DNA of 64,000 nt from an uncultured Gemmataceae bacterium (GTDB lineage: Bacteria; Planctomycetota; Planctomycetia; Gemmatales; Gemmataceae). Location: contig CAVVPN010000003.1 in the NCBI GenBank assembly GCA_963750165.1, positions 736,001 to 800,000 on the forward strand. Reading direction: 5' to 3'. Positions 1 to 64,000 of this stretch are shown here, one piece after another. The position numbers and the translations under genes are program-made. The stretch's first letter is position 1, and every line of letters begins with the position of its first letter. Under the pieces are notes generated by a model, which searched no databases, was not told where the DNA came from, and saw only the letters and a list, made by a program, of their open reading frames with translations.

Positions 1-99
1 TTAACTCGGGGCAGGGATTTTCGTTTTATCAGTAACAGGCCGCCAGGTAGAATGGCGACTGACAGGGGGAAGGGCGGCTGCATCCTCGGGAGGTCCGTC

Positions 100-962
100 A
101 TGGTCCGCACACTGGGTCTGCTGGCAGTGATCGCGGTGCTAGCGCCGGCGCTGGGCGAAGCCCAGCAGCCCCGTCCCGTCGGCGCGGCCCGGGAAGTGGA
201 ACTGGTCGGCGGTGCCCGGTTGAAGCTGATGCGCATTGACCCCGGCAAGTTCGTCATGGGCTCGCGGCACTACGCCAATGAGACGCCGCACGAGGTGGAG
301 ATCACCAAACCGTTCTACATGGGCGTGTACGCGGTCACGCAGAACCAGTACCGGCAGGTTACGGGCAACAACCCCAGCTTTTATTGTGCGCAAGGCGGCG
401 GCGCGAAGGAGGTGCAGGGGCTCGACACACGCGACTTCCCCGTGGAGCAGACCCTCTGGGAGGAGGCGGTGGCGTTCTGCAAGCGGGCGTCGGCGTCGCC
501 GGCGCTGCGGCGCGCGGCTGGGTGGTGGACCTGCCGACCGAGGCCGAGTGGGAATACGCCTGCCGCGCCGGCACGACCACCGACTTCCACTACGGCGACA
601 CGCTGTCCTCGCACCAGGCGAATTTCGTCGGCGAATTCCCGCACGGCAAAGCCCCGAAGGGGCCGACCCTGCAGCGACCGGCGAAGGTGGGATCGTACCG
701 GCCGAACGCCTGGGGCCTGTACGACATGCACGGCAACGTCTGGCAGTGGTGCAAGGACTGGTTCGCCGAGGGCTACTACAAGGTCAGCCCCAAACAGGAC
801 CCGCCAGGCCCTGCCCAGGGGGACAAGCACTGCATGCGCGGCGGCGGTTGGAATGAGAGTGGCTCGTCTTGTCGGGCCGCCTGCCGCAGCTGGTGCATCG
901 CGGACCACCGCTTCGGGGGCAACGGTTTTCGGGTGGTCGTACGGCTGACGCCGCCGCAATAA
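100..962 (+). CDS. Secreted formylglycine-generating-enzyme (FGE-sulfatase/SUMF1) domain protein, paralog 1; one apparent frameshift near 510
   Basis: GGGAGG RBS then ATG at 100. Signal peptide and GKFVMGS/PHEVEIT in ORF 52..948 continue as LPTEAEWEYACRAG, PNAWGLYDMHGNVWQW, RGG and GFRVV in ORF 384..962. Confidence 0.85.
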
Positions 963-979
963 GTTCCCGGAGGTCGCAC

Positions 980-1852
980 ATGGTCCGCACACTGAGTTTG
1001 CTGGTGATGGCCGCGGCGGCGCTCGCGCCGGCGCTGGGCGAAGCCCAGCAGCCCCGTCCCGTCGGCGCGGCCCGCGAAGTGGAGCTGGAACTGGTCGGCG
1101 GTGCCCGGTTGAAGCTGATGCGCATTGACCCGGGCAAGTTCGTCATGGGGTCCACGGCAGACGCCGGTGCGCCGCCGCACGAGGTGGCGATCACAAAACC
1201 GTTCTACATGAGCGTCTACCTGGTGACGCAGAACCAGTACCGCATGGTCATGGGCACAAACCCCAGCGGCTTTTCCGCACAGGGGAACCGCGCGAAGGCG
1301 GTGGCGGGGCTGGACACCCGCGACTTCCCGGTGGAGCGGGTGCTCTGGGACGACGCGATGGCGTTCTGCAAGCGCGCCTCGGAGTCGTCCGCATTGAAGG
1401 CGCGCGGTTGGGTGGTGGACCTGCCGACGGAAGCGGAGTGGGAATACGCCTGCCGGGCGGGCACGACAACGGAATTCCATTACGGCCCCGCCCTGTCTTC
1501 CGCGCAGGCGAATTTCAACGGCTTCCATCCTCACGGGGGGGCGCCGCAGGGGCCGCACCTGCAGCGGACCACGAAGGTGGGGTCATACCGCCCCAACGCC
1601 TGGGGGTTGTATGACATGCATGGCAACATCAACCAGTGGTGCAAGGACTGGTTCGACGACAACTACTACAAGGTCAGTCCCAAACAGGATCCGCAGGGCC
1701 CGGCCCAGGGCGCGAAGCACAGCATGCGCGGCGGCACCTTTAGCGACGGCGCGTATGCCTGCCGATCCGCCTTCCGCAACTGGGGCGCGCCGGATGTCCG
1801 CTATGAGGGCCACGGCTTTCGGGTGGTTGTGCGGGTGACGCCGCCGCATTGA
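980..1852 (+). CDS. Secreted FGE-sulfatase/SUMF1 domain protein, paralog 2
   Basis: GGAGG RBS and ATG at 980; same motifs (LPTEAEWEYACRAG, NAWGLYDMHGN, GFRVV); clear tandem duplicate of the upstream gene. Confidence 0.9.
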   Translation: MVRTLSLLVMAAAALAPALGEAQQPRPVGAAREVELELVGGARLKLMRIDPGKFVMGSTADAGAPPHEVAITKPFYMSVYLVTQNQYRMVMGTNPSGFSAQGNRAKAVAGLDTRDFPVERVLWDDAMAFCKRASESSALKARGWVVDLPTEAEWEYACRAGTTTEFHYGPALSSAQANFNGFHPHGGAPQGPHLQRTTKVGSYRPNAWGLYDMHGNINQWCKDWFDDNYYKVSPKQDPQGPAQGAKHSMRGGTFSDGAYACRSAFRNWGAPDVRYEGHGFRVVVRVTPPH

Positions 1853-1909
1853 ATGGCAGACCCTCCCCCCAGGGTGAGCCGGGATCACGCTCCCGGCTCG
1901 CCTGGCTAC

Positions 1910-2131
1910 TCACGAGCACCAATCGCTGGTATCGGTGTCGTCGGAACCCATGTCGGATGAATCGGACGTGTCGTCGGTGTTGCCGCAATCCGTGTCGGAC
2001 GAAGCAGACGTGTCGTCGCTGGTGTCGCTGTCGTCCGCCGATGTGTCGGTAGTGTCCGTCGGCGGAGGGCAGGAGTAGGTGCAACTGGGGTTGGTTGCGG
2101 GACACGAAACCACCGCTTTTTGCAAGCCCAT
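1910..2131 (-). CDS. Small Cys- and Asp/Ser/Thr-rich hypothetical peptide (~73 aa)
   Basis: Part of ORF 1910..2167; ATG at 2131 follows a purine-rich AGGATGAG; MGLQKAVVSCPATNPSCTYSC then D/S/T repeats. Confidence 0.4.
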   Translation of the reverse strand: MGLQKAVVSCPATNPSCTYSCPPPTDTTDTSADDSDTSDDTSASSDTDCGNTDDTSDSSDMGSDDTDTSDWCS

Positions 2132-2468
2132 CCACTCATCCTGTGTTGTATATGGACTTTCTCCCATAAGCGCGAGTGCATTTGGCTATCTGGGCAAGGT
2201 GGAAAGATAAGAAAAATAAGTTTTTCCTTGACACTCACATCTCAGCACCCCAAAATACCCCCTCTACTTGTGTCTTTTTTCCGGGCGGCCATCCCTCGCT
2301 CTTGAGTTGAGCAGTGCACGGCTGCTGTTCCGCGGCGGACGTGTCGAGGCGGGTCTGGCGCAGCCTTTTTTCATTGCCGAGGTGAGCGTTTTCCTGCGTG
2401 GTCTCTACCAGCTCGGAGCGTCCGGATCCGTTTCTGCCCTTGATGCAATGTTTTCTGAAGGAGCCCTC

Positions 2469-4649
2469 ATGAGTCAGCAAGCCTTTCGGTTCCGTCCCCA
2501 GTTGGAAGCGTTCGAGGACCGGCTGTGCCCGAGTGCGACGGTCGTTCTGCCAATCTCCGCCTTCCTGGCGCAGCAGGGGCACGACATCACGTTCGCGCCG
2601 CCGATGCCGGACACCCAGGGGTGGAGCAACTCGATGTTCGACCCCGGCGCGACGGCAGCCGACCCGAACCGCACCTTCCTGGTGGACTATGCCGGCCTGG
2701 CGGCCGGCTATCTGCGGCAGCACGGCATCAACCTGCACACGAACATCACCGGATACGTCACCGAAACGCCCCTCGGCACCACCGGGCTCATGGAGGTCAG
2801 CCTGAACCTGGAGGCCACCAACGCCCTGACCTGGGTCGCCAACACCGCGGGGCTTAACGTCAACATGCCCGGCGTCATCAACACAGCGCCGCTCGAGGTG
2901 GGCTACAAGGTCCAGGAACTGGTCGCGAACCCGCAACTCACCCCCGCGCTGTCCAACCTTCATTTTCAGGTGACGTGGCAGGAGGATGTCGGCGCGAACC
3001 TGCCAGACCTCGCCCGGCTGAACGAAAACTATGCCCTGTACGCACCCCCCGGCTTCGCCTACGAGCGCTTCGACTTCCAGTCGTGGGGGACGGGCACCCT
3101 GCGTGCCGGCACAACGCAGGGCACGCCGGGCCAGACGGCCATTGTCTCGACCTGGCAGGTGGCCGATTTGACGAACTCCAACCTGCCGGGCACCCTGCCG
3201 GACGGCTTCTGGCAGGAGCCGATCGACCTCATCCCGATCACGTCGCCGGCCGCGCACGTCGGCTACCTCAACGGCACGCTCTTCGTCACGGACCTGGGCA
3301 ACGGCAACGATCACGTCACCGTGAGCCCAGCCGCGCACGGCGGGGTCACCCTGTCGGGTAACCTGGGCAGCGGCACCTACGCACCGGTGACGCGCGTGGT
3401 CACGGCCCTGGGGAGCGGCAACAACAATGTGACGATCGGCAACCTGCCCGGGACAACCGTGGACGTGACCGCCCTCGACGGCAACAACAACCTGTCGGTC
3501 GGCGGCGGCGGCAAGGTTGTCGTGTCCGCCGGCAGCGGCAACAACAACATCACTACCGGGAACACCACCCCGGGCGCCCAGTTCGTCGGCGTGATCGCCA
3601 GCGGCAACAACAACATCAACGTGAACAGCCCGAACGCCGCAGAGGTGCTCGTCTTCGGCAACGGCAACAACAATGTCAGCGCCCGGGGCGCCAGCGACTT
3701 CATCGAGGTGCTGGGCGAGGGCAACAATAACATCACCGATACCGGCACCCACGACCTCGTCTGGCTGGGGGGCGCTGGCAACAACAACATCAACAACCGG
3801 GGTGTGGGGAGCTTCACCGACTACCTGGCCCTGGAGCAGCCGTTCAGCGAGTCCCTGACGGTCGTTTCCGTGCTGGGTACGGGCGAGACCCACTTCACGG
3901 GGTATTCCCCCCAACTGGGCCACCTGACCGCGGTCCTGAACCCCAACGGCACCTTCATCGACACCACGTCGAACGGGGACGAGGTGTTCGGCTACAGCAC
4001 GCCCGCGACGGCCACGACGGGCAGCATTACCAACACCGGCGGCACTGGCCAGTTCCGGGGGCTGACAGGGCAAGCGACCTACATCGTCTCGACCGACTCC
4101 ACGACCGGGGCGACGACCGTCACGGTCACCGGGTTTATTGAATACCCTCAGAGAGGCTCCACGCAAGTCACGGCATTCAATATCAACGGCGGCGGCCCCG
4201 CCCCGGATGGCCTGCCGGTCTTCGTCGGCGGCACGGCGCCGCACACCGCGACCGGGACGGGCACCGACCTGGGCAACTACACCGGCGCGGGCACGTTCGA
4301 GCTGCTCTCGCTCGACCCGGCGACGCTGACGGGGACGTTCCAGGGGACCTTCGTGTTCGTGGCTTCAAACGGGGACCGGCTGGCAACCACCTACGGCGCC
4401 GGCGCCGGCAACCCGGGCACGTTCACGCTGACCCCGACAGCGAGCGGCCTGGTCGTCGCGACGTTCGTCGCCGAGTTCACCCCGGTGGCCGCGCTGAGCA
4501 CCGGACGCTTCGCGCAGGTCACCGGGGGCGGCTTCCTCATGGTGGCCACCAGCGCGCCGTTTGCGCTGGTGCCCAATGCGCAGGGATACACCCCTGCGTT
4601 CACGTACACCTGGGTGGGCCAGGGGCTGCTCGACTTCAGCAACGGGTGA
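2469..4649 (+). CDS. Planctomycete extracellular protein with Gly/Asn-rich beta-roll-like repeats
   Basis: AAGGAG RBS; N-terminal FRPQLEAFEDRLCPS planctomycete export motif; repeated GxGNNNI/V units. Confidence 0.8.
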   Translation: MSQQAFRFRPQLEAFEDRLCPSATVVLPISAFLAQQGHDITFAPPMPDTQGWSNSMFDPGATAADPNRTFLVDYAGLAAGYLRQHGINLHTNITGYVTETPLGTTGLMEVSLNLEATNALTWVANTAGLNVNMPGVINTAPLEVGYKVQELVANPQLTPALSNLHFQVTWQEDVGANLPDLARLNENYALYAPPGFAYERFDFQSWGTGTLRAGTTQGTPGQTAIVSTWQVADLTNSNLPGTLPDGFWQEPIDLIPITSPAAHVGYLNGTLFVTDLGNGNDHVTVSPAAHGGVTLSGNLGSGTYAPVTRVVTALGSGNNNVTIGNLPGTTVDVTALDGNNNLSVGGGGKVVVSAGSGNNNITTGNTTPGAQFVGVIASGNNNINVNSPNAAEVLVFGNGNNNVSARGASDFIEVLGEGNNNITDTGTHDLVWLGGAGNNNINNRGVGSFTDYLALEQPFSESLTVVSVLGTGETHFTGYSPQLGHLTAVLNPNGTFIDTTSNGDEVFGYSTPATATTGSITNTGGTGQFRGLTGQATYIVSTDSTTGATTVTVTGFIEYPQRGSTQVTAFNINGGGPAPDGLPVFVGGTAPHTATGTGTDLGNYTGAGTFELLSLDPATLTGTFQGTFVFVASNGDRLATTYGAGAGNPGTFTLTPTASGLVVATFVAEFTPVAALSTGRFAQVTGGGFLMVATSAPFALVPNAQGYTPAFTYTWVGQGLLDFSNG

Positions 4650-4672
4650 TAGGAACCACGAGAAACGAGGTT

Positions 4673-4735
4673 GGTCGGAGCCCGAGCGCCAGCGCGGGGC
4701 AGGGTTGGCCCCGCGCTGGCGCTCGGGCTCTGACC
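4673..4735. repeat. REP-like palindrome, family A (GAGCCCGAGCGCCAGCGCGG...CCGCGCTGGCGCTCGGGCTC)
   Basis: Inverted repeat downstream of a stop codon; near-identical copy at 45902-45964 and related copy at 30001-30047. Confidence 0.85.
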
Positions 4736-5017
4736 TCTGCTGCCAGCGGCGGCCCAGGGTTTTTTTGTTTTTTTGGAAATAAATCGAGCCGAGGCGGCAA
4801 TTACTGGTAGGCGGTCTGCGCCGATTTTTCCAACAAGGTCTTGTCTGCCGCGTTCTTTTTTGTGACACTTGGGGGTGGAATCATTCCTGACCGCTGCCGC
4901 CCGCGCCGCCGCTGCCTTTCCTGACGCGGGTGCCGGTTGTTCGAGTTGACCGGCTGGTTCGTCTTCTTGCATGTGTTGGTCGCAGACCAGAGCACGTATC
5001 CGAGGGAGACCTGTGCC

Positions 5018-6649
5018 ATGTATCGCTGGTTGACGGCTGCCTTGTGTGGGGCCCTGTGCTTTGCTGCCTCTTCCGGACGCCTGTTCGCTCAGGATCCAGA
5101 GGTAGACCCCAAGGTCAAGGAGTTCAACGCGCAGACCAGGGCGCTGGCGGAGAAGATCGACAAGATCATCGACGCCCGCCTGGCCGCCGCCAAGGTGAAG
5201 CCCGGTCGCCCGGCCAGCGACGGTGTGTTCCTGCGCCGTCTCTACATCGACCTCGGCGGCCGCATCCCCGACTTGACCACCGTCGAGGACTTCCTGGACA
5301 AGTCCAAGCAGGGCTACCTCTTCCCGCGCGAGGCGGAGATCGATAAACTCCTGTCCACGCCCTCCGGCAAGCATTACTCCTACGCCGACAACTTCGCGCA
5401 CTACTTCCGCTCGCTAATGCTGACGGAGAACGCCAACAACTTCCAGGCCCAACAACTGCGACCGAGCTTCGAGGCCTGGCTGCGGCAGCGGTTGCAGAGC
5501 AACACCGGCTACGACAAGATGGTTCACGAGTTGTTGACATCCAACGCGAACTTCAACGGCGGCGGCATGAACAACGTCTCACCGGCGGCGTTCTACTTCA
5601 GCAACGAGAACAAGGTCGAGAACCTGGCCGGGTCCACGTCGCGCATCTTCCTCGGCGTCAAGATCGAGTGCGCCCAGTGCCACCCGCACCCGTTCGCCAA
5701 GTGGAAGAAGGAGCAGTTCTGGGAGTATGCCGCGTTCTTCGGCGGTATGCAGCAGTTCAACGGCCGCCAGCAGCAGCCGATCAGCCAGTTCCTCCGCGAG
5801 ATCAAGATCCCGGACACCAACAAGGTTGCGAAGGCCAGGTTCCTGGACGGCACCAATCCCAAGTGGCAGGATGGTGTGCCGACGCGCAAAACGCTGGCCG
5901 ACTGGGTGACCGCGCCGAATAATCCGTATTTCGCCAGGGCCGCCGTGGACCACGTGTGGTCGTACTTCTTCGGCATCAGCCTGCTGGAGCCGATCATGGA
6001 GCCCACCGACGACAGCCCGCCGGCCCACCCCGAATTGCTCGATGCCATGGCGAAGGAGTTCGCCAACCAGGGTTATAACCTGAAGTTCCTGGTTCGCGCC
6101 ATCGTGCTGACCCGGGCCTACCAGCGTGAGAGCGTGGCCATGAGCCCGAAGACCAAGGAACAAGTGCAGCTGTTCGCCAAAATGCCGGTGCGCGGCATGA
6201 CGCCGGAGCAGTTCTTCGACAGCGTTTGCGAGGCGACCGACCATGAGGAGCAGGTCGTCGGACCGCAGTTCAACAACGGCGGCTTCGGTCCGCGAACGCC
6301 GCGGCAGGAGTTCCTGTCGAAGTTCACCACCCAGGACAAGCGCAGCGAGACGCAGACATCAATCCTGCAGGCGCTGTTCCTGATGAACGGCAAGTTCGTG
6401 GCGGATCGCACCAAACCCACCTACGAGAGCAACAAGTCGCTGTTCACCATCGCCACAGTGCCGGCGCCGGCCGCCCGTCGTGTGCTGTCGCTGTACCGCC
6501 TGGTGCTGTCGCGGGAGCCGCGCCCGGAGGAGTCGGCCCGCTACGCCGCCTACATCAACCGTGGCGGTGCCACCGGCAACACTGCCCAGGCTGTCGCCGA
6601 CGTGTACTGGGCCCTGCTCAACAGCGCCGAGTTCATGTTGAACCATTAG
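5018..6649 (+). CDS. DUF1549/DUF1553 (PSD1) domain protein
   Basis: Signal peptide; FLRRLYIDLGGRIP, IECAQCHPHP, NPYFARAAVDHVW, HPELLD, QALFLMNG and C-terminal WALLNSAEFMLNH. Confidence 0.9.
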   Translation: MYRWLTAALCGALCFAASSGRLFAQDPEVDPKVKEFNAQTRALAEKIDKIIDARLAAAKVKPGRPASDGVFLRRLYIDLGGRIPDLTTVEDFLDKSKQGYLFPREAEIDKLLSTPSGKHYSYADNFAHYFRSLMLTENANNFQAQQLRPSFEAWLRQRLQSNTGYDKMVHELLTSNANFNGGGMNNVSPAAFYFSNENKVENLAGSTSRIFLGVKIECAQCHPHPFAKWKKEQFWEYAAFFGGMQQFNGRQQQPISQFLREIKIPDTNKVAKARFLDGTNPKWQDGVPTRKTLADWVTAPNNPYFARAAVDHVWSYFFGISLLEPIMEPTDDSPPAHPELLDAMAKEFANQGYNLKFLVRAIVLTRAYQRESVAMSPKTKEQVQLFAKMPVRGMTPEQFFDSVCEATDHEEQVVGPQFNNGGFGPRTPRQEFLSKFTTQDKRSETQTSILQALFLMNGKFVADRTKPTYESNKSLFTIATVPAPAARRVLSLYRLVLSREPRPEESARYAAYINRGGATGNTAQAVADVYWALLNSAEFMLNH

Positions 6650-6751
6650 GCATCAGGCATCAGGCATTAGGCATTAGTTAACAGGGTCGCCGTCTCGGGC
6701 AAAGTTCAGCCCTGGACGGCGACCCTGTTAACTAATGCCTAATGCCTAATG
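6644..6751. repeat. Inverted heptamer tandem repeats (GGCATTA)n/(TAATGCC)n flanking a long hairpin
   Basis: cattaggcatcaggcatcaggcattaggcattag-ttaacagggtcgccgtc...gacggcgaccctgttaa-ctaatgcctaatgcctaatg. Confidence 0.85.
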
Positions 6752-6768
6752 ACTCCCCGGAGGGGGAC

Positions 6769-8254
6769 ATGATCTGCATTTCGATCAACCAGGAATCGCG
6801 GCGGCTGGCGATTTTCGATATGTTCAACGCGGCGCCGCAGTGCGACCTGATGGAGGTGCGCCTCGACCGCTTCGGCATGGCGCCGGAGCTGAACGAACTG
6901 CTGGCCAACAAGCCGCGGCCAGTCATCATGAGCTGCCGCCGCAAACGCGATGGCGGCTACTGGGACGGCTCCGAGGCGGAACGGCTCGCCCTGCTGCGAC
7001 AGGCCATCGTCCACAAGCCGGATTACGTTGAGATCGAACTGGACGTGGCCGACCAGGTGCGCAGGTTCCCGCCGGCGGAGCGCGTCATCTCCTACACAAA
7101 CCTCAAGGAGACGCCCGCGGACATCGCCGACATCTACGCCGAGATGCAGACCAAACAGCCCGACATCATCAAACTGACAACGCTGGCGCGGACGCCGGAG
7201 GAGGCGTGGCCGCTGGTGCAAATCCTGGCGAAGCCGCCGGTGCCGACGGTGGTGGTCGGTCTCGGCAAGCCGGGCGTGCTGCTGGCGCTGCTCGGCCGCA
7301 AGATCGGCGCCCCGTGGACCTACGCCGCCCTGGAGCGCGGCATGGAGGCGTATCCGGATCAACCGACCGTCGCCGACCTGAAGACCATCTACCGCTACCA
7401 GGACTTCGGGAAGGGGACACGGCTGGTCGGCGTGACCGGCTTCGGCGAGCGCGACGTGGCGACGGTAGCGTGCCTGAACGCGGTCATGGCCGCGCTGGAG
7501 TTGCCCGCCCGCTGCCTGCCGATGGGCGTTGGCAGCGTCAAGCTGTTCCGCAAGATCATTGAGGCGGTCAAGCTGGCGGGCGTGGTCGTGAGTGATCGGC
7601 ACGGCGAATCGCTGCGCGAGATGGCGGACGAGCTGCATCCCGCGGCGGAGCTGGCCCACGCGGTGGACGTGCTGCTGCACAAGGACGACAGACTGGTTCG
7701 GCCACTACACCGGCACGCAGGCAGTGGTGCAGGCACTGGCGGAGAAGCTGGCGGCGAAGGCGCCACCCGGGGCGGACCCGCTGGCGAACCGCATGGTGGC
7801 GGTGGTCGGCCTGGACAGCGCCGACGCGGCGCTGGCGCACGAGTTGAACCGGCGGGCCGCTGGCGTCATCCTGGTGAGTCACGACCGCAAGCGGGCGCAG
7901 GAGCGCGCCCAGTTGCTCGGCTGCCGCCACGCGGCGCTGGAGGCGCTGTACACCACGGCCCATGACGTACTCGTCGTCTGCGACCACGAGGAGGCCGAGC
8001 CGCGAAGCAAGTCCGGCCGGGCGGGCGTCCATCCGGGGTATCTGAAGCCGGGCATGACGGTGCTGGACCTGACGGCGGGGCTGCACGGCAACGAGTTCCT
8101 GGCCGATGCGACGGCGCGCGGCTGCACGGTGGTGACGCCGCTGGAACTGCTGCTGGCGCACGTGGAGCAGCAGGCGCGGCTGTTCACGAGCCTGCCCATC
8201 CCGCGCGACGTGCTGCGGGCGGCGGTGCCGGCGTGGCTGACGGAGGAGGCGTGA
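6769..8254 (+). CDS. aroD: Type I 3-dehydroquinate dehydratase fused to a shikimate-dehydrogenase-like domain; frameshift near 7688
   Basis: DLMEVRLD, PVIMSCRR, DYVEIELD and DIIKL match the DHQase I pattern. The C-terminal Rossmann-like half lies in ORF 7592..8254 (VLDL, LLLAHVEQQARLF). Confidence 0.75.
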
Positions 8255-8362
8255 GCGCAAGAGCGCAGAGATAAGAGGATCCACAGATGACACCGATGAC
8301 ACAGATAAAGACATTTGAATTCTATTTCATAGATTCGTGTGCCTGGATCTGCGTCCCCGTTC

Positions 8363-8580
8363 TCAGGAGACGCGGGCGGGTTGCGACAGACGGACGCCAT
8401 AGCGGCCCGCCAGCACATCGTTGAGCACCGCCGTCAACCCGGTCCACTCGCCCGCCACATCCGTCGCGGTGGCGGTCAAGTCGTGGACCTGCTCGTCCGC
8501 CAGGAACTTGACACCGTTTATACCACGGATGCCATCCAGAGCCAGGGTGTCCCCGCGGGCGATTTCATCTCGCGGGGGTG
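8363..8580 (-). pseudogene. Possible 3' remnant of a gene
   Basis: The C-terminal ~70 codons of ORF 8363..8926 read like real protein (LDGIRGINGVKFLADEQVHDL...) but there is no credible start. Confidence 0.3.
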
Positions 8581-8879
8581 AAATGAAATAACCCCTTGGC
8601 AGTACAGGGGGTTGCCGTTTCATTTCACGTTTCTCACACACCCCTATGGGCCAGACGGCGCCCGCCCACGCACGGCCGTGCCTGCCGGCGCCCGCCGTTG
8701 CCAGTTTGAACGTGCCCGCCCAGGTACAACCGTGCCGGCCAGCGCCCGGCGTTGCCTCCGCGGGTCGAACCACAGCGCGCTGGTCCGCGCACTGGTATGC
8801 GTGCTTTTTTTGACTTTTTTTTCGCGAAAACACTCCGATCGGTGAACCTGGGTTGAACCCCTTCTCGGGAGGAATGCCG

Positions 8880-11800
8880 ATGTCCGCACCTGATCTCAAC
8901 CCAGACCGCCCCGTGGACCCGCACACGGAGGGCTTCGAGCCGGCCCTCGACGCCCTGCTCGCCGCCGCGTTCGGCCCGGAGCCGACGCCCGGCGGCTGGA
9001 CGCAACCGCCGCTGTTGCGCGACGAACCGTCCGCCCACTCGCCACTGGTTCAGCCGTCGTCCGCGGAGATGCCGCGCGGCCCCGCCGACCGCTACCAGAT
9101 GCTCGGCGAGATCGCCCGCGGCGGCATGGGGGTGGTGCTCAAGGGCCGCGACCCCGACCTCGGCCGCGACCTGGCGTTCAAGGTCCTGCGCACCGAGATG
9201 GCGAACCGGCCCGCGGCCGTGCAACGGTTCGTCGAGGAGGCGCAGGTCGGCGGACAACTCCAGCACCCGGGCATCGTCCCGGTGTACGACCTCGGCCGCT
9301 TCGCCGACGGCCGCCCCTACTTCGCCATGAAGCTGGTCAAGGGCCGCACGCTCGCCGACCTGCTGGCCGACCGCCCCGACCCGGCGACCGACCGCGGTCG
9401 CTTCCTGCGGCACTTCCTGCAGGTGTGCCAGACGCTCGCCTACGCCCACAGCCGCGGGGTCATGCACCGCGACCTGAAGCCGGCCAACGTCATGGTCGGG
9501 GCGTTCGACGAGGTGCTCGTCATGGACTGGGGCCTGGCGAAGGTGCTGCTGCGCGGCGGCGTCGCGGACGAAAAGAAGGCGAGTCAGCTGCCGCCGGAGG
9601 ACCACCTGCCGACCGAAATCCGCACCGCCCGGTTTGGGTCGGGGTCGGAGACGGAGGCCGGGACGGTCCTGGGGACGCCGGCGTTCATGGCCCCGGAGCA
9701 GGCCGGCGGGGAGATCGACCGGCTGGACGAGCGGGCCGACGTCTTCGGACTGGGGGCGATCCTGGCTGTGATCCTTACCGGGCGACCGCCGTACGTCGGC
9801 TCGGGCGAGGTGGTGCGGCTGATGGCTGTGCGCGGGCAGCTGGGCGACTGTTTCGCGCGGCTGGACGGGTGCGGGGCGGACGCCGAACTGGTCGCCCTGT
9901 GCAAGCGCTGCCTGTCGGCCGAGCGGGACGCCCGGCCGCGGACCGCGGCGGAGGTGTCGGCGGCGCTGGCCGGGCATCTGGCCGCCGTGGAGGACCGGGC
10001 AAAGCGGGCGGAACTGGCGCGGGCGGCGGCCGAGGCGGAAGCGAAGGAGCAGAAGAAGCGCCGGAAAGTGCAACTGCTGCTGGCGGCGGCGGTCGGGCTG
10101 CTGGCGGTCGGTGGCGCGGCGGTCGGCTGGTACACGGACCGGCAAGCGGCCGAGCGGCAGGCGGAGCGGGAGCGGCTGGTGGCCGAGCAACGGGAGGCGG
10201 ACCTGCGGCGGCAGTTCGAGGACGAGCAGCGAGCGGCGGCCGAGCGGGACCGGCGGCAGCGGAACGCGTCGGCGGTGGCCGGCTTGCTCGATCAATGCAC
10301 GACGGCTTTGCGGGCGGGAGACGCGGACAAGGCGGCAATCACCCTGGAGGCGGCCAGCAAGCGGACGGCCGAGGGCGGGGCGGACGAGCACGCCGGGCGG
10401 CAAGAGCGGCTGACCGCCGACCTGGCGGTGCTGCGGAAACTGACCCGCGCGGATCAGTTCCGGTGGACGCGGGTCGCGAGCAATTGGCCAGACCCGAAGG
10501 AGGCCGCGGAGCAGTACCGGCTCGCCCTGGTTGAGTTCGGAGCCGACCCGGACGCGGTCGATCCGGAGGTGGTGGCCAGGCGGGTGTCGGCATCGGCCGT
10601 GCGGGAGCGGCTGGTGTCGGCCCTCGACCGGGTGCTGCGGGCAGACCATTCGCCCCGGGTGCGGGCGGCCCTGCGGGCGGCCGATGCGGACCCGTACCGG
10701 GATGCCGTCCGGGACGCCGTGCTGGCGAACGACGGGGCGAAGCTGCTGGACCTGGCCGGCCGAGGGCAAGCGGAGCAGCAACCGCCGGGGTTCGTGGCGT
10801 TCCTGGGTGAGAGCGGGGCGATCCCGGTAAAGCGGCGGCGGGAGTTGCTGGCAGCGGCGGTGCAGCGGCGGCCGGGCGACCTGGGCCTGCTGATGGCCCT
10901 CGGCCGCACGTACCCGATCAACACCCGGGACGGTGCTGACGAGCGGTTGCGATGGTTCCAGGCGGCGGTTGCGGTGGCACCGGCCAACTCGGCTACCCAT
11001 TACAGCCTGGGGACCACCCTTGTGGACAAGGGGAAGTACGATGCGGCCATCGCCAGCTGCAAGGAGGCCATCCGCCTCGATCCCAAGGATGCCAAAGCGC
11101 ATAGCAACCTGGGGCACGCCCTGGTCGCCAAGAAGGAATACGACGCGGCCATCGCCAGTTACCGGGAGGCCATCCGCCTCGACCCGAAGTTAGCCCCCGC
11201 CCATAACAACCTGGGGCTTGCCCTGGCCAGCAAGAAGGAGTACGACGCGGCCATCGCCAGTTACCGGGAGGCCATCCGCCTCGAACCCAAGCTCGCCCTC
11301 GCCCACAGCAACCTGGGGAACGCCCTGCACGGCAAGAAGGAGTACGACGCGGCCATCGCCAGTTGCAAGGAGGCCATCCGCCTCGACCCGAAGTTAGCAC
11401 CCGCCCATAACAACCTGGGGCTTGCCCTGGCCAACAAGAAGGAGTACGACGCGGCCATCGCCAGTTGCAAGGAGGCCATCCGCCTCGACCCGAAGTTAGC
11501 ACCCGCCCATTACAACCTGGGGAATGCCCTGCTCGCCAAGAAGGCGTACGACGCGGCCATCGCCAGTTACCGGGAGGCCATCCGCCTCGAACCCAAGCAC
11601 GCCAACACCCATAACAACCTGGGGCTTGCCCTAGCCAGCAAGAAGGAGTACGACGCGGCCATCGCCTGTTACAAGGAGGCCATCCGCCTCGAACCCAAGG
11701 ATGCCCCCGTCCATAACAACCTGGGGGTCTCCCTGGCCATCAAGCAGGATTACGACGCGGCCATCGCCAACTTCCGGGAGGCCATCCGCCTCAACCCGAA

Positions 11801-12146
11801 GTTAGTCTTTGCCCACGTCAACCTGAGAAAAGCCTTGAGTCTCAAGAAGGACTACGAGGGGGCAATCGCGGCGAACGAAGCGCACATCCGCGTCGAACCG
11901 CAGAACGAACACCTCCGTCTCGAACTGATTTCGCGCTACCGATACTTGAAAAAGTACCCCGAGGCCGTTGCCGCCGCGCGTGCCGCCCTCCAGGTGTTCC
12001 CCCGCTCCGCCGCGCTGTACGCCGCCCTGGGAGACGTGCTGCGCCTGTCCGGCGACATCCCCGGTGCCCGCGCCGCACTCACCGAGGCGACGCGGCTGGA
12101 CAAACGCTGGGCGGCCGAACTGGAGAAGTTGCCGAAGGGCAAATGA
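8880..12146 (+). CDS. Hanks-type Ser/Thr protein kinase with a TM helix and C-terminal TPR array
   Basis: IARGGMGVV, LAFK, HRDLKPANV, DWGLAK, GTPAFMAPEQ; TM segment LLLAAAVGLLAVGGAAVGWY; repeated 34-aa AHNNLGLALASKKEYDAAIASYREAIRLDPK units. Confidence 0.95.
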   Translation: MSAPDLNPDRPVDPHTEGFEPALDALLAAAFGPEPTPGGWTQPPLLRDEPSAHSPLVQPSSAEMPRGPADRYQMLGEIARGGMGVVLKGRDPDLGRDLAFKVLRTEMANRPAAVQRFVEEAQVGGQLQHPGIVPVYDLGRFADGRPYFAMKLVKGRTLADLLADRPDPATDRGRFLRHFLQVCQTLAYAHSRGVMHRDLKPANVMVGAFDEVLVMDWGLAKVLLRGGVADEKKASQLPPEDHLPTEIRTARFGSGSETEAGTVLGTPAFMAPEQAGGEIDRLDERADVFGLGAILAVILTGRPPYVGSGEVVRLMAVRGQLGDCFARLDGCGADAELVALCKRCLSAERDARPRTAAEVSAALAGHLAAVEDRAKRAELARAAAEAEAKEQKKRRKVQLLLAAAVGLLAVGGAAVGWYTDRQAAERQAERERLVAEQREADLRRQFEDEQRAAAERDRRQRNASAVAGLLDQCTTALRAGDADKAAITLEAASKRTAEGGADEHAGRQERLTADLAVLRKLTRADQFRWTRVASNWPDPKEAAEQYRLALVEFGADPDAVDPEVVARRVSASAVRERLVSALDRVLRADHSPRVRAALRAADADPYRDAVRDAVLANDGAKLLDLAGRGQAEQQPPGFVAFLGESGAIPVKRRRELLAAAVQRRPGDLGLLMALGRTYPINTRDGADERLRWFQAAVAVAPANSATHYSLGTTLVDKGKYDAAIASCKEAIRLDPKDAKAHSNLGHALVAKKEYDAAIASYREAIRLDPKLAPAHNNLGLALASKKEYDAAIASYREAIRLEPKLALAHSNLGNALHGKKEYDAAIASCKEAIRLDPKLAPAHNNLGLALANKKEYDAAIASCKEAIRLDPKLAPAHYNLGNALLAKKAYDAAIASYREAIRLEPKHANTHNNLGLALASKKEYDAAIACYKEAIRLEPKDAPVHNNLGVSLAIKQDYDAAIANFREAIRLNPKLVFAHVNLRKALSLKKDYEGAIAANEAHIRVEPQNEHLRLELISRYRYLKKYPEAVAAARAALQVFPRSAALYAALGDVLRLSGDIPGARAALTEATRLDKRWAAELEKLPKGK
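11001..11830 (+). repeat. About 8 near-identical 102-bp tandem repeats encoding TPR motifs
   Basis: gacgcggccatcgccagtt...gaggccatccgcctcga recurs every 102 bp. Confidence 0.9.
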
Positions 12147-12260
12147 CGACCCGCCGCCCCGCGCGTTGCAGCGGTAACCGCGGGGTGGTAGCATGCGGTC
12201 GAACGCAGGAGGTGTCCCGAGGTCCGCACGCGCCACCGCGAGCAGCGCACCCACAACCCC

Positions 12261-12920
12261 ATGCCGCCCGACGAACTCACCTGCTGGCTGCTCATCCGCG
12301 ACGCGGCGAACGGCGACGCCGCCGCCCGCGAGCGCTTCGCCCGCGTCTATCTGCCGCTGGTGCGGACGTACCTGGCGGCCCGGTGGCGCAACGCCCCGCA
12401 CAGTGCGGAGGACGCGGCCCAGGACGTGTTCGTCGAGTGCTTCCGCGCCGGGGGACTGCTCGACAAGGCCGACCCGGACCGCGCCGGCGGCTTCCGGGCG
12501 TTCCTGCTCGGGGCGGTGCGCAATGTCGCCCGTCGGCACGAGACCCGCGTCCGGCCCGCCGAGCAACTGCCGGCCGAACTGCCGGCCGACGACACCACCC
12601 CCGCCGCGGCGTTCGACCGGGCGTGGGCGCGGGCGCTGCTGAAAGAAGCCACCCGCGTCCAGGTCGAGAGCGCCACTCGCGCCGGGCGGGCGGCGGAGCG
12701 ACGGGTGGAGTTGCTGCGGTTGCGGTTCGGTGAGGGACTCCCCATCCGCGCGATCGCGGCCCGGTGGCAGGTGGACGCCGCCCAGCTGCACCACGAATAC
12801 GCCACCGCCCGTGCGGAGTTCCGGGCGGCCCTGCGCGGCGTGGTCGCGTTCCACCAGCCCGGGTGCCCGGTCGGCGACCTGGACAGCGCCTGCGCCGAAC
12901 TGCTGGCGATTCTCGGCTGA
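12261..12920 (+). CDS. ECF-type sigma-70 factor (kinase-associated planctomycete type)
   Basis: Region 2: AARERFARVYLPLV, AEDAAQDVFV, FRAFL; region 4 HTH: LRLRFGEGLPIRAIAARW. Confidence 0.85.
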   Translation: MPPDELTCWLLIRDAANGDAAARERFARVYLPLVRTYLAARWRNAPHSAEDAAQDVFVECFRAGGLLDKADPDRAGGFRAFLLGAVRNVARRHETRVRPAEQLPAELPADDTTPAAAFDRAWARALLKEATRVQVESATRAGRAAERRVELLRLRFGEGLPIRAIAARWQVDAAQLHHEYATARAEFRAALRGVVAFHQPGCPVGDLDSACAELLAILG

Positions 12921-13026
12921 GCGCCGCGGGTTCCCGGAAATCGCTTGCCCGCCCGGGAGGCGCGCCGCTACCATAACACCATCCGCGTTCCTGCCGCCCG
13001 CCTTCCGTGCCGAGGGGTTCACTGCC

Positions 13027-14418
13027 ATGCTGCACGTTGACGTGAATCAGGGCGTTCGCCACTGTGATGGCCTGACGCGCCGTGAGTTGCTGCGCGTCGA
13101 GGCGCTCGGCCTCGGCGGCCTGACGCTGCCGGCGCTGCTGCACCTGCAACAGGTGGCCGCCGCCACGCCGACACCGCGCCGCCGGGCACGGTCGGTGATC
13201 GTACTGTTCCTCTCCGGCGGGCCGTCGCACCTGGACATGTTCGACCTGAAACCGGACGCCCCGGAGGAGATCCGCGGCACCTTTCGCCCCACGGCGACAC
13301 GCGTGCCCGGCGTGCAGTTGTGCGAACACCTGCCGCGCATGGCGGCGCAGGCGGACAAATTCACGGTCATCCGTTCGATGCGGCACGGCAACGGCAACCA
13401 CCCCGCCGCGGCCTACTGGATGATGGTCGGCAGCCCGATGACGCGGCCGGCGCCGCAGGTCGTGACCATGAGCCGCGAGGATCGGCCGCACATCGGCTCG
13501 GCCCTGGCGCGACTGCTGCCGGCGTCGCGCGGACTGCCGCCGTTCGTGATGGTGCCGGAAGCGATCTCGCCGGTTGGTCCGGAGCGGCCCGGTCAGCACG
13601 CCGGCTTCCTGGGTGCCGCCTACGACCCCTACCGCGTCAACAGCAACCCGAATTCCCCCGACTACACGCCCGGCGCCCTCGGTCCCGACCGCGACGTGGA
13701 CGCCGCCCGGCTCGCCGCGCGCCGGTCGCTGCTGGCGCGGGCCAGCGACCAGGTTCGCCGTCTGGAAACGGCGTCGCCGGCGCAGATGCTGGATGCGTAT
13801 TACACGCGGGCGTTCGATCTGATCTCGTCGCCGGCGGCGCAGCGGGCCTTCGACGTACACGCCGAGAGCGCTGTCACACGCGACCGCTACGGCCGGCACA
13901 TCTTCGGCCAGTCGTGTCTGCTGGCGCGGCGGCTGGTCGAGGCGGGCATACGGCTGGTGCATGTGAACTGGGTGCGGCACGACAACGGCTTCGGCGGCCA
14001 GGGCTACGACAGCCACCGCGACCATCTGGAGTGGTCGCGCACCGAACTGCTGCCGCCGACGGACGCCGCGTTCGCGTCGCTGGTGGAAGATCTGCACCTG
14101 CGCGGGCTGCTTGAGGAAACGCTGGTGGTGATGATGGGCGAGTTCGGCCGGACGCCGCGCTTCAACAGCGCCGGCGGCCGCGATCACTGGCCGAATTGCT
14201 TCAGTGTGGTCGTGGCTGGCGGCGGCGTGCGCGGCGGTCAGGTGTACGGCTCCTCCGACCGCACCGGCTCGCAGCCCACGTCGAACCCGGTGTCGCCGCA
14301 GGATCTGATGGCGACGCTGTACCACTGCCTGGGCGTCGATCCGCACGCCACCATTCATGACCTGCAGCATCGGCCGTATACCCTGGTCGAGGGGGCGCCG
14401 GTGCTGGGGATTTTGTGA
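13027..14418 (+). CDS. DUF1501 domain protein (Tat-like N-terminus)
   Basis: [45 protein letters not shown]. Confidence 0.92.
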   Translation: MLHVDVNQGVRHCDGLTRRELLRVEALGLGGLTLPALLHLQQVAAATPTPRRRARSVIVLFLSGGPSHLDMFDLKPDAPEEIRGTFRPTATRVPGVQLCEHLPRMAAQADKFTVIRSMRHGNGNHPAAAYWMMVGSPMTRPAPQVVTMSREDRPHIGSALARLLPASRGLPPFVMVPEAISPVGPERPGQHAGFLGAAYDPYRVNSNPNSPDYTPGALGPDRDVDAARLAARRSLLARASDQVRRLETASPAQMLDAYYTRAFDLISSPAAQRAFDVHAESAVTRDRYGRHIFGQSCLLARRLVEAGIRLVHVNWVRHDNGFGGQGYDSHRDHLEWSRTELLPPTDAAFASLVEDLHLRGLLEETLVVMMGEFGRTPRFNSAGGRDHWPNCFSVVVAGGGVRGGQVYGSSDRTGSQPTSNPVSPQDLMATLYHCLGVDPHATIHDLQHRPYTLVEGAPVLGIL

Positions 14419-14427
14419 GCCCTGGTG

Positions 14428-14481
14428 CATCGATTTATCGTTTCGCGCTGGTTTGTTGCGGCGTGAAACGATAAATCGATG
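14428..14481. repeat. Intergenic inverted repeat (hairpin, possible terminator or REP)
   Basis: catcgatttatcgtttc...gaaacgataaatcgatg. Confidence 0.7.
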
Positions 14482-14516
14482 GACGGGGAACCCATCCGAC
14501 CATTTGAGATATTCAC

Positions 14517-15569
14517 ATGCCAACGCACCAGGAACAGACCGCGCTGACGCCTGAGTTGCTGCGGCGCCGGGCGGCGGCGCTACCGCGCATCGCGCTGGCC
14601 CATCTGCCGACGCCGCTCGAAGCGTTGCCGCGCTTCGCGCAGCAACTGGGCGGCCCGCCGATCTACATCAAGCGCGACGACTGCACCGGCATGTTGTTCG
14701 GCGGCAACAAAACGCGGCACAACGAATTCCTCCTGGCCGACGCCCTGCAGAAGGGCGCCGACGTGGTGGTCTGGGGCGCCGGCGTGCAGTCGAACAACTG
14801 CCGCCAGACTGCCGCGGCGTGCGCCAAACTCGGCCTGGACTGTCACCTGTATCTGACGCGGGCGACGCACAACGACGACATCCAGGGCAACCTGCTGCTC
14901 GACCATCTAATGGGTGCGCAGGTCCACATCGTCGATGTGCCGATGGGCCCGGCGATGGACGACCTGCTGCTGGCGAAGGCGGCGGAGCTGCAGGCGGCGG
15001 GACGGCGGCCATACGTGTGGGACCGGGTTACGGGGCGGCCGCTGGCGGCGGTCAGTTACGTGCTGTGCCTGGCGGAGATCGTCGAGCAGGTGCGGCAGCT
15101 CAGCATCCAACCGGCTGCCCTGTATGCCTGCGCCGCCGGCGCCACCGGGGCGGGACTGGCACTGGGCAAGGCCGTGCTGGACTTGCCGTGGCGGGTGCGG
15201 CTGGTGGCGCCGATCCGCTGGCCGTGGGACGCGCGCGCGGACATGGCCGAGGTCGCCAACCAGACCGCGGCGCTGCTCAAGCTGCCGCACCGCCTCAGCG
15301 CCGCGGACATCGACATTACCGAGGAATACGTCGGCCCGCAGTACGGCGCCGTGACGCCGGAGGGCCGCGAAGCCATCGCGCTGCTCGCGCGCAGCGAGGG
15401 CATCCTGGTGGACCCGGCGTACACGGCGAAGTCGCTGGCGGCGCTGATCGCCGACGTGCGCCAGCACCGCGTCGAGGCCGGGCGACCGCTGCTGTTCCTG
15501 CACACCGGAGGCACGCCAGCCGTGTTCGCCTACCGGGACGAATTGTTGGAACCAGTCATTAGTCATTAG
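14517..15569 (+). CDS. D-cysteine desulfhydrase / ACC deaminase family PLP enzyme
   Basis: LPTPL, IYIKRDDCTG, GGNKTR (PLP lysine), QSN, EGILVDPAYTAK, LFLHTGG. Confidence 0.9.
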   Translation: MPTHQEQTALTPELLRRRAAALPRIALAHLPTPLEALPRFAQQLGGPPIYIKRDDCTGMLFGGNKTRHNEFLLADALQKGADVVVWGAGVQSNNCRQTAAACAKLGLDCHLYLTRATHNDDIQGNLLLDHLMGAQVHIVDVPMGPAMDDLLLAKAAELQAAGRRPYVWDRVTGRPLAAVSYVLCLAEIVEQVRQLSIQPAALYACAAGATGAGLALGKAVLDLPWRVRLVAPIRWPWDARADMAEVANQTAALLKLPHRLSAADIDITEEYVGPQYGAVTPEGREAIALLARSEGILVDPAYTAKSLAALIADVRQHRVEAGRPLLFLHTGGTPAVFAYRDELLEPVISH

Positions 15570-15663
15570 TCATTAGTCATTAGTCATTAGCATTGGGCGT
15601 TTATCCCAGCATCTCAACACTGATGACTAATGACTAATGACTAATGACTAATGACTAATGACT
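15554..15663. repeat. Inverted heptamer tandem repeats (AGTCATT)5 ... (AATGACT)5
   Basis: Five AGTCATT copies, a ~30-nt spacer, then one variant and five perfect AATGACT copies. Confidence 0.9.
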
Positions 15664-15679
15664 ACGAAAGGAGCATGTT

Positions 15680-16408
15680 ATGCGGATCTGGTTAGCAGGC
15701 GTGGCCCTGCTGGCGATTACCACGGCGGCGCAGGCGCAGTACGGCGACATCAGCGACCTGAAGCTGCTCAAACCCGAGGACAAGCGGGATGTCAAGAGCA
15801 CACCGCCGCCGGCGGGCGCCATCGTGCTGTTCAATGGCAAGAACCTGGACGGTTGGGTGAAGCGCAACGGCAAGGATCCGGCGGCGTGGAAACCGGTGGC
15901 CGGCGGCGCCATGCAGGTGCAGGGCGGCGACATCATGACGAAGGAGAAGTTCGGCGGCAGTTTCAGGCTGCACGTCGAGTTCCGCGTGCCGTATATGCCG
16001 AAGGCGAGCGGCCAGGGTCGCGGCAACAGCGGCGTCTACGTGCAGGGCCGCTATGAAGTGCAGGTGCTCGACAGTTACGCCTTGAAGAGTAAGGACAATG
16101 ACTGCGGTGGCATCTACGGTGTCGCGGCGCCGCTGGTCAACGCCTGCAAGGCGCCGACAGTCTGGCAGAGCTACGACATCCACTTTACGTCGCCGGTGTG
16201 CAAGGACGGTAAGAAGGTGGAACCAGCCCGCATCACCGTGTATCACAATGGCGTCAAGATCCACGACAACGTGAAGATCACGAAGGATAACACGACCGCG
16301 GGCCTCGGCGGCGACCCGTGTATGCCGGGGCCGATCCTGTTGCAGGACCACGGCAACCCGGTGCAGTTCCGCAACATCTGGTTGCAGCGTAACAAGGGCG
16401 CGGGTTAA
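15680..16408 (+). CDS. DUF1080 / 3-keto-disaccharide hydrolase family protein
   Basis: Signal peptide; LFNGKNLDGW, LHVEF, GNSGVY, YEVQVLDS, LQDHGNPVQFRNIW. Confidence 0.92.
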   Translation: MRIWLAGVALLAITTAAQAQYGDISDLKLLKPEDKRDVKSTPPPAGAIVLFNGKNLDGWVKRNGKDPAAWKPVAGGAMQVQGGDIMTKEKFGGSFRLHVEFRVPYMPKASGQGRGNSGVYVQGRYEVQVLDSYALKSKDNDCGGIYGVAAPLVNACKAPTVWQSYDIHFTSPVCKDGKKVEPARITVYHNGVKIHDNVKITKDNTTAGLGGDPCMPGPILLQDHGNPVQFRNIWLQRNKGAG

Positions 16409-16411
16409 CCG

Positions 16412-16984
16412 TCACGACGGCCGCCGTGTGCGCCAGGCCGTGATGGCCGCGGCGTCCACGGCGGCGTCGCGCTCCAGGCTCTCCCGCAACCGCCGCAGCA
16501 TCTCCGCCGACGCCAAGCGCAGGAAGCGCTGCATTGTCAGCAACGGTTCCGTCCCCGTCATTTCGCCGCCAAGCACTTCCGCCAGGTAAATCGTGCGGTC
16601 GCCGCTGTCCAGCGTCGCCTCGACGCGGCACTCCAGCCAGCCGAGCGCGTCGGTCAGCACCGGCACGCCGCCGACTCCCGGCCGCGTCGCCAGACCGGCG
16701 AACTTGTCCCCGTCGCGGCCGGAGTGCAGGCCGAAGCGCTCGACCCACTCCAGATGCCGCTCGCCGAGCAACTGCGCAGCGAAAACGCCGGACGCCTCAA
16801 TGAGGCCCCAGGTGTGGTGCTGTTTGGCGATGCCGACGAGCAACCGCGGCAGTTCCGGGACGATGGAGGCGCTGCTGACGAAGGTGGCGATCAGGCCGCC
16901 ACGGCGGCCGTTAGCGGCGGCGGTGATGAGCCACAGTTCGCGCTCGGGGCGGGCCAGAAGTTGCGCGATGGCGGCGCGGTCCAT
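16412..16984 (-). CDS. Flavin reductase-like (DIM6/NTAB family) protein
   Basis: LWLITAA, SASIVPELP, FGLHSGRDGDKF, WLECRV, GDRTIYLAEV. Confidence 0.85.
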   Translation of the reverse strand: MDRAAIAQLLARPERELWLITAAANGRRGGLIATFVSSASIVPELPRLLVGIAKQHHTWGLIEASGVFAAQLLGERHLEWVERFGLHSGRDGDKFAGLATRPGVGGVPVLTDALGWLECRVEATLDSGDRTIYLAEVLGGEMTGTEPLLTMQRFLRLASAEMLRRLRESLERDAAVDAAAITAWRTRRPS

Positions 16985-17400
16985 GTGCTTTTCTTCCCCG
17001 GATCAGTGCCCCCTCCGCCGTCCGTTGGAAGTTGTACGCCCGCGTGCCCGGCGCGGCCCGATCCTGCGGGGAAATAAAACACCCGGGGTCACTGGCCACC
17101 TCTCCCATAGCCAATGCACCCCGGGTGATTTTCGCGAAATAAAGCTGGCCGAATCAGCCGGTACCGCCTCTCCCGCAGTCCGTGCCTACCAACCAGCTTT
17201 TGTGTATGTGAGCAATAGCCGTGCCAATCAACCTCAGAAAAGTCTGCGCGACATAACCTCTTCGGAATTCATGGCCTACGCCGTGCGGCCGCGAGCGCTG
17301 CGCGATCCGGATTCCGTAAGTTCTGGTGCCAGTGCCCGCGCTGCCGGCAAGGACTGCATCGATATTCAGCAGTCGGCGCGTTCCAGGCAGCGGCCGCCGT

Positions 17401-17883
17401 TCACTCCACGCCCATTTGCAGCACCACCCGGTTCCGTGCCACGCGCAGGTGGCGGATAATGTCGTGCAGTCCCTCGCGGTCGATCTGCTTGGCGAGCGTC
17501 AGGGCCTCGTCAATGCTGTGCTCCAGCTGCTCCAGCCGGGCCGCCGTTTGCCGCGACGGTCGCGCTGCCGATGCCGGGGCCGCTTCCTGGGCCGGCTGCT
17601 CCTCGCGCCGCGGCCGCCCACGCTTGCCGAGCTTCTTGCGGAGGATGCTCTTGACATTCGCCAGTCCTTGCTTGACGCGCTCGGGCACTTCGTCGTGGCC
17701 GGGGTGGTCGTCCAGCCAGCGCTGGAGCAGCGCCTCGTTGCTCCGCTCCTTCAACAGTTTGGGGTTCGCCTGGAAAATGGCCCGGAAGTAGCCGGATACA
17801 CTTTCTCCATCTTTACCCGGACGCCCCTCAGCGGTGGCCTCGGTGCTGGCGTCGGGCTCCTGGTCGGCGGTTTTCTTCGCCAT
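17401..17883 (-). CDS. Hypothetical protein (basic, contains a KRGRPR AT-hook-like motif)
   Basis: GAGG RBS upstream; 160-aa ORF with coherent codon usage. Confidence 0.7.
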   Translation of the reverse strand: MAKKTADQEPDASTEATAEGRPGKDGESVSGYFRAIFQANPKLLKERSNEALLQRWLDDHPGHDEVPERVKQGLANVKSILRKKLGKRGRPRREEQPAQEAAPASAARPSRQTAARLEQLEHSIDEALTLAKQIDREGLHDIIRHLRVARNRVVLQMGVE

Positions 17884-18132
17884 CGGACGGTCCTCACGGG
17901 CGAGTTGATTTGAAGGTAACGGTTTGAGTTATCTTAACGCGCCGTCAAGGGGGTGCAATGCGCCTCAGCCCAGCCGGTACCGAGAAGTGCCGCTGCCCGG
18001 CAGGCTGTGGCGGTTATACCGGCGGTATCGGGCGCAACCTGTGCCCCGCAGTCCCCTAATCATATGATAGCTTCGTGCCCGCCAGAGCGGGCGCGGTAAC
18101 TCCATTTCACGGGCCGAGTGAGGGCTAACACC

Positions 18133-18722
18133 ATGAAGACGCTGGCTGACGAGGAATTGGATCTGTTATTCCGCGCAGCGCGGACGCACAACGTCTGGCT
18201 GAACCAACCGGTGGACGACGCCCTGCTGCGGCGGGTGTATGACCTCGCGAAAATGGGCCCGACCTCGGCCAACATGTGCCCGATGCGCCTGGTGTTCGTC
18301 CGGTCGCAGGAGGCGAAGGAGCGGTTGCGGCCCTGCCTCGACGCGGGCAACGTGGCCAAGACCATGGCGGCGCCGGCCACCGCCATCGTGGGCATGGATG
18401 TACGGTTTTACGAACAGCTGCCGAAGCTGTTCCCGCACGCCGACGCCAGAGCGTGGTTCAAGGATCTGCCGGCGTCCGTGCTGGAGTACACCGCCCTGCG
18501 CAACTCGTCGCTGCAGGGGGCGTACCTCATACTGGCGGCGCGGCGCTCGGGCTCGACTGTGGGCCGATGTCCGGTTTCGACAACGCCAAGGTGGACGCGG
18601 CGTTCTTTGCCGGTACGACGATCAAGTCGAACTTCCTGTGCAACCTCGGCCACGGCGACGTGAGCAAACTCTACCCGCGTTCGCCCCGTCTTGACTTCGA
18701 CGAAGCGTGCAAGGTCATGTGA
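18133..18722 (+). CDS. rutE: Nitroreductase family malonic semialdehyde reductase (RutE-like); frameshift near 18545
   Basis: [30 protein letters not shown], then in another frame [13 protein letters not shown]...[10 protein letters not shown]...RSPRL. Confidence 0.8.
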
Positions 18723-18749
18723 CGCAATTCCCCCTTGAGGGCCGGGCTC

Positions 18750-19973
18750 ATGATTTCGCAAACTGACCGCCGATCAGCCTCCACGCCGCACGGTTGGCGC
18801 GCCCCCTGGGTGGCGTTGCTGGCGGCACTGCTGGCGCCGCTGGCCGGCGCCGCGCTGCCGCAGAAGGGGCAGTCCCCGGTGCGGGTCACCGTCAAGGACG
18901 AGCAGCCCGTCGTGGTCGATGCGACGCTGCAGCTGCCCGTGGACCCGGCGCAGCGCATCCAGTTTCACCCCCAGGGACTGACCCCGCGGGTGCTCACCAT
19001 GAACAACCAGACGCTGCACCTGGGCCACTACGCCACGCTCAAGATCGACAACCAGGTCTTCCAGGGCGCCGCTGCCGAGTACCAGAACCGGGCCCTGGCC
19101 AAGGGCAAGGACGGCAAGGCGCGCCAGGGCTTCGAGTCGCGCTTCAACTACGGCAACGGCCTGACTGTGACGGTCACCATGATGTTGGTGGCGACCAAAC
19201 CCGCGAACAAGGCTGCCAAGCGCAGCCGCGACTCCGTCCTGACGCACTACGTCATCGAGAACAAAGGCACCAAGCCGCGCTCGGTCGGCCTGCGCATCTT
19301 CATGGACACCTACATCATCAACAACGACGGCTGCCTGTTCGCCGCGCCGAACCACCCCAACAAGATCCTCAATGGCGTGGAACTCAAGGGCAAGGAACTG
19401 CCGCCCTACGTGCAACTGCTCCAGCAGCCGAACCTGCAGAACCCCGGCTTCGTGGCCCACCTGACACTCGACCTGGGGCCGAAGCTGGACAAACCCGACC
19501 GCGTGGTACTCACCAATCTGGGGGCGCAGCGGGGTCAATGGGATGTCGCCGCCCAGCCGGCGGGCGACTCGGCGCTGGCGGTCTTCTGGGAGCCGAAGGA
19601 GATCAAGCCAGGCGGCAAGCGCGAGATCGCCTACGGCTATGGCCAGGGCCTGGTGCCCAGCCCCGAGAGCGAGGGCCGCGTCGAACTGGCCCTGGGCGGC
19701 TCCTTCGTCCCGGGCAAGCGCTTCACCGTGACCGCCTATGTCAACGACCCGGCACCCGGCCAGTCGCTGACGCTGGATCTGCCCGCCGGCATGGCGCTGG
19801 TGGACAGCCCGGAGGTGCAGGCGGTGCCGGCGCCGCCGGCGAACGGAGCGCCGGTGAGTCTGGTGATGTGGCGGGCGCGCGTGCTGCGGCCGGGCGAGTT
19901 CGCGGTGCGCGTTCGCTCCAGCACCGGCGTCACCCAGGGCAAACTCGTCACCGTCACACAGGAAAAGGAGTAA
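18750..19973 (+). CDS. Secreted hypothetical protein
   Basis: Long ORF with signal peptide and typical codon usage; start uncertain. Confidence 0.75.
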   Translation: MISQTDRRSASTPHGWRAPWVALLAALLAPLAGAALPQKGQSPVRVTVKDEQPVVVDATLQLPVDPAQRIQFHPQGLTPRVLTMNNQTLHLGHYATLKIDNQVFQGAAAEYQNRALAKGKDGKARQGFESRFNYGNGLTVTVTMMLVATKPANKAAKRSRDSVLTHYVIENKGTKPRSVGLRIFMDTYIINNDGCLFAAPNHPNKILNGVELKGKELPPYVQLLQQPNLQNPGFVAHLTLDLGPKLDKPDRVVLTNLGAQRGQWDVAAQPAGDSALAVFWEPKEIKPGGKREIAYGYGQGLVPSPESEGRVELALGGSFVPGKRFTVTAYVNDPAPGQSLTLDLPAGMALVDSPEVQAVPAPPANGAPVSLVMWRARVLRPGEFAVRVRSSTGVTQGKLVTVTQEKE

Positions 19974-19985
19974 ACGGCACAACGA

Positions 19986-20064
19986 CGTTGCGCTTCGTGG
20001 GGCAGGCTTTCCAGCCTGCCATGCCATGCGGCAGGCTGGAAAGTCTGCCCCACGAAGCGCAGCG
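19986..20064. repeat. REP-like palindrome (GTGGGGCAGGCTTTCCAGCCTGCC...GGCAGGCTGGAAAGTCTGCCCCAC)
   Basis: Near-perfect inverted repeat with internal hairpins, right after a stop codon. Confidence 0.85.
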
Positions 20065-20235
20065 CGAAACGTCCACGGGGGCTCGTTTCGTCCGCCAACT
20101 CTTGCCGCCACGAGTTCTCATCATTTTTCACTTGCTTTGCACGATAATCACCTTACTATTCATTTATCTCATGCCCGAATGGTAAGCCCTCATTAAATTC
20201 AACCCGCATTCGCACTCTCGATTCCGAGGCCTCCC

Positions 20236-23200
20236 ATGGCAAGCCGGTTCCGCCCTGCATCCCGTGGCGCCCGCCGTCGTCAACCGCAACTCGAGTGCCT
20301 TGAAGCGCGCACGCTGCCCGCGCTCATGAACACGACCTTCGTACCCTTTCAGCCCCCGGGTCAGGGCATCAAACCGTTTGCGGGCAGCGGCGGCCCCACC
20401 GGCACCACCCCCGCCGTCATGCGCCACACCTACGGCGCCGATCAGGCGTTCTTCGGCTCCGTCACCGGCGACGGCACCGGCCAGACCATCGCCATCGTCG
20501 ATGCCTACGACCAGCCGACCATCTTCACCGACCTGGCCGCGTTCGACCAGCAGTTCGGACTGCCCGCGCCGCCCAGCTTTACCAAAATCAACCAGAACGG
20601 CAACGCCTCCCCGCTGCCGAACCACGACGTCGTGGGCGGCTGGGGCGTGGAGATCACGCTCGACGTGGAATGGGCGCACGTCATGGCCCCGAAGGCCAAC
20701 ATCCTGCTGGTCGAGGCCAGCTCCGCCAGCAGTTCAAACCTCTTCACCGCCGTGGACGCCGCGCGCAACCACGCCGGCGTCAGCGTCGTGTCCATGAGCT
20801 GGGGCGGCGCCGAGACCTCGGGGGACTCGACATACGACTCCCATTTCATGACGCCCTCCGGCCACAACGGCGTCACCTTCGTCGCCTCCAGCGGCGACGA
20901 CGGCGCTTATGGCAGCGGCACCTCCACCAAGATCGTGGAATATCCAGCCGTCTCGGCGAACGTTCTGGGCGTCGGCGGCACCACCATGGATAGCAACGCC
21001 GACGGCAGCTACGGCACCGAGAGCGGTTGGGGCAACGGCACGAACAGCCGCACCCAGGGCGGCTCAGGCGGCGGCATCAGCAATAACTTCAGCCAGCCCA
21101 GCTACCAGAGCGCCGTCGTGCCAACGAGCATCACCACCACCAAGCGCACCGTCCCCGACGTGGCCCTCGACGCCGACCCCGCCACCGGCGTGCCGATCTA
21201 CGACGTGTACGACGAGGGCAGTTCGACGCCGTGGGCACAATACGGCGGCACCAGTCTGGCGACGCCGATGTGGGCCGGCATCCTCGCCATCGCCGACCAG
21301 GGTCGCGCGCTCAACGGCCTGCCAACGCTCGACGGCCCCAGCGGCACCCTGCCCAAAATCTATGCGCTGCCGGCCAGCGACTTCCACGATGTCACCACCG
21401 GCAACAACGGTTACGCCGCTGGCCCGGGCTACGATCTGGTCACCGGCCGCGGCACCCCCATCGTCAACCTGGTGGTCCGCGACCTGTCCGGCCCGGACAT
21501 TGGAGCGCTGACCGTTGGCCCCAACGCGGTGCCGGCCGGCACGCCGGCCACCTTGACGGCGAGCAATGTCTACGAGGCCGGCGGCACCGTCAGCAGCGTG
21601 ACCTTCTACCGCGAGAGTAACGGCACCTCCGGCCTGCAAATCGGCTCGGATACCCTGCTCGGCACCGGCACGCAGAACGGCAGCACCTGGACGTTCACGG
21701 TTTCCACCAGCGGCCTGGCCGCCGGCACCTACACGTTTTACGCGGTCGCCACCGACAGCACCGGCGCCAGCAGTCCCGTCGCCGTCGCGACGCTCACCGT
21801 GGGAACCACGGTCTACGCCGACACGCGCTGGGCCGGGCTCGCCAACGGCACCACCGTGGACGCCGACCCGACGGAGCCGGGCACGGTCACCGGCACCATC
21901 GGCACCAACGCCTTCGCCTCGGTCAACGCCGCCATCGCCGCCGTCCCCAATCAGGGCACGGTCGTTGTCAACGGCGCGAGCGGGGGGAGTTACGGCAACT
22001 TCAGCGAAGACGTCAACATCAACCACCCGATCACCCTGGTGGTCCAGTACGGCCCGGTCACGTTCAACTCCCTGGCCGACGCGGTCAGTAACGCGACCAT
22101 CCTGCTCAGCGGCGTCCCGCTGACCGTCGGCGGCGACAATCTGAGCACCACCGTGGCCGGCATCATCGTTGGCTCCGGTGGGCTGACCAAGAACGGCACC
22201 GGCACGCTGACCCTGAGCGGTGCCAACACCTACACCGGGGCGACGACAGTGGCTGGCGGCACGCTGAGCGTCAACAGCCTGGCCAACGGCGGCAGTGCCA
22301 GCTCCGTCGGCGCCGCGACGAACTCCGCCGCGAACCTCGTGGTGCAGGGCGGCGCCACGCTGCTGTACACCGGAGCCACGGCGAGCACCGACCACGGCTT
22401 CACGGTCGGCAGCGGCGGCGGCACGTTCTCCGTCAGCACCGCGGGGACGACGCTGACCGTCGGCGGCTACCTCGGCATCGGCACCAACGGCCTGACCTTG
22501 ACGGGCGCCGGCAACGCGACGTTCACCAATGTGGTGGTGGGCACGAACATGTTTAACAACACAACGGGCACCGCCGGCCCGCTGACCAAGGGCACGACCG
22601 CCGCCGACAGCGGCACCGATTCGTTCACCTACCCCAACGCCCTGTCCACCGGCAACATCACCGTCAACGACGGCACCCTCGTCCTGGGGAGTGAAACGCT
22701 GAGCAGCAGCGAGGTGCTGACCATCGCCGCGGGCGCCGCCGTCAACTCCACGGGCACGCTGTTCCTGACCGCGAATTCCACGAGCACCACCTCCGAGGTC
22801 ACCGGCGCCGGCACGCTGAACCTGACCGCGACCACCAACGGCCCCACGTCGCCGGACATTTACTTCAACTGGAACGACGCCGACGGCGCCGTCTCGAACT
22901 GGGGCACGCGGATCGCCACCGCTGTCAACCTGGGCGCCGCACAGCGTTACCTGTTCGGCAAGACCAACCAAAACTCGTTCGGCGAGTACGGCCAGAACGC
23001 CGACGCAGTCTTCACCGGCCCCATCACCGGGACGGGCGGCCTGACCGTCATCGGCCAGGACAACTTCACCGGCAGCCATGCGATGGAGGTGCCATTCGTG
23101 CTGGCCGGCGCCGACACGTTCACCGGCACCCTGGAGATCCAGCGCGGCTCCGTCTACCTCGACAACGCCGCGGCGCTGACCCAGGGCAACGCGCTGCTGC

Positions 23201-26200
23201 TGGACCCGGCCTCGGGCAACAACGCCCGGTTATTTCTGTGGGGTTTCAACGCCACGGTGTCGAACCTGACCTCCTCGGGGGCCGGCACGGCGACGATCGC
23301 CAACGGCAACGTCACCAACCCGGCCACGAGCTTGCCGGCCGCGACGCTGACCGTCGTGGAGAACAGTGCCACGACCTACGGCGGGCTGATCGCCCCCACC
23401 GTCACGGAGTTCGACGGCAACACTGGCTCGGGGACGGTCGGCGCCCTGAGTTTGGCCAAGAGCGGCACGGCCGCCCTGACGCTGACCGCGGCCAACACTT
23501 ACACCGGGACCACCCAGGTAAACGCGGGGACGCTGCTGGTCAACAACACGGCAGGGTCGGGCACCGGCGCGGGGAATGTGACCGTGAACGCTGGCGGCAC
23601 CCTCGGCGGGACCGGCACCGTCATCCCCACGACCGGCAACACGGTCACCGTCAACGCCTCGGGCACCTTGACCGGCATCCTGTCCGTTGAAACGGCGGTC
23701 ACTGCTAATGGCGTCGTGCAGCCGGCCGGCTCCGGGTCGCACCTGCTTACGGGCAACGTGACCTTCTCCGCCAGCGGCTCCCTGAACGTCGCCCTCAACG
23801 GCTCCACCCTCGGTTCGGGGTACGTGCAGCTGTATTCCACCGGCACCGTCACGCTCAACGGCGCCACCCTGAACGTGTCCCTGGGCTACACGCCGACTGC
23901 CGGCACCACCTTCGACATCGTGACCAACAACGACAACATGGCGGTGGTCGGTACCTTCAACGGCCTGCCGGAAGGGGCCGTGTTTACCAGTGGCAGCCAG
24001 GCTTTCACGATCACCTACCACGGCGGCGCCGGCCATGACGTGGTGCTGTCCGCCATCAGCGCCAGCCCGCCGGCCATCACCAGCGCCAACACCACCACCT
24101 TCACAGTGGCCCGCAGCAACAGCTTCACCGTGACGGCGACCGGCACCCCGACCCCGACCTTGAGCGAGAGCGGCACGGATGTGCTGCCCAGCGGCGTCAC
24201 CTTCACCGCCGCCACCGGCGTCCTCAGTGGCTCGCCGGCGTCCGGCACGGGCGGGACGTACACGCTGCACTTCACCGCCCACAACGGCGTCGGTAGCGAC
24301 GCCAACCAGACCTTTACCCTGACCGTCAACGAGTCGCCGATCATCACCAGCGCCGGCAGTACGACGTTCACGGTGGGCAGCGCCGGCACGTTCACGGTGG
24401 TCGCCACAGGTAGCCCGGCCCCGACCTTCACGGTGACGAGCGGCACGCTGCCCAGCGGCGTGACCCTCAACGCCACCACGGGCGTGCTCGGCGGCACCCC
24501 GGCCGCCGGCACCGGCGGCACCTATAACCTGAACATCACCGCCAGCAACGGCGTCTACCCCAGCGCGACGCAGCCTTTCACGCTGACCGTCAACCAGGCC
24601 CCGGCCATCACCAGTGCCAACAACACCACCTTCACGGTGGGGACGGCCGGCAGTTTCACGGTGACCGCCACGGGCTATCCGGCGCCGACGTTCGCGCTGA
24701 ACGGCCCCCTGCCCACCGGCCTGAGCCTGGACGCCAGCACTGGCATCCTCAGCGGCACCCCGGCCTCTGGCACCGGCGGCAACTACAACAACTACATCGT
24801 GACCGCAAGCAACGGCGTCTCTCCAAACGCCTCGCAGAATTTCACGCTCGTCATCAACCAGGCCCCGTCGGTGGTGACGCAGCCGGTCAACCGGATCGTC
24901 ACTTCCGGTGGCACCGCGAGCTTTACCGTGACCCCCTCCGGGACTCCGAGCCCCACGCTGCAGTGGTATGTCAGCACCGACGGCGGCGCCACCTTCAACC
25001 CGGTTGCCGGCGCCACCGGGATGACGCTGACGCTGAGCAACGTCACGGTGGCCATGAGCAGCAACGAGTATCAGGCTGTCCTCACCAACGTCGTCGGTAC
25101 CGCCACCTCCAACGCCGCCACGCTCACCGTCAACCCGATCACCACCGCCACAACGCTGACCGACAACGGCCCCAACCCCTCCATCCTTGACCAGGCTGTC
25201 AGCTTCACCGTCACTGTGACGGGCGGCGTCCCCGACGGCAGCACCGTCACCCTGCAGGACGCCAGCAACGGCAACGCGGTCGTCGGCACCGGCACCCTGA
25301 CCAGCGGGACCACGACCATCACCGTGTCGGCGCTGGCGCTGGGCACGCACGCACTGTTCGCGGTCTACAGCGGCGACTCCGATCACACCGGCAGCCAGTC
25401 CGGCCAGGTCAGTCAGCTGGTGAACGCCGCCACCGGGACGACCACGACCACGACGATCACGGACCTGGGTCCGAACCCGTCGCTGAACTTCGGCGACACC
25501 ATCCAGCCGGTCACGTTTCTGGTCCACGTCAGCGCCGCCGACAACGCCGCCCTCACCGGCGACCTGGTTTCGCTGCTGGACAACAACGTCGCCCTCGCCG
25601 GCACCAGCACCGCCCTGGACGCCAACAACAACGCCATCATCACTGTCGCGAATTTCGCCGTCGGCAGCCACCCCATCGCCGCCACCTTCGCCGCTCAGGA
25701 GACCTTCGCCCCCAGCACCTCTCCCCAGGTCACCCAGAACGTCGTCAGCAGCTTCCAGGTGGGCGCTGCCACGCTCGCGGGCAACGCCGTCCAGCTGGTC
25801 TTCGACGGTCCCATCGACCCCAACACCACCCAGCTCTACTACAGCCCCAGCGCCACCGCGGTGGCGCCGGATGTCACCCTGACCGGCCCGAGCGGCAGCG
25901 TCAAGGGCTCGCTGGTCCTCGACGCCACCAACCCCAACGTCGCCACCTTCGTCGCCACCGCCGGCCCCCTCGCCGCCGGCAGTTACACGGTCGCCGTCAC
26001 CACCGCTGTTCAGGCCCTCGGCGGCGCCACCCTCACCGCCGACTACAGCCAGGCTCTTACCGCGGCGCCGGTCACCCCGGTGGTGACGGCGGCCAACGTC
26101 GCTCGCGGCCCCGGCGAAACCGTGAACGTACCCAACACCGGCACCGGACTGCCCATCACGGTGAGCGGCCTCACTGCCGCCGTTCAGTCCGCCTCCTTCA

Positions 26201-29200
26201 CGCTGACCTATGACCCGACCCTCCTCACCGTGACGGCCGCCGCTCTCTCGTCCGACGCCGCCACCAGCGGCGACCTCGTCCTCAAACCAATCATCTTCAC
26301 CAGCATCGACGCCCACCACATGCAGATCGCCTTTACCATCATCGGCGGCAGCGGCGGCGGCCACTGGGACCCCAGCGGCGACACCGGCACCCTGCTCACC
26401 CTGAGCGCCACCGTGCCGGATAACGCCCCCTACACGCAGAAGGCCCTGCTCAACACTCAGAATGTGGTCATCAACGGCACCGCTGCTCAGGGCGACGACG
26501 CCGTGGATGTCAACGCCTTTCCCGGCGACGTGCATGCCGACGGGCACTACACTGGCCTGGACGCCACCCTGATCTCCCGGGTCGTCACTGGTCAGGGCAC
26601 CGGCTTTACCCCCTTCAAGGACCTCGACCCCTTCCTCATCGGCAGCGTTACCGGCAGTGGCACCCTGGCCGTCAACGGCCTTGACGCCACTGACGTTTCC
26701 AGTGCCGCCGTCGGCTCCTTCCCCAGCGTCATTCCCCAACCGCCCACCGGCTTCACCATCACCGGCCCGCTCGGCCCCGACCCCCGGCTCTACCTCGCCG
26801 CCGCCACCGGTGGCGACGGCCAGACCGTTACCGTTCAGGAACGCTTCAACGTCTCCGGTGCCGATCCCAGCACCGAGATCGATGCCATCGACTCGGTCAT
26901 CGAGTACGACCCCAGCAAATTCACGGTCTCCAACATCCGCGCCGGCTCACTGCTGCCGGGCTTCAGCGTCACCACCAACGTGGATGCCGTCCACGGCGTC
27001 ATCCGCGTCAGCGAGTTCACCGCCAACCCGGCCCAGGCCCCCAACCCCACCGATGGCGATGTCCTGCTCCTCGACTTCACCGTCAACAGCAGCGCCCCGC
27101 TCGGCCCCTCGCCGCTCAAGCTGGCCGCCAGCTACACCGACGCCAACAACACCAGCACCACCACCGCCGTCTACAACGCCACCAGCGCCCTGACGCTCGG
27201 GCCGGCGCCGCAGAACCCCAGCACCCTGCCCCTGAGCGGCAGCACCGTCAGCCCCTTCGTCACCAACGTGGACAACTACTTCAGCGTCGTCGGCCACAGC
27301 GGCACCGAGGGCTTCCCGGCCAACACCACGGCCACGGCCGGCGGCACCGTTACCATCCCCATCAACTTCAGCAACGGCCCGGTTCCCTTCGACATCGCCG
27401 CCGTCGATAACGCCATCAAGTTCAACCCGCTGCTGCTGCAGGTCACCAACGTCACCGTCGGCAGCCTGCTGATGGGCTTCAGCCTGACCACCAACGTGGA
27501 TAACACCAACGGCGTGCTGCGCACCAGCGAGTTCACCGCCAACGAGGCGGCGGTCAGCGGCGGCCAGGTCGGGGCGGTGCTGCAGATCACCTTCGCGGTC
27601 AATGGCTCGGCCAGCGGTAGCATCCCGCTGTACATCCTGCAGTCCTACACCGACAGCAACAACACCACGACCACGACCGCGGTTTACGACGACAACGGCG
27701 CCATCACGCTGACGCCGGCGCCGCAGGGCACCGGCAGCAACCCCGTGTTCGTGACCGGCGTGGATGGCAACCTCAACATCGTGGTGCAACCCAACCAGCC
27801 GCCCTACGCCAGCCTGCCAGTGCCGGCGGTCATCCCGGAGGCGCTGTTCAACCCGGCGGCCCACGCCGGCCTGCAGACGGTTACGCCCAACACCGTGGCC
27901 TTCTCGTCAGCCACTGGCGACGCCATCATCGTGACCGACAGCGACTACACCGCGAGCGGCTCCCCCGAGACGACGACGCTGACCCTGACCGGTTCGCCGG
28001 CGGGCACCTCGAGCGGCCCGGTGGGCACGCTGACGGCAGCGGCCAGCGGCCAGGCCATGGTCAGCGGCGGCGGCACGCAGCCGCTGGTCATCACCGGCAG
28101 CCCGAGCGACATCACGGCCACGCTCAGCAGCCTGGTGTACACGCCGGGCCCGGGCTTCTTCGGCACGGCGACGCTGACGGTGAGCACCACCGACAACGGC
28201 AACAGCGGCTACGGCGGCTCGCTGACGGATGTCCGCTCCACGAGCATCACCGTGGTCGGCCTGTTCCTGAGTGAGATCGACACGCTCAAGGGCAACACGA
28301 CCAACCCCAGCCAGTACATTGAGGTCTTCTCGACGGTGCCCAGCTACACCATCCCGCCGGGCGTGTACCTGACGGGCATCAACGGGGTCTCGGGCAGCAC
28401 GCCGGCTGCGGGTGTGGTGGCCGACATCTTCAACCTGAGCAATTTCACGACCGGCAGCAACGGCTACCTGGCGCTGCTGCAGAAGAGCGAGAAGTACAGC
28501 AGCGGCGGCTTTGAGGTGGCCGGTGGCAACCAGCTGGACAACAGCGGTACGGGGGTCGGGTTCGGCAGCGGTAACACGAGCAAGTTCGGCACGGTCACTG
28601 GCGTGCATACCGGCAGTACCCGGCCGAGCGGCCAGCTGGCCACCGACATCCTCCTGACGGGGGCGGAGAGCTTCCTGCTCATTCAGACGCCGACGGCGCC
28701 GACGACGACGACGAACATTGATCCGGCCAACACTGGCAACCCGAGCAACCAGACATCGGCGTACAACGGCTGGAACGTGCTGGACTCGGTGGGCATCCTG
28801 GACAGCGCCAGCACCAGCCACGCGTACGCGGCGATCACCTTCAAGCCGACGGGGGCGACCGGCACGACGCTGGCGGGCTCGAACGTGGTGAACACGGGCA
28901 CCTGGGTGGCGAACTACGTGGGCCGCATCGCCCAGAACACCGGCAGCAGCGGCGCCGACTGGCTGGGCAGCGTGGTCACCGGCACGCCGAGCAGCGGCAT
29001 GTTCTTCCTGGGGAGCCCGAACAGCACGGCGTTCGCGGGGCAGCCGCTGAACAGCATCGGCGGGCCGAACGACTGGGCGCCGCAGTTGACGGTGGCGGTG
29101 AACGACGACAGTTCCAACCAGCACTCGCAGGTGGCGGAGCTGACGCTGACGTTCAGCACGCCGGTGAACATCGTCGATCTGGCGAGCGACTTCGTGCTCA

Positions 29201-29994
29201 AGGATGCGTCGGGCAACCCGCTGAGCATCAACGTCAGCGACCCGAACACCGGAGCGACGACGATGGATGCCACCGGCCCGGTGCCGGACAGCGCGGCGAC
29301 GCTGTTGTTCGTCACCTTCAACGCTGACGCGACGCACACGTTCAACTTCATCACGCCGTACCTGGACCAGTTCGGCAACACGCTGACGGTCGGGTTGGTG
29401 GACGGCAACTACTTCCTGAACACGAAGGTGGCCGACATCAGCGCCGCCAGCAATAGTGCGGTGCTGCTGGACGGCGCCAAAAACGGCATGAGCGGCAGCA
29501 CGACAAGCGGGACCGGCAACCTCAACGGCAACGGTGTCAACCAGGTGGACGAGTTCTGGCGGCTGTTCGGCGACACGGAGGGGCGGCGGCAGGTGGATGG
29601 TGTGGACACGACGAACTTCCGCACGGTGAACGGCGTGACGGCGGCGACCAGTGGGATGACGGCGGGGATCCTGGCGGCGAGCGAGTCGAACAACACGGTG
29701 ACGATCACGACCTCGGCGCCGAGTGGTTTCCTGATGGGCGAGATCGTGAACATCGTGGGTCTGCCGGCGGGGTACAACGGCTCGTTCGTGATCCTGTCGG
29801 TGAACGGCAACACGTTCACGTACATGGCGCCGACGAGCGGCCTGACGGCGGTGACCAACCCGACGGGGGCGGCGGCGACGCTGAACTCGTACCAGTGGTA
29901 TCTGGACTACAACGAGGATGGGGTGATCGACGTGGGCAACACGCTGGACCAGACCCAGCTGATTAACCGCCTGTTCACGCAACTGCCCGCGTGA
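20236..29994 (+). CDS. Giant secreted protein: S53 (sedolisin) peptidase, autotransporter-associated beta-strand repeats, Ig-like repeats, cohesin- and dockerin-like modules
   Basis: LECLEARTLP export motif; EITLD, SSGD and GGTSLATP S53 catalytic motifs; LTKNGTGTLTLSGANTYTG repeats; LPSGVT...TGVLSGTP He_PIG-like repeats; YDP..V..V..GSLL cohesin-like units; GDVHADG and DYNEDG dockerin-like motifs. Confidence 0.9.
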   Translation: MASRFRPASRGARRRQPQLECLEARTLPALMNTTFVPFQPPGQGIKPFAGSGGPTGTTPAVMRHTYGADQAFFGSVTGDGTGQTIAIVDAYDQPTIFTDLAAFDQQFGLPAPPSFTKINQNGNASPLPNHDVVGGWGVEITLDVEWAHVMAPKANILLVEASSASSSNLFTAVDAARNHAGVSVVSMSWGGAETSGDSTYDSHFMTPSGHNGVTFVASSGDDGAYGSGTSTKIVEYPAVSANVLGVGGTTMDSNADGSYGTESGWGNGTNSRTQGGSGGGISNNFSQPSYQSAVVPTSITTTKRTVPDVALDADPATGVPIYDVYDEGSSTPWAQYGGTSLATPMWAGILAIADQGRALNGLPTLDGPSGTLPKIYALPASDFHDVTTGNNGYAAGPGYDLVTGRGTPIVNLVVRDLSGPDIGALTVGPNAVPAGTPATLTASNVYEAGGTVSSVTFYRESNGTSGLQIGSDTLLGTGTQNGSTWTFTVSTSGLAAGTYTFYAVATDSTGASSPVAVATLTVGTTVYADTRWAGLANGTTVDADPTEPGTVTGTIGTNAFASVNAAIAAVPNQGTVVVNGASGGSYGNFSEDVNINHPITLVVQYGPVTFNSLADAVSNATILLSGVPLTVGGDNLSTTVAGIIVGSGGLTKNGTGTLTLSGANTYTGATTVAGGTLSVNSLANGGSASSVGAATNSAANLVVQGGATLLYTGATASTDHGFTVGSGGGTFSVSTAGTTLTVGGYLGIGTNGLTLTGAGNATFTNVVVGTNMFNNTTGTAGPLTKGTTAADSGTDSFTYPNALSTGNITVNDGTLVLGSETLSSSEVLTIAAGAAVNSTGTLFLTANSTSTTSEVTGAGTLNLTATTNGPTSPDIYFNWNDADGAVSNWGTRIATAVNLGAAQRYLFGKTNQNSFGEYGQNADAVFTGPITGTGGLTVIGQDNFTGSHAMEVPFVLAGADTFTGTLEIQRGSVYLDNAAALTQGNALLLDPASGNNARLFLWGFNATVSNLTSSGAGTATIANGNVTNPATSLPAATLTVVENSATTYGGLIAPTVTEFDGNTGSGTVGALSLAKSGTAALTLTAANTYTGTTQVNAGTLLVNNTAGSGTGAGNVTVNAGGTLGGTGTVIPTTGNTVTVNASGTLTGILSVETAVTANGVVQPAGSGSHLLTGNVTFSASGSLNVALNGSTLGSGYVQLYSTGTVTLNGATLNVSLGYTPTAGTTFDIVTNNDNMAVVGTFNGLPEGAVFTSGSQAFTITYHGGAGHDVVLSAISASPPAITSANTTTFTVARSNSFTVTATGTPTPTLSESGTDVLPSGVTFTAATGVLSGSPASGTGGTYTLHFTAHNGVGSDANQTFTLTVNESPIITSAGSTTFTVGSAGTFTVVATGSPAPTFTVTSGTLPSGVTLNATTGVLGGTPAAGTGGTYNLNITASNGVYPSATQPFTLTVNQAPAITSANNTTFTVGTAGSFTVTATGYPAPTFALNGPLPTGLSLDASTGILSGTPASGTGGNYNNYIVTASNGVSPNASQNFTLVINQAPSVVTQPVNRIVTSGGTASFTVTPSGTPSPTLQWYVSTDGGATFNPVAGATGMTLTLSNVTVAMSSNEYQAVLTNVVGTATSNAATLTVNPITTATTLTDNGPNPSILDQAVSFTVTVTGGVPDGSTVTLQDASNGNAVVGTGTLTSGTTTITVSALALGTHALFAVYSGDSDHTGSQSGQVSQLVNAATGTTTTTTITDLGPNPSLNFGDTIQPVTFLVHVSAADNAALTGDLVSLLDNNVALAGTSTALDANNNAIITVANFAVGSHPIAATFAAQETFAPSTSPQVTQNVVSSFQVGAATLAGNAVQLVFDGPIDPNTTQLYYSPSATAVAPDVTLTGPSGSVKGSLVLDATNPNVATFVATAGPLAAGSYTVAVTTAVQALGGATLTADYSQALTAAPVTPVVTAANVARGPGETVNVPNTGTGLPITVSGLTAAVQSASFTLTYDPTLLTVTAAALSSDAATSGDLVLKPIIFTSIDAHHMQIAFTIIGGSGGGHWDPSGDTGTLLTLSATVPDNAPYTQKALLNTQNVVINGTAAQGDDAVDVNAFPGDVHADGHYTGLDATLISRVVTGQGTGFTPFKDLDPFLIGSVTGSGTLAVNGLDATDVSSAAVGSFPSVIPQPPTGFTITGPLGPDPRLYLAAATGGDGQTVTVQERFNVSGADPSTEIDAIDSVIEYDPSKFTVSNIRAGSLLPGFSVTTNVDAVHGVIRVSEFTANPAQAPNPTDGDVLLLDFTVNSSAPLGPSPLKLAASYTDANNTSTTTAVYNATSALTLGPAPQNPSTLPLSGSTVSPFVTNVDNYFSVVGHSGTEGFPANTTATAGGTVTIPINFSNGPVPFDIAAVDNAIKFNPLLLQVTNVTVGSLLMGFSLTTNVDNTNGVLRTSEFTANEAAVSGGQVGAVLQITFAVNGSASGSIPLYILQSYTDSNNTTTTTAVYDDNGAITLTPAPQGTGSNPVFVTGVDGNLNIVVQPNQPPYASLPVPAVIPEALFNPAAHAGLQTVTPNTVAFSSATGDAIIVTDSDYTASGSPETTTLTLTGSPAGTSSGPVGTLTAAASGQAMVSGGGTQPLVITGSPSDITATLSSLVYTPGPGFFGTATLTVSTTDNGNSGYGGSLTDVRSTSITVVGLFLSEIDTLKGNTTNPSQYIEVFSTVPSYTIPPGVYLTGINGVSGSTPAAGVVADIFNLSNFTTGSNGYLALLQKSEKYSSGGFEVAGGNQLDNSGTGVGFGSGNTSKFGTVTGVHTGSTRPSGQLATDILLTGAESFLLIQTPTAPTTTTNIDPANTGNPSNQTSAYNGWNVLDSVGILDSASTSHAYAAITFKPTGATGTTLAGSNVVNTGTWVANYVGRIAQNTGSSGADWLGSVVTGTPSSGMFFLGSPNSTAFAGQPLNSIGGPNDWAPQLTVAVNDDSSNQHSQVAELTLTFSTPVNIVDLASDFVLKDASGNPLSINVSDPNTGATTMDATGPVPDSAATLLFVTFNADATHTFNFITPYLDQFGNTLTVGLVDGNYFLNTKVADISAASNSAVLLDGAKNGMSGSTTSGTGNLNGNGVNQVDEFWRLFGDTEGRRQVDGVDTTNFRTVNGVTAATSGMTAGILAASESNNTVTITTSAPSGFLMGEIVNIVGLPAGYNGSFVILSVNGNTFTYMAPTSGLTAVTNPTGAAATLNSYQWYLDYNEDGVIDVGNTLDQTQLINRLFTQLPA

Positions 29995-30000
29995 GTCTCG

Positions 30001-30047
30001 TGAGCCCGCAGCGCCAGCGTTGGATCCTCGCTGGCGCTGCGGGCTCA
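30001..30047. repeat. REP-like hairpin between convergent genes (related to family A)
   Basis: tgagcccgcagcgccagcg...cgctggcgctgcgggctca. Confidence 0.8.
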
Positions 30048-30058
30048 AGAACAGACGC

Positions 30059-30961
30059 CTACTTGTTGAACACCACGTCCGTCAAACCCACATTGAACTG
30101 CACATCAACGTAACTGAAGCACTCCAGCAGATCGCCGCCGGCCGGGCCGCCCTGACGCGGCCAGTCGTAGACCTCGACGCGGATCGGCAGCCGCGATTCC
30201 TTCTCGAAGTACACCACACTGCGGTAGGTCGGGAACGCCGGCCCCGGTTCGGTGTGGACCGCCTCGACGCGAACGCAGCGGCGTTGGTTGTACTCGTACT
30301 CCGCCAGGGTCACCGCCGTCCGGCCGAGCTGTCGCTCCTGCGCCCAGTCGCGGCCGAAGCGCTCGATCAAGTTGCCAATGCCGGCCTCCCGGATGGTGTG
30401 GTTGCTGTGCTCCAGCACACGCGGATCGCTCGGGTCGATGGTCACGAAGCCGAACATGCTCGCCGCCCCGGTCGGGTGGACGCGCATCTTGTTGTTATTC
30501 CGGCCCTCGACGTAACAAACCTCCTGGCCCGCCAGATCGCGCGGCGTCAGCCAGCGCAGGTAGACGCTGAACGGCTGCTGGCGGAACTTCATGGCCATGA
30601 TGTATTCCGGCTCCAGCTTGCCCTTAACGCGCTCCTGCGATACCAACGTGCAGGTGTAGTCGTGGACGCGCTGGTACGTCTGCCGGGCCTCCGCCACCAG
30701 CGCGAGCGGAGCGTCCAGCGGCGAGGCGTTCACCGTGGCCTGCACCGCTGGGCCGGGCGCCGGCGCCTGCGGCGCAGTCGCGGCCGGGTCCGCCGACGCC
30801 GTGGACAGCGAAATGCCCGACGACAACGCCGAGCCGAACGCCACCGCGCCGCCGCACAGACCCAGCAGCAGTGCCGCGCGCAGGCGGTCCAGGGTGAGTT
30901 GCCAGATCCACTGGACGGTCGAATTCGCGCTGCCGCGCTGCTCCTTCGTGATCTCAGACAT
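30059..30961 (-). CDS. DUF1571 domain protein
   Basis: GAAGGAG RBS; DYTCTLVSQERV, PFSVYLRW, EVCYVEGRNNNKM, I.EAGIGNLI, LPIRVEVYDWP. Confidence 0.85.
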   Translation of the reverse strand: MSEITKEQRGSANSTVQWIWQLTLDRLRAALLLGLCGGAVAFGSALSSGISLSTASADPAATAPQAPAPGPAVQATVNASPLDAPLALVAEARQTYQRVHDYTCTLVSQERVKGKLEPEYIMAMKFRQQPFSVYLRWLTPRDLAGQEVCYVEGRNNNKMRVHPTGAASMFGFVTIDPSDPRVLEHSNHTIREAGIGNLIERFGRDWAQERQLGRTAVTLAEYEYNQRRCVRVEAVHTEPGPAFPTYRSVVYFEKESRLPIRVEVYDWPRQGGPAGGDLLECFSYVDVQFNVGLTDVVFNK

Positions 30962-31239
30962 GTGCGCTCCTTCCGATTGCTCGACGCGGGAAGTCGGTCC
31001 AGGCCCCGGCAAGAAGAAGGGTCGTCCAGGGACCACGGCCGACGGACGTGCTGCGGCTCGTTGACCGGGTCCGCTCGATGCAATCGCCGTACCAACCGCG
31101 TCGCCGCCGGCGCTGCGTCCGCCGAAACTACGGCTTGACAAGGAGTTGATTTTTGGCAAGGGATGGGCACGCCCTGCGCGGCCGGCGCCGGGGCTTGTAT
31201 AACTTACAGCGGACGAGCCGCGGCCGGCGAGGAGAACGC

Positions 31240-31884
31240 ATGACAGCCCCGTTACAGCTTCACACCATCGTGTCGATGCCGTTCGTCGAGAACACCTATG
31301 TCGCCTGGCTGCCCGGTCAGACGGAATGTCTGGTCGTGGACCCCGGCCTGGAGCCGGAAGAAATCCTGCATTTTTTGCAAGAACACCAGCTGACGCCCGC
31401 GGCGATCCTGAACACGCACGGCCACGCCGACCACATCGCCGGCAACGCGGCGCTCAAGGCGGCCTACCCGGCGGCGCCGCTGCTGATCGGCGCCGGCGAC
31501 GCCCCCATGCTCACGGACGCGCTGGCCAATCTGAGTGCGCCGTTCGGCCTGGCGATCGTGAGCCCGACGGCGGACCAACTGGTGAAGGAAGGCGACGTAT
31601 TGCAGTTCGCGGGTTTCACGCTGGAGGTGCTACTCATCCCGGGCCATACGCCGGGCCATGTGGTGTTCCTGTGCTGGCAGCCAGGGCCGCTGGTCTTCGG
31701 GGGCGACGTGCTGTTCCGCGAAAGCATCGGCCGCAGCGACTTCCCCGGCGGCGATCACCTGCTGCTGCTGGAGGGCATCCACACCAAGCTGCTCACGCTG
31801 CCGGACACTGTCGTGATCTACCCCGGTCACGGCCCGGTGACGACGGTCGGACACGAGAAGCGAAACAATCCCTTCCTGGTTTAA
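31240..31884 (+). CDS. MBL-fold metallo-hydrolase (glyoxalase II-like)
   Basis: THGHADH, PGHTPGH, GDVLF, GRSDFPGG, PGHG. Confidence 0.92.
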   Translation: MTAPLQLHTIVSMPFVENTYVAWLPGQTECLVVDPGLEPEEILHFLQEHQLTPAAILNTHGHADHIAGNAALKAAYPAAPLLIGAGDAPMLTDALANLSAPFGLAIVSPTADQLVKEGDVLQFAGFTLEVLLIPGHTPGHVVFLCWQPGPLVFGGDVLFRESIGRSDFPGGDHLLLLEGIHTKLLTLPDTVVIYPGHGPVTTVGHEKRNNPFLV

Positions 31885-31887
31885 TAA

Positions 31888-31996
31888 AAACAATTCACCA
31901 CAGAGAACGCGGAGCGCGCAGAGCAAAGACAGAATTGTTGAACAACAATTCTTTGTTTTTCTCTGCGCGCTCCGCATTCTCTGTGGTGAATTGTTT
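31888..31996. repeat. MITE/REP-like long inverted repeat, family C (AATTCACC.CAGAGAACGCGGAG...)
   Basis: Long imperfect palindrome between convergent genes; sister copy at 52599-52701. Confidence 0.85.
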
Positions 31997-32004
31997 CTGA
32001 CAAG

Positions 32005-32772
32005 TCAGCGGCCGAGGATGTAGCGGTGCGGGTCCACCTCTTCGCGCAGGATGCGCAACTCGGGCTCCGCGGGCGGTGCCGTCGTGGTCAGCGGTTCGCG
32101 CACGCCGATCTCGAAGCCGGTCGCCTGTCGCACCTGCGCCAGCTCGACGCCCGGGTGCAGGCTGATGATTTCCATGCGCTTCGTCTGCGCATGATAGCCC
32201 ATCACGGCCATGTCGGTGATGACGCGGTACGGCCCGGTGCCCGGTGGCAGCCCCGCCGCCTCGCGCGCCCTGGGGCCTGTCAGATAGCCGGGCGTTGTCA
32301 GGAAGTCCAACTTTTCCACGAAGCGGCGGCGGTCGTGGTTGGTCACCACCAGGATGCGCCAGCACAGCGACGCCAGATCGTTGGCGCCGCCGCTGCCGGG
32401 GAAACGTACCTTCGGTCGGGCGTAGTCGCCGCCGATCATGGTCGAATTGAGATTACCAAAGGCGTCAATCTGAGCACCGCCGAGGAAGGTGTAGTCCATC
32501 AGGCCGCGCTGGCACGTCTCCATGATGTCGGCCATGCTGGTCGCCATCGCGCCGCGGTAGAAGGTGCGCGAGTCGCCCACCGAGATCGGCATGGTCGGCA
32601 GCAGCGGCGCGACGCCGCCGGCCTCGAAGCAGATGACCAGCTGCGGTGCGGTAGTGCGCTGCGCCAGCATCGCGGCGGCACACGGCACCCCGGTGCCGAC
32701 GGCGACGGTGCGGCCGTCCTCCAGCAGGCGGGCGGCACAGCAGATCATTAATTCCATCGCGTTGTAGGTCAT
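32005..32772 (-). CDS. Family I CoA-transferase, beta subunit (glutaconate/3-oxoadipate type)
   Basis: VAVGTGVP, FEAG, FLGGAQIDAFGNLNST, PGSGGANDL, ITDMAV, SLHPGV. Confidence 0.9.
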   Translation of the reverse strand: MTYNAMELMICCAARLLEDGRTVAVGTGVPCAAAMLAQRTTAPQLVICFEAGGVAPLLPTMPISVGDSRTFYRGAMATSMADIMETCQRGLMDYTFLGGAQIDAFGNLNSTMIGGDYARPKVRFPGSGGANDLASLCWRILVVTNHDRRRFVEKLDFLTTPGYLTGPRAREAAGLPPGTGPYRVITDMAVMGYHAQTKRMEIISLHPGVELAQVRQATGFEIGVREPLTTTAPPAEPELRILREEVDPHRYILGR

Positions 32773-32819
32773 GGCTCTCTCTCCCCTCGCCCCCTTCAGG
32801 GGAGAGGGGAGCCCTTCGG

Positions 32820-33827
32820 TTAGCGCCCGCGGTGCAGCAAAAACTCCTGCTGCCGCAGCTGCTGCAAACGCCGCAGACCACCGCACAATTCCAGGTACTC
32901 GGCGAAATCGCGGACACCGTAGATGTACTTTTGCAGGAATTCCTGCAGTCGCTCCAGATCCGTCTCCACGTCGAGCCACTGGCGGAAATGGTCCTCATCG
33001 GAAAAATACTCATACGGCATGTTGCCGGGGTAGCTGCCGTAGGGCACCTCGCACACTGCATCGACGCAGAAGAACGGGATCACCGTCCGCGTCGGGTCGG
33101 AGCGGATTTCCTCGGCGGGCACCAGGCGCTCACAGGTGATGATGAGCCGTTTGGCAGCGCGGGCCAGGTCCACGTCGGCGACGGTGGTGCCGCGGATGCG
33201 GCTGTTGCCGTAGCGGTCCGCCTCATGTACATGGATGGCCGCCACGTCCGGGTACAGCGCCGGCAGAGCGGCCAGCACCTCGCTGGTGAACGGGCAGCGG
33301 ATCACCTTCGCGGCGCTGTGGCGGAAGGTGTCGGTGCCGAGCAGCGATCGCGCCGGCAGGAACGGCAGACCCATCGCCGCCGCCTTCAACCGCACCGCCA
33401 GCGTGAAATTCGTCCACTCCGTGCATTGCACCTCGCCAGACTCCATGACACGACGGGCGTGCGGCGACAGGCCGCGCGCTTCCAGGCCGACGATATACGC
33501 CACGTCCACGCGCGCCAGCGTCTTGCCGCGGCCGGTGAGGTTGCCGGCGCAGAGCACCTGGAAGTCGTGCGTCGCGGTGTGGCCGGCGAAGCCGAGGTTT
33601 TGCCGGTTCTGGCGGAGGATTTCGTGAACGACCGCGGTCGGCAGGCGGTCGCTGCCGAAACCGCCGATGGCGAGGTAATCGCCGTCATGGACCAGCCGCG
33701 CGACGGCGTCGGTGACGGTGGTGAGCTTGTCGATCTGGGCCCGGGGTTTGGCGACGAAGGCTTCGCGGGCGCGGTCGGCGCTCGGGTCGGTGAAGAGGGT
33801 GCCGTTGCCCTGAGAGAGAGGGGTCAT
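32820..33827 (-). CDS. Family I CoA-transferase, alpha subunit
   Basis: VHDGDYLAIGGF, AAAMGLPFLP, PDVAAIHVHEADRYGN, VDAVCEVPYGSYP. Confidence 0.9.
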   Translation of the reverse strand: MTPLSQGNGTLFTDPSADRAREAFVAKPRAQIDKLTTVTDAVARLVHDGDYLAIGGFGSDRLPTAVVHEILRQNRQNLGFAGHTATHDFQVLCAGNLTGRGKTLARVDVAYIVGLEARGLSPHARRVMESGEVQCTEWTNFTLAVRLKAAAMGLPFLPARSLLGTDTFRHSAAKVIRCPFTSEVLAALPALYPDVAAIHVHEADRYGNSRIRGTTVADVDLARAAKRLIITCERLVPAEEIRSDPTRTVIPFFCVDAVCEVPYGSYPGNMPYEYFSDEDHFRQWLDVETDLERLQEFLQKYIYGVRDFAEYLELCGGLRRLQQLRQQEFLLHRGR

Positions 33828-33845
33828 GCGGAGAGGATCCTTGCA

Positions 33846-33915
33846 CGGCGAGCGGCGCGGCGTCAGCCCGCCGGTGCTCCGCAGTACCGGCGGGCTGACG
33901 CCGCGCCGCTCGCCG
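33846..33915. repeat. REP-like palindrome, family B (GGCGAGCGGCGCGGCGTCAGCCCGCCG...CGGCGGGCTGACGCCGCGCCGCTCGCC)
   Basis: Inverted repeat; copies at 47126-47193 and (degenerate) 60608-60696. Confidence 0.85.
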
Positions 33916-33929
33916 GGACGAGGCGCCCG

Positions 33930-34364
33930 TCAGCGTACTTCGTACTCGCGCAGCAGCTGGCGGAAGCGCGGGTCGTGACGGATCGAGTCGAGGTCGCGAT
34001 CCTCGCGCATGTAGCGGAAGTCGCGGTAGCCCAGTTCGACGGCGCGGCGCAGCGTCTTCAGCGCCAGTTCGGGCCGCTTGAGCAGAGCGTAGCTGCAGGC
34101 CAGGTTGTAATGGGCCAGAGGGTCGCTGGGGCGGAGCTGCACCAAGCGTTTGTCGATCTGCATGCCTTCAGCGTAGCGACCCTTGAGCGTCAGGTTGTTG
34201 CCCTGGACGCGGAGCACATCGACATAATCGGGGTGCCGCTCGAGAATGCGGCCGAAGAATTCGATCTCAAAGTCCAGCTGGTGCTGATCCGCGGGCCGCA
34301 CCAGCGCGCCGCCGGTGGAAGTAGATCCTGCTCCTTCGTTGGAAGGTTTCCCCTGTTGCGCCAT
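33930..34364 (-). CDS. Small TPR-containing protein
   Basis: AHYNLACSYALL...ALKTLRRAVELGY...DRDLDSIRHDPRF. Confidence 0.85.
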   Translation of the reverse strand: MAQQGKPSNEGAGSTSTGGALVRPADQHQLDFEIEFFGRILERHPDYVDVLRVQGNNLTLKGRYAEGMQIDKRLVQLRPSDPLAHYNLACSYALLKRPELALKTLRRAVELGYRDFRYMREDRDLDSIRHDPRFRQLLREYEVR

Positions 34365-34618
34365 GACTTCCCCCTGAGGTTGAATATCAGTCTCGGTGCC
34401 GCACGGTCCTTCGCGGAACGGCCAAACTCAGTATAGATGACCACGGTTTTGCCCGCAATCTTTTCTCGCCGCCCGTTCCCCTCGCGGCGGTTTTGATTAT
34501 ACCGGGTGGCGCCTGGCGTGCAAAACTTTCCGCCCCGCAAGTCCGAGCCGCGCACGGAGCGTACTCCGCGAGTACGCTCCGTGCGCGGCTCGGGCCCGCT
34601 CAATGTATCCGAACGCGC

Positions 34619-35521
34619 TCAGCGCGCTTCACCACCCGAAGTCAGCGTCAGCACCGCCACCTCCGGCCGCACGTTGTAGCGCACGCGGAAGCCGAAGCCG
34701 ACGCCCTTGTTGACGTACAGGTGCCCGGCCCCCACCTGGTACAGTCCCGCCGCGTAGCGCCGCCCCTTGCGGCCCAGCGTCACGCGGCCCAGGCCCGGCA
34801 GATTGATCTGGCCGCCGTGCGTGTGGCCGCTCAGCATCAGGTCGCAGCGGTGCGACCCCACCTTCTCAATGGTACACGGATTGTGCGCCAGCACCAGACG
34901 CGGCAGCGTCGGACACAGGCCCGCGAACGCGCGGTCCGGGTCGCACTCCCGACTCCACAGGTCTTCCACCCCGGTCAGATGCAGATGCGCGTCGCCGCGC
35001 GACAGCCGCACCGTTTCGTTGCGCAGTACGCGGATGCCGCTGCCCGTCAGCGCGTCGGCGACGGCCTGGTGCAGTCGCGGATGGCGACGGATGCCCAGGG
35101 CGTTGCGCACCGAATAGTCGTGGTTGCCCAGGACCGCGTAGACGCCGTGCGGAGCGTGCAGCCGGCTCAGCACCTCCGCGACACGGCCGACGTGCTTGAA
35201 ACCCTTGTGGATGAAGTCGCCGGTCAGCGCGATCAGGTCGGGGCGCTGGCCCAGCGCCAGGTCCACCGCTTCGCGCAGGTAGGCGGGCGTGACACTCTTG
35301 CTGCAGTGCAGGTCCGAGAGCTGGACGATGCGCAGCCCCTCGAACGCCGCTGGCAGGCCGGTCAGCGGCACGGCGTGACGCGTCACCTCCAGCCAGGTCG
35401 GCTCGACGCGCACCGCGTAGTGCATGCGCGCCGAGCCGCGCCCGACCCAGCGGGCCAGGCGGTCGCGCGCCCGCTCCCGATTGCCCTCCGTGCGCAGCCA
35501 GCCGACCAGCTTGCGGAACAT
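34619..35521 (-). CDS. Metallophosphoesterase (YkuE-like)
   Basis: SDLH, TGDF, GNHD, LAHNP, SGHTHGGQ. Confidence 0.92.
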   Translation of the reverse strand: MFRKLVGWLRTEGNRERARDRLARWVGRGSARMHYAVRVEPTWLEVTRHAVPLTGLPAAFEGLRIVQLSDLHCSKSVTPAYLREAVDLALGQRPDLIALTGDFIHKGFKHVGRVAEVLSRLHAPHGVYAVLGNHDYSVRNALGIRRHPRLHQAVADALTGSGIRVLRNETVRLSRGDAHLHLTGVEDLWSRECDPDRAFAGLCPTLPRLVLAHNPCTIEKVGSHRCDLMLSGHTHGGQINLPGLGRVTLGRKGRRYAAGLYQVGAGHLYVNKGVGFGFRVRYNVRPEVAVLTLTSGGEAR

Positions 35522-35635
35522 CAACGCCCTCGCCAATAAAAAAGGGTTGGCCCGGTCCTTCCCGGCCAACCCCAAGATCAGTTGCGACCGTGCGCGAAAA
35601 CTACAGCGCCCCACGACGGCCGATGACAGTCGCCC

Positions 35636-35971
35636 TCACACGTCCTCGTCCTCGTCGTCATCCTCGTCTTCGTCGTCATCCAGATCCTCGTCGTCGTCGA
35701 AGTCCTCGTCAAGGTCGTCGTCGAAGTCCTCGTCGTCGTCGAAGTCCTCGTCATCAAGGTCGTCGTCGTCGAGGTCATCGTCGAAGTCCTCGTCGTCGAG
35801 GTCGTCGTCCAGATCGTCTTCTTCGTCGTCTTCCTCATCCTCGTCGTCAACGTCTTCGTCCTCATCGCGGGCGAACGGCGCCGCGACCGTCTCCGGCCAG
35901 CATCCGGGAAGCAGCCACCATCGCGCCTCCTCCTCCGCCCAGGACCGAACCAGGGTTGTGCCACCGAACAT
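35636..35971 (-). CDS. Small protein with a very acidic Asp/Glu C-terminal tract
   Basis: GAGGA RBS and ATG at 35971; ~35-aa N-terminus followed by ~75 residues almost all D/E with spaced L/F. Confidence 0.65.
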   Translation of the reverse strand: MFGGTTLVRSWAEEEARWWLLPGCWPETVAAPFARDEDEDVDDEDEEDDEEDDLDDDLDDEDFDDDLDDDDLDDEDFDDDEDFDDDLDEDFDDDEDLDDDEDEDDDEDEDV

Positions 35972-36371
35972 TATTGTATCCTCAGTCTTGGGAAAATGAA
36001 AATGAGGGACGCCTCCTGCGCCTCCCCTCCCGTCATATCGGCACGGGCACCGGCGCACCGGCACCGGCAACTATTATTTCAAGATCGCGTAAGCCCGCGA
36101 TGGCACTTTACTTGGCGCCCTCTTGATGTCAACAGGGCTTTCGCGTTTCGCTGCACAATTCGCGGAGCGGCCCGTTGGGGGCGGCAAGGTATCCCTTCTG
36201 TAGTGAAGTTCGCCCAGGTTGTCAAGCTGCCCTAACACCTTCTGAAATCGTCACCTGGAGCGGTTTGCCGTTGACGGCGCCGCGGCCCGTTTCTAGCCTG
36301 ACAGCGGCCGCCCGCTGGGGGTTCACCGGCCGGGTTGCGCGCGTCGCGCAGGAAGGATGGGGCAGCCGCGC

Positions 36372-37016
36372 ATGAAGCCTTACGACCCGCTCAAACGCCG
36401 CGTCGGCCGCATCCTGAGCCGGCTGGCGAAGCAGTACCCCGACGCCCACTGCGCCCTGCACCACACCAGTCCGTTGCAGCTGCTGATCGCCACCATCCTG
36501 TCGGCGCAGTGTACGGACACCCGCGTCAACCTGATAACGCCTGCCCTGTTCGTGCGCTACCCCGACGCCCGCGCTTTCGCCGCCGCTGACCCGGCGGAGC
36601 TGGAAACCTTGATCCAGTCCACTGGATTTTTCCGGAACAAGGCGCGCAACATTATCGCCTGCTGCCGGGCGCTGGTGGAGCAGCACGACGGCCAGGTGCC
36701 GGGGACGATGGCGGAACTGGTGCCGCTGGCGGGCGTCGGCCGCAAGACGGCGAACGTGATTCTGGGCAACGCCTTCGCCGTGCCGGGCATCACCGTGGAT
36801 ACGCACGTCGGTCGCCTGAGCCGTCGCCTCGGCCTGACGACGCACGAGAACCCGGAGAAGGTCGAAGAGGATCTGATGCGCCTGGTCCCGAAGAAGCACT
36901 GGACGATGTTCAGCCACCGCCTGATCTTCCACGGCCGGCAGGTGTGCCACGTGCGCGGCCCACGCTGCGGCGACTGTGCGCTGGCCCGGCTGTGCCCGAA
37001 GGTTGGCGTCAATTGA
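36372..37016 (+). CDS. nth: Endonuclease III
   Basis: LLIATILSAQCTD, HhH LAGVGRKTANV, VDTHV, C-x6-C-x2-C-x5-C 4Fe-4S motif. Confidence 0.95.
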   Translation: MKPYDPLKRRVGRILSRLAKQYPDAHCALHHTSPLQLLIATILSAQCTDTRVNLITPALFVRYPDARAFAAADPAELETLIQSTGFFRNKARNIIACCRALVEQHDGQVPGTMAELVPLAGVGRKTANVILGNAFAVPGITVDTHVGRLSRRLGLTTHENPEKVEEDLMRLVPKKHWTMFSHRLIFHGRQVCHVRGPRCGDCALARLCPKVGVN

Positions 37017-37024
37017 GAGGTAAC

Positions 37025-38272
37025 ATGGATACCTTGCTCGACCGCTTCTGCCGCTACGTCCGCCTTGACACCCAGGCCGACGAGAAGGCGACAACCTACC
37101 CCAGTTCGCCGGGCCAGCTAGAACTGGGCCGGCTACTGACGGAGGAACTGCGAGCGCTGGGCCTGCGCGACGCCGAGCAGGACGCGCACGGCATCGTCCT
37201 GGCGACCGTGCCCGCGACCGCCCGTCGCGATGCCCCGACCATCGCCTGGATCGCCCATGTGGACACGTCGCCAGAGACCACCGGCCACAATGTCAAGCCG
37301 GTCGTCCACCAGCCCTACCGCGGTGGCGACATTGTGCTGCCGGGCGATACCACCAAGGTGATTCGCGTCGCCGACAGTCCGGAACTGGTGGGCATGGTAG
37401 GCAAGACGCTCGTGACGACCGACGGCACCACGCTGCTGGGCGCCGATGACAAGGCGGGCGTGGCCGTTATCATGGAGGCGGCCGCGTACCTGGCGGCTCA
37501 CCCCGAAATTCCGCACGGCCCCATCCGCGTCTGCTTCACCTGCGACGAGGAGATCGGCCACGGTGTCGATCACGTCGATCTGAAAAAGCTGGGCGCCCAC
37601 GTCGGCTACACGCTGGACGGCGGCGGTCAGGGCGAGATCGATGGCGAGACGTTCTCGGCAGACCTGGCCGTGGTCACCCTCCGCGGCGTCAACATTCACC
37701 CGGCCATCGCGAAGGGCAAGATGGTGAACGCCCTGCGGCTGGCGGGCGCGTTCCTCGACCGCCTGCCGGCGCTGGCGCTGGCGCCGGAGGTGACGGAGGA
37801 CCGTCAGGGATTCCTGCACCCGTACCGCATTGAGGGCGGTGTCGCCGAGGTGACGCTGCGGATTTTGCTGCGCGACTTCGACACGCCAAAGCTGGCCGAG
37901 CGTGCCGACCTCCTGCGGCAACTGGCCCGGCTGTTGTCGCTGGAGTATCCGCAGGCGTCGATTGACGTGACGGTGACACCGCAGTACCGCAACATGGCGG
38001 ACGGGCTGAAGCGGGAGCCGCGAGCGCTGCGGTTCGCAGAAGAGGCAATGCGACGGGCCGGGCTGGAGCCGAAGTTGACGATTGTGCGCGGCGGCACGGA
38101 CGGTTCGCGGCTGACGGAACTGGGGCTGCCGACGCCGAACCTGTCCACGGGGGAGCACAACTTGCATTCGCCGCTGGAGTGGACGTGTCTGGAGGAGATG
38201 CAGACGGCGGTGCGGGTGCTGGTGGAGCTGGCGCAGGTGTGGGCTGCTACGGATGAGGGGGTGAAGGGGTGA
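37025..38272 (+). CDS. pepT: Peptidase T (M20B)
   Basis: AHVDTS, TDGTTLLGADDKAG, DEEIG, RGGTDG, HNLHS. Confidence 0.95.
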   Translation: MDTLLDRFCRYVRLDTQADEKATTYPSSPGQLELGRLLTEELRALGLRDAEQDAHGIVLATVPATARRDAPTIAWIAHVDTSPETTGHNVKPVVHQPYRGGDIVLPGDTTKVIRVADSPELVGMVGKTLVTTDGTTLLGADDKAGVAVIMEAAAYLAAHPEIPHGPIRVCFTCDEEIGHGVDHVDLKKLGAHVGYTLDGGGQGEIDGETFSADLAVVTLRGVNIHPAIAKGKMVNALRLAGAFLDRLPALALAPEVTEDRQGFLHPYRIEGGVAEVTLRILLRDFDTPKLAERADLLRQLARLLSLEYPQASIDVTVTPQYRNMADGLKREPRALRFAEEAMRRAGLEPKLTIVRGGTDGSRLTELGLPTPNLSTGEHNLHSPLEWTCLEEMQTAVRVLVELAQVWAATDEGVKG

Positions 38273-38322
38273 AAGAAGACCGTCTTTCACCCCCTCACCC
38301 CCTCACCCCTTCACCTTCCATC
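38252..38322. repeat. Inverted G-rich/C-rich octamer repeats between convergent genes
   Basis: gagggggtgaaggggtgaaaga...tctttcaccccctcaccccctcacccc. Confidence 0.7.
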
Positions 38323-39083
38323 AGTTGCCCTGCGGCCGCACCACGCGCGGCCCCTCGGGCGTCGGCTGCACCGCCTGGAACTGCCAGCCCGGCTCCAGCG
38401 TCGTCGGCCGATTGAACTCCTGCGGATCGACCTGCACGTTCGTGAACACCTTGGCGAAGTCCCAGGTGATCTCGTTGCCGTTCGGCTCCTGGAACCAGAT
38501 TTGCCGCGGCAGTCCCGTGCTGATCGTCAGCACCAGCCGCGCCCGCGTGAACTCCGCCTTGTCCTGGTCGGCGCGGCAGCACCTCGATGTACTGATACCA
38601 GGTGTCGCCCTGCGGCGGCGGCAGCAGACGCAGCAGGTAACGGTTCTTGGCGTCCGCGGCCTTCATGCCGACGATCATCGACAGGAAGTTGTCGTCGCCC
38701 ATCTGGCCCTTCTTGGCCGCCGGCAGCTGGTGGATCCGCACCACCTTGTTGGCCGGCGCCCACTCGTACAGCGCCCGGTCGTTGATGATGAACTTCTCGA
38801 AGACGCCCGCCTTGGTCTTGTGGCTCAGGTGAAGCATCGCCTTGTCCGGTTTGAGGTACTTGGCAACGCCCTCGAACTGATCCACCGTGCCGAAGGTCTT
38901 GTCCACCTTGGTGCGGCTGCACTGGATGACAAAGGTGCTCAGGCTGCCCATCGCCTTTTCCCAGGCACCCAGGGCGGCCTCCAACTTGGGGTCCGCGGGC
39001 GGCTGCTGCGGCGCCACCGGCTGCTGCGCCAGCAGCGGAACGCCAAGCAGCAGGGCGGTCAGCGTATAAGCGATCTTGCGCAT
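38321..39083 (-). CDS. Planctomycete LolA-like periplasmic protein (TIGR03009-like); frameshift near 38575
   Basis: AAGGAGG RBS; signal peptide; F.G..KYLKPDKA; continues in ORF 38321..38533 (LPRQIWFQEPNGNEITWDF). Confidence 0.7.
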
Positions 39084-39390
39084 CGGTTATCCTCCTTCGG
39101 GTCGTTCCGCACGGGTCGGGGCGGTGCGCGCCGGGCCGGCGCCGGAAGTTCTTATAACAGGGTACGCGCCCGGCGCGAAGGTCGGTCTGTGCCGCGGTGC
39201 GGTCGGCTTGCGAATGCTGCGCCGCCGTCCGGTTTTTCGGGTATTCTCCAGCCCGCCTACGCGGAGCGCCTTGCTGGCACCCCCGGCAACCGCCGTGGAT
39301 TCCGCACAACCCGTCAAGGTTCGCCACCCAGCACAACCGATACAAGGGCAGAGGAAATGGCTAACGCCCGGAAGGTTGCGAGGAACGATC

Positions 39391-40866
39391 ATGGACCGCG
39401 CCGGCTTCCCCCGTCCCCGTGGGCTGCGGTGGTTGCTGCTGGGCCTGTGCGGGCTGCTGCCGCTGGGCTGCAGCCAGCTGCCCCAGGTTGCGCGGCGCCA
39501 ACCCGGCACAGTCGCCCCCCCGGATGCTGCCGCCCGCGGCAACGCCGGCCCAGCAGCTGCCGCCGCCGACGCAGTTGCCGCCGCCCACGCAGCCGCTGCC
39601 CGTCAAGCAGGTGCCGGTCACGCTGGACGCCGTGCTGCAGCTCGCCCAGGACCAGAACACGCGCGTGCAGATTGCGCGGGAGAAGGTGCATGAGGCGTTT
39701 GCCGGCGTCGATCTCGCCGCCAAGGCGTGGCTGCCGGATTTGTGGGCCGGCACCAGCTACTACCGCCACGATGGCGGCATCCAGGCCCCGGATGGCAGCG
39801 TCATCAACAGCAATTTCGGCTCGCTGTTCGCCGGCGCCGAAGTGGGTGCCAAATGGGACCTCCGGCAGGTCGTCTATCAGAAGATCAACGCCGAACGCGC
39901 CCTGTGGCAGCAGAAGGGCGAACTGTCGCGCGTCTCCAACGAGCAGCTGCTCGACGCCACCACCACCTACGTCGATCTGCTGGCGGCCAAGGCGGGCGAG
40001 GCCATCTCGCTGAGCCAGGAGGCCAACCTCCGCGACCTGCTGGCCCAGGCGAAGGCCCGGGCGAACGTCGAACCCGGGCGCAAGTGGAAGTGTCGAAAGT
40101 CCAGGCCGCGCTGGCCGGTCAGGAGCAATCGACATGGAAACTGCGCGCGGGCTACAGGTCGGGCTCGGCCAAGCTGGCGTATTTGCTGGGCATCGATCCG
40201 CACGCGGATCTGGTGATGGTGGAGCGCCAGTTCGCCGCGTTCAACCTGATCGACCCGCAGACGCCGCTGGCCGAACTGGAGGCTCAGGCGCTGTCCTCCG
40301 GGCCGGGCATCAAGGAGATGGAAGGCATTCTGAACCTGATCCACGAGGCCAACGAGCGCAACCAGGGCCTGGCGAAGTTTATGCCGGTGTTCGACGTGCG
40401 CGTGGCGGAGGGCGTGTTCGGCGGCGGCCCCGGTTCGTCCTCGAACTGGGACAACCGCCTGGATGTGCTGTTGCAGGCGCGCTATAACCTGACCGATTTC
40501 TTCACGCGCAGCGAACGGCAGCGCGCCGCCCAGTCCAAGCAGGCGCAGGCGCACCTGACGTATCAGGAGATCCGCGGCCGGCTGACGATGGGCGTGCAGG
40601 AGGCGTATTATGCCGCCCAGAGCGGCCAGCGCCAGATGACCATCGCCGAGGAGCAGATTCGCCAGGCGCGGGATGCGTATGAGCGGAGCCGGGAGCGGTT
40701 GAAACTCGGCATCGGTGGGGCGTCGCCGACCGAGGTGTGGCTCGGCAGTCAGTTGCTGGGCTCGGCGCAGCTCAACTACCTCAGCGCCATCCGCGATTAC
40801 GACAAGGCGCAGCTGCGACTGCTGCTGTTGCTCGGGCCCAATTGTGCGCCGCGGCCGCACCCGTGA
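39391..40866 (+). CDS. TolC-family outer membrane efflux lipoprotein; two apparent frameshifts (~39495, ~40080)
   Basis: Lipobox LPLGC; VTLDAVLQLAQDQN, WLPDL, helical repeats and YDKAQLRLLLLLG, spread over three frames. Confidence 0.75.
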
Positions 40867-40880
40867 GGGACGCGGAGCGC

Positions 40881-42313
40881 TTATCCGAACACCTCGTCGA
40901 TGACCTCGCCGCCGAGGTTGGTGGGGATCTCATCGCGACCGTGGTGGCGGTAGACCAGCCGGTGCTGATCGACGCCCAGCGCGTGCAGGATGGTGGCGTG
41001 CAGATCGTTGGGATGCACCAGTCGCTCCACCGCGGCGTAGCCCACGTCATCGGTGGCGCCGACGGTCTGACCGCCCTGGACGCCGCCGCCGGCCAGCCAC
41101 ATCGAGTAGCCCGACGGCGAATGATTGCGCCCCGGCGCCGGAATGGCCGCGTTCTCCGCCGCCGGCGTGCGACCGAACTCGCCGCCCCAGACCACCAACG
41201 TCGAGTCCAGCAGGCCGCGCCGCTTCAGATCCGCCAGCAGCCCCGCGACAGGTTTGTCCGTCTTGCGTGCCTCGCTGCGGTGGTTGTTCAACAGGTCAGT
41301 GTGTGAGTCCCAGCCGCCGCAGCGAATCTGCACGAAGCGCACACCGCGCTCCACCAGCCGCCGGCCCAGCAGGCACATCGTCCCGAACTCGTCGCTCACC
41401 GCGTCACCGATGCCGTACAGCCGCCGCGTCAGTTCGGTCTCGCGCGCAGGTCGAACGCCTCCGGCGCGGTCGTCTGCATGCGGAACGCCAGCTCATACGA
41501 ACGAATGCGGGCCTCCAGCTCACCGCCACCACCGAGCCGCTCTGCGTGGCGGCGGTTCAGGCCGTCGAGCAGTTCGAGCTGGTTCTGCCGTTGCGCCGCG
41601 GTGGTGCCGGCCGGCATCGACACGTTCGGGATGCCGGTCGGTTGCACGCGCGTGCCCTGGAAGCGCGGCGGCAGAAAGCCGGCGTCCCAGGCGTTGGCCC
41701 GGCCGCTGGCGCCGTTCTGGATCAGCACGACGAAGCCGGGCAAATTGCGGTTCTCGCTGCCGAGGCCGTACAGCACCCAGGCACCCAGGCTGGGCCGGTC
41801 GCCGATCTGCGTGCCGGTGGTCGCCAGGTACTCCGCCGGGGCGTGGATGGGGCTGTCGTGCCGGCAGCCGCGCAGCACGCACAGCTCATCGACGTGACGG
41901 CCCGTCTCCGGGAACAGGTCCGAGACGGGCAGGCCGCTGCGGCCGCGGCGCGTGAAGCGGTAGGGCGAGGCCAGCAGGCCGGTGCGCGGCGTACGCACGA
42001 TGTTCGGGATGCCGCGGGCGATGCTCTCCGGCACCGCCTGGCCGTGCAGCCGCGCCAGCAGCGGCTTGGGGTCCCAGGTATCGACCTGACTCGGGCCGCC
42101 ACCCATGAACAGGAAAATCACACTTTTCGCCTTGCCGTTGTTGGGCAGGTTGAGGCCGTCTTCCTGCGAACGCTGACCGTGCTGTGCTGCCAGCCGGCCG
42201 TCCTGGCGGAGCAGGTCGAGCAGCGCCAGCCAGCCAAGGCCGAGGCCGGCGCGCTGCAACAGCTCACGCCGCGACAGGGGTGGAGGGCCGAAGTTACCGC
42301 AGTGTCGGTTCAT
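40881..42313 (-). CDS. DUF1501 domain protein; frameshift near 41443
   Basis: [30 protein letters not shown]; then [27 protein letters not shown] in ORF 40881..41399. Confidence 0.88.
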
Positions 42314-42436
42314 GGTCTGCAGCCTCCAGGTGCAAGTTTCGCAGTTTTCTGACGGTTGAGCAGGCGGAGTTTATTCGGCCTCCGTGCTCGTTGGGGTATT
42401 CTGGGAGTGCTTATTACTCCGGCAAGAAATAGGCTC

Positions 42437-42500
42437 AAGTAGGACGGCTCTCCAGAGCCGTCTTCTTCGGCAGAGACGGCTCTGGAGAGCCGTCCCACTT
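42437..42500. repeat. REP-like palindrome (GGACGGCTCTCCAGAGCCGTC...GACGGCTCTGGAGAGCCGTCC)
   Basis: Double-hairpin inverted repeat. Confidence 0.85.
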
Positions 42501-42695
42501 GATGACCTTACCTGCCGGGGTAATACTCACCCGGATTCCCTCAGAACCAGGAGCCCGCACATGGAGTTTACTTCATCCTTCCGCACGCTCCTACAAGATT
42601 TCCGATGCGTCTTCACCTGGAGTGGTTCGCGCGCGGATCGCGCATGGAGGGTGGGACGGTGGGCACGGCCTGACCAGCAGGGGCCTGCGCTGTCG

Positions 42696-42861
42696 CAGCA
42701 AGGGGGCCAAGGAGGCCAAGGGGGCCAACTTTTTCACACGTCGAGATGCGGCCCCCTGGCCCTGTGCGGGTGGCACGGCGCGACCACCACTGGCGGCGGT
42801 TGCCACAGCAAGAACGCCAAGGACGCCAAGAACGCCAACTTTTTCACACGTCGAGATGCGG
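42696..42861. repeat. Direct repeat pair with 110-bp period (nonamer GCCAAG-type units + GCCAACTTTTTCACACGTCGAGATGCGG)
   Basis: Copies at 42696-42751 and 42806-42861. Confidence 0.8.
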
Positions 42862-42950
42862 GGCCGTCACCGTGGTACAGCTTCCCTTGCCGCCTCAACC
42901 CCTAAAATACCCGCGGGGTAACAAAACCGTCGCCGGAGGCGTTGGGCATC

Positions 42951-44249
42951 ATGTTGCGGTTGGCCGACCTTCGCGAAATCCTGCGCTATGTGCCGCAGTA
43001 CCGCGACCGCACTTTCGTCATCGCCCTCGACGGCGCCATCGTCGAGGACGACAACTTCCGCAACCTCCTGCTCGACATCGCTCTGGTCCGCAGCCTGCGC
43101 ATCCAGGTGGCGCTCGTCCACGGTGCCGGCCAGCAGATTCGCCGCCTGGCGCAGCAGTCCGGCGTCACGCCGAGCAACCTCGACGGCACCGGCATCACCG
43201 ATGCCGCCACGCACCAGCTGGCCCTGACCGCCGCCAACCGTGTCACGCATGAAATCCTGGAGGGCCTGTCCGCGACCGACCTGCGCGGCGCCTGCGGCAA
43301 CGCCCTGGTGGCACACCCGGCCGGCATCCTGCACGGCGTCGATTACCAGTTCACCGGCCGCGTCGAGCGTGTCGATGTGCCGCTGCTCAAGTCGCTCCTG
43401 GAGCACGACATCATCCCCGTGGTGCCGCCGCTGGGCTGCGATGGCGAGGGCAACACTTACCGCCTCAACTCCGACGCGGTGGCGGTCGAGGTGGCGCGGG
43501 CGCTGCAAGCGGTCAAGCTGATTTACCTGGCCAACGAGTCCGGCATCACCGTGCCGGGCGCCGACGGGGGGCCGCCGGAGCTGGTACGGCAGCTGACGGC
43601 CGAGGAGGGCGACCAGCTGCTGAAAAAGCACCGCGCCGGGCTGCCCAGCGCCATCGCGTCCAAGCTCGGCCAGGCGGTGCGGGCCTGCCGCAGTGGTGTG
43701 CCGCGCGTCCATGTCATCGACGGCCGCGTTGAGGAGGGGCTGCTGGCGGAGGTGTTCTCCAACGAGGGCATCGGCACGCTGGTCCACACCAACGAGTACC
43801 AGGCCATCCGTCGGGCCACGCGCAAGGACGCCCGCGCCATCCACGCCCTGATCCGCGCTGGCGTCGAGAGCGAGGAACTGGTGTCGCGCTCCCTGGTGGA
43901 GATCGAGCAGCAGATCGAGGATTACTACGTCTTCGAGGTGGACCACAACCTGGCGGGCTGCGCGGCCCTGCACGTCTTCCCGGAACAGCGCAAGGGCGAA
44001 CTGGCGTGCGTGTGTGTCGATCCGAAGTTCGAGAACCAGGGCATCGGCGCCCGGCTGATGCAGTACGTCGAGGGCCAGGCGCGGGCGGCGGGGCTGGCGG
44101 AGGTGTTCTGCCTCTCGACGCAGGCGTTCAACTACTTCGTGCAGAAGGGCGGCTACCAGCTGGGCAGCCCGGCGGACCTGCCGCCGCCGCGGCGCGAGCG
44201 CTACGAACGCAGCGGCCGGCGGTCGCAGGTGTTGACCAAGGTGCTGTGA
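42951..44249 (+). CDS. argA: Amino-acid N-acetyltransferase (N-acetylglutamate synthase; AAK + GNAT)
   Basis: TFVIALDG, LVHGAG, GVDYQFTGRV, GVPRVH, LLAEVFSNEGIGT; GNAT domain ELACVCV...QGIG; R.SQVL.K. Confidence 0.93.
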   Translation: MLRLADLREILRYVPQYRDRTFVIALDGAIVEDDNFRNLLLDIALVRSLRIQVALVHGAGQQIRRLAQQSGVTPSNLDGTGITDAATHQLALTAANRVTHEILEGLSATDLRGACGNALVAHPAGILHGVDYQFTGRVERVDVPLLKSLLEHDIIPVVPPLGCDGEGNTYRLNSDAVAVEVARALQAVKLIYLANESGITVPGADGGPPELVRQLTAEEGDQLLKKHRAGLPSAIASKLGQAVRACRSGVPRVHVIDGRVEEGLLAEVFSNEGIGTLVHTNEYQAIRRATRKDARAIHALIRAGVESEELVSRSLVEIEQQIEDYYVFEVDHNLAGCAALHVFPEQRKGELACVCVDPKFENQGIGARLMQYVEGQARAAGLAEVFCLSTQAFNYFVQKGGYQLGSPADLPPPRRERYERSGRRSQVLTKVL

Positions 44250-44364
44250 TGGTCTGTTGCCCGGTTTCGGACAATATTTTGCTGACAAGCGCGGCGGGCG
44301 CGGTCACAATAAAGTACAACAACTCAGCCCGCGCCTGGACGGTAACAGCGGAGGCAGTGACGCT

Positions 44365-45882
44365 ATGGAGCAAACGGTAGAAGGGCTCTGCAACCAGTTG
44401 GCCCGCAATCGCCTGCTGGACGCGGAGGCCGTGCGCGGCGCCCGCCAGCGCTGGCGCGCCGAGGCCAAAAGCGACGCTGACGATCCCACCCGGTTCGGCA
44501 AATGGCTGATCGCCGGCGGGCTGGTGACCGAGTTTCAACTCGGCATGTTGACGCGCGGCTTTGCCGATCTGCTCTACCTGGGCGACTACAAACTGCTCGA
44601 CCGCATTGGCCAGGGCCGCATGGCCGGCGTCTACAAGGCCGTCCACACGTCCTCGGGCCAGGTGGTCGCCATCAAGGTGCTGCCGCCGTCCAAGGCCAAG
44701 CTGCCGCAGTTGCTGACGCGCTTCCTGCGCGAGGCCCGGCTGGCGGTGCGACTCAACCACCCCAACGTCGTCCGCACCTTCCAGCTCGGCAAGACGAAAT
44801 CCGACCTGCGCTACATCGTCATGGAGTACCTGGACGGCGAGACACTGGAGGACGTGTTGCAGCGGCGCAAGCGGTTGCCGGTGGCCGAGGCGGCGCACGT
44901 ACTGACGCAGGCGCTGCGCGGCCTGGAGCACCTGGACGAGCAGAGCCTGGTGCATCGCGACCTGAAGCCGGCTAACCTGATGCTGGTGCCGGCCCCCGGA
45001 GCGTCCGGCTCGGTGCTGGGCTCGACGGTCAAGATTCTGGACATCGGCCTGGGCCGGGCGCTGTTCGACGAGGGCACGCCCAGCGTCGAGGAAGCCGGCG
45101 ACGTGACCAACGAGGGCACGCTGCTGGGAACGCCGAGCTACATGGCCCCGGAGCAGGCCCGTAGCGCCCACAACGCCGACATCCGCGCCGACCTGTACAG
45201 CCTGGGCTGCGTCTGTTACGAACTGCTGACCGGCCAGACGCCGTACCCGGACAGTAGTTTCGTGCGGCAGATGGTGCGGCACGCGACGGAGGCGCTGAAG
45301 CCGGCGAAGGAACTCAACCCGCAGCTGCCCGACGCGGTGCAGCCGTTGCTCGACAAACTGCTGGCGAAGGATCCGGCGCAGCGCTTCGCCACGCCCGGCC
45401 AGGCGTTCAAGGCGGCGCTGGCGCTGGCGCCGGCCCCGCCCGCGCCGTCCGCCGCCCCACGCTCGGAAGGGCCGCTGCGCAAGTATTTGACCTGGCTGGA
45501 ATCGAGTCCGCCGGACGACGAGGAAGAACCCGCAGTGCCGCCGCCCGCTCCTGTGCGCGCCGCGCCGGCGCCGGCGCCGGTCCCACCCGCTGCCCCGGTG
45601 GCGGCGCCGCCAGCCCGGGTGCGGACGCCCATGCCCACCGTGCCCACGACCCGGCCCACACCGGCGCCCGTCATCCCACCGCGGCCCGCGGCCGTCCCGG
45701 CTGCTCCGGTGGCGACCGTGGCCGCGCCCGCGGCGCCGGCCTGGCCCGGCACGCAGCCGTTGTTCCGGGTCGGCCCGGTGCAGGTCTGCCCGCGCGACCT
45801 GATTGGCGCCGGCGTGGGCATTGGCGTCCTGTTGCTGTTTGAGGTGCTGATCTGGCTGCTCATTTTGCTGTTCCGCGGATAG
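44365..45882 (+). CDS. Ser/Thr protein kinase with Pro-rich linker and C-terminal TM helix
   Basis: IGQGRMAGVY, VAIK, HRDLKPANL, DIGLGR, GTPSYMAPEQ. Confidence 0.93.
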   Translation: MEQTVEGLCNQLARNRLLDAEAVRGARQRWRAEAKSDADDPTRFGKWLIAGGLVTEFQLGMLTRGFADLLYLGDYKLLDRIGQGRMAGVYKAVHTSSGQVVAIKVLPPSKAKLPQLLTRFLREARLAVRLNHPNVVRTFQLGKTKSDLRYIVMEYLDGETLEDVLQRRKRLPVAEAAHVLTQALRGLEHLDEQSLVHRDLKPANLMLVPAPGASGSVLGSTVKILDIGLGRALFDEGTPSVEEAGDVTNEGTLLGTPSYMAPEQARSAHNADIRADLYSLGCVCYELLTGQTPYPDSSFVRQMVRHATEALKPAKELNPQLPDAVQPLLDKLLAKDPAQRFATPGQAFKAALALAPAPPAPSAAPRSEGPLRKYLTWLESSPPDDEEEPAVPPPAPVRAAPAPAPVPPAAPVAAPPARVRTPMPTVPTTRPTPAPVIPPRPAAVPAAPVATVAAPAAPAWPGTQPLFRVGPVQVCPRDLIGAGVGIGVLLLFEVLIWLLILLFRG

Positions 45883-45901
45883 AGCTTGGATTTTCGTGGT
45901 G

Positions 45902-45964
45902 GGTCCGAGCCCGAGCGCCAGCGCGGGGCCAAGCGGCCACCGCGCTGGCGCTCGGGCTCCGACC
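45902..45964. repeat. REP-like palindrome, family A
   Basis: Nearly identical arms to 4673-4735. Confidence 0.85.
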
Positions 45965-45985
45965 AGAATTATTGGAGAACCGCCG

Positions 45986-47116
45986 ATGTCTCCGCTGCGT
46001 TTCTGTCTCGCTGCCGTGCTGCTGTCCCCGCTGCTGGCCGCGCCCGCCGCGGCCCAGGGACCGCAGAAGAAGGAGCGCCACTTCCTCTATGTCGCCTCAC
46101 CCGGCGTCCGCAACTACGTCAACTGGGGCGGCGCCGGCATCCTCGTCTTCGACATGGACAACGGCTACAAGTTCGTCAAGCGCATCCAGACGCCCGCCAG
46201 CCAGGTCGAGAAGCCCGAGAACATCAAGGGTGTCTGCGCCTGCGCCGCCACCAAAAAGCTGTATTTCACCACGCTCACGAAGCTCTACTGCGTCGATCTG
46301 ACGACCGAGAAGACGCTCTGGGAGAAGAAACTGCCCGACGGCTGCGACCGCATGTCGATCACGCCGGACGGCAAGACGCTGTACGTGCCGACCTTCGAGA
46401 AGGCCCACTGGAACATCATCAATGCGGCGACCGGCGACCTCGTCAAGCGTGTCGAGCCCAACAGCGGCGCCCACAACACCGTGTGCAGCCTCGATGGCAC
46501 GCGCATGTACCTGGCCGGCCTGCGTTCGCCGCTGCTGACGGTGTACGACCCGCGTTCGCACCAGGAGCAGAAGTCGTGCGGCCCCTTCAGCGCCGCCATC
46601 CGGCCGTTCACCGTCAACGCTGATAAATCGCTCTGCTACGTCACTGTCAACGGTTTGCTCGGCTTCGAGATCGGCGACCTGAACAGTGGCAAGAAACTGC
46701 ACCGCGTCGAGGTGCAGGGCTTCAAAACGGGACCGGTGAAGCGGCACGGTTGCCCCAGCCACGGCGTCGGCCTGACGCCGGACGAGAAGGAAGTCTGGGT
46801 GGTTGATGGCCATAACAGTCACGTCCACGTCTTCGACAACACGGTGATGCCGCCCAAACAGACGGTGAGCGTCAAGCTGCGCGAGCAGCCGGGCTGGGTG
46901 ACCTTCAGCCTGGACGGTCGTCACGCTTACCTGTCCACCGGCGAGGTCATCGACACGCGGACGAAGAAGATCGTCGCCACGCTCACCGATGAGGAGGGCC
47001 GCGAAGTCCACAGTGAAAAGGTCGTCGAGATCGTGTTCCTTGACGGCGTGCCGGTGCTGAACGGCGACCAGTTCGGGTTGGGCCGCAAGGGCAGAGCGCC
47101 GGTCGAGAAGAAGTGA
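45986..47116 (+). CDS. Secreted YncE/YVTN-type beta-propeller protein
   Basis: Signal peptide; ITPDGKTLYV, SLDGTRMY, LTPDEKEVWV, FSLDGRHAY blades. Confidence 0.85.
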   Translation: MSPLRFCLAAVLLSPLLAAPAAAQGPQKKERHFLYVASPGVRNYVNWGGAGILVFDMDNGYKFVKRIQTPASQVEKPENIKGVCACAATKKLYFTTLTKLYCVDLTTEKTLWEKKLPDGCDRMSITPDGKTLYVPTFEKAHWNIINAATGDLVKRVEPNSGAHNTVCSLDGTRMYLAGLRSPLLTVYDPRSHQEQKSCGPFSAAIRPFTVNADKSLCYVTVNGLLGFEIGDLNSGKKLHRVEVQGFKTGPVKRHGCPSHGVGLTPDEKEVWVVDGHNSHVHVFDNTVMPPKQTVSVKLREQPGWVTFSLDGRHAYLSTGEVIDTRTKKIVATLTDEEGREVHSEKVVEIVFLDGVPVLNGDQFGLGRKGRAPVEKK

Positions 47117-47125
47117 CGCCGCTCC

Positions 47126-47193
47126 GGCGAGCGGCGCGGCGTCAGCCCGCCGTGTTGGGGACAGCACGGCGGGCTGACGCCGCGCCGCTCGCT
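47126..47193. repeat. REP-like palindrome, family B
   Basis: Same arms as 33846-33915. Confidence 0.85.
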
Positions 47194-47269
47194 GGGCACG
47201 CCTTGCGGGATTTTGCTATGATGAAGAAAACAAGTTCGCCGCCGGATAAATACCTCCGTGAAATCCACT

Positions 47270-48844
47270 ATGATCGAGAAACTACTTGCGGTCTTACAGC
47301 CCGCCGTACAGGAACTCCTAACCATCGCGGCAGACAACGAACAGATACGCGGAGTCTTCCGCAAACTGGGCGAGAACCTTCAAAAGCAGTTTGAACAACC
47401 ACCGTCCGAGAGCCCCCAGTCAGAACCCGTCGCCGCTGTTCCGCCCGCCGTCACCGCCCCGCCGCCGTCCGTGGCCCCGGTCTTACCGGCCCGCATTTTG
47501 ACGCCGGCACCGCCGCCGCCCCCGGTCTTCGTGCCGCCGCAACCGCTGGCCGACCCCGCGCCGGCGGCCCGGGCCGTCCGGTTCGGCGAGCCCTGGGCGC
47601 CCGGGTTCGGCGTCGAAAAGGATCTGCCACTCATTGAGGAGCGCTGCCGGCTCAAGGCGGAGGGGGCGCACTGGGCGGCAACGCGCAAGCGCCGCCTGAA
47701 GGACGGCGCCGACTTCGCCACCGACATCGAGCCGCACGACACCGCCATCATCGCGCGGGCCAAGCAGCTGCCCAGCTGCTTTCTGTGGATGTGCCACCCC
47801 AGCGGCCCGGCGCCCGCCAACCTGGACCAGTACGAGGAACTCGCCGGCTGCTTCGAGGCGGCGGCGGACGCGGCGGCGCTGCTGTCTCAGGTGGAGCAGC
47901 ACGCCGGCGGTGACCGAACCGTCCTGGAACAGGCGTTCCATCTGGCCGCCGAGGCCCAGTCGGCGCTGCGCGTGGCCGTCACCGCCATCGGCTCCGCCAA
48001 CCCGGACGGCGACCAGGCCCGCCTGTTCGGCTGGCTGCGCTCCGCCGCCCAGGAGCATCAAATCTGGATCAGCCGCTACATGCGCCAGGACGATCCCGCC
48101 GACCCGGTCCAGTGGGTGAAGTTGCGCGAGCGGCTCAAGCAGTGCGGCGAGTCGGTCAACCGCTTCAAGGACCGCGACAAGCGCCGCAAGAAACTCCTGA
48201 GCAAGATCAAGTACCACGTCAAGCGCATCCAGGCCGACCCCGACGCGGACCCCGGCGACGACTGGCGGCCGGTGATCGAGGCCGCCGACCAGCTGGTGGA
48301 CGAGGGCGTGCCGCCCAGCAACAGCGAACTGCGCGAACTGCTGCTGCCGATCCTGGACGAAATCCCCGAGAACCTGGAAGTCCCGAAGAACTTCAGCCTG
48401 GTGATGCGCGAGGCCGACCGCTACCTGGCCGCCAGCCCGCCGCGGCCCATCCAGCCGGTCGAGGCGGCGCCCAGCCCGGAGGTACGCCGCGCTGCCGAGC
48501 TGGTCGGCGGCCGTGCGGTGGTGCTGATCGGCGGTGTCAAGCGGCCGCAGCAGGCCGAGGCGCTGACCGAGGTGCTGGGGCTCAAGGAGTTGATCTGGGT
48601 GGAGGGCCGCGATCAGACGTACAAGGATTTCGAGCCGCACGTGGCCAACGAGGACGTGGCGTGTGTGGTGCTGGCGATCCGTTGGTCGCGGCACGGCTTC
48701 GGTGAGGTCAAGGAGTTCTGCCACAAATACGGCAAGCCGTTGGTGCGGCTGCCGGGCGGTTACAACCCGCGGCAGGTGGCGTACCACATCGTCAACCAGG
48801 TCGGCGACCGCCTGGCGGCGGGCTCGCAGATGCTGACGGGGTGA
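47270..48844 (+). CDS. Hypothetical protein with C-terminal DUF2325-like alpha/beta domain
   Basis: C-terminus VVLIGG...VVLAIRWSRH...VKEFCHKYGKPLV. Confidence 0.7.
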   Translation: MIEKLLAVLQPAVQELLTIAADNEQIRGVFRKLGENLQKQFEQPPSESPQSEPVAAVPPAVTAPPPSVAPVLPARILTPAPPPPPVFVPPQPLADPAPAARAVRFGEPWAPGFGVEKDLPLIEERCRLKAEGAHWAATRKRRLKDGADFATDIEPHDTAIIARAKQLPSCFLWMCHPSGPAPANLDQYEELAGCFEAAADAAALLSQVEQHAGGDRTVLEQAFHLAAEAQSALRVAVTAIGSANPDGDQARLFGWLRSAAQEHQIWISRYMRQDDPADPVQWVKLRERLKQCGESVNRFKDRDKRRKKLLSKIKYHVKRIQADPDADPGDDWRPVIEAADQLVDEGVPPSNSELRELLLPILDEIPENLEVPKNFSLVMREADRYLAASPPRPIQPVEAAPSPEVRRAAELVGGRAVVLIGGVKRPQQAEALTEVLGLKELIWVEGRDQTYKDFEPHVANEDVACVVLAIRWSRHGFGEVKEFCHKYGKPLVRLPGGYNPRQVAYHIVNQVGDRLAAGSQMLTG

Positions 48845-48853
48845 GCTGTTCTT

Positions 48854-48889
48854 CGTTTACGGTTCGCGCGGGCGCGCGAACCGTAAACG
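48854..48889. terminator. Hairpin between convergent genes (probable bidirectional terminator or REP)
   Basis: cgtttacggttcgcgcg-gg-cgcgcgaaccgtaaacg. Confidence 0.65.
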
Positions 48890-48899
48890 GGCTGCAACA

Positions 48900-50435
48900 T
48901 CAGTCGCCGGTTGATCGGTTCGCGTCCCAGTGCTCCGCGCGGCGCACGAACACCAGCAGGTTGCCGCGCTGGTACGTCCGCCGCCAGCACGGCGACGCCT
49001 CGACGCGCGGCAGCAGCCCGGTGCGGCGGTGGTAGTCCGCATCCAGCACCAGGTAATCCACCTGGTAGCGGTCCAAAATGGCCTGCCAGTCCGGCCGGCC
49101 GGTGGTGACGCCGGCGTACTCGTCCCAGACCTCATCGGGGTACATGTCGATGCGCACGTCCAAAAAGACCTTGCAGTCCGGCGCGGCGGCGTAGGTGTAG
49201 TAGGCGGACCACTCCAGACGGCTGAAAAGGTTGCCGCCGGGGTCGGTGCGGCGCAGGTGGCGGTAGGCCGCTTCCAGTTCGTCCTCGACGCGCGGCCCGG
49301 AGCGGTTGACGCGCAGCAGCGGGTTGGCCGCCTGCAACGGCGGCAGGCAGAACACCACCGCGCACACGATCAGCGCGAAGAAAGCCGCGGCGGCGGCGGA
49401 GGGCCGCCGTTCGGCAGCGCGGTCGGCGGCGGTGCGCGCCGGCAGCAACCGCACCAGCAGGGTGGCGCTGACAGGCGCAATCACCAGCAGCCACCACGCG
49501 ACCATGCGGATCGAGTGGCACGCCAGCGGCAGAAAGCAGGCGATCAGGCACAGTTCACGCGCCGTCGGCCGGCGCCCAGTGCGCCGCCACACCGCCAGGT
49601 ACAGCCCAGCCAGCCACGGCAGCGACGCGAAGAAGGCGACGCCCGCCCACTGGTCGAAACTCGGCGGCACCCACTCGTCAATGCGGCGGGCGCTGGCCCG
49701 CGCGGAGGTGTTGCCGACGAACTGGTACACCCACGGGCCGTAAGGATTAATCGCCGTCGCCGCCACGCACGCCGCCAGGCACAGCAGCAGCCGGCGCAGC
49801 CGCACGTCGCGCAACAGGCCGTCCCCCTGTCGCCACGCCCGCCACGCTGCCGCCGCCACGAAGCAGCCGATCAGCAGCAGGCCGCCCGGAAACGCCCCGT
49901 GCAGGTTGGCCCACAGCGCCAGCAGCGGCGGCGGCACGAACAACCACGCCGCACGCTGTTCCGAACGGTCGAGCACGTCGTAGAGCACCACGAACAGCAG
50001 CAGCGACATCGTTTGCGGCCGCAGCGTGAGCAACTGCCACAGGCCGAGGAACGTGACCACCCCGACCACCGCCGCGACGCCCAGCGAATCGGCGGCCCGC
50101 CGGCAAAACGCCACCAGCCAGCCGAACATCAGCGCCAGCAGCGCCGCGTTGACGCACTGCACCAGGTCCAGACCGCCGCGCTCGAAGAGGGCATGGTAGC
50201 CCAGCTGGGTGAGCCAGTTCACGTCCTGGAAGGCCAGGCCGGGGACCGTGAAGGTGAACAGATCGTGATCGACGAGACGGCCCTGCTGCGCCATGGCTCG
50301 GCCGCGCGCCAGGTGGTGCCAGAAGTCCTGGAAGTAATTGCGCTCGGTCGCCAGGGCCATGAAGACCAGCGCCGGCACAATGGCGGTCCGCACCCAGGCG
50401 TTCGTCGGCAGCCAGTGCCGCAGCCGTTCGGTCAT
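48900..50435 (-). CDS. Polytopic membrane protein, GT-C glycosyltransferase-like
   Basis: DFWHHLARGR, WLTQ, RPQ, LWANLHG, INPYG, EW.PP, F.D.R.DMY; many TM segments. Confidence 0.75.
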   Translation of the reverse strand: MTERLRHWLPTNAWVRTAIVPALVFMALATERNYFQDFWHHLARGRAMAQQGRLVDHDLFTFTVPGLAFQDVNWLTQLGYHALFERGGLDLVQCVNAALLALMFGWLVAFCRRAADSLGVAAVVGVVTFLGLWQLLTLRPQTMSLLLFVVLYDVLDRSEQRAAWLFVPPPLLALWANLHGAFPGGLLLIGCFVAAAAWRAWRQGDGLLRDVRLRRLLLCLAACVAATAINPYGPWVYQFVGNTSARASARRIDEWVPPSFDQWAGVAFFASLPWLAGLYLAVWRRTGRRPTARELCLIACFLPLACHSIRMVAWWLLVIAPVSATLLVRLLPARTAADRAAERRPSAAAAAFFALIVCAVVFCLPPLQAANPLLRVNRSGPRVEDELEAAYRHLRRTDPGGNLFSRLEWSAYYTYAAAPDCKVFLDVRIDMYPDEVWDEYAGVTTGRPDWQAILDRYQVDYLVLDADYHRRTGLLPRVEASPCWRRTYQRGNLLVFVRRAEHWDANRSTGD

Positions 50436-50742
50436 TGCGCTCCCCCTTGCTCACCGCGGGCTGCGCAAGTTTAGGATGCGTTTGCTGTCCCCGCTCAATT
50501 CTGAGCCCGAAGCGCCCGTTTTGAGACTGCGCGCTATGTGGATCGGAAATATGGGTGGTGATCTCCTGCTGGCGCTCGGGCTCGGCCCCGGCATAACAAC
50601 CCAGGGCGCTCCGCGCTAAGCCGCAAGCGGCAGAACAAGAGATCCGCAGCCGCAACCAGTCTCCGTCAAGGTACGGCCGGGACCGTCCGATAAAGCATAT
50701 ACACCCTTCTCGACTTCACCACCCCGACGCGAGGGAACCCCA

Positions 50743-52592
50743 ATGACGCCATCGTTGTCGCGGCGCGACCTGTTCAAGCTCATGACCGCCGGCGGCGTCG
50801 CCGCTCTGCCAGTTCCCTTCGCCCAGGCCAACTGGCGGCAACCGCCCGGCTGGGTCGTCGGCAACATGACCGGCGCCGAGGCCCTCGTCGAGGCGCTGCT
50901 CGCGGAGGGCACCTGCTGCGTTTTTGGCATCCCCGGCGCCCAGCAGAACGAACTGTGGGACACCATCAAGAGCAAACACCTGCCGTATCTGCTCGTCACT
51001 CACGAGTTCTCCGCGGCGGGGATGGCCGACGGCTACGCCCGGGTCACCGGCCGGCCGGGCGTCCTCTGCGTCGTGCCCGGCCCCGGCCTGACCAACTCGC
51101 TGTCCGGCCTCGGCGAAGCCCTGCTCGACAGCGTACCGGTGGTGTGCGTCGTCGGCGATGTCGCGGTCGGCCCCCACGCCCATGCCTTCCAGGTCCACGC
51201 GCTGCCGCAGGCCGACCTGCTGCGACCGGTCACCAAGGAAGTGATCGTCGTGCAGCACGCCGGCCAGATCGCCGACGCGGTGCGGCAGGCGTTCCGCCTC
51301 GCCTGCTGCGGCGAACCGGGACCGGTCGGCGTCGTCGTGCCGTACAACTTCCTCATTGAGACGCAGCGCTACAACAGCGGCCCGCTCGAACCGTGCCCGC
51401 TGCCGTGGGACGAGGCCGCTTTCCAGCGAGCGCTGGCGCTGCTCGCCAACCAGCGGCTGCGCGTCGGCATCTACGCCGGCTGGGGCTGCATGAATTACGC
51501 GCCGGCGCTGGTGCATGTCGCGGAGATGCTGCAGGCGCCGGTCGCCACCAGCATGATGGGCAAGGGCGCCTTCCCGGAGAACCATCCGCTGTCGGTCGGC
51601 TGGGGTTACGGGCCGCAGGGCACGCGCGCCGCCGAGCAGGCCTTTCGCCACGTTGATGTCGTGCTGGCCCTCGGCGTCAAGTACAGCGAGGTGTCCACCG
51701 GCTTCTACTCGCAACCGCAGACGCGCCATCTTATCCAGGTGGACATCAACCCGCACAACCTCGGCCGCGTCATGCGCACTGACGTGTGCGTCAACGCTGA
51801 CGCCGGGCTGTTCCTGCAGCACCTCGAAGGCCAGGCCAGCTGTCTGCGGCGGCCGGGCGACCGCCACCTGGTCGAAGCCATCGCCCGGCACAAGGCGGAC
51901 GACCTGCGCCAGTACCAGGCGGTGTTCGCGACACCGTGCGGTGTTGATCCAATGGCGTTCATCCTGGCGCTGCGGCGGCACACGGCGCCGGACGCGCTGA
52001 CGTTTGTGGACGTGACCTGTTCGCAGTACTGGGCGACCGAGGCGTACACCACCGTGCAGCCGCGGACGTTCTTCAACCCGACCAACAACCAGGCGATGGG
52101 CTGGTCGATCCCGGCGGCGCTGGGGGCGCAGATGGCGTTCCCGAGCCGGCAGACGGTGACGATCACCGGCGATGGCTGCTTTTTGATGTCGGCGATGGAG
52201 ATTTCCACGGCGGCGCGGCGCACCTGCCGGTGAAGTTTTTTATCCTCGACGACCAGGCGTATCACTACATGCAGCTGCTGCAACGGCCGGCGTACCTGCG
52301 GACGACGGCGACGATCCTGACGCGGCTGGACTACCGGGCGCTGTCGCAGGGCTGGGGCGTGGCGTACCAGGAAATTGCCTGTGCGGCGGACCTGGAGCCG
52401 GTGATTTGTGGGGCGCTGCAGTACGCGGGGCCGGTGCTGGTGCGCGTGGTCACGGATTACCGGCGCCGGCCGATCCGCTGGATCAACGCCGCCCGCGCCC
52501 GGTACACGCAGGAGCTGACCACCGAGCAGAAGGTGCGCTTCCTGGCCCGCATCGGTTCGCGGTCGCTGGACTTCCACCCCAACAACGACTGA
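50743..52592 (+). CDS. Thiamine-diphosphate-dependent enzyme (acetolactate synthase large-subunit-like) with Tat signal; frameshift near 52222
   Basis: SRRDLFK; FGIPG, HE..A..MADGYAR, PGPG.TN, MGW.IPAALG, GDGCFLM; C-terminus in ORF 52230..52592. Confidence 0.85.
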
Positions 52593-52598
52593 AAAAGA

Positions 52599-52701
52599 AA
52601 ATTCACCCCAGAGAACGCGGAGAGTGCAGAGAAAAGACAAAGAGTGGTTCTTTCATTCTTTGTCTTTTCTCTGCACTCTCCGCGTTCTCTGGGGTGAATT
52701 T
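52599..52701. repeat. MITE/REP-like long inverted repeat, family C
   Basis: aaattcaccccagagaacgcggagagtgcagagaaaagacaaaga...its reverse complement. Confidence 0.85.
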
Positions 52702-52854
52702 CTTCTGTTAAACTGCTCTGGTAATCCCCCCGGCCTTTGGCATATAACTACGCCCCGGCAGCGAAGAAGCGGCCGTGAACTCCAACCCATGGTGGGTCTT
52801 ACCACGTCCGCCCGTGTTGTCTGGTTCTCTTTTTTTCCCGGAACAGGTGCGGTC

Positions 52855-53670
52855 ATGGCAAACGCACAACCCGCGCGCATTCACCCGACGGCGGTGATTT
52901 CGCCTGAAGCGGAACTGGCCGAAGATGTCGAGGTCGGCCCGCATGTGGTGATTGAGGGCCGGGTTCGCGTCGGGCCGGAATGCGTGCTGCGGCCGGGCGT
53001 CCACCTGTTCGGGCCGTTGACGCTGGGCCGCGGCAACCTGCTCTACTCCGGCGTTGTGCTCGGCGAACGACCGCAACACTCCAAATACAACGGCGAGCCC
53101 ACCGGCCTGGAAATCGGCGACCACAACATCTTCCGCGAGCACGCCACGGTCCACCGCGCCACCACCAACTCGTGGACGACGCGCATCGGCAGTCACAACT
53201 TCTTCATGGCCAACAGCCACGTCGCCCACGACTGCGTGGTCGGCAATCACTGCATCCTGGCCAACGGGGCGCTGGTGGGGGGCCACTGTGAGTTGCACGA
53301 CGGCGCTTACCTGTCCGGCAACTGTGCGGTGCATCAGTTCGTGCGCGTCGGCCGGCTGGCCATGCTCAGCGGCTGTTCCGGCACCACCAAGGACATCCCG
53401 CCGTTCATCATCCAGCAGAACATTGATTCGGTGGTCGGCGTCAACGTCGTCGGCATGCGCCGCGCCGGCATCGACCACGCCCAGATCAACGCCGTGCGCC
53501 AGGCCTTCCGCGTGCTGTTCCGCGAGGGCCGCGTGCTGCCGCAGGCGCTGCTGGTGCTGGAACGCGACCACGCCGAGGTGCCGGCCGTCCTGGAAATGGT
53601 GGCCTTCCTGCGCCAGGCACGGCGCGGCATCAACCCCATCCGCTCGCGCGGCCGCGAAGAAGCCGCCTGA
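52855..53670 (+). CDS. lpxA: Acyl-ACP--UDP-N-acetylglucosamine O-acyltransferase
   Basis: IHPTAVI hexapeptide repeats; IFREHATVHR; SHVAHDC; VHQFVRVG; KDIPPF; GVNVVGMRR. Confidence 0.93.
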   Translation: MANAQPARIHPTAVISPEAELAEDVEVGPHVVIEGRVRVGPECVLRPGVHLFGPLTLGRGNLLYSGVVLGERPQHSKYNGEPTGLEIGDHNIFREHATVHRATTNSWTTRIGSHNFFMANSHVAHDCVVGNHCILANGALVGGHCELHDGAYLSGNCAVHQFVRVGRLAMLSGCSGTTKDIPPFIIQQNIDSVVGVNVVGMRRAGIDHAQINAVRQAFRVLFREGRVLPQALLVLERDHAEVPAVLEMVAFLRQARRGINPIRSRGREEAA

Positions 53671-53764
53671 GGATGAGGGGGAGAGAGGGTGACAAGACAA
53701 CTGCTGTCTCCCCCTCTCCCCCTCTCCCCCTCTCCCCCTCTCCCCCTCATCCCCTCATCCCCTC
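53670..53764. repeat. Purine/pyrimidine octamer tandem repeats (CTCCCCCT)n facing a G-rich arm
   Basis: ggatgagggggagagaggg...ctccccctctccccctctccccctctccccct...catcccctcatcccct. Confidence 0.7.
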
Positions 53765-53876
53765 GCTTTGCCACTCCCGTGTGATAGAATGATGAAACCG
53801 ATAGCGTCGCCGCCGCCTCTTTTCTGAAGGCCGTGTGGCCGTTTCCTAGCAACTAAAGCCTCCGGGAGTTTCCCCC

Positions 53877-55202
53877 ATGCTGTCGTACCGTGTTCGCGGT
53901 GGGTTCGTGTTGGTCCTGGGCCTGCTGACCGTGGCCTGCGGGGCCGGGCGGGCCGCTGCCCAGGAAGGGCTCGGCAATGAAAAGGCCCTCAAGGCGGCGT
54001 TCAACAACTTCAGGCTCACCAACCTCCTCAGTGGCGCCGACAAGTATACGCCCGCCGACAAAGACGTCAGCAAAACGGCCGCTGAACTGTTCGTCTATCA
54101 GTTCACCTGGCGCGACTACTACCGCCCCAAACCGCTGCGCACGCCTCAGCAGCTGCTCAGGGACTTTCACGACCGCATGAAGCAGGCGGGCGAACTGGCG
54201 CCCGGCAACAGAGTCTTCATGGACGTGTTCTCCAGGGACCTGATCGATGCCGTCAAGTACGCCATGAAGTCCCTCAAGGTCGCGGAACAGCGGCAGCAGT
54301 GCGTCAACATCGCCCAGATGCTGTCGATGTTGGCCCTGTGCAAGAACGAGCAGGTCGGCGACTTTCTGACCGAGGTCGTGGCCGACTCCAAGCAGCACCC
54401 GCTGTACCGCTTCTACGCCGTCCGCGGCCTGCGCGAGTTCTTCCCCGTCTACCAGGTCACAGGCAAGGATGACCTGACCAGCAAGATCGTCCAGGACAAG
54501 CGCGCTCGCGCCCTGCAGCGCGTGGGCGCCGTGCAGGCGTACATCTTCCAGAAATGGGAGTTCACGCCGGGCGTCAAGGAGGAACTGGACGCGGTGATCT
54601 ACCAGCGCCGCGAAGGCGTGCGGACGCTGGCCCAGGCGGAGGTGCCGGCGGTCGAGGTCGAGAAGAACGCGCTCGGCGCCGCGATCAAGGTGGAAGGGGC
54701 GGTGGCCGTCAGCCTGATGAAGGTGCTCATGAAGGACGGCCTGACTCCGCCCGCGTCGCTGGCGGAGCGTGCCGAGGCGGCCATTGGCGTCTGCAAGCTC
54801 AAGGTGCAGAACCAGGACGTCTACCGCTCCGACCTGGCCGTGGTCCTGGTGGGGCAACTGCTGCTGGACTTCACCGAACAGTATGTCGTGGACTACAACG
54901 CCGCCGTCTCGACCAAGAAAATCCCGCTGCTGCCCTGGCGGGTGTACGCCGAGCGGTTGACCGAGGCGCTGAAGGATTTTCAGAAATACAGCCCGCGCGA
55001 GAACGAAACCCAGCGCAAGACCGTGGATCAGATCAAGGAACTGGTCGCCAAGGTGACGCCGCTGCTGGACAGCGTGAAGGCGCTGCAGCGCGTGGAGGCG
55101 CCGGCGGAGTTTCGGGACTTCGTGGGGACGCTGCAGCTGACCACCACCACGGTGTTCGAGGGCGTGCCGTCCACCAACCTCAAGGGCGGCAAGGGCGGCT
55201 GA
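53877..55202 (+). CDS. Secreted helical hypothetical protein
   Basis: 441-aa ORF with signal peptide and strong codon bias. Confidence 0.8.
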   Translation: MLSYRVRGGFVLVLGLLTVACGAGRAAAQEGLGNEKALKAAFNNFRLTNLLSGADKYTPADKDVSKTAAELFVYQFTWRDYYRPKPLRTPQQLLRDFHDRMKQAGELAPGNRVFMDVFSRDLIDAVKYAMKSLKVAEQRQQCVNIAQMLSMLALCKNEQVGDFLTEVVADSKQHPLYRFYAVRGLREFFPVYQVTGKDDLTSKIVQDKRARALQRVGAVQAYIFQKWEFTPGVKEELDAVIYQRREGVRTLAQAEVPAVEVEKNALGAAIKVEGAVAVSLMKVLMKDGLTPPASLAERAEAAIGVCKLKVQNQDVYRSDLAVVLVGQLLLDFTEQYVVDYNAAVSTKKIPLLPWRVYAERLTEALKDFQKYSPRENETQRKTVDQIKELVAKVTPLLDSVKALQRVEAPAEFRDFVGTLQLTTTTVFEGVPSTNLKGGKGG

Positions 55203-55274
55203 GCGGAGCGCGCTAAACCGCAAGCGGCAGACGTGGGCACTTCCGATCACGGGAAACCCTTCGAGAACCGGGCG

Positions 55275-57784
55275 ATGGCGGTCCCTCTGAAAACATCGGT
55301 GCGCTTCTTCAACCCAACCGGCCCCGACCGCTGCGCCCGGGTGACGATCCAGCCGGCGGCCGACCGCGAATTCCTCGTCATTCAGATCGAGCGCGGCACC
55401 AGGGCCACCTTGCTCAAGCACCACGAGACGCTCGGGCCGTACGCGCCGGATCAGGTGCAGGCCGCCATGAATGAGGCCGTCGCCGATTTGCGCGGGCAGG
55501 GTTTTCTGGAGGCGGGCATCGAGGCCCTGTTGCGCGGCCTGGAACACGAGGACGCCATCGTCCGCGGCCGCGCCGCCGAGAAACTCGGCTGGCGCCGCGC
55601 CCGCGACACGGTCGAAAATCTGCTGGCACTGCTGCCGCAGGCGTCGGAGGAGACGTGTCTCATCCTCGACGCCCTCGGCCGCATCGGCGACCCGGCCGCC
55701 GTCCCCAGCGTCCGTGCCTACGCCACGCGCAAACTGCTGTCGCGGCGCCGCTCCGCCGTCGAGGCGCTGCGCAACCTCAACGACGGCCCCGGCCTGGCCG
55801 AGGCGCGGACGCTGGCCCTGGAGCGGCTGCCGCAGTCCATCCGCGATCTGGTGGAAGAGCCCGGCACCACGGCGGCGCAACTGGCGCAGCAGGTCAACCT
55901 GCTCGACGCGCTGCAACTGAGCCTGGCGCTGGACACGCTGTATGAACTGGCGACGCCGGCGTGTATCGGTGCGGTGCGTGAGGTGCTGGACAAGACCACG
56001 TTCGACCGCGAACACCTGTGGCGTGCGACCAAAAGCATTTACAAGCGTGCCCTGCTCCGCCAGGATTTTGTGGCGTTCGGCTGGCTCAGCCACGCCATCG
56101 AGGCGCGCGGCCGCGTCTCCAAGGGCGCGATCGCCACGGTGAAATCCGGCCTGGACGGCGTGACACGCAAGACGCGCATCTTCGGCCGCAACACCCAGGA
56201 TTACCTGCGTCGCCTGGCCTGGCGGTATCTGCGCAACCTGGCCCGGTATCGGCCCGAGGACTACGCCGCCGCCGCCGCCGAGGCCATTATCCCATACACG
56301 CCGCAGGAGGCCGCCGGCCGCACGCGCGCCACCGGCTTCGCTGGTCTCTACCTGCTACACCGCGTTTTGCTCGACAAGAGCACGCGCTTCCACTTCGCCG
56401 GCCGCGAAATGCGCTTCCGCCTCAAGAGCGCCAAACTCAACAAGGTGACGCCCTCCACGCACGAGGAAGCGTTTGAGGAACTGTGGGAGGCACGGCCGCG
56501 GGCGTACCTGCGCGTGCTGACCGCGGCGAAGCTGGTGGACGCCCACGAGTTCGCCCTGCGCGGCCTGATGCCGAAACATCACGCCGTCGTCCGCGCTGCC
56601 GATGACGCCGAGATCATCGCCTTGCTCGACGCCCCGTATGAGCCGACGGTGCAACTCGGCGTCACCGAACTGGAGCGGCGCTTCGACCCGGAACACCCCA
56701 ACTGGGATCTGCTCCAGCGCTTGCTCGCGGACGAGCGCCCGTTGCCGCGCGAGCTGGGGCAGCGCTGGCTGGCGCAGACCGCGCCGCTGTGGCGCGCGAC
56801 CCGGAGCGCATCCTGTTGTTTTTGCGGCTGGCGCACCCCAAGGCGCGCGGCGCCGTCATCGACGCGGCCAGGGCACGGCTGGCAGCGGACAAGCCGCTGC
56901 GGCAGGTGCTGGCGAAGATGGTGCTGACGAGCCTGCAAGCTCCGGAGTCGGCGCCCGGCATTCATGACGCGCTGGCCCGCCTGGCGGTCGAGGTACTGGC
57001 GGCGGAGATGAGCACGCAGTTGAGCGTCGCCCAGTTGATCGGCTGGATCACCAGCGGCACGCCACACGTCAAGGTGCTCGCCGGCCGGCTGCTCGGCATC
57101 CACCCCGACGCGGTGCGCGAACTGGGGCTCGAACGGCTAACAGCGCTGGCGCAGCACGAGGTCGCCGCGGTGCGCGAGGCGGGTTTCGCGCTGCTGCGCT
57201 CCGCGAAGGACCAGTTGCAGCAGGATCCGTCCGTGTTGTTCGTGCTGATCGAGAGCGAGTGGGACGACGCCCGCACGCTGGCGTTCGAGTTACTGAAGTC
57301 GCTGGACCCGGTGGCGCTCGGCCTGGACGGCGTGATGGGCCTGCTTGACTCCAACCGTGTCGATGTGCAGAACACCGGCATGGAACTGGCGAAGCAAAAC
57401 TTCGACATTTACTCGCCGGAAAAGCTGGTCGAGCGTCTGGTGGAGCATCCGCACCAGAACATGCGCCGCTTCGCCCTGGAACTGGTGACCAAGCACCTGC
57501 CGCCGGGCACTGATCCGCTGGCGCGGCTGAAAGCATTTTGCCGGGCCGCCCTCTTCGACCTGTGGCCGCAGCGCAAGGTCAAGCAAGGGCTCATCGACTT
57601 CCTGACGCAGCGCGGCCTGGAGGACGCCGGGCAAGCGCAGGTGGTGGCGACGATCCTCGGCGACGTGGTGCGCGTGCAGGGGCGAGCGGATTTTGAGCAG
57701 GCGTTGACGGCACTGGTGCGGTTGAAGCTGGCGTACCCGGACCTGGAAACCACGGTGACGCTGCCGGCGGGAGGTGGGGTGTGA
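55275..57784 (+). CDS. WGR-like N-terminal domain + HEAT/ARM-repeat protein (retron-associated); frameshift near 56791
   Basis: N-terminal domain ends ...AVADLRGQGF as in WGR domains; HEAT repeats (VRGRAAEKLG, ILDALGRIGD, AVREAG, MRRFAL); ORFs 55233..56927 and 56789..57784 join if one G is added at tggcgcgcgac. Confidence 0.75.
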
Positions 57785-59515
57785 TCGTACAGATGGAGTA
57801 CAGCGGCCGCAGCGCCATCCTCAACGGCCTGCACGACGCCCGCGTGCAGTTCGCCACCAACACGCGCCGCGATCCGACGTTCTTCCGCGGCGAACTCGCC
57901 CAGCCGGTCCTGTTCCGCGAGGCGCTGGCGGCCCTGTATCACGTCGTCGTCAGCGACTACAAGTATCGGCCGCGCGACCGCCTGGAGTTCAAGGCGTGGC
58001 TGGAGGAGCAGGACAAGATTTTCCTGGCCAACCTCGGCATGAAGAGCGCCAAGGCCAAGACCCGCCTCGCCGAGTTGCAGACGCAACTGGATCTGCTCAA
58101 TCAGGCAAAGCGCGAGCGGCTGCGGCCGTTCCACGACGCCCGCCAGGATTATTTCCAGTTCGTCTACGAGAACGAGTACGAGGAGGAGTACCTCTTCGAT
58201 CCGGTCATCACCGTGCATCCGGACGAGGTGTCGTTTGAAGCGTTCTCGCGCGATGAGAGCACTTACGGGCGGCTGGCGGCGAAATACGAGTTGTTCCGCA
58301 AGGTCGATGAGTTCCAGTGCGGCACCACCAACATCGACTTCAGCGCGAAGCTGCACGGCGAGTTGGAGCGCATCCGCTCCTATCGGCAGACGCGCTTCGA
58401 CATCGCGCCGGCCGGCTTCACCGTCGTCAGCGACGGCGGCAGCCACCGTGAGAAGAAGATCGACCTGCCGGACAGCTGGATCATGGGCTTTTTGCAGGTC
58501 CACAGCACGATGTCGATGGGCCTGACGCGCTTCCACATGGCGCCGGTGGACCTGTACAACATCTGCCGTTACCTGCGCCGCCGCAAGACGCGGAAATCGC
58601 CGCGGGCGCTGCGCTACGAGTTCACGCCGGGCCAGCCAGTGCGGGCCGTGCTGGAGCCGTGGAACCATGTGATCGAACTGACCGCCGCGTCGCCGGTCCT
58701 GGGCGGCGCCCCGCTGGCGCTGGCGGACACGGCCGGGGCCGTCTACCAGGGCCCGAAACCCGTGACCATCCGCACGTGGGGCCGCGACCGTCTGCTGACC
58801 ATCGCCCGACTGCTGCCGGCGTGCCGGCGCGTGGACGTGTACCTGGCCGGGCAGGGGCTGCCGAGCATTTACGTCCTCGACCTGGGGCCGGTGACGTTCA
58901 CGCTGGCGCTGTCTGGCTGGACCGACAACGACTGGACCGGCGGTGCCAAGTTCGACCTGCTGGCCCGCCGCCTCCTGGTCAGCGCCACGGAGTTGAGCCA
59001 GACCTACGACGCGCCTGCGCAAGGAGCGCTACGCCACCGACGGGGCGCTGGCCAACGCGACCGGCCTCGGCGTGGAGAAGTGCCGCAGTGCGCTGTCGTA
59101 CCTGTGCCAGGTGGGCCGGGCGATGTACGACCTGGGCGGCAGCGTCTACCGGCACCGCGATTTGTTCCCGGAGCCGTTCACGGTCAAGGCCGCGGTCGCC
59201 GCCGCCAAGGCCCCCGCGGCGCCGACCAACCCGCAGGAAAAAGCGGCCCTGGCGATCTTCGAGAACGACGACGTGCGGCTCACATCGCGGCGGCCGGTCG
59301 AAACCGGCTACAAGTTGACCGGCAGCGCCAAGGGCGCCGACCAGGTGCGCGTGCGGCCGCTGCTGCACGTCGATCACGAGGGCAAGGTCATTGAAGCGAC
59401 GTGTACGTGTCCGTACTTCAAGAAGCACCAGCTGACGAAGGGGCCGTGCGAGCACATTCTGGCGCTGCGGTTGGCGCACATGAGCAAACTGGAAACGGAG
59501 GACAGCGCCAGTTGA
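57781..59515 (+). CDS. SWIM zinc-finger domain protein (retron-associated); frameshift near 59014
   Basis: GTGA overlap with upstream gene; DPVITVHPDEVSFEAFSRDESTY; C-terminal CxC-x12-CxH (ATCTCPYFKKHQLTKGPCEHILA) in ORF 59072..59515. Confidence 0.85.
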
Positions 59516-59766
59516 CGTTCCCGGCGGGCGGCGGTCCCGGCTGCGTTTAGCCATCAGTCTGGCGCTACGCCAGGCGGGCCGAAGTGTCTGCCATTCGTCA
59601 TGAACCCGGTCGTCACCCAGCGGCGATAATCGCTGTACCGCCGCTGCTGGGTCGAGTCCGCCGGACTCCGCGGCGGGACAGCGATTATCGCCGCCTTCAG
59701 TGGACCGGGCTCATCCGCAGGGAGTACGTAAACGCCGCGGGCCGTCGGCCGCCGGGAAACGTCAAC
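59511..59766 (+). ncRNA. Putative retron msr-msd unit 1
   Basis: Terminal IR gttgacgttcccggcgg...gcgttta / taaacgc...ccgccgggaaacgtcaac; candidate branch G at 59550 (TTTAG); msr hairpin gtctggcg-cta-cgccaggc; msd stem 59620-59694. Confidence 0.8.
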
Positions 59767-59798
59767 GAAATGCTGGAGGAAAGATGCCGAATTAACAG

Positions 59799-60046
59799 TG
59801 ACGTTCTCGGGGTGGTGGCCCCGGCCGCGTTTAGCCGTGGTGCGGCGTTACGCCGCGCGGGCCGCAGCGTCTGCCATCCGTCCTGGGCCCGGTCGGCACC
59901 CAGGTGCGCACGCCCTACCGGTGCGTGCTGCTGGGTTGGGTCCGCCGGACCCCACGCACACCGGTAGGGCGTGCGCACCTTTCAGTGGACCGCGCCCATC
60001 CCGGAGTGTACGTAAGCGCCGCGGGCCACCGTCCCGAGGAACGTCA
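59799..60046 (+). ncRNA. Putative retron msr-msd unit 2
   Basis: IR tgacgttctcggg...gcgttta / taagcgc...cccgaggaacgtca; candidate branch G 59834; msd stem 59902-59980. Confidence 0.8.
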
Positions 60047-60083
60047 ACGCAGTCGCAGGAAGGAAGGTCGCATTCCCAAAACT

Positions 60084-60327
60084 CGTTCCCGGCGGGCGGC
60101 GGCCCCGGCCGCGTTTAGCCATCCGTGCGGTGTTACGCCGCGCTGGCCGAAGTGTCCGCCATTCGTCATGGGCCCGGTCGGCACATCACGGAATTCACCT
60201 AGATGAGTTCCGCTGCTGGGTCAGGCCCTCCGGTCCTCGCGGAACGCATCTAGGTGAATTCCGCTTAAGTGGACCGAGCCCATCCGAGAGTGACGTAAGC
60301 GCCGCGGGTCGCCACCCGCCGGGAACG
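60084..60327 (+). ncRNA. Putative retron msr-msd unit 3
   Basis: IR cgttcccggcggg...gcgttta / taagcgc...cccgccgggaacg; candidate branch G 60118; msd stem 60189-60263. Confidence 0.8.
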
Positions 60328-60344
60328 TGCAACCGAGGTCAGCG

Positions 60345-60600
60345 TGAGGAGGTTTTCGGAGGGCGGCGGTCCCGGCCACGTTTAGCCATCTGTGCGGCGT
60401 TACGCCGTGCCGGCCGCAGTGTCCGCCATTCGTCCTGAGCCTGTTCGGCACCCGGCGGCCCGGGCATACTGGAGGCCAGCTGCTGGGTTGAGTCCGCCGG
60501 ACTCCGCAGGCCGCCAGTATGCCCGGGCCGCCTTCAGTGGAACAGGCACAGCCGTGATTGACGTAAACACCGTGGGCCGCCGTCCCCCGAAATGTCCTCA
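60345..60600 (+). ncRNA. Putative retron msr-msd unit 4
   Basis: IR tgagga..tttcgg.gggcggcgg...gttta / taaac...ccgccgtcc.ccgaaa..tcctca; candidate branch G 60385; msd stem 60454-60532. Confidence 0.78.
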
Positions 60601-60607
60601 ATAAATC

Positions 60608-60696
60608 GGCGAGCGGCGCGGCGTCAGCCCGCCGGTTCCGCAAGCGCCACCGGCGCCTTTTCTTATGAGGTGGACGAGGGCGCCGCGCCGCTCGCC
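60608..60696. repeat. Degenerate REP family B copy inside the retron locus
   Basis: Left arm intact; right arm has GGCTGA replaced by ~25 unrelated nt. Confidence 0.75.
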
Positions 60697-60712
60697 TTCT
60701 GTTGGAAACGCC

Positions 60713-62065
60713 ATGTCGCCGCTCACCCTGTTCTGGTTCCTGCTCGGCGACGCCACCGCCATCGAAGCGGTCGCGGTCGATCCGTGGGCGCCGCGGGTCG
60801 GCCTGGCGCTGGCGGCGACGACGGGGCTGGCGCGGCATTACGACAGCAAGGATCTGCTGCGGCAGCCGAGGTTCCTGGCGCTGCCGGCCGTCACCGCGGT
60901 GGCGCTGGCGACGCTGCTGTTCGGCCTGCTCTGCCTGGTGTTGCTGATGAAGGGCCGGACGTTGCCGCCGGACTCCGCGGGGTATCAGTCGTTCCTGGGA
61001 ATGTTCCTCTGCACCGCGCCGCTGGCCTGGCTGTACGCCCTTCCGTACCAGCGCTTCCTGAGCCTGGGGGCGACGGTGCGGGCCAAGCTGGCGACGCTGG
61101 GACTGGTCGCCGCCTGGCGCGTGGCGATCCTGGCCCGGGCGCTGACGGTGGTGCTGCACGACCCCACGGCCGGGTCGCTGTGCTTCGTGCTGATGGTCGC
61201 CGACGCGGTCGCCCTGGTGGCGCTGGTGGTGACCAGCAACCCGAGCGATGCCCGCTCCACGCCGCGCGTGGTCAGCGTCATGGGCGGCATCGGGCCATAC
61301 GTCACCAACAAGAAACAGGATGACTTCGCCCACCGGACGGCCGTGACTGTGGGCTGTCTTGGCGTCGTGCTCCTGCCCTTGTGCGTGATGGGCGTGAGCG
61401 CCGCGCCGCTGCCCACGGCTCACTGGCGGGCCTTGCTCGCCGGCGCCGCCCCGACTGCCCCGCCGGCGCCGGCCGTCTGGTGGCTCGCCGGCCTGGCGGC
61501 GCTGGTGTTCCTGGGCCTGGGTTGCTGGACGCAACCGTCCCAGTGGCGGCGCGGCCGTTTCGAGGCGTGGCTGCGGTCGGGAAGGATCACGGAGGCATTG
61601 ACGGACCTGTCGGTGCGCGGCCTGACGGCCTTCCCGCCGCACTGGCAGCCGCCGCCGACCGCCGACTTCCGCGAACCGCCCGGACTGCCCGCGGTGGTCC
61701 GGGCGGCGCTGGAGCCGGCGGTCGCACCGTGGGTGCGCGCCATTTACCTGGAACGGTTCGAGCGTTACCTGAGCCAGCCGCTGTGGTTCTGGCCCTATGA
61801 CGACGAACTCGGCCAGGTGATCGCCGTGCTGCGGCAACTGCCCGATGGCCAGGCCCTCGCCGCTCGGGTGCTGGACGCAGGCGCACAGGTGGAAGATTTT
61901 CTGAAGAAAAACGAAGAGATGGTGCGGAAACTGGAAGGACAGGGCGACCGCCCCGGGATTTCTCTCGTCCAACCGGAGCCGAAAATCACCGAGCAGCGCC
62001 CGGCCCTCCTCGCCGCGCTGGCCGACCTGGCCGGGCGCGGCGATCACCAGCGAGAAACCGCATGA
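60713..62065 (+). CDS. Multi-pass membrane protein with C-terminal soluble domain, translationally coupled to the RT
   Basis: About 7 hydrophobic segments in the first ~280 aa; its TGA overlaps the RT ATG (ATGA at 62062-62065). Confidence 0.8.
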   Translation: MSPLTLFWFLLGDATAIEAVAVDPWAPRVGLALAATTGLARHYDSKDLLRQPRFLALPAVTAVALATLLFGLLCLVLLMKGRTLPPDSAGYQSFLGMFLCTAPLAWLYALPYQRFLSLGATVRAKLATLGLVAAWRVAILARALTVVLHDPTAGSLCFVLMVADAVALVALVVTSNPSDARSTPRVVSVMGGIGPYVTNKKQDDFAHRTAVTVGCLGVVLLPLCVMGVSAAPLPTAHWRALLAGAAPTAPPAPAVWWLAGLAALVFLGLGCWTQPSQWRRGRFEAWLRSGRITEALTDLSVRGLTAFPPHWQPPPTADFREPPGLPAVVRAALEPAVAPWVRAIYLERFERYLSQPLWFWPYDDELGQVIAVLRQLPDGQALAARVLDAGAQVEDFLKKNEEMVRKLEGQGDRPGISLVQPEPKITEQRPALLAALADLAGRGDHQRETA

Positions 62066-63450
62066 GCACCGAGAACGAGAAGGCCAAACTGTACCGCGAG
62101 ATCGTCCAGCAGACCAACGACAAGGTGCTGCTGGAGCGCATGCGGCTGCACGGCTTCTGGGGCCGCGAGCCGCTGCCGCAGGACCCCGCCGAGGAGGGGG
62201 CGCAGCGTGCCGCCATCGAAAAGGAAATGGCCGATCTGCGCAAGGCGAATTCCCTGGTGAAGAACCCGCAGAAGGCGCTGGCAGCGGAGCGCAAGCGGCG
62301 CTGGGAGGAGAGCAAGAAGCGCCGCGCCGAGAACAAGAAGTTGCGCGCCGCCGAGCAAAAGCAGCGGGCCGAGAAGTATGCGGCGTATCGCACCACCACC
62401 ATCGTCCACGCCGGCGCCGGCGTCAGCGGCGGCCTGCAGAACACTGACACGAACGAGCCGCTGCTGACCGAGCGCGGCCTGCCAGTGGTGCGCGACGGGG
62501 CGGAACTGGCCGCCGCGCTGGGCATCAAGCTGAGCGCCCTGCGCTGGCTGACGTACCACCGCCGCGGCGCCACGGTGGTGCACTACCACCGCTTCGAGAT
62601 CGCGAAGAAGACCGGCGGCGTCCGCTGCATCTCGGCGCCCAAGCCGGCGCTGGCCCACGCCCAGCGCTGGGTCCTCGACAACATCCTGGCGAAGCTCGAA
62701 GTGGAACCGCAAGCGCACGGCTTCGTACCGGGCCGCTCCATCGTCAGCAACGCGACGCCGCACGTCGGCCGGCAAATCGTCCTCAACCTCGACCTGCGCG
62801 ACTTCTTCCCGTCGATCACGTTCCGCCGCGTCAAGGGGCTGTTCCATTCCTTCGGCTACAGCGAACACGTAGGGACCGTGCTGGCGCTGCTGACGACGGA
62901 GCCGCCGCGCGTGCCGGCCGCCGTGGACGGCAAACTCTACTACGTGGCGCTGGGCGAGCGCATCTTACCGCAGGGGGCGTGTACGAGCCCGGCACTGACG
63001 AACGCGCTGTGCTGGCGGCTGGATCGGCGGTTGACCGGCCTGGCGAAACGGCACGAGTTCCAGTACACGCGCTACGCCGACGACCTGACGTTTTCGGGCG
63101 ACAACGCCGCGGCGGTCGGCAAACTGCTGCGGAGCGTGCGGGCGATTTTGCTGACGGAGGGCTTCACGGAGCAGCCGACCAAGACGCGGGTGATGCGGCG
63201 CTCGAACCGGCAGGAGGTGACGGGCGTGACGGTGAACACGCGGCCGAAGGTGTGCCGCGAGGACCTGCGGACGCTGCGGGCCATCCTGCACAACGCGGCG
63301 AAACACGGGCTGGAGAGTCAGAACCGCGACCAGCGGCCGGACTTCGCGGCGTACCTGCGCGGCAAGGTGGCGTACGCGTGCATGGTCGATCCGGAGCGGG
63401 CGGCGGACTGGCGCGGGCGGCTGGCGAAGGCGCTGGGCCAGTCGTCGTAG
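62062..63450 (+). CDS. Retron-type reverse transcriptase with long charged N-terminal extension
   Basis: KKTGGVRCISAP, AHGF, region X NATPH, DLRDFFPSI, LPQGACTSPALTN, YTRYADDLTFSG, region Y QEVTGVTVN; no maturase or endonuclease domain. Confidence 0.95.
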   Translation: MSTENEKAKLYREIVQQTNDKVLLERMRLHGFWGREPLPQDPAEEGAQRAAIEKEMADLRKANSLVKNPQKALAAERKRRWEESKKRRAENKKLRAAEQKQRAEKYAAYRTTTIVHAGAGVSGGLQNTDTNEPLLTERGLPVVRDGAELAAALGIKLSALRWLTYHRRGATVVHYHRFEIAKKTGGVRCISAPKPALAHAQRWVLDNILAKLEVEPQAHGFVPGRSIVSNATPHVGRQIVLNLDLRDFFPSITFRRVKGLFHSFGYSEHVGTVLALLTTEPPRVPAAVDGKLYYVALGERILPQGACTSPALTNALCWRLDRRLTGLAKRHEFQYTRYADDLTFSGDNAAAVGKLLRSVRAILLTEGFTEQPTKTRVMRRSNRQEVTGVTVNTRPKVCREDLRTLRAILHNAAKHGLESQNRDQRPDFAAYLRGKVAYACMVDPERAADWRGRLAKALGQSS

Positions 63451-63461
63451 GAGCCGCCGGA

Positions 63462-63511
63462 CCACCAGCGACCCGTTGACGTTTCGCGAAACGTCAACGG
63501 GTCGCTGGTGG
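63462..63511. repeat. Perfect 50-bp palindrome between convergent genes (terminator or REP)
   Basis: ccaccagcgacccgttgacgtttcg|cgaaacgtcaacgggtcgctggtgg. Confidence 0.85.
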
Positions 63512-63521
63512 AAGGGTTGCG

Positions 63522-63878
63522 CTACTTGACCGTGACCGTCACCTTGAGCACGTTGACATCCTTGTCGCACTTGACCTGCACCTTCGCCTTTTCATGGCCC
63601 TCCAGCAGGGACAGGCCCGTCGCGCCGGTGCCCGTCTTCTTCTGGCCCTTGATGGTCACCACAAATTCGGTGCTGTCGAGGATGCTGAGTTCGCGATCGA
63701 CGAACTCGTTCTTGACCTTCTGGTTGATGACCAGCAAGTTCTTGGTCGTGTCCACGAGCTTGATGGTGCCCTTGACCATCTGGTTCTTCTGCGGCTCGGC
63801 CCCGTAGGTCCCCTCCCCGGCGACGAGGACGAGGGCCAGCAACACGGCGACGCACAGACTCACGTAAGTTCGCAACAT
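63522..63878 (-). CDS. Small secreted OB-fold-like hypothetical protein
   Basis: Signal peptide; VKGTIKLVD...LLVI beta-rich pattern. Confidence 0.75.
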   Translation of the reverse strand: MLRTYVSLCVAVLLALVLVAGEGTYGAEPQKNQMVKGTIKLVDTTKNLLVINQKVKNEFVDRELSILDSTEFVVTIKGQKKTGTGATGLSLLEGHEKAKVQVKCDKDVNVLKVTVTVK

Positions 63879-64000
63879 GGGAATTCCCCTGGAAACGCAG
63901 GGCGATTGTCCTCCCGGCACGGCACCGGAAGGCGATCTGCGGTTTTTATTGCCGATAGGCATTGGACGGCGGAACGCGGAAAAAGTTCCGTCCCGGGAAA

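Follow-up and report, generated by a model that had tools for sequence, protein, structure and literature searches.

The window, the 64,000-nucleotide stretch analysed here from an uncultured Gemmataceae bacterium, encodes a WGR/HEAT-repeat protein, a SWIM protein, four non-coding RNA units, a predicted membrane protein and a reverse transcriptase (RT; Table 1). The SWIM gene is followed by the four-unit array and then, 1.5 kb further on, by the RT, and the WGR/HEAT-repeat gene sits upstream of the SWIM gene, as in type XIII retrons. RT_XIII is the top model for the RT among 54 PADLOC models. The protein has a long N-terminus, with the RVT_1 domain starting at residue 180, and carries YADD (338), VTG (386; region Y) and NATPH (230; region X, NAxxH). 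Its nearest relatives are in records titled Gemmatales or Planctomycetota, and a single distant relative was found in viral contigs. The SWIM gene encodes the CxCx12CxH motif. Thus, by every feature that can be tested in the sequence, the locus is a type XIII retron.

Table 1. Positions of the features of the retron locus and of related units and pieces (window numbering unless a locus is named).
Feature	Position	Strand	Details
WGR/HEAT-repeat accessory gene	55233..57784	+	PADLOC WGR_XIII, E 6e-57 and 6e-44; two frames, break near 56800
SWIM accessory gene	57781..59515	+	PADLOC SWIM_XIII, E 1e-145 and 2e-32; two frames, break near 59015
ncRNA unit 1	59511..59766	+	predicted branch G 59550; arms 59620-59644 / 59670-59694
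Unit 1 perfect arms	59620-59636 / 59678-59694		17 bp
Unit 1 predicted msDNA	59728 to about 59586	minus	143 nt
ncRNA unit 2	59797..60046	+	predicted branch G 59834; predicted msDNA 144 nt, 3' end near 59869
Unit 2 perfect arms	59902-59923 / 59959-59980		22 bp
ncRNA unit 3	60084..60327	+	predicted branch G 60118; arms 60189-60213 / 60239-60263; predicted msDNA 142 nt, 3' end near 60154
Unit 3 perfect arms	60189-60205 / 60247-60263		17 bp
ncRNA unit 4	60354..60592	+	predicted branch G 60385; predicted msDNA 143 nt, 3' end near 60421
Unit 4 perfect arms	60454-60472 / 60514-60532		19 bp
41-nt piece of unit 4	60421..60461	+	two further genome copies, 40/41 each; matches predicted msDNA 3' end
Predicted membrane-protein ORF, between array and RT	60665..62065	+	no Pfam, PADLOC or NCBIfam match
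Type XIII retron RT, intact	62062..63450	+	462 aa; PADLOC RT_XIII, E 2.2e-166
Short piece near predicted msDNA 3' end, second genome	L017:12189-12243	minus	
Short piece near predicted msDNA 3' end, third genome	L217, about 1500-1526		
Multi-unit loci			window (4); L042 (3); L003, L017, L188 (2, in tandem); L186, L187 (2, flanking the SWIM gene, not in tandem)

Among retron groups, type XIII is the oldest known. It corresponds to RT clade 10 and includes Retron-Mxa1/Mx162, Mxa2/Mx65, Sau1/Sa163 and Nex2/Ne144 (Mestre et al. 2020, PMC7736814); PMC13712802 is a further source for comparison. The window locus shares with the retrons described in the main text of PMC7736814 the RT family, the SWIM and WGR/HEAT genes, the msr-msd anatomy and a predicted msDNA of 142-144 nt. 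Unlike them, it has four template genes per RT, and its accessory genes are frameshifted in this assembly. The terms 'tandem' and 'multiple ncRNA' are absent from that main text, and our literature search found no functional study of type XIII anti-phage defence.

The membrane-protein ORF between the array and the RT is probably a passenger; among the 191 loci examined it lies beside the RT in the window alone, and its homologues are unnamed Planctomycetota clusters. A promoter scan found no sigma-70-like site, an Rfam scan of the array gave chance hairpin matches alone (best E 0.04), and no close relative with the same array was found among 301 genomes of the class. The RT stop codon is followed by a perfect 25-bp hairpin (63462-63511), and 3' of unit 4 there is a GC-rich inverted repeat (60608-60696), one arm of which recurs elsewhere in the genome in a REP-like manner. 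The unit 2 arm has some resemblance to REP sequence and may be REP-like in origin. The host genome (G000) encodes another retron RT, 45% identical, accompanied by a SWIM gene (C11:2295755-2299000), where four profiles and a hairpin scan detected no ncRNA unit. Neither an ncRNA unit nor a SWIM gene was detected in the flanks retrieved for close relatives of the RT (61-73%) in four other loci (L004, L106, L121, L182).

The array comprises four diverged repeats (59511-60592) spaced 267-285 nt apart, with scaffolds that are 77-84% identical. Each unit folds like an msr-msd RNA: a long a1/a2 stem closes it, TTTAGC supplies the predicted branch G, and it contains a short msr hairpin as well as a long stem (fold z -8.9 for unit 1); an A·G mismatch near the stem top is common to units 1, 3 and 4. 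TAGC is the commonest retron priming context (PMC6868368). The hairpins are the msd stems of a retron, as the sequence-only reading had claimed. When the arms are removed from 36 group A scaffolds, a FastTree phylogeny places the four units in one clade (support 0.999), and they therefore arose by local duplication.

The copies could be redundant duplicates in a decaying locus, with neutral stem differences and a defence function that has possibly been lost. Consistent with decay, both accessory genes occupy two frames in the window and are whole in the nearest relative (L003), where the WGR/HEAT gene is one ORF; a foreign ORF separates the array from the RT; and arrays are sporadic, with more than one unit in 7 of the 130 loci with units (a lower bound, because many loci are short; 6 of 70 among long-flank loci other than the window). 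Against it, the RT is intact, and the branch G context, the closing stem and the perfect arms are kept in all four units. A frame change also divides the gene for an unrelated TPP enzyme 3 kb upstream (50743-52592), and frameshifts occur in 2 of about 35 other host entries. Since other host genes are split too, assembly indels are plausible for the accessory genes, whose splits would reflect either assembly error or real decay. We regard a decaying locus as an unlikely explanation of the array.

According to the sequence-only reading, the four stems have perfect arms that are unrelated between units, and each carries its own palindromic sites, which may form a panel of baits. The description of the arms holds. 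Four perfect arm pairs of 17, 22, 17 and 19 bp lie where they were reported, with the quoted motifs in them, and lengthen to about 25-27 bp if one mismatch or small bulge is allowed. Core identity between arms is 0.29-0.56, compared with 0.44 ± 0.08 in shuffled arms, and both arms have been altered together, retaining pairing and not sequence.

That each stem carries a palindromic site beyond chance is not confirmed. Relative to mono-/dinucleotide shuffles of the arms, the four perfect arms contain six 4-mer palindromes (5.6/7.2 expected), four 6-mers (1.5/1.8 expected, P 0.060/0.085) and two 8-mers (0.4 expected, P 0.055/0.062), and the number of arms with at least one 8-mer gives P 0.043/0.050. 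For 6- and 8-mers in the extended arms P is 0.12-0.40, and nothing attains 0.09. Exact palindromes of 4, 6 or 8 nt are absent from the perfect arm of unit 1, where GCGAT-A-ATCGC is a spaced inverted repeat. Thus, the excess in the window is at most borderline, in a sample picked by eye. Spaced inverted repeats inside the arms are mildly in excess (sum 20 versus 15.9, P 0.023). The four arm 6-mers rank 28, 48, 52 and 64 of 64 in palindrome avoidance by the host and are not avoided ones, which fits ordinary host sequence and also a bait that spares host enzymes; we weigh it for neither. The host genome strongly avoids some 6-mer palindromes (GTCGAC at 0.01, GTGCAC at 0.09 and GAGCTC at 0.12 of expected).

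The same question was asked of homologous stems. Profile searches of 191 sampled loci (including three host loci and the window) identified full units in 130, amounting to 140 units, 127 of them distinct. Perfect arms of at least 15 nt were present in 93 units, and 71 arms were left after dereplication at 80%; the test set comprised 13 group A and 50 group B arms from loci other than the window and left out the four window arms and four others. Palindromes are not enriched in these 63 dereplicated arms, and on palindrome frequency the refuting test set by the sequence-only reading thus goes against the panel. Group A has 6 6-mers (5.1/7.0 expected) and 1 8-mer (1.4/1.9 expected), and group B has 19 6-mers (25.6/26.5 expected) and 5 8-mers (7.0/7.3 expected). 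Any 4-mer palindrome occurs in 47 group B arms versus 42.8 expected (P 0.04), mostly as a conserved terminal GGCC, and no palindrome longer than 4 nt is repeated in more than 4 of the 71 arms.

Unrelated stems are a family-wide property, single-copy type XIII retrons being equally unrelated at the same scaffold distance. Between group A loci, stem-core identity is 0.47-0.48 at 62-80% scaffold identity (0.48 ± 0.09 in the 125 pairs at 75-80%) and 0.56 ± 0.14 at 80-85% (28 pairs); in group B it is still 0.64 at scaffold identities of at least 95%. The window cores fall below the matching between-locus mean in five of six pairs, which are non-independent, and therefore some diversifying selection is possible. 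Among the other multi-unit loci, L042 (11349-12119), in a record titled Helarchaeota, has its three tandem units downstream of the RT. The two units of L017 (4699-5349) have identical scaffolds over the compared 110 nt and eight compensated arm changes, and each copy seemingly has its own upstream region.

A panel in which each stem is a different palindromic bait for phage methyltransferases, nucleases or dimeric DNA-binding proteins has a precedent in Retron-Sen2, which is activated by one methylated GATC in its msDNA (10.64898/2026.10.13.758329). The borderline 6- and 8-mer counts of the window (P 0.04-0.09), the somewhat greater than average divergence of its stems and the spaced inverted repeats, also in excess in group B (268 versus 238.7), are consistent with such a panel. 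Against these stand the unenriched family arms, with group B 6-mers under expectation and longer palindromes that rarely recur, the equal variability of single-copy loci, the unit 1 arm that has no exact palindrome, the four predicted msDNAs with 0 GATC, and a spaced symmetry that continues into unpaired flanks. We therefore consider the bait panel quite unlikely.

What the family does conserve is the form of the stem. Of the 120 group A and B units, 109 have extended arms of 21-28 nt. The 90 dereplicated stems examined have 2183 Watson-Crick pairs and 2 G·U pairs, and A·C accounts for 21 of the 47 other mismatches; the score that delimited the arms rewards Watson-Crick pairs and has no preference for A·C above G·U. 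The 21 A·C against 2 G·U show that pairing is selected on the DNA strand, as an A·C becomes a G·T wobble in the DNA copy.

The stems also encode a second fold: the 5' arm forms pairs within itself, and pairing between the upstream flank and the apical loop extends the structure. Core shuffles give a Stouffer z of -3.2 for the window (n = 4), -3.4 for group A (n = 21) and -13.5 for group B (n = 61); with arms dereplicated at 60% core identity, group B still gives -4 to -6. Among 23 disjoint related pairs, 22 keep the second fold better under their real substitutions than under substitutions of the same types placed at random; the number is 20 for the core alone and 21 on the DNA strand, and two alternative nulls give 23 and 21. 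Self-folding of the arm by itself is not enriched in the 21 group A arms outside the window (mean z -0.13). In a 45-row alignment in which registers shift, column covariation is weak (62% paired, 6/500 shuffles) and pair-type covariation measures are not above shuffle. The second fold is likely a folding intermediate. It is the reason for the spaced symmetry that the sequence-only reading had seen in units 1-3, and because this symmetry reaches unpaired flanks it suits a fold more than a duplex site. Family arms are enriched in words that contain TA (GTAC, CTAG), although strict dereplication leaves a weak enrichment (z 1.1-2.1); TA steps are enriched near the arm centre, and GA/TC and AA/TT are depleted.

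Conservation of the second fold, on the DNA strand included, and the clustering of group B TA steps at the arm centre would also fit selection for a branched msDNA, cruciform or four-way-junction-like, that baits junction-resolving or recombination enzymes. However, the long rod-like stem is more stable than the second fold, by 15-21 kcal/mol overall and about 15-18 kcal/mol in DNA, the mismatch spectrum is that of selection on the long duplex, and there is no strand asymmetry in group B that would locate the second fold on the sense or antisense strand (34/61, p 0.11). The fold may be a mere intermediate of transcription or reverse transcription, and a branched product seems improbable.

That the arms are guides pairing with phage, plasmid or host sequences, as a variable segment inside a constant scaffold might suggest, is hardly credible, as the arms are locked in perfect duplex and no credible target was found: the host genome has no match with 0-1 mismatch and slightly more 2-mismatch matches than 12 shuffles (3, 0, 1 and 2 versus 0.5, 0.1, 0.4 and 0.6), phage matches have E 1-4, the best plasmid match has E 0.02 at 78%, and the unit 2 arm, the one scanned against IMG/VR, has no exact match there. 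The phages of this host are probably absent from the searched collections.

A stem held to its length and pairing could be recognized by its shape, and the SWIM protein is a candidate partner. Because the window gene is frameshifted, we modelled the L003 homologue (about 75% identical), folded with 75 homologues. The model (pLDDT 83, pTM 0.79) consists of a PCNA-like clamp pair and the SWIM domain. Foldseek matches it to PCNA (E 4e-10, TM 0.62-0.77 by target length, 8-13% identity) and likewise to viral PCNAs; by sequence, the SWIM profile has a best E of 0.12 against the PDB. Thus, the SWIM protein of the nearest relative is predicted to have a PCNA-like two-domain fold. Its conserved arginines include R46, R267/268, R338 and R344. 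Sliding clamps grip duplex DNA without reading its sequence, and such a fold would account for a stem that is fixed in length and pairing and free in sequence. The predicted fold need not imply a ring or binding of this DNA. The accessory protein is described as DEDE/winged-helix/SWIM in PMC7736814, in contrast to the PCNA-like fold predicted here.

Pieces resembling msDNA ends occur away from the array. The 41-nt piece of unit 4 begins at the predicted end of the 143-nt msDNA and ends 8 nt into the stem, and its further copies (G000 C11:1126036-1126076 and C12:304059-304099) score 70.7 bits versus 36-42 for 20 shuffled arrays. They lie directly 3' of the stop codon of an HNH-like gene, between two such genes, the second of which alone has a Pfam HNH_3 match. 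The two sites share 302 nt and therefore possibly represent one event. The C11 copy is near a tRNA-Leu-like sequence. Pieces in two other genomes (G339, G333) begin within about 3 nt of the same predicted msDNA boundary. Altogether, 3 genomes had such pieces among the 12 that were searched with a unit of their own or one at least 93% identical, and there are besides weak matches in G331, G333 and G347. In G339, L229:1501-1546 is the reverse complement of the unit 1 loop and arm of L017, running into the sense-strand flank; this piece, an insertion that sits between iron ABC transporter genes, switches strand across the inverted repeat. The Ne160 repeats are a precedent for such pieces (PMC6868368). 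Those repeats reportedly carry the msDNA 3' end. The off-locus pieces may be an indirect sign of reverse transcription, with recombination at the DNA level as the alternative.

Several known systems resemble parts of the locus. By analogy, the closest working counterpart of the array is the UG27 RT arrays (bioRxiv 10.64898/2026.09.22.753630), which share one RT, a constant scaffold and a variable central hairpin. UG27 units are copied into short hairpin DNAs, for which that report found no phage or host complementarity. They differ in RT class, in being mostly phage-encoded, in requiring three proteins and in their priming motifs, and the UG27 array was shown experimentally, whereas the window array is known from sequence. 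We rejected a UG27 identity for the window, as its RT is of retron type XIII and not of the UG27 class with two required accessory ORFs. Retron-Nex1 (Ne160) shares a natural msr-msd duplication and off-locus msDNA-like pieces (PMC6868368, citing Lampson and Rice 1997); its repeats, as described there, have no RT within a kilobase, whereas here four complete units stand in an operon. With Retron-Sen2 and other methylation-triggered type II retrons the locus shares an msDNA stem as a possible sensor. Their trigger is one GATC contacted by the RcaT effector, and the retron locus has neither. A type II identity was rejected on that lack of GATC and on six neighbouring ORFs with no match to an RcaT-type effector model. 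Retron arrays are known as an engineered design (PMC10370050). Our literature search, with supplements outside its scope, found no paper on natural template arrays of type XIII or other retrons, on a second msd fold or cruciform msDNA, or on a retron clamp.

Taken together, we consider it fairly probable that each of the four hairpins is the variable stem of one of four tandem template genes for a single type XIII RT, with palindromes at about chance level and a duplex that is likely read by its shape. The units were duplicated locally, and their stems diverged as in single-copy loci of the family. From retron biology, the RT would prime at the G of TTTAGC and copy each unit into a DNA of about 143 nt. 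Statistically, there is constraint on the length of the stem, on its pairing as DNA and on the second fold that yields the spaced symmetry. Retron-Eco1 is tolerant of sequence change in its equivalent stem (PMC11754653). The SWIM partner, with its predicted clamp fold, would likely grip the 25-bp duplex without reading it, and, by analogy, phage DNA-handling proteins that cut, coat or unload the complex would trigger defence. The extra copies would likely provide dose or redundancy and not a coded panel of sites. Stem differences may broaden the range that is sensed, a weaker form of the panel idea. More tentatively, and doubtful as a whole, the locus could be a natural multiplexed retron, with four hairpin DNAs made by one RT, a PCNA-like ring threaded on each, the second fold as a loading or folding switch, stems that tune which phage proteins are sensed, and a product occasionally pasted into the chromosome.

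The idea of a palindrome panel itself contributes little. The locus is a natural experiment, with four templates for one RT that differ mainly in one stem, and it narrows the targets for testing, in that length, pairing at the DNA level and the second fold are conserved and sequence and palindromes are not. Natural template arrays are relevant to multiplexed retron engineering. If it is true that a clamp-like protein grips the msDNA, this would add a new mode of DNA holding to retron biology.
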